From contig NIVC01004502.1 in assembly GCA_002269645.1 (NCBI GenBank), positions 1-43,914 on the forward strand: 43,914 nucleotides of DNA. Reading direction: 5' to 3'. How positions within the stretch are numbered: the first letter of the stretch is position 1; every line of letters begins with the position of its first letter. This DNA comes from Macrostomum lignano (Eukaryota). The notes under the pieces are model-generated. The model did not search any database. It was not told the DNA's origin and saw only the letters and a program-made list of their open reading frames with translations. Below are positions 1 through 43,914 of the stretch, piece by piece. A program made the position numbers and the translations under genes.

Positions 1-9
1 TTTACTCAC

Positions 10-392
10 AGAGCCCGAGCCTTGCATTCCGGTTGCTGCTGGCGGTGGTTCGGCCGCCGTGCAGCCACCAGCGACCATCTACGACTCCGCAGTTGGCCGC
101 ACCTCCACCACTCTTAGCTGCAGCTCCGGCATTTGCGCTGCCTGTGGAAGCTTCGCCTTCGATCTCGTCTCTTTCGCTCTCACTAAAGTACATGCTGATC
201 CTGTCCTGCGAAGGTGGCAGTGACGCAATAGGAGCTATTGTGGCGGCAGCGGTGGCTTCTGCTTGGCGTTGATCTCGGTGCGATGATGTCGCCTTGGCTG
301 GAGGCGTTTTCGGCTTCAATGCCCCCATCGTCGACGACGGACCTCTGGCGAGTGGATCCTCATCAAGCTGCTGCAGCCGTCTGTCCAGCAAT
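10..392 (-). CDS. Internal exon of an unidentified gene continuing beyond the left edge
   Basis: Long polypyrimidine tract plus ccag acceptor at 393-394, GTGAGT donor at 9-4, and an open low-complexity frame (LLDRRLQQLDEDPL...SESERDEIEGEAS...). Confidence 0.5.
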
Positions 393-888
393 CTGGTGGA
401 GTTTGAGAAGACAAGTGGAAGAGAAAGAGTCAGGTGGATCAGTGGGATGAAGCTTAATTTGGCTGCCGCGATCAGGTAGACAATTTGATACAGCAGGGCA
501 TCAGATTTCCACCAAGAGCCAGCATTTATTTGCTCAGCCCTAGAGAAGCAGCTGTGTCGACAAACAGTCTCAATTGTCAATTTTAAAGAAGACACTTGCA
601 GATGCTCAGCACGGAACTCATAATCAACCCCCGCATTAATCATTGATCCATCTTCTGATGCTCTATTTATGCAGAATGGCGAAAATGTTGGATTTTTATC
701 CCAGTTTGAATCGATTTTCGTGATTAAAATGTCAAAACTAAAGTCGAGATCGTCGTGCCCCGCATATTTAATTTGGCTGCTCGGTTCATTTAGACTGACT
801 TATTCTTGAAAATTTAACTGACAGCTAGACTTAAATGATCCAGTAGTTTCAGCAATTATCCTGACATGGCAATCTACATGTAAGACAG

Positions 889-985
889 ACATGACAAGAT
901 GTCTTAAAGGAGTGAGTAGGACATGGCAAGATGTCTAAGGAGTGAGTAGGACATGGCAAGATGTCTAAGGAGTGAGTAGGACATG
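889..985. repeat. 30-bp tandem repeat (~3 copies)
   Basis: Unit AAGGAGTGAGTAGGACATGGCAAGATGTCT. Confidence 0.9.
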
Positions 986-1029
986 CAAAAAATCAGTAGA
1001 AGCCGGAACCGTAGTAAAAGTTTGAACAG

Positions 1030-1400
1030 ATGGCATCACATGCACTCCAGCCCGCACATGCACCGCACACATGCACAGAGCGCACCCGTTCAAGTCGTCC
1101 CTGCTGGCCATCGCATCGCAGACGGCGCCCTCCTCTCCGACAACAATTCTGCCGGCAAAGCGCGGCTGCAGGAGCTCCAGTTGGCGCAGGCAGTGTTGAA
1201 TGACGGCAGCGGACTGGGCCGCCAATCGCAAGCAGCAGTACATCACCGGGGCCGACTGTCCGTCAACCCGGCAGCGCAGCAGGGAGCCGCCGACGCAGAG
1301 CTCGCAGGAGAACCTGGCCAGCACCGAGCGGATGGCGGCGTCCTGTACGATTCGAGTGACTTCGCCGGGGCCCGAGACAGCGAGAAGGAACTGCTGTACT
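1030..1400 (-). CDS. Probable exon of an unidentified protein (QFLLAVSGPGEVTRIVQD...CLRQLELLQPRFAGRIVVGE)
   Basis: GC-rich open frame in antisense register with ORF 983-1462. By eye the - reading has the higher third-position GC. Boundaries are approximate and no family was recognised. Confidence 0.35.
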
Positions 1401-2270
1401 TGTGGCGGAGGCGACGATGGCAACGGTTTTTGTCTCCGATATCTGGAGTGCGAGCCGATTGATGGCACCGCTGCGACTTCAAGGTGCTGCTCCCGCTTAT
1501 GGCGTCTTCGCGAAGTCTTTGGATAATCGTGGAGAAAGTCCATCATTTGCTTTGTCGTGCAAGTCTGACAGCGGCAGCTGCAGTTGGAGCCCCCAGGTGT
1601 GCCAACTGCCGCACGCAGGCTACACGGGGAAGTTTTTCCATAGACGCATAACTTTCTTATTCATTGAAGAAATCATCGAGTGCGATTTGAAGGAATAAAT
1701 GTAGGATTAATATTCAATATATAGCCGCTGCGTGCTTCAATGGTCTTGGTTACATTGTAATACTACGAATTACCATAGACAAAAGGTTGCAGTTGCATTA
1801 GATGCACATTGAGGAGGAGAGGAGAGAGGAGGAGAAACGAGAAGAATAGAGGAGAGCTTTAATGACTCAAAAAGGGACATGGAACCATCAAGAAAAGGAA
1901 AACTACTAGACCTGCGGCAATTTTCAAAATGAAATGATTTCTCGAATGTCCACGGATCAAATCGAGCATTTCTTGAGTGAGCCGGACGCATTCCCTGATT
2001 CTAAGATTTCTAGCGACGATCAGAAAATTCTTTATTCAAAAAATCTATAATGTTGTGAAAGAATTGGTTGATGCCGGTTTTAGCGTCTCCAACATTTGCA
2101 AGGACGCAAACAGACGCCGACGGTAAAACGTTATTTGAGATTTGGTTCCGACGAGATGAAGATATGCGGGGCATGTCCGAATCCGATAGCCTGGCACCTG
2201 CACTGCATCGTGTGGTACTTTGTCGTATTACAATGTAATATTATTATTCAAAGACATATCTTATCCCTCT

Positions 2271-2664
2271 GGCATCGTTAACTCCAGGGAAAAATCCGCA
2301 GTTAGGAATGCCCTTTCTGCCTCTCCGGTGTCGAGAATGCGGAGCACTTCATCTGTGAATGCCCCGCCTTTACTCAGGACAGGCTCACCTACCTCGGCCC
2401 AAACCCGGACCTCTCCGACGTTTTCAGGCCCGAGAATCTCTGCCAGCTCGTCCGCTACCTAAGGGCTACCGGGCGAGCGACAATCCACCTCCTGGACTCT
2501 CCGGAGGGGGACCGCGCTGCGGACGCCGGCGCCACCGGAACTCCCTGCGCGACACCGCAGCACTAGCTGCCCGTGGTCGCCAGGGGTTAGCGAAATGGGC
2601 GGCAACGCCTCCTCGCTGTTTCCGGACGCGCGGAGCCCCCTGCAGCTAAGTCAAAGTAAGTAAG
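2271..2664 (+). mobile_element. 5'-truncated non-LTR retrotransposon 3' end (CCHC zinc-knuckle ORF2 tail) with (TAAG)n tail and 14-bp TSD
   Basis: The frame at 2306-2566 reads [22 protein letters not shown] (C-x2-C-x8-H-x4-C), with in-frame stops just upstream. The tail is aagtaagtaag, and an identical TATCTTATCCCTCT flanks the element at 2257-2270 and 2665-2678. Confidence 0.85.
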
Positions 2665-3968
2665 TATCTTATCCCTCTTGTCTACTTTGATGTCTCACTC
2701 ATGCCTCCTCTTTTATCTCTCATATCCATTCTAATCTCTTCTCTCTCCACTATTATCTATACTTTCTCCTCACCCTCTTATCTATCCTCTCCACTCATAT
2801 CTTCCTCCCTCTTTCCTCTTTTTTCAAGAGATGTTTCATTAAATGAATCATGCTCAAACAACACGGGTGTATCAAAAGGTCGATAGTCGCTCAGGTAGAT
2901 ACTGAACTCAGAAGTTGACGCATTCGACTTTCACACACCCCGCTCCACCTACAGAGAAAGCATCTTTGCAGCCCCGGGGGCAGGTCTGCTACACGAGACC
3001 GGGCCATGATTTGGCTCATTTCGGCGGCCGTCCAATCCAAAGTTCGCCAGCACCCGTGACAACCGATATAAAAGCCTGATGCGGCGGCCCCCGGCGGTCT
3101 CTTCCCTGCTCTCCTCGCGAAGGTCTGCTAAAACAAAAAATTGAAATCAAAGGAAGCAAGAGAAAGTTGACAAACTTGCCCTGTGCATCCGGGAGCAACT
3201 TTCTAAGAAGCATTCAAACAATTTTTCCGACCAAGGTGCGAAGCGTTTTGTTACATCTCAGAGACAAACAAGAAAGGTGAGAGCTGCGAGGGACTCCCTT
3301 GTATCAAAAAGTGCATAGATTGCTAATCTACGCACATGGTGCGTGGCTGTCGTATTTCTGAAACATACAGTAATTTAGCGAGAAATATGTAAACATGTAG
3401 CAGGGATTTTCCATTCTGAACTGGCTTTTCAGTCGATCTCCCAGTTTGCCTGTACCGGCTCTCCCTCAGCCTTCCTCCTCCCGAGCCTGCCTATCTGCCC
3501 ATGCATATCTTCCATCGTCGACGAAGGATCAACACTGCCTGCAGCCAATGCGTCGGTAGCATTGAGAACTCCTGCACCCGTGGGCCCTGTTCGAGCCATC
3601 AAGTAATCGAATAAAGAAAAATTTCACAAAAAATCCATTTGAGATCGGCGTGTCTGGCGATCGCACCTCGGTCTTCGATGGTGATCCCATGGCTCTGCGC
3701 CACCATTACTGGGCCAAAAAATTGCCATCTTCTCACTCTGCTGGACTCGGCTCCCGGGTCTTCTTTCGCGCCTTGTCTGTTCCTCTGTGACGAGCGGAAT
3801 ATTCCATGCTCTCCGCTATTCAATAGAAAATAATGCAAAATATTTTTGTTACATCTGGACTGGATGCTTGTAATTCGTGCGAAATTAGAAAAATGGTAAA
3901 TCAATGAAGGCTCTGTTGAAAAAATGGATATTTCAGTCCTCATTTAAATCTTTTACTCTCCCTCTCTA

Positions 3969-4000
<32 letters not shown>

Positions 4001-5802
4001 ACCCTCCTATCCCTCTTTCTTACTTTACTCCTTTCTCTCCTACATTACCTCTCGCATGCGCCCAGTTAAGAAAATACTAAATAAACCAATCTAAATTAAG
4101 AGAATATTATATAGATTTAAATTAGAGTTAAATTGAATAGTAAGAGAAGTGGGTGAGGCCACAGGGCCCAAACCAGTTATGTATAAGACATTAACTTAAG
4201 GGGGTTGAGTCCAGAATAATTAAAAAAGGGTGGAGTGCGCTACTAAGTAGAGGCAAGAATGGAGAGCCAATCAGAAGGCGGCGAGGGAGAGAGATAATAA
4301 TAACAAGATCGAATTAGACAAGAGAGAGAGAGAGAGAGAGAAAACAGAGTAAACAGAGACAAGTGAGGGTGAACTGAAGAAATGGAAATGACTAAGAAAG
4401 TCGTCGTGACAAAAATAAAAGAAACGAAACGAAATAGAAAAGACCGCTTTTCATGTCGGATGGCCGATGCATCTTGGTGGTGTGATTTAGGCAAAATTGG
4501 CGAACTCTAGCCAATGATTTGTGGGAGCAGCAAGAAACAGCGTTAACGCCTAAATGATAAAGACAGACAAGACGAGACAGACGACAGTGCTTGTAGCAAT
4601 GTAAAATTAGCAATGTACAATCGGGAAAGAGGTTAAGGGTGTCGTGAGCGCACTTGGGGGGCAGAGAAATTCGGGGCGGGGCAGACTGGCGGAGGGGGGT
4701 TGGGGAACGGCGCGAGAAATCTGAGTGGTGGGGGAGCCGCCACTCTATCCCTTCATTTTACCACTCGCTCTGGCTTCTAGTGAGATATCGATTTTTATAA
4801 CCGCCTCATTGACACCAGGCAGCATTGAAAACCGCCACCCTACCGGTACACTTTGGCCCTGCAACTGCAATTGATGCAATGTTTTCTAACTCTCGCTCAG
4901 GCGTACAGGGTGGCGGTTTTTAATGTTGCTGATTGATTGACTTTGATTTAACTGCAGAGGTCCAGATCCGACCCGACACAGGGGACGCAGGGGAAGGCGC
5001 CTTCTATCTCGCTCTTCACGGCGTGCTGAACTTGCTTTCGCGAGCAGACCACAAGTTCACGACTGATACAATGCACGTGAAGTCCAGCTGCTTTAACTTA
5101 TCTGCAGCGTCCCTTGATCTCAGAGCTGTCTTCAAAGACAAGCTGAGTTTGTCTTTCTTGCAAGCCAAACTTAGGAATTCGCTAGTAACAAGCCAGGCTT
5201 GACTAATTCGAATTTGCTATGCAGCTTGTTCGAAATTTAAAAGTACGATTGATAAGTACGCACTCTCAGGGCTCATTTTGAGTGGTGCCTGTTTGTTTGG
5301 TGAAGGGCATTGTTCCTTCAGAACGGGCCCCTCGTGTAAATACAGCGGCGGTATCAGTATCCACCAGTAGCAGACTCGAGCACTTTTGCGTAGCACTGTG
5401 CCTCCTATCATCACTAGGAGTGTAATGCATTCCACTGAGCATTGGCAAGTTTGGGCGGGACACTGAGCACCACCCAATATAAGTTCCCGAATGGATATCT
5501 GTAGCCCGGAGTGGCGAATCAATTGTATTACGCGACTCCAGAGAGCGAGATCCCTCTGTCTGGCAGAAAGATGAGAGCAGCCTGCTAGTGCAGGTTCCCC
5601 TGATCCTTGGCTTGTATCTCTCCAGTGACCAGTCCCGCCTTGATATTGAATTTAATAACGAATTTTTGCGCAGAATAAGAATTGAGAGAAGAGAGATAGA
5701 CAGAGAGCAGGGTTTAGCAGACGGACTCAAATTCATTTAACGATTTCTTTTTTGTCCAGCATTAAAAATAATCAATTTGATCTTTCTAAAACTGTCTGCA
5801 GG

Positions 5803-6327
5803 ATGCTGACTCTGAAGCTGTTCCGCCTTGTCATGGCGGTGCAGTGCTGCCTGCTGCTGGGCGCCCTGATTGGCTGCTGCGATGCCCGAGAAGACGACAA
5901 CGATGAGCTCAGCTCTGTTGAACGGCGAGGCGCTTACTACGGCCTGTTGGGCAAGCGAGGCCCTTACCATCGCCTTCTAGGAAAGCGAGCTGGATATCGC
6001 GGCCTGCTCGGAAAGCGAGCTGGATATCGCGGCCTGCTCGGAAAGCGAGCTGGATATCGCGGCCTGCTCGGAAAGCGAGCTGGATTCCGAGGCCTGCTCG
6101 GAAAGCGAGCTGGATATCGCGGCCTGCTAGGAAAGCGAGCTGGATATCGCGGCCTGCTCGGAAAGCGAGCTGGATTCCGCGGCCTGCTCGGAAAGCGAGC
6201 TGGATTCCGCGGCCTGCTCGGAAAGCGAGCTGGATACCGCGGCCTCCTGGGCAAGAAGCGAGTTTATCAGCGCCTGTTAGGCAAGCGAGACGGAAGCCCG
6301 TCGCATGGCGCGGCTCTGCAGGAGTAG
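5803..6327 (+). CDS. Neuropeptide precursor (prohormone), 174 aa, releasing 12 predicted C-terminally amidated LL-amide peptides
   Basis: ATG 5803 follows a splice acceptor (tctttctaaaactgtctgcag|g). Hydrophobic signal peptide MLTLKLFRLVMAVQCCLLLGALIGCCDA, acidic spacer REDDNDELSSVE-RR, then 6x AGYRGLL-GKR/GKKR, 3x AGFRGLL-GKR, GAYYGLL-GKR, GPYHRLL-GKR and VYQRLL-GKR; stop TAG 6325-6327; AATAAA at 6482. Confidence 0.95.
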   Translation: MLTLKLFRLVMAVQCCLLLGALIGCCDAREDDNDELSSVERRGAYYGLLGKRGPYHRLLGKRAGYRGLLGKRAGYRGLLGKRAGYRGLLGKRAGFRGLLGKRAGYRGLLGKRAGYRGLLGKRAGFRGLLGKRAGFRGLLGKRAGYRGLLGKKRVYQRLLGKRDGSPSHGAALQE

Positions 6328-7973
6328 AGACAAAGCCAAGCTAGGACAGAGAAAGAAGAGATAGGAGCGAAAAAATATATATTGTCTGGATGCCATGCAA
6401 AAATTAACAATATACTGAACCCACACAAGCGTGAGCCTGGTTAAATCGACAGCTTAAAATATACAAAATTATTTTATTCGAAATAAATTTGTCACATGGA
6501 AAGTGCAACAATCATTGCAACACCGCAGTATATGAGGCTGTGGACTCGTCGCTTTGCTTTTCTAACTGTGACGAAATAAAAAATCAGGAATGATCAGAGA
6601 CCGAAAGCTACCGGTAAGATGGATCAAGAGACAAGCAGTTGGATTAGAGACAGGCTAATCATAATAATTACGAGTATAATGATCAGCGAAAGGTTGACAG
6701 ACCAGACTGACCAGAGAATGATCAGAGAACAGAATGAATAGACAGGCAAAACCTGATCAAAGCCTGCTGCTGCAGACAATAACAATGTCAACCGATATCG
6801 AAGATCGCCCCAACATCAGACTTCAGCATCGCTATCAAGATAAAGTCACATGACCCGATTTGCTTCACTCGATCAGGTTTAAAAAGTAGACTAAGGCATA
6901 ATGCACGTATGCGGTCAGCATTGAATTCAACTCGGTAATTATTAATACTTCGATGTATTTAGTTTTCATATTAATAATTTGAGACAGAAAAATGAGAGCT
7001 GTCTGAATTAAACTTGCTCAAATTTACTAGATGACCGGTGATTTTAGAGACTAGATTACTAGGATACAAGGGGGTACACATTTTATGAGTCACATGATCA
7101 GAGATTTCAATCACAAGAGTAGCAAATAGCAAAGGTTATGAATAGCGGAATAGACAAAGCCAATAAAACGGGTATAGAGCAAACGGAGAGCCGAATAATA
7201 AAAATTCATCAAATTCGTTTCCCTGCTGCGTAAAAAAGGCACATAAATAATCGCAGCATAATACTAAATCAAGTAATACTAATCGAGCATTGTGTTTAAA
7301 TTAAAAAGTTGCACAAAACACAAAAAGAAAATAAAAAGTTGACCAAAAACATTGTAATACAGGAAGAGCAGAGCAGGTGTATATAGAAGTTATAAAATAA
7401 ATAGATAAGGCGGTGTAATATAAATGAAACATTCGAATGAGATTCAAAAGCTAACAATTAAGTAACACTGGCAGTTTTAATAAAACGGGTAGCAGTGAGT
7501 TTCGGTGCATGTATTTATCATAGATCAGAGGCTAGAGAAGTTATTGACCACCCGGAGAGGTGCAACATCGGCGGAATATTCAAAATTTTAGTACAAGAAC
7601 CTTTGCCGATATGTTGCGTAAAAACTTTATCGAGGTATAATTTCCAAATTCAAATCTCGCAGTGGCCCGATTCGCGCCAAAGATTCTGCATGATAACAAG
7701 ACAAGTACAAATGATAAGTCCAAAGGCACACACAAACTCGGATGAGAGTGCACTTGCACTTCAAGTACTGTGAGTACTGTGCCTAGCCCTCATCGGCGGA
7801 ATTCCTCACAGAACTGACGCGAAGTGTTTATCAGTATTTATTTTAATACGATGCACCTGCATGGCAGCCCACTCTTATTTATCAGTATAGTACTGACAAC
7901 ACACATATTGATCCTGATTGTTTTCGTCGTACACAAATGTTGATTGAGCATTCTGTGAACTCTGAATTTAATA

Positions 7974-8050
7974 TGGCCGGGCCGTGGGATTCGAACCCGG
8001 GGACTATGGTTCGAAGATCGGTTGCGTTACCGCTGCACCACTATGTGCGC
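7974..8050 (-). pseudogene. tRNA-derived sequence (SINE head or tRNA pseudogene)
   Basis: On -, A-box-like TGGTGCAGCGG and B-box GGTTCGAATCC at tRNA spacing with a CTTCGAA loop; the anticodon and acceptor stems do not pair. Confidence 0.7.
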
Positions 8051-8168
8051 CACTAATTTCCTATCTCGATCGCATCTAAATATGCTCGGCGAAGAGTAGC
8101 TCTATGAATCAATTTCGCTCTAACTTCGGTCCCAGCCATACTACTCACTCGGCCGAGTAAGCAGGCAG

Positions 8169-24122
<15,954 letters not shown>

Positions 24123-27100
24123 TGCTAAGAGCTGTAAGATGGTGGAAAATCAAATATATTGTCTAGGATAAATTAGGCACAAATTTGGCATTGCTTCCTA
24201 ATTACAAAATTACAATATAAGGGACAAACTCATTTAAAAAACAGCCTAATTGAAATACTACATAAATTAATAATATACATTATAGTTTAGAACTATGTTA
24301 ATAGACAATACATGTAGTTCATACAAGCTGTATGTGTAGATATTTTAGCATCATACTGAATAATATATTTTAGAGGCTTACAAGAGAAGGGCACAAGAGA
24401 AGGGTACCATTTATTTGTTAGACAGTTCTTATATATAGCATTACATTGTATTGGGGAATCGGGCATATGGAGGTGCACACACAGAAGCATGAGTCATTTT
24501 TCCTAGACACATCCAAGCTGGCTGACTTGGTGGAGTCACCCTACTAGCCAGGCATACTGGAGCCTGTGTGCAAACGCCCTAAGCTCTCGATCCCGACTAT
24601 GCTACAATATTATGTTTTTCAATAAAAAATTATTTTTATCTACAACTATATAAATATAACCACAGGTATTAAACATAGAGAGAAAATTTTCCTCGGGTCA
24701 CATTGTGTAATTATCTAAGAAAGGAATTTATTCCACCTAAATATAAGTTATCAGACAATAATAATAATTATTAAAATAAATGTACAAATATATGCAGCTA
24801 AAGTTTTTGAAGGTTATCAGGATTTTTTCTTTGCTATCTTAGTAACTTCTCAATATATGTAATTCAGTATGCTAAAAAAATTTCCTCATCATTGCTATTG
24901 CCAAAAAGGCTATATTGGTTCATTTAAAGAAAAACAAACTTTTAGTATTGCAATGGATTGTAATAAATTGTAATGGAATTTTCTTCTACTAATAGTTTCA
25001 TTGAGCATCAAATACTTATAAAGAGAAATCATAATTTAATTCAATAACATGGGTCATAAGCACTAAATGTTGAAGTATAAGTAACTAAAGTAAGGAAAGC
25101 TACAGGTAAGAAATTAAAAAGCTGTTTGCAATGGTTTATAATTAAAAAGAACGAAATGACCGAACTTGGAGTGTAATAATTTAAAAATAATATCAAAGTA
25201 TCAATAAAATTTTATCTAGAATGAAAAAGAATTGTCACTTAAAAAATTAAAGGAGAACTAGCGGCACTTCCCTTTCGTATTTCAATTCTTGGAAGTTGTC
25301 GCATTGAAAAAACAAATTTCGTGAACTTTAAACTTGGCACTATTTTGATAGCGCATTAAAATTCACTTTACAGTGATAATTTTAGCAATAAAGCATCTTC
25401 AGTTGTTGAACTTTAGTAGACAATTTTCAATTTATAATTATTTGAAGGTTAAAGTTTTGTTATAATGTCTTAACTCCGGCACTTCGTAGTTAATACTTAT
25501 GGTAATAGTTATCTAGATATTGCATTCTCTTTTGCCGCAATTTCCGCTCCATTTCAATTTAATCATACAATACAGCGCAGCAACCAAAAATACAAAAATC
25601 ACTTTTGAAGTTTTATTAAAGATGAATGTTTGTTTATTTACAAAGACACATTGTACAGACTTCGAAGATTCATTAAAGCAATTTAAAGCCGCAAAAGGCA
25701 GCTAAAAACGGGTCATTCTGCTCGAAGCAAGAAAAACTAGTTCTTCGTTTTTCATTTTTTACTCATGTTTGCCCTTCCTCGATCAATTTTGTGCAGCAAC
25801 TGTCTCTATCATATCATATGTTTCTATTCGTAAGCCGGTGGTGCTCACTCAAAAATGTTTTTAAAGCACTCAGCAAAATGAACTAAAAATGTCGCTTCTT
25901 AGAATTATTATGATTTTTTATATGTAATAAGTTGCATACCAAAACAGTACAACATTATGTACATGTAGTTTACTCACAACAAAAGTCCGCAATGATAAGA
26001 TATCAACATTTAGACTCTTTTTTTGCAGAAACTATATGAATAATGCACCTAAAAATACATTTAAAGCAGATCAATTATAAAACCAAAACATTTAGCAAGC
26101 TTCTTAACAAAGCTCACGATTCTTAAGCACGTTACCAACTTTTCATTGAACCACTGTAAAATCCAGTCATTCCTATTCAGCAAAGATTGTTATACCGCTC
26201 GTAATGATTGAAATTAACGGGCCAGTGTATATGTACCAAGTTATCCTTCATTAGATTGACGGCTAAGAGAGGAAGAGAGGTAATTACCACAGCTCATGAG
26301 AATTCTACCGTTAACAATGCACCCGATCCACTCGCGCCGCATTACAGTAACATAATGTATTTGCACGCATGAAGTCTCACAACAACTGCACTCAGCTGAG
26401 CCATCCGTCAGCCAGCTGAGCCTAAATGGGCCTCATCGATAGCAAAGCGGCGAGCCGGGCACAAATAACACGAGCGCTACAATAGATCCCTGCTGGGATT
26501 TGGGCGGACAAACGCACTTGCCCTTACAATCAATTCAAACTGCATAGAGAGGTTGAAATTGAATTTCGAAATCCAGCTGGACTGACGCAATTATACGCAG
26601 AAAAATTGCACTTAATGCTCGGCTTCTGGGTCAGTTGGGTAAATGCGCCGGCTGGAGGATGGTTTGCATAATTTAAAACGAGTTTGATTTGCATTTGAAA
26701 CGGTATTTCCTCGCGGCCTGATGCGCTATATAGTCGTAATTCTTCGTGACGCTAAAATCGCAGCCAACCGGAGCCCAAAGGAACAAGTCAGAAGCCAAAA
26801 TATTGAATGCACTGAAGCCACTGACGGACGTGCCACGAAGTAGCCGGGGTTTTAACCCGATAAATGGGCAGAGAGAGTATAATGTGGACAAAGACACACT
26901 AGTACACTAACACAAAGACTAAAAGAGTTGCTAGATAATATTAACCAGGAATAGAAGGCGATACTACAAGAGAGTTGGACAACAAATCATGTATTCATGC
27001 TTGGATTAAAGCAATTCCAGAGTAATAATAACAAGCTGCTATGTCAGTTCTTACAGTCAATTGGGGCACTGCATTCGGGTCGGAATAGCGAGGCGGGGTG

Positions 27101-27668
27101 AACTGACATCATTCAGAATGCAGAACTGGCGACTGCAACTGAGGTCTTTCTGTTCAGAGGTCGAAGTAACAGAAGGACACAGAACGAATTGGAGAGTGGA
27201 GAAGGAGATAGAAGAAATAGAAGGCTGTAGCAAAAGACATGAAGCCTCCGGTCTCGATTGCAAATTAACAATGGACATTAAAGGGAATATGAAATTGTGT
27301 TCGCGATGGTGGACAGCTGCATGGACAACAAACGTATGCATCAGTCTAGGGGGTTAATTTAGGACAAACATCATAAGCTGGTTTTTTAATAAACTCAATT
27401 GGTTACTAACTATCCTTGACTACTCGTTCGCTAAAATTCGTATGATTTTTGCGCCCGACTTTTCCACAGCATGGGAGTCCTTTTTATGTAGCGATAATGA
27501 TGCGTGCATCTCCACGTCTAAAAGAAAAGGAAGAATTCCCAAAAAATAATTTGCGGGAAGAGTGACAACAGAGAAACGAAAATATCTGCTTTTTGTGTCC
27601 GAGATTCCGGATAGGTCACACGTGAATGAGGTCGGACAGTTTCATTTCTTTTTTCACATCACTCCGCG

Positions 27669-35686
<8,018 letters not shown>

Positions 35687-35687
<1 letters not shown>

Positions 35688-35767
35688 TGCGTGGTCCAGC
35701 TGAAGAGCATCGTAAGTTGTCCGGCTGGAGTGAAAATACGAGTGTTTCTGTTCGATAAACTGTATCT
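35687..35767 (-). CDS. Probable ZnT N-terminal exon (IQFIEQKHSYF...LDHA)
   Basis: A strong donor A|GTAAGT at 35686 gives the phase 1 needed by the next exon; the acceptor is uncertain because it abuts a purine-rich satellite. Confidence 0.5.
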
Positions 35768-35784
35768 CTGACCCCTCTACCCCA

Positions 35785-38640
35785 CCCTCTCCCTTTGCCT
35801 GCGCCCCCTCCCTTCCTCTGCCTGTGCCCTCTCCCTTCCTCTGCCTGTGCCCTCTCCCTTCCTCTGCCTGTGCCCTCTCCCTTCCTCTGTCTGTGCCCTC
35901 TCCCTTTGCCTGCGCCCTCTCCCTTCCTCTGCCTGCGCCCTCTCCCTTCCTCTGCCTGTGCCCTCTCCCTTCCTCTGCCTGTGCCCTCTCCCTTCCTCTG
36001 CCTGTGCCCTCTCCCTTCCTCTGCCTGCGCCCTCTCCCTTCCTCTGCCTGTGCCCTCTCCCTTCCTCTGCCTGTGCCCTCTCCCTTCCTCTGCCTGTGCC
36101 CTCTCCCTTCCTCTGCCTGTGCCCTCTCCCTTCCTCTGCCTGTGCCCTCTCCCTTCCTCTGCCTGTGCCCTCTCCCTTCCTCTGCCTGTGCCCTCTCCCT
36201 TCCTCTGTCTGTGCCCTCTCCCTTTGCCTGCGCCCCCTCCCTTCCTCTGCCTGCGCCCTCTCCCTTCCTCTGCCTGTGCCCTCTCCCTTCCTCTGCCTGT
36301 GCCCTCTCCCTTCCTCTGCCTGTGCCCTCTCTCTTCCTCTGTCTGTGCCCTCTCCCTTTGCCTGCGCCCCCTCCCTTCCTCTGCCTGCGCCCTCTCCCTT
36401 CCTCTGTCTGTGCCCTCTCCCTTCCTCTGCCTGCGCCCTCTCCCTTCCTCTGCCTGTGCCCTCTCCCTTCCTCTGTCTGTGCCCTCTCCCTTTGCCTGTG
36501 CCCTCTCCCTTTGCCTGCGCCCTCTCCCTTCCTCTGTCTGTGCCCTCTCCCTTTGCCTGTGCCCTCTCCCTTTGCCTGCGCCCTCTCCCTTCCTCTGTCT
36601 GTGCCCTCTCCCTTCCTCTGCCTGTGCCCTCTCCCTTCCTCTGCCTGTGCCCTCTCCCTTCCTCTGCCTGTGCCCTCTCCCTCTCCCTTTGCCTGTGCCC
36701 TCTCCCTTCCTCTGCCTGTGCCCTCTCCCTTCCTCTGCCTGTGCCCTCTCCCTTCCTCTGCCTGTGCCCTCTCCCTTCCTCTGTCTGTGCCCTCTCCCTT
36801 TGCCTGTGCCCTCTCCCTTTGCCTGCGCCCTCTCCCTTCCTCTGTCTGTGCCCTCTCCCTTCCTCTGCCTGTGCCCTCTCCCTTCCTCTGTCTGTGCCCT
36901 CTCCCTTTGCCTGCGCCCCCTCCCTTCCTCTGCCTGTGCCCTCTCCCTTCCTCTGCCTGTGCCCTCTCCCTTCCTCTGTCTGTGCCCTCTCCCTTTGCCT
37001 GCGCCCCCTCCCTTCCTCTGCCTGTGCCCTCTCCCTTCCTCTGCCTGTGCCCTCTCCCTTCCTCTGTCTGTGCCCTCTCCTTTGCCTGCGCCCTCTCCCT
37101 TCCTCTGCCTGTGCCCTCTCCCTTCCTCTGCCTGTGCCCTCTCCCTTCCTCTGCCTGTGCCTCTCCCGCTCCCTTTGCCTGTGCCCTCTCCCTTCCTCTG
37201 CCTTTGCCCTCTCCCTTCCTCTGCCTGTGCCCTCTCCCTTCCTCTGCCTGTGCCCTCTCCCTTCCTCTGCCTGTGCCCTCTCCCTTCCTCTGCCTGTGCC
37301 CTCTCCCTTCCTCTGCCTGTGCCCTCTCCCTTCCTCTGCCTGTGCCCTCTCCCTTCCTCTGTCTGTGCCCTCTCCCTTTGCCTGCGCCCCCTCCCTTCCT
37401 CTGCCTGCGCCCTCTCCCTTCCTCTGCCTGTGCCCTCTCCCTTCCTCTGCCTGTGCCCTCTCCCTCTCCCTTTGCCTGTGCCCTCTCCCTTCCTCTGCCT
37501 TTGCCCTCTCCCTTCCTCTGCCTGTGCCCTCTCCCTTCCTCTGCCTGTGCCCTCTCCCTTCCTCTGCCTGTGCCCTCTCCCTTCCTCTGCCTTTGCCCTC
37601 TCCCTTCCTCTGCCTGTGCCCTCTCCCTTTGCCTGCGCCCTCTCCCTTCCTCTGCCTGTGCCCTCTCCCTTCCTCTGCCTGTGCCCTCTCCCTTCCTCTG
37701 CCTGCGCCCTCTCCCTTCCTCTGCCTGTGCCCTCTCCCTTTGCCTGCGCCCTCTCCCTTCCTCTGCCTGTGCCCTCTCCCTTCCTCTGCCTGCGCCCCCT
37801 CCCTTCCTCTGCCTCTGCCCTCTCCCTTCCTCTGCCTGTGCCCTCTCCCTTCCTCTGCCTGTGTCCTCTCCCTTCCTCTGCCTGTGCCCTCTCCCTTCCT
37901 CTGTCTGTGCCCTCTCCCTTTGCCTGTGCCCTCTCCCTTTGCCTGTGCCCTCTCCCTTCCTCTGCCTGTGCCCTCTCCCTTCCTCTGCCTGTGCCCTCTC
38001 CCTTCCTCTGTCTGTGCCCTCTCCCTTTCTCTGCCTGTGCCCTCTCCCTTTGCCTGTGCCCTCTCCCTTTGCCTGTGCCCTCTCCCTTCCTCTGCCTGTG
38101 CCCTCTCCCTTCCTCTGCCTGTGCCCTCTCCCTCTCCCTTTGCCTGTGCCCTCTCCCTTTGCCTGTGCCCTCTCCCTTCCTCTGTCTGTGCCCTCTCCCT
38201 TCCTCTGCATGTGCCCTCTCCCTTTGCCTGTGCCCTCTCCCTTCCTCTGCCTGTGCCCTCTCCCTTCCTCTGCCTGTGCCCTCTCCCTTTGCCTGTGCCC
38301 TCTCCCTTCCTCTGCCTGTGCCCTCTCCCTTCCTCTGCCTGTGCCCTCTCCCTTCCTCTGCCTGTGCCCTCTCCCTTCCTCTGCCTGTGCCCTCTCCCTC
38401 TCCCTTTGCCTGTGCCCTCTCCCTTCCTCTGCCTGTGCCCTCTCCCTTCCTCTGCCTGTGCCCTCTCCCTTCCTCTGCCTGTGCCCTCTCCATTTGCCTG
38501 TGCCCTCTCCATTTGCCTGTGCCCTCTCCATTTGCCTGTGCCCTCTCCCTTCCTCTGCCTGTGCCCTCACCCTTCCTCTGCCTGTGCCCTCTCCCTTCCT
38601 CTGCCTGTGCCCTCTCCCTTCCTTTGCCTCTGCCCCTCTT
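35785..38640. repeat. ~2.85-kb pyrimidine-rich composite satellite (23-bp and 17-bp units)
   Basis: Units CCCTCTCCCTTCCTCTGCCTGTG and CCCTCTCCCTTTGCCTGTG-type variants; stop-free in all six frames. Confidence 0.98.
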
Positions 38641-39075
38641 CTAGAAGAAGTTCTGATGTTTTGAATCCCTCCTGCTAGCCGTGCCTGACAGATCCCTATA
38701 GCCCAGCAAATTGAAGCCCAGATCCCCGAGGCCAGCCTTCAACGGATGAAGCTGCTGGTTAATTAGATTCTACTCGCGTTCCCGCCGCCTTCAGGCGCTC
38801 CATCCGCTTAATGCCGGCAATGCCAAGCCAAGGGAATCGGAAATGTTCCATCGGTGTTGAATTAAAATTTCAAAACTGCGGTGAGCCGGCAGTTCAGTTT
38901 TGTACAGTAAACAGGAAATGGAGCCGGCACCATGCCTTTGAAGCTCTTTGATGCAGCTGCGGTGTTTGCAAAGACCAACCCGGATAAACTGTCCGATAAT
39001 CTGCTTCCACAATTTTGCTCAACAGCCTCATGCAGCTTGGATTGCCGCTTCCCAACCTAGCGTGCTGCGGTGCGA

Positions 39076-39770
<695 letters not shown>

Positions 39771-40147
39771 CGTGAATGAACTACTCGTAAAAATACTTTA
39801 GATCTCTGCCTCACACCGATATTTAATGAACTTTTTGCCAGGTCAAGCAGTTCTTCACTCTTTGAACCAGCCATTCAACTTCATTGGAGACTTTTTTAGG
39901 CAGACGGAGCCGAAGAAAGGCGTTGTTAATTTATTCTGCAAATAACTTTCTACGAGTTTGAGTATTTGAGTAGAAAATTAAAAAACCATCCTGCTCGACT
40001 TCTTCCAACTCAGAATTCCGGCTTCCGTGATGTGAAGTTTGTTTGCCTGATCCTGGAGTCGGGTTCCTATTACAGCTTCTTAGACTGACTCACTGGCTCT
40101 CTCTCGGTCTCCCGCTATTGAAGTTTCACTGAGGTAGCTCCAAGGTG

Positions 40148-40410
40148 AGCCCTCTCTCCCTCTCACCCTCTCTCCCAGTCTCCCTCTCTCCCAGTCTCCC
40201 TTCCTCCCAGCCTCCCTCTCTCCCTCTCTCCCTCACCCTTCCGTCTCTCCGTCTCTTGCTCTCTTCCAGTCTCCCTCTCTCCCTCTCCCCCTCTCCCCCT
40301 CTCCCACTCTCTCCACCTCTCCCTCTCTTCCAGTCTCCCTCTCTCTCTCCGCCTCTCTCCCTCTCTCTCTCCCTCTCTACCCTTCTCCCTCTATCCCTCT
40401 CTTTGTTCCC
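40148..40410. repeat. CT-rich low-complexity tract
   Basis: Degenerate (CT)n/(CCTCT)n. Confidence 0.85.
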
Positions 40411-40488
40411 TCATTGTCCCAATCTAACAAATTAGCTGATTCTCTGTCCCTCTCACCCCAAAGCCTCCGTCACCACCTTCAGCCTCAC

Positions 40489-40586
40489 CCGGCTCCGGAG
40501 GCGCCCTCCTGCCGGCCGGCAGTGATGAGGTTGGCCTTGTCGCCCCTGTCTCCGCCGCTCACTCGCTCCGCCAGCTGGGCGAACAT
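40489..40586 (-). CDS. Possible first coding exon of the ZnT gene (MFAQLAERVSGGDRGDKANLITAG...)
   Basis: GC-rich open frame from ATG 40586 ending at a GG|GTGAGG donor. The phase (2) does not join the 35687 exon directly, so at least one more exon or a different model is needed. Confidence 0.3.
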
Positions 40587-40825
40587 GTCCTGCAGATGCC
40601 GGCTGAACTGCGGCTCGCTCGGTTTGGGGCGCGTGGCTTGGCTAATTTTAAACACGCCGGATTTTCCCGTCTCGATATGGACAGCCCAGGCTGGCTGAGA
40701 GCCCTGGAGCCAATGGGAAGCTGCTGAGAACAGCGAGATGCAGTGAGATAATGATTCGTATTGGCGGTAGATCAGGTTGGTGACTGGAGAGAAAGGAAGG
40801 TGAAAAATTGCAAATGCTTTCAAGC

Positions 40826-41850
40826 ACGCTAGATTAGCAATCCATGATGGGCTAGATTAGCAATCCATGATAGGCTAGATTAGCAATCCATGATGGGCTA
40901 GATAAGCAATCCATGATAGGCTAGATTAGCAATCCATGATAGGCTAGATTAGCAATCCATGATGGGCTAGATAAGCAATCCATGATGGGCTAGATTAGCA
41001 ATCCATGATGGGCTAGATTAGCAATCCATGATGGGCTTGATTAGCAATCCATTCTATTCCTGCAGCCATGATAGGCTAGATTAGCAATCCATTCTATTCC
41101 TGCACCATGATAGGCTAGATTAGCAATCCATTCTATTCCTGCAGCCATAATAGGCTAGATTAGCAATCCATTCTATTCCTGCACCCATGATAGGCTAGAT
41201 TAGCAATCCATGATGGGCTAGATTAGCAATCCATTCTATTCCTGCACCCATGATAGGCTAGATTAGCAATCCATGATGGGCTAGATTAGCAATCCATGAT
41301 GGGCTAGATTAGCAATCCATGATGGCTAGATTAGCATCCATGATAGGCTAGATTAGCAATCCATGATGGGCTAGATTAGCAATCCATGATGGGCTAGATT
41401 AGCAATCCATGATAGGCTAGATTAGCAATCCATGATGGGCTAGATTAGCAATCCATGATGGGCTAGATTAGCAATCCATTCTATTCCTGCCAGCATGACA
41501 GGCTAGATTAGCAATCCATTCTATTCCTTGCACATGATAGGCTAGATTAGCAATCCATTCTATTCCTGCACCCATGATAGGCTAGATTAGCAATCCATTC
41601 TATTCCTGCACCCATGATAGGCTAGATTAGCAATCCATTCTATTCCTGCACCATGATAGGCTAGATTAGCAATCCGTTCTGTTCCTGCAGCCATGATAGG
41701 CTAGATTAGCAATCCATTCTATTCCTGCATCCATGATAGGCTAGATTAGCAATCCATTCTATTCCTGCACCCATGATTTCTAGATTAGCAATCCATTCTA
41801 CTCCTGCATCCCTGATGGGCTAGATTAGCAGTCCATTCTATTCCTGCACC
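40826..41850 (+). repeat. Satellite array, mixed 40-bp and 23-bp units
   Basis: GGCTAGATTAGCAATCCATTCTATTCCTGCAGCCATGATA and the deleted form GGCTAGATTAGCAATCCATGAT(G/A). Confidence 0.97.
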
Positions 41851-42099
41851 AGCGCCACGGCTACGGGCAAAAGTCGCAGCTAATCGGTCGCGCAGCCTCA
41901 CACTGATTCACAAACATTTCTGGGCCAGGTCAATTCAGGGGCGGCAGAAAAGTGCAGACCATCAAAATAAATAGCTGCTCCAGAACTGAGCAAACCGGCC
42001 GACTATTTGATGATGCCTGCCCAGCCCTACTGGCAGCGCCACCGAACAGACGGGTTGAAATCGCTTCCCACATTATACAGCTGATTAACTGATAGACAG

Positions 42100-43914
42100 G
42101 TACGATGCAGGAATAGAATGGATTGCTAATCTAGCCTATCATGGATGCAGGAATAGAACGAATTGCTAATCTAGCCTATCATGGCTGCAGGAATAGAATG
42201 GATTGCTAATCTAGCCTATCATGGCTGCAGGAATAGAATGGATTGCTAATCTAGCCTATCATGGCTGCAGGAATAGAACGGATTGCTAATCTAGCCTATC
42301 ATGGGTGCAGGAATAGAATGGATTGCTAATCTAGCCTATCATGGATGCAGGAATAGAACGGATTGCTAATCTAGCCTATCATGGGTGCAGGAATAGAACG
42401 AATTGCTAATCTAGCCTATCATGATGCAGAATAGAATGGGATTGCTAATCTAGCCTATCATGGCTGCAGGAATAGAATGGATTGCTAATCTAGCCTATCA
42501 TGGGTGCAGGAATAGAATGGATGCTAATCTAGCCTATCATGGTGCAGGAATAGAATGGATTGCTAATCTAGCCTATCATGGCTGCAGGAATAGAACGGAT
42601 TGCTAATCTAGCCTATCATGGCTGCAGGAATAGAACGGATTGCTAATCTAGCCTATCATGGCTGCAGGAATAGAATGGATTGCTAATCTAGCCTATCATG
42701 GATGCAGGAATAGAATGGATTGCTAATCTAGCCTATCATCACGGATGCAGGAATAGAATGGATTGCTAATCTAGCCTATCATGGCTGCAGGAATAGAACG
42801 GATTGCTAATCTAGCCTATCATGGATGCAGGAATAGAATGGATTGCTAATCTAGCTTATCATGGATGCAGGAATAGAATGGATTGCTAATCTAGCCTATC
42901 ATGGCTGCAGGAATAGAACGGATTGCTAATCTAGCCTATCATGGCTGCAGGAATAGAACGGATTGCTAATCTAGCCTATCATGGCTGCAGGAATAGAATG
43001 CATTGCTAATCTAGCCTATCATGGCTGCAGGAATAGAACGGATTGCTAATCTAGCCTATCATGGCTGCAGGAATAGAATGATTGCTAATCTAGCCTATCA
43101 TGGATGCAGGAATAGAATGCATTGCTAATCTAGCCTATCATGGATGCAGGAATAGAATGGATTGCTAATCTAGCCTATCATGGATGCAGGAATAGAATGG
43201 ATTGCTAATCTAGCCTATCATGGGTGCAGGAATAGAATGGATTGCTAATCTAGCCTATCATGGATGCAGGAATAGAACGGATTGCTAATCTAGCCTATCA
43301 TGGCTGCAGGAATAGAACGGATTGCTAATCTAGCCTATCATGGCTGCAGGAATAGAATGCATTGCTAATCTAGCCTATCATGGCTGCAGGAATAGAACGG
43401 ATTGCTAATCTAGCCTATCATGGCTGCAGGAATAGAATGCATTGCTAATCTAGCCTATCATGGATGCAGGAATAGAATGGATTGCTAATCTAGCCTATCA
43501 TGGATGCAGGAATAGAATGGATTGCTAATCTAGCCTATCATGGATCAGGAATAGAATGGATTGCTAATCTAGCCTATCATGGATGCAGAATAGAATGGAT
43601 TGCTAATCTAGCCTATCATGGATGCAGGAATAGAACGGATTGCTAATCTAGCCTATCATGGCTGCAGGAATAAATGGATTGCTAATCTAGCCTATCATGG
43701 CTGCAGGAATAGAATGGATTGCTAATCTAGCCTATCATGGCTGCAGGAAATAGAATGGATTGCTAATCTAGCCTATCATGGCTGCAGGAATAGAATGCAT
43801 TGCTAATCTAGCCTATCATGTGCAGGAATAGAATGGATTGCTAATCTAGCCTATCATGGGTGCAGGAATAGAATGGATTGCTAATCTAGCCTATCATGCT
43901 GCAGGAATAGAATG
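42100..43914 (-). repeat. Same 40-bp satellite in inverted orientation, running off the window
   Basis: Unit ATGGCTGCAGGAATAGAATGGATTGCTAATCTAGCCTATC, the reverse complement of the left array. Confidence 0.97.

What the first reader, a model, noticed from the sequence alone, without database searches (positions are those of the whole stretch)
5803..6327. Multi-copy AG(Y/F)RGLL-amide neuropeptide precursor with a vertebrate-tachykinin-like C-terminus
Seen: signal peptide, acidic spacer and 12 peptides each ending G-KR (one G-KKR): AGYRGLLa x6, AGFRGLLa x3, GAYYGLLa, GPYHRLLa and VYQRLLa. Established: Gly plus dibasic sites mark PC1/PC2 cleavage and amidation; deuterostome tachykinins end F-X-G-L-M-amide, while protostome tachykinin-related peptides end F-X-G-X-R-amide. 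Inference: (Y/F)-R-G-L-L-amide follows the F-X-G-L-M pattern rather than the protostome one, and also recalls flatworm RG(L/M)I-amide peptides and allatostatin-A/buccalin GL-amides. I cannot assign it to a named family, so it may be an uncharacterised ligand with an unknown GPCR.
Basis: partly seen in the sequence, partly recalled or inferred. Interest (0 to 1): 0.75.

Follow-up and report, generated by a model that had tools for sequence, protein, structure and literature searches.

The report
Flatworm RGLL-amide neuropeptide precursor gene
This is a real, transcribed gene of the flatworm Macrostomum lignano whose product would be cut into twelve small amidated signalling peptides; the core of those peptides (FRGLL-amide) was already found by mass spectrometry in planarians, so it is a new member of a known flatworm peptide family that still has no identified receptor, not a new kind of signal.

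Summary
Window 5803-6327 (+) is a 174-aa ORF with a signal peptide, an acidic spacer and 12 Gly-dibasic-flanked peptides: AGYRGLL x6, AGFRGLL x3, GAYYGLL, GPYHRLL and VYQRLL.

The window is the whole contig NIVC01004502.1 of the Macrostomum lignano assembly. That annotation is transcript-based, and the gene is called in it. The gene has a TATA box, an ATG-free 5'UTR exon, a 2.5-kb intron, a single coding exon and AATAAA signals. A ~99% identical duplicate locus differs by one in-frame 30-bp unit.

The peptide is not unprecedented. Schmidtea mediterranea spp-13 encodes FRGLLamide x2, which Collins et al. 2010 detected by mass spectrometry and filed under 'miscellaneous amidated peptides'. M. 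lignano also has a paralogue encoding [A/D][M/V]YSGLLamide, and a published 'buccalin-like' npp-9 peptide (GAYSGFL-G).

The tachykinin resemblance (F-x-G-L-L) is real as a motif, but it fails the protostome FxGxRamide rule and could not be tested at receptor level. A buccalin/allatostatin-A affinity is at least as plausible.

Verdict: a genuine multi-copy neuropeptide precursor and a new member of a known, receptor-orphan flatworm family. Interest is modest.

The parts
3067..3074 (+). TATA-like box (TATAAAAG), about 40-50 nt upstream of the annotated 5' end of the transcript
   Evidence: Read directly. The same sequence sits upstream of the annotated gene start of the duplicate locus (L002 9953-9960). 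Its function as a promoter is inferred.
3116..3276 (+). Exon 1: non-coding 5'UTR exon (161 nt, no ATG)
   Evidence: It is homologous to the first exon of the transcript-based model BOX15_Mlig014178g1. The 54-residue N-terminal extension of that model (P0001) is the conceptual translation of this exon spliced to the acceptor at 5801. One search found no ATG in the exon, so the first AUG of the spliced mRNA is 5803.
3277..5801 (+). Intron (2525 nt), donor GTGAGA, acceptor ...CTGTCTGCAG
   Evidence: The junction reproduces the ...DKQER|M reading of P0001.
5802..6600 (+). Exon 2: holds the whole coding sequence and the 3'UTR (3' end approximate)
   Evidence: AATAAA signals lie at 6482-6487 and 6575-6580. 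The true poly(A) site was not determined.
5803..6327 (+). Coding sequence of the 174-aa prepropeptide (stop codon included)
   Evidence: The deposited transcript-based annotation calls a gene at exactly these coordinates.
5803..5886 (+). Signal peptide (aa 1-28, predicted cleavage after CCDA)
   Evidence: Hydrophobicity profile and the -3/-1 rule. No dedicated predictor was available, so the cleavage site is inferred.
5887..5928 (+). Acidic spacer REDDNDELSSVE plus RR cleavage site
5929..5988 (+). Two divergent leading units: GAYYGLL-G-KR and GPYHRLL-G-KR
   Evidence: GAYYGLL resembles the YSGLL and YSGFL peptides of the M. lignano paralogues.
5989..6261 (+). Array of nine 30-bp units encoding AG[Y/F]RGLL-G-KR (6 Y, 3 F; the last unit ends G-KKR)
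   Evidence: The duplicate locus has ten units through one in-frame 30-bp insertion.
6262..6288 (+). Trailing divergent unit VYQRLL-G-KR
6289..6327 (+). C-terminal non-amidated peptide DGSPSHGAALQE plus stop codon
6482..6487 (+). First AATAAA polyadenylation signal (a second lies at 6575-6580)
   Evidence: Read. Both are conserved in the duplicate locus.

Best explanation
This is an expressed Macrostomum lignano gene for a secreted prepropeptide. It belongs with the flatworm FRGLL-amide peptides, first described as planarian spp-13.

Proposed mechanism:
1. The mRNA is a non-coding exon spliced to one coding exon. It is translated from its first AUG.
2. The 28-residue signal peptide takes the product into the secretory pathway.
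3. A prohormone convertase (PC2-type) cuts after RR, KR and KKR.
4. A carboxypeptidase removes the basic residues.
5. Peptidylglycine alpha-amidating enzyme converts each C-terminal Gly into an amide.

One precursor therefore yields 12 amidated peptides: AGYRGLLa x6, AGFRGLLa x3, GAYYGLLa, GPYHRLLa and VYQRLLa. These are most likely released by peptidergic neurons and act on a still unknown rhodopsin-type GPCR.

What is shown: the ORF grammar, the gene structure, RNA-level evidence through the transcript-based annotation, conservation in the duplicate locus, identity of the core pentapeptide with a planarian peptide verified by mass spectrometry, and the presence of a nervous-system PC2 in this species.

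What is inferred: the actual processing and amidation in M. lignano, neuronal expression, the receptor, and orthology (as opposed to convergence) with spp-13.

My confidence is about 0.9 that it is a genuine amidated-peptide precursor and about 0.65 that it is orthologous to spp-13.
For: - Complete precursor grammar at 5803-6327. The G-L-L-G-K-R pattern occurs 9 times against 0.03 expected.
- Among repeat units, only conservative Y/F changes occur at protein level; the rest are synonymous.
- The deposited annotation calls a gene at these coordinates. That annotation was built only from RNA-seq and transcriptome assemblies.
- The paralogue model P0001 carries the translated 5'UTR exon. This proves a spliced transcript, and the same exon, donor and acceptor are present in the window.
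- Between the window and the duplicate locus, the CDS differs at 1 of 525 sites plus one in-frame unit indel. The 3' intron differs at 7 of 502 sites and the 3'UTR at 12 of 373.
- Smed-spp-13 encodes FRGLLamide x2. The peptide was observed at 603.45 against a calculated 603.37, and my own calculation gives M = 603.386.
- An M. lignano PC2 homologue is expressed in the nervous system and is essential.
- An exhaustive HMMER search found a collinear M. lignano paralogue (P0003, YSGLLamide x9-10) and an environmental GS[M/L]RGLLamide x10 precursor (P0004). The rest of the hit list consists of other multi-copy neuropeptide precursors mixed with non-secretory repeat proteins.
Against: - There are no peptidomic or in situ data for M. 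lignano.
- Similarity to spp-13 is confined to the FRGLLGKR units. The rest of the two precursors does not align, so convergence on a 5-residue motif cannot be excluded. My rough estimate of a chance exact match is 1e-3 to 1e-2.
- spp-13 has 2 copies and no AG extension.
- No relatives were found in parasitic flatworms (the top of the hit list).
- The signal-peptide call rests on a hydrophobicity profile, not on a dedicated predictor.
Confidence: 0.8

Rival explanations
1. The [Y/F]RGLLamide/FRGLLamide family is a derived buccalin/allatostatin-A-type system. The peptides would be the ligands of the AstA-type receptors that flatworms possess and for which no flatworm ligand is known. This concerns the deeper classification and is compatible with the best explanation.
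For: - Molluscan buccalins end F-x-G-G-[I/L]-amide.
- M. lignano provides a graded series: SIFSGVLa and [A/D][M/V]YSGLLa (P0003), GAYSGFL-G (npp-9, called 'buccalin-like' by McVeigh 2009 as cited), GAYYGLLa and AGYRGLLa (this gene).
- P0003 and this protein are collinear and 47% identical.
- S. mansoni has an AstA/buccalin receptor orthologue but no known buccalin-like peptide.
- A polyclad larva expresses an AstA/buccalin precursor.
Against: - The penultimate Gly of buccalins, and the F-G-L of arthropod AstA, are not present.
- The series is an ordering by eye of 5-7 residue peptides and has no statistical power.
- True AstA precursors (YxFGLamide) scored far lower than P0003 and P0004 in the HMMER search.
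- I could not read McVeigh 2009 itself.
Confidence: 0.25
2. This is the missing flatworm tachykinin: an F-x-G-L-[M/L]-amide-type ligand of a tachykinin receptor.
For: - [F/Y]-R-G-L-L-amide matches F-x-G-L-M-amide at every fixed position except a conservative M to L change. Zebrafish NKBb naturally ends FVGLLamide.
- No tachykinin has been found in flatworms, so the slot is empty.
- Unit by unit, KR-AGFRGLL-GKR aligns with protostome TKRP units KR-APFNGMR-GKR (A, F, G, GKR identical; P0033, P0060). The HMMER score per unit is as high as for P0003 and P0004.
- A receptor clustering with tachykinin receptors was reported in one monogenean transcriptome.
Against: - Flatworms are protostomes, whose endogenous tachykinin-related peptides end F-x-G-x-R-amide. 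The C-terminal Arg-amide is replaced here by Leu-amide.
- The peptides are shorter (7 aa) than typical tachykinins.
- GPCR surveys of S. mansoni, S. mediterranea and F. hepatica report only weak or no tachykinin-receptor affinity. The monogenean hit could be fish-host contamination.
- The other peptides on the precursor (GPYHRLLa, VYQRLLa) lack the F-x-G core.
- Pfam reports no match to any family.
Confidence: 0.1
3. The gene is a genuine secreted multi-copy peptide precursor but not a neuronal one. It could be a gland product, for example a pheromone, an antimicrobial peptide, or a seminal or adhesive secretion.
For: No tissue expression data were available for this gene. M. lignano has many gland-specific secreted products. 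Neuropeptide-like peptides are secreted externally in some spiralians (buccalin in snail-conditioned water).
Against: Short C-terminally amidated peptides in many tandem copies between dibasic sites are the signature of neuropeptide precursors. The planarian counterpart was recovered in a neuropeptidome study. PC2 in M. lignano is expressed in the nervous system.
Confidence: 0.07
4. It is a chance ORF across one of the many minisatellites of this repeat-rich contig and has no biological function.
For: The window contains more than 20 tandem arrays, several with periods divisible by 3, and they generate many long spurious ORFs. The antisense strand of this very array also gives a 96-aa ORF.
Against: - The ORF has a signal peptide, and the first AUG of the spliced transcript opens it.
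- The divergent flanking units keep the same x-L-L-G-K-R frame.
- Variation among units is synonymous or Y/F only.
- The indel between the two loci is exactly one unit, and the CDS is more conserved than its flanks.
- The gene is supported by transcripts.
- The core peptide is identical to one verified by mass spectrometry in planarians.
Confidence: 0.03

Closest known systems
Schmidtea mediterranea secreted peptide prohormone-13 (Smed-spp-13, UniProt E3CTK4; Collins et al. 2010, PMC2953531)
   Same: The mature core is identical. FRGLL-amide equals the last five residues of AGFRGLLa, and AGYRGLLa differs only by F to Y. Both have the same Gly-KR amidation and cleavage grammar, a signal peptide plus an acidic or neutral spacer, the same phylum, and no assigned bilaterian family or receptor.
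   Different: The planarian gene has 2 copies against 9 (window) or 10 (duplicate locus) in M. lignano, plus three variant peptides. The M. lignano peptides carry an N-terminal Ala-Gly. The precursors do not align outside the peptide units. The planarian peptide has been verified by mass spectrometry; the M. lignano peptides have not.
M. lignano BOX15_Mlig004832g1 (PAA49395.1; P0003) and the 'buccalin-like' Ml-npp-9 peptide GAYSGFL-G (McVeigh et al. 2009, as cited in PMC9114394)
   Same: They come from the same species and have the same architecture: signal peptide, short spacer ending RR, one odd first peptide, then an array with a 10-residue period. P0003 is 47% identical overall. They share the C-terminal Y-x-G-[L/F]-L-amide. 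GAYYGLLa of this gene is intermediate between the two.
   Different: Position -4 is Ser instead of Arg (YSGLL against YRGLL). They are separate loci on different contigs. Whether they share a receptor is unknown.
Environmental precursor P0004 (JGI sample 3300030741) and planarian npp-2 (RGLIamide x6)
   Same: Both are multi-copy x-R-G-L-[L/I]-amide peptides between KR sites. P0004 units GS[M/L]RGLL-GKR share R-G-L-L-amide exactly.
   Different: An aliphatic residue (M or L), or no residue, replaces the aromatic residue before Arg. The source organism of P0004 is unknown. npp-2 peptides end in Ile-amide and are only about 4 residues long.
Tachykinins (deuterostome F-x-G-L-M-amide; protostome tachykinin-related peptides F-x-G-x-R-amide)
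   Same: They share the aromatic-x-Gly-Leu-hydrophobic-amide C-terminus. Protostomes also have multi-copy precursors. Zebrafish NKBb ends FVGLLamide.
   Different: The C-terminal residue is Leu, not Met or Arg. The peptides are shorter. There is no receptor evidence. No tachykinin has been reported in flatworms.
Buccalin / allatostatin-A family (mollusc F-x-G-G-[I/L]-amide; arthropod Y-x-F-G-L-amide)
   Same: They share an aromatic residue at -5, Gly at -3 and Leu-amide at the C-terminus. They have highly multi-copy precursors. Flatworms have AstA-type receptors that lack a known ligand.
   Different: Position -2 is Leu instead of Gly. The match rests on only 3 of 5 positions, and no receptor test has been done.

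Membership tests
Amidated multi-copy neuropeptide precursor (generic class) | N-terminal signal peptide | tested here: met
   Residues 1-28 have a basic n-region, a hydrophobic core and small residues at -3/-1. This is a profile-based judgement; no SignalP-type tool was available.
Amidated multi-copy neuropeptide precursor (generic class) | Each peptide is flanked by dibasic convertase sites and ends in Gly as amide donor | tested here: met
   All 12 units qualify: RR upstream of the first, G-KR after eleven units and G-KKR after one.
Amidated multi-copy neuropeptide precursor (generic class) | The gene is transcribed | tested here: met
   The gene is called in an annotation derived only from RNA-seq and transcript assemblies. 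The spliced 5'UTR exon is recovered through the paralogue model P0001.
Amidated multi-copy neuropeptide precursor (generic class) | Mature amidated peptides are detectable, and the gene is expressed in peptidergic neurons | not testable with these tools
   This needs peptidomics and in situ hybridisation. Only the planarian FRGLLamide has mass-spectrometry support. M. lignano PC2 is neural.
Flatworm FRGLL-amide peptides (spp-13 type) | Mature peptide ends in F-R-G-L-L-amide | tested here: met
   Three units are AGFRGLL-G and six are AGYRGLL-G. spp-13 yields FRGLLamide x2.
Flatworm FRGLL-amide peptides (spp-13 type) | Precursor homology outside the peptide units | tested here: not met
   BLASTP aligns only the FRGLLGKR units, with E about 1e-4 for the pairwise comparison. 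This is usual for short-peptide precursors at this evolutionary distance, so it does not exclude orthology.
Flatworm FRGLL-amide peptides (spp-13 type) | Presence in intermediate flatworm lineages, and a shared receptor | not testable with these tools
   No flatworm transcriptome collection was available. The protein searches returned only M. lignano, S. mediterranea and one unidentified environmental sequence.
Tachykinin family | C-terminal F-x-G-L-M-amide (deuterostomes) or F-x-G-x-R-amide (protostomes) | tested here: not met
   The peptides end [F/Y]-R-G-L-L-amide. The protostome Arg-amide is absent, and Met is replaced by Leu relative to the deuterostome form. A natural FVGLLamide tachykinin exists in zebrafish, so this is a near miss to the deuterostome motif.
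Tachykinin family | A tachykinin-receptor orthologue exists in the same genome and is activated by the peptide | not tested
   The M. lignano proteome and genome could not be searched with a receptor query here. The literature shows no clear tachykinin receptor in S. mansoni, S. mediterranea or F. hepatica and one candidate in a monogenean transcriptome.
Tachykinin family | Match to a curated family profile | tested here: not met
   A Pfam-A scan at E up to 10 returned only two insignificant DUF hits.
Buccalin / allatostatin-A family | C-terminal F-x-G-G-[I/L]-amide (molluscs) or Y-x-F-G-L-amide (arthropods) | tested here: not met
   Position -2 is Leu, not Gly. The aromatic residue at -5, Gly at -3 and Leu-amide are shared.
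Buccalin / allatostatin-A family | Continuity with accepted buccalin-like peptides of the same species | tested here: inconclusive
   P0003 (SIFSGVLa, xxYSGLLa) is collinear and 47% identical. npp-9 GAYSGFL-G is called buccalin-like in the literature. The chain of resemblance is suggestive but rests on very short motifs.
Buccalin / allatostatin-A family | Activation of an AstA/galanin/kisspeptin-type receptor | not testable with these tools
   Such receptors are reported in S. mansoni (Smp_203500) and F. hepatica without a known flatworm ligand.

The most novel reading that the evidence does not exclude
The [Y/F]RGLL-amide peptides of Macrostomum, together with planarian FRGLL-amide, are the long-missing tachykinin-type ligands of flatworms. 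A protostome lineage would then use an F-x-G-L-[M/L]-amide-type C-terminus endogenously instead of the protostome F-x-G-x-R-amide. That would blur the deuterostome/protostome motif divide and give a ligand to a flatworm tachykinin-like receptor.
Probability: 0.1. Interest if true: 0.6.

Novelty: new member of a known kind. Interest (0 to 1): 0.3.

Why it matters
The finding puts a name and a relative on two M. lignano 'hypothetical proteins'. It also extends the planarian FRGLL-amide peptide (spp-13) to Macrostomorpha, an early-branching flatworm lineage. If the two are orthologous, the peptide is old within the phylum.

M. lignano is the flatworm with working transgenesis and RNAi. A 9-10-copy precursor with a defined promoter region is therefore a convenient handle for three things:
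- labelling a peptidergic cell population;
- deorphanising a flatworm GPCR;
- testing whether this family is the ligand of the orphan AstA-like receptors, or of tachykinin-like receptors. Those receptors are discussed as anthelmintic targets.

In itself it is an ordinary neuropeptide gene.

Tried and rejected
- **Literature string searches.** Searches for RGLLamide, GLLamide, RLLamide, AGYRGLL, GYRGLL, GFRGLL, YRGLLG and RGLLGKR found nothing relevant in main texts. 'spp-13' plus 'planarian' gave no main-text hits. The spp-13 link came only from the supplement tables of Collins 2010.
- **McVeigh et al. 2009.** The key flatworm npp catalogue is not held, by DOI or by PMC id. I therefore cannot say whether this gene already has an npp number. 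[quoted passage not shown]
- **Word-index protein searches.** The search with the window protein returned only the M. lignano duplicate. The search with spp-13 returned only spp-13 itself. This tool missed P0003 and P0004, which the exhaustive HMMER search then found.
- **HMMER hit list.** Most of the 267 hits are other multi-copy precursors (leucokinin FxxWGa, AstA YxFGLa, EFLamide, FRxDLamide, TKRP FNGMRa) or junk repeats that align through the periodic GKR linkers. P0052 and P0122 (LPGRGLLGRR repeats) were rejected as non-secretory repeat translations.
- **Metagenome DNA scans.** Two scans for tandem RGLLGKR and GLLGKR units gave 0 and 4 hits. The one double hit (L006) is a GFLGKSLTKK repeat, not a peptide precursor. 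The three single hits lie in contigs of 4-76 kb and were not inspected.
- **Source organisms of the TKRP-like hits.** P0033 and P0151 come from untyped metagenome assemblies, so the organisms could not be identified.
- **Other checks.** Pfam and Rfam gave nothing. The supplement of the polyclad atlas held no sequences. L002 was not exposed to the Python sandbox, so I compared the loci with DNA alignment instead.
- **Antisense ORF.** The 96-aa ORF at 5964-6254 on the minus strand was rejected as the mirror image of the array.
Full report
**What is in the sequence.** Window 5803-6327 (+) is an ATG-to-TAG ORF of 174 codons. It reads as follows.
- Residues 1-28: MLTLKLFRLVMAVQCCLLLGALIGCCDA. This has a basic n-region, a hydrophobic core with Kyte-Doolittle means of 2.0-2.9, and small residues at -3/-1.
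- Residues 29-42: the acidic spacer REDDNDELSSVE followed by RR.
- Twelve peptides, each followed by Gly and KR (once KKR): GAYYGLL, GPYHRLL, nine AG[Y/F]RGLL (six Y, three F) and VYQRLL.
- A C-terminal tail, DGSPSHGAALQE.

Tandem Repeats Finder sees a 30-bp period, 9.1 copies and 94% matches at 5972-6245. A degenerate pattern for G-L-L-G-K-R matches 9 times, all in this frame, against 0.03 expected by chance.

The contig is unusually rich in minisatellites, with more than 20 arrays that generate many long meaningless ORFs. A repeat alone therefore proves nothing here. This array is different for four reasons:
- A signal peptide opens it.
- It is punctuated in frame by amidation and cleavage sites.
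- Divergent units on both sides keep the same x-L-L-G-K-R frame.
- Among the nine central units the only amino-acid change is Y/F, while four other variable sites are synonymous third positions.

[quoted passage not shown] A gene is called at exactly 5803-6327. That annotation was built solely from RNA-seq and transcriptome assemblies plus TransDecoder ORFs, so the call is itself RNA-level evidence.

The only close database relative is P0001, 'hypothetical protein BOX15_Mlig014178g1, partial', on contig NIVC01002405.1. Its 54-residue N-terminal extension is the conceptual translation of an upstream exon spliced onto an acceptor one base before the ATG. The same exon is present in the window:
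- TATA-like box at 3067-3074.
- Exon 1 at about 3116-3276, containing no ATG.
- Donor GTGAGA at 3277.
- Acceptor CTGCAG ending at 5801.

The first AUG of the spliced mRNA is therefore 5803. AATAAA signals lie at 6482 and 6575.

The two loci are about 99% identical, and both are followed by a KY-like/transglutaminase gene on the minus strand. This fits the 180 Mb of duplicated blocks at 95% identity or more in this hidden-polyploid assembly. Divergence between the two loci is:

| Region | Differences |
|---|---|
| CDS | 1 of 525 sites, plus one exactly in-frame 30-bp unit |
| 3' part of the intron | 7 of 502 sites |
| 3'UTR | 12 of 373 sites |

The window has nine central units and the duplicate has ten.

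**Mechanism.** The grammar is that of a classical prepropeptide:
1. The signal peptide is removed.
2. A convertase cuts at RR, KR and KKR.
3. A carboxypeptidase trims the basic residues.
4. The exposed Gly is converted to a C-terminal amide.

This would give twelve amidated peptides per precursor, nine of them nearly identical. These steps are inferred from established prohormone biochemistry, not shown for this protein. Two facts support the inference. M. lignano has a PC2 homologue that is expressed in the nervous system and is essential. In planarians the equivalent peptide has been observed in its amidated form (see below). The receptor is unknown; a rhodopsin-type GPCR is the default expectation.

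**It is not unprecedented.** No paper in the searchable library contains the strings GYRGLL, GFRGLL or RGLLamide in its main text. The supplement tables of Collins et al. 2010 (PMC2953531), however, list Smed-spp-13. The UniProt sequence (E3CTK4) is MKFTIYTVLTATLWIFLVQTEEAEIPQKDFLQNYDLIPNYEQRIEDSWRDPDRIRLMKKFRGLLGKRVHAKRFRGLLG.
- Its predicted products are FRGLLamide x2.
- 'KK.FRGLLa.GKR' appears among the peptides characterised by mass spectrometry in asexual S. mediterranea, observed at 603.45 against a calculated 603.37. My own calculation gives M = 603.386.
- The gene is filed under 'Miscellaneous amidated peptides' and is not marked as previously predicted.
- No Schistosoma relative is listed.

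So the last five residues of AGFRGLLamide are identical to a verified planarian peptide. Outside the peptide units the two precursors do not align. That is normal for short-peptide precursors, but it leaves convergence possible. I put orthology at about 0.65.

**Relatives found by exhaustive search.** A full HMMER scan of 1.84 billion representatives gave 267 hits at E up to 1e-3. Most are other multi-copy precursors that align through the periodic GKR linkers: leucokinin-like FxxWGa, AstA YxFGLa, EFLamide, FRxDLamide and TKRP FNGMRa. Others are junk repeats. Only two are informative.
- **P0003.** This is PAA49395.1, another M. lignano 'hypothetical protein'. It encodes SIFSGVLamide and nine to ten [A/D][M/V]YSGLLamide copies. 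It is collinear with this protein (signal peptide, short spacer ending RR, an odd first peptide, then the array) and 47% identical. It lies on a different contig.
- **P0004.** This comes from an untyped JGI sample and encodes GS[M/L]RG[L/V]Lamide x10. Its units differ at many synonymous sites.

In addition, the literature attributes to M. lignano a 'buccalin-like' npp-9 peptide, GAYSGFL-G (McVeigh 2009, cited).

- For it: [F/Y]-R-G-L-L-amide differs from F-x-G-L-M-amide only by M to L, and zebrafish NKBb ends FVGLLamide. No tachykinin is known from flatworms. Protostome TKRP units (KR-APFNGMR-GKR, P0033) align with KR-AGFRGLL-GKR at A, F, G and GKR.
- Against it: flatworms are protostomes, whose endogenous peptides of this family end in Arg-amide, and that defining feature is not met. 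GPYHRLLa and VYQRLLa lack the F-x-G core. GPCR surveys of S. mansoni, S. mediterranea and F. hepatica show no clear tachykinin receptor. Only one monogenean transcriptome has a candidate, which might be host-derived.

The buccalin/AstA reading is at least as good.
- For it: buccalins end F-x-G-G-[I/L]-amide. M. lignano offers a graded series running FSGVLa, YSGLLa/YSGFLa, YYGLLa, YRGLLa. Flatworms do have AstA-type receptors without a known ligand.
- Against it: the penultimate Gly is missing, and the argument rests on 5-residue motifs.

Neither assignment can be settled without receptor phylogeny and pharmacology, which I could not do here. Pfam recognises nothing.

**Verdict.**
- The interpretation as a neuropeptide precursor is supported.
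- The claim of an unassignable, uncharacterised ligand is only partly right. The gene is the Macrostomum member, greatly amplified in copy number, of the planarian FRGLL-amide (spp-13) kind, and part of a small M. lignano family of [Y/F]-x-G-L-L-amide precursors.
- The family as a whole remains unclassified and has no known receptor.
- The tachykinin link is a lead, not a finding (about 0.1).
- Novelty: new member of a known kind. Interest: modest (0.3).

The most useful follow-ups are peptidomics with the masses given, in situ or reporter expression, a motif survey across flatworm transcriptomes, and deorphanisation against tachykinin-like and AstA-like receptors.

Noticed in passing
L002 12670-13275 (NIVC01002405.1) against P0001: The genome at the duplicate locus encodes ten central AG[Y/F]RGLL units, but the deposited protein model P0001 has eight. 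The look-up reports that the locus does not translate to the model. The transcript-derived annotation has apparently collapsed two repeat units. Copy number is therefore 8 (model), 9 (window) and 10 (duplicate locus).
   Followed up: partly
window 11535-23500 (-): A large KY (kyphoscoliosis-peptidase-like)/transglutaminase-core gene lies downstream on the opposite strand (Pfam PF23265 at 21627-22325; PF01841, weak, at 13107-13670). Many minisatellite arrays (periods 14-45 bp) lie within its span. The same neighbour follows the duplicate locus.
   Followed up: partly
window 32845-33446, 35792-38635, 39076-39767: An (AGAC)150 microsatellite and a (TCTG)173 microsatellite are reverse complements of each other. 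They flank a 2.8-kb array of a 23-bp pyrimidine-rich unit (about 128 copies), giving an inverted-microsatellite arrangement. All of them generate very long spurious ORFs.
   Followed up: no
window 33480-33768 (-): A short exon-like stretch has a weak match to the cation-efflux (ZnT/CDF) family (PF01545, E = 0.008, below the curated cut-off). It lies directly next to the (AGAC)n array and could be a fragment of a zinc-transporter gene.
   Followed up: no
L004 6001-6807 (NIVC01003891.1): This is a second M. lignano precursor (PAA49395.1) encoding SIFSGVLamide and [A/D][M/V]YSGLLamide copies. After the last intact unit the ORF runs on into the same repeat read in a shifted frame (…GSERCTPACSGSEICTPDFLESE…). 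That suggests an indel in the array or an assembly error.
   Followed up: partly
L003 1-976 (JGI 3300030741): An environmental contig encodes GS[M/L]RGLLamide x10. Its first ~100 bases appear, read by eye, to be largely the reverse complement of about 170-300, which looks like a cDNA hairpin artefact. The ORF lacks a signal peptide, probably for that reason. The source organism is unknown.
   Followed up: partly
P0033, P0060, P0151 (untyped ENA and Tara-type assemblies; L009, L010): These tachykinin-related-peptide precursors (APFNGMRamide repeats) carry the element MVYRQLL-[M/I]KR just before the array. It resembles VYQRLL-GKR at the end of the window's array. This may be chance, but it is the only similarity between the window protein and a true TKRP precursor beyond the A-x-F-x-G…GKR unit alignment.
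   Followed up: partly
window 5964-6254 (-): The antisense strand of the peptide array is open for 96 codons (PRRPRYPARFPS repeats). I take it as a by-product of the in-frame repeat, not a gene.
   Followed up: yes
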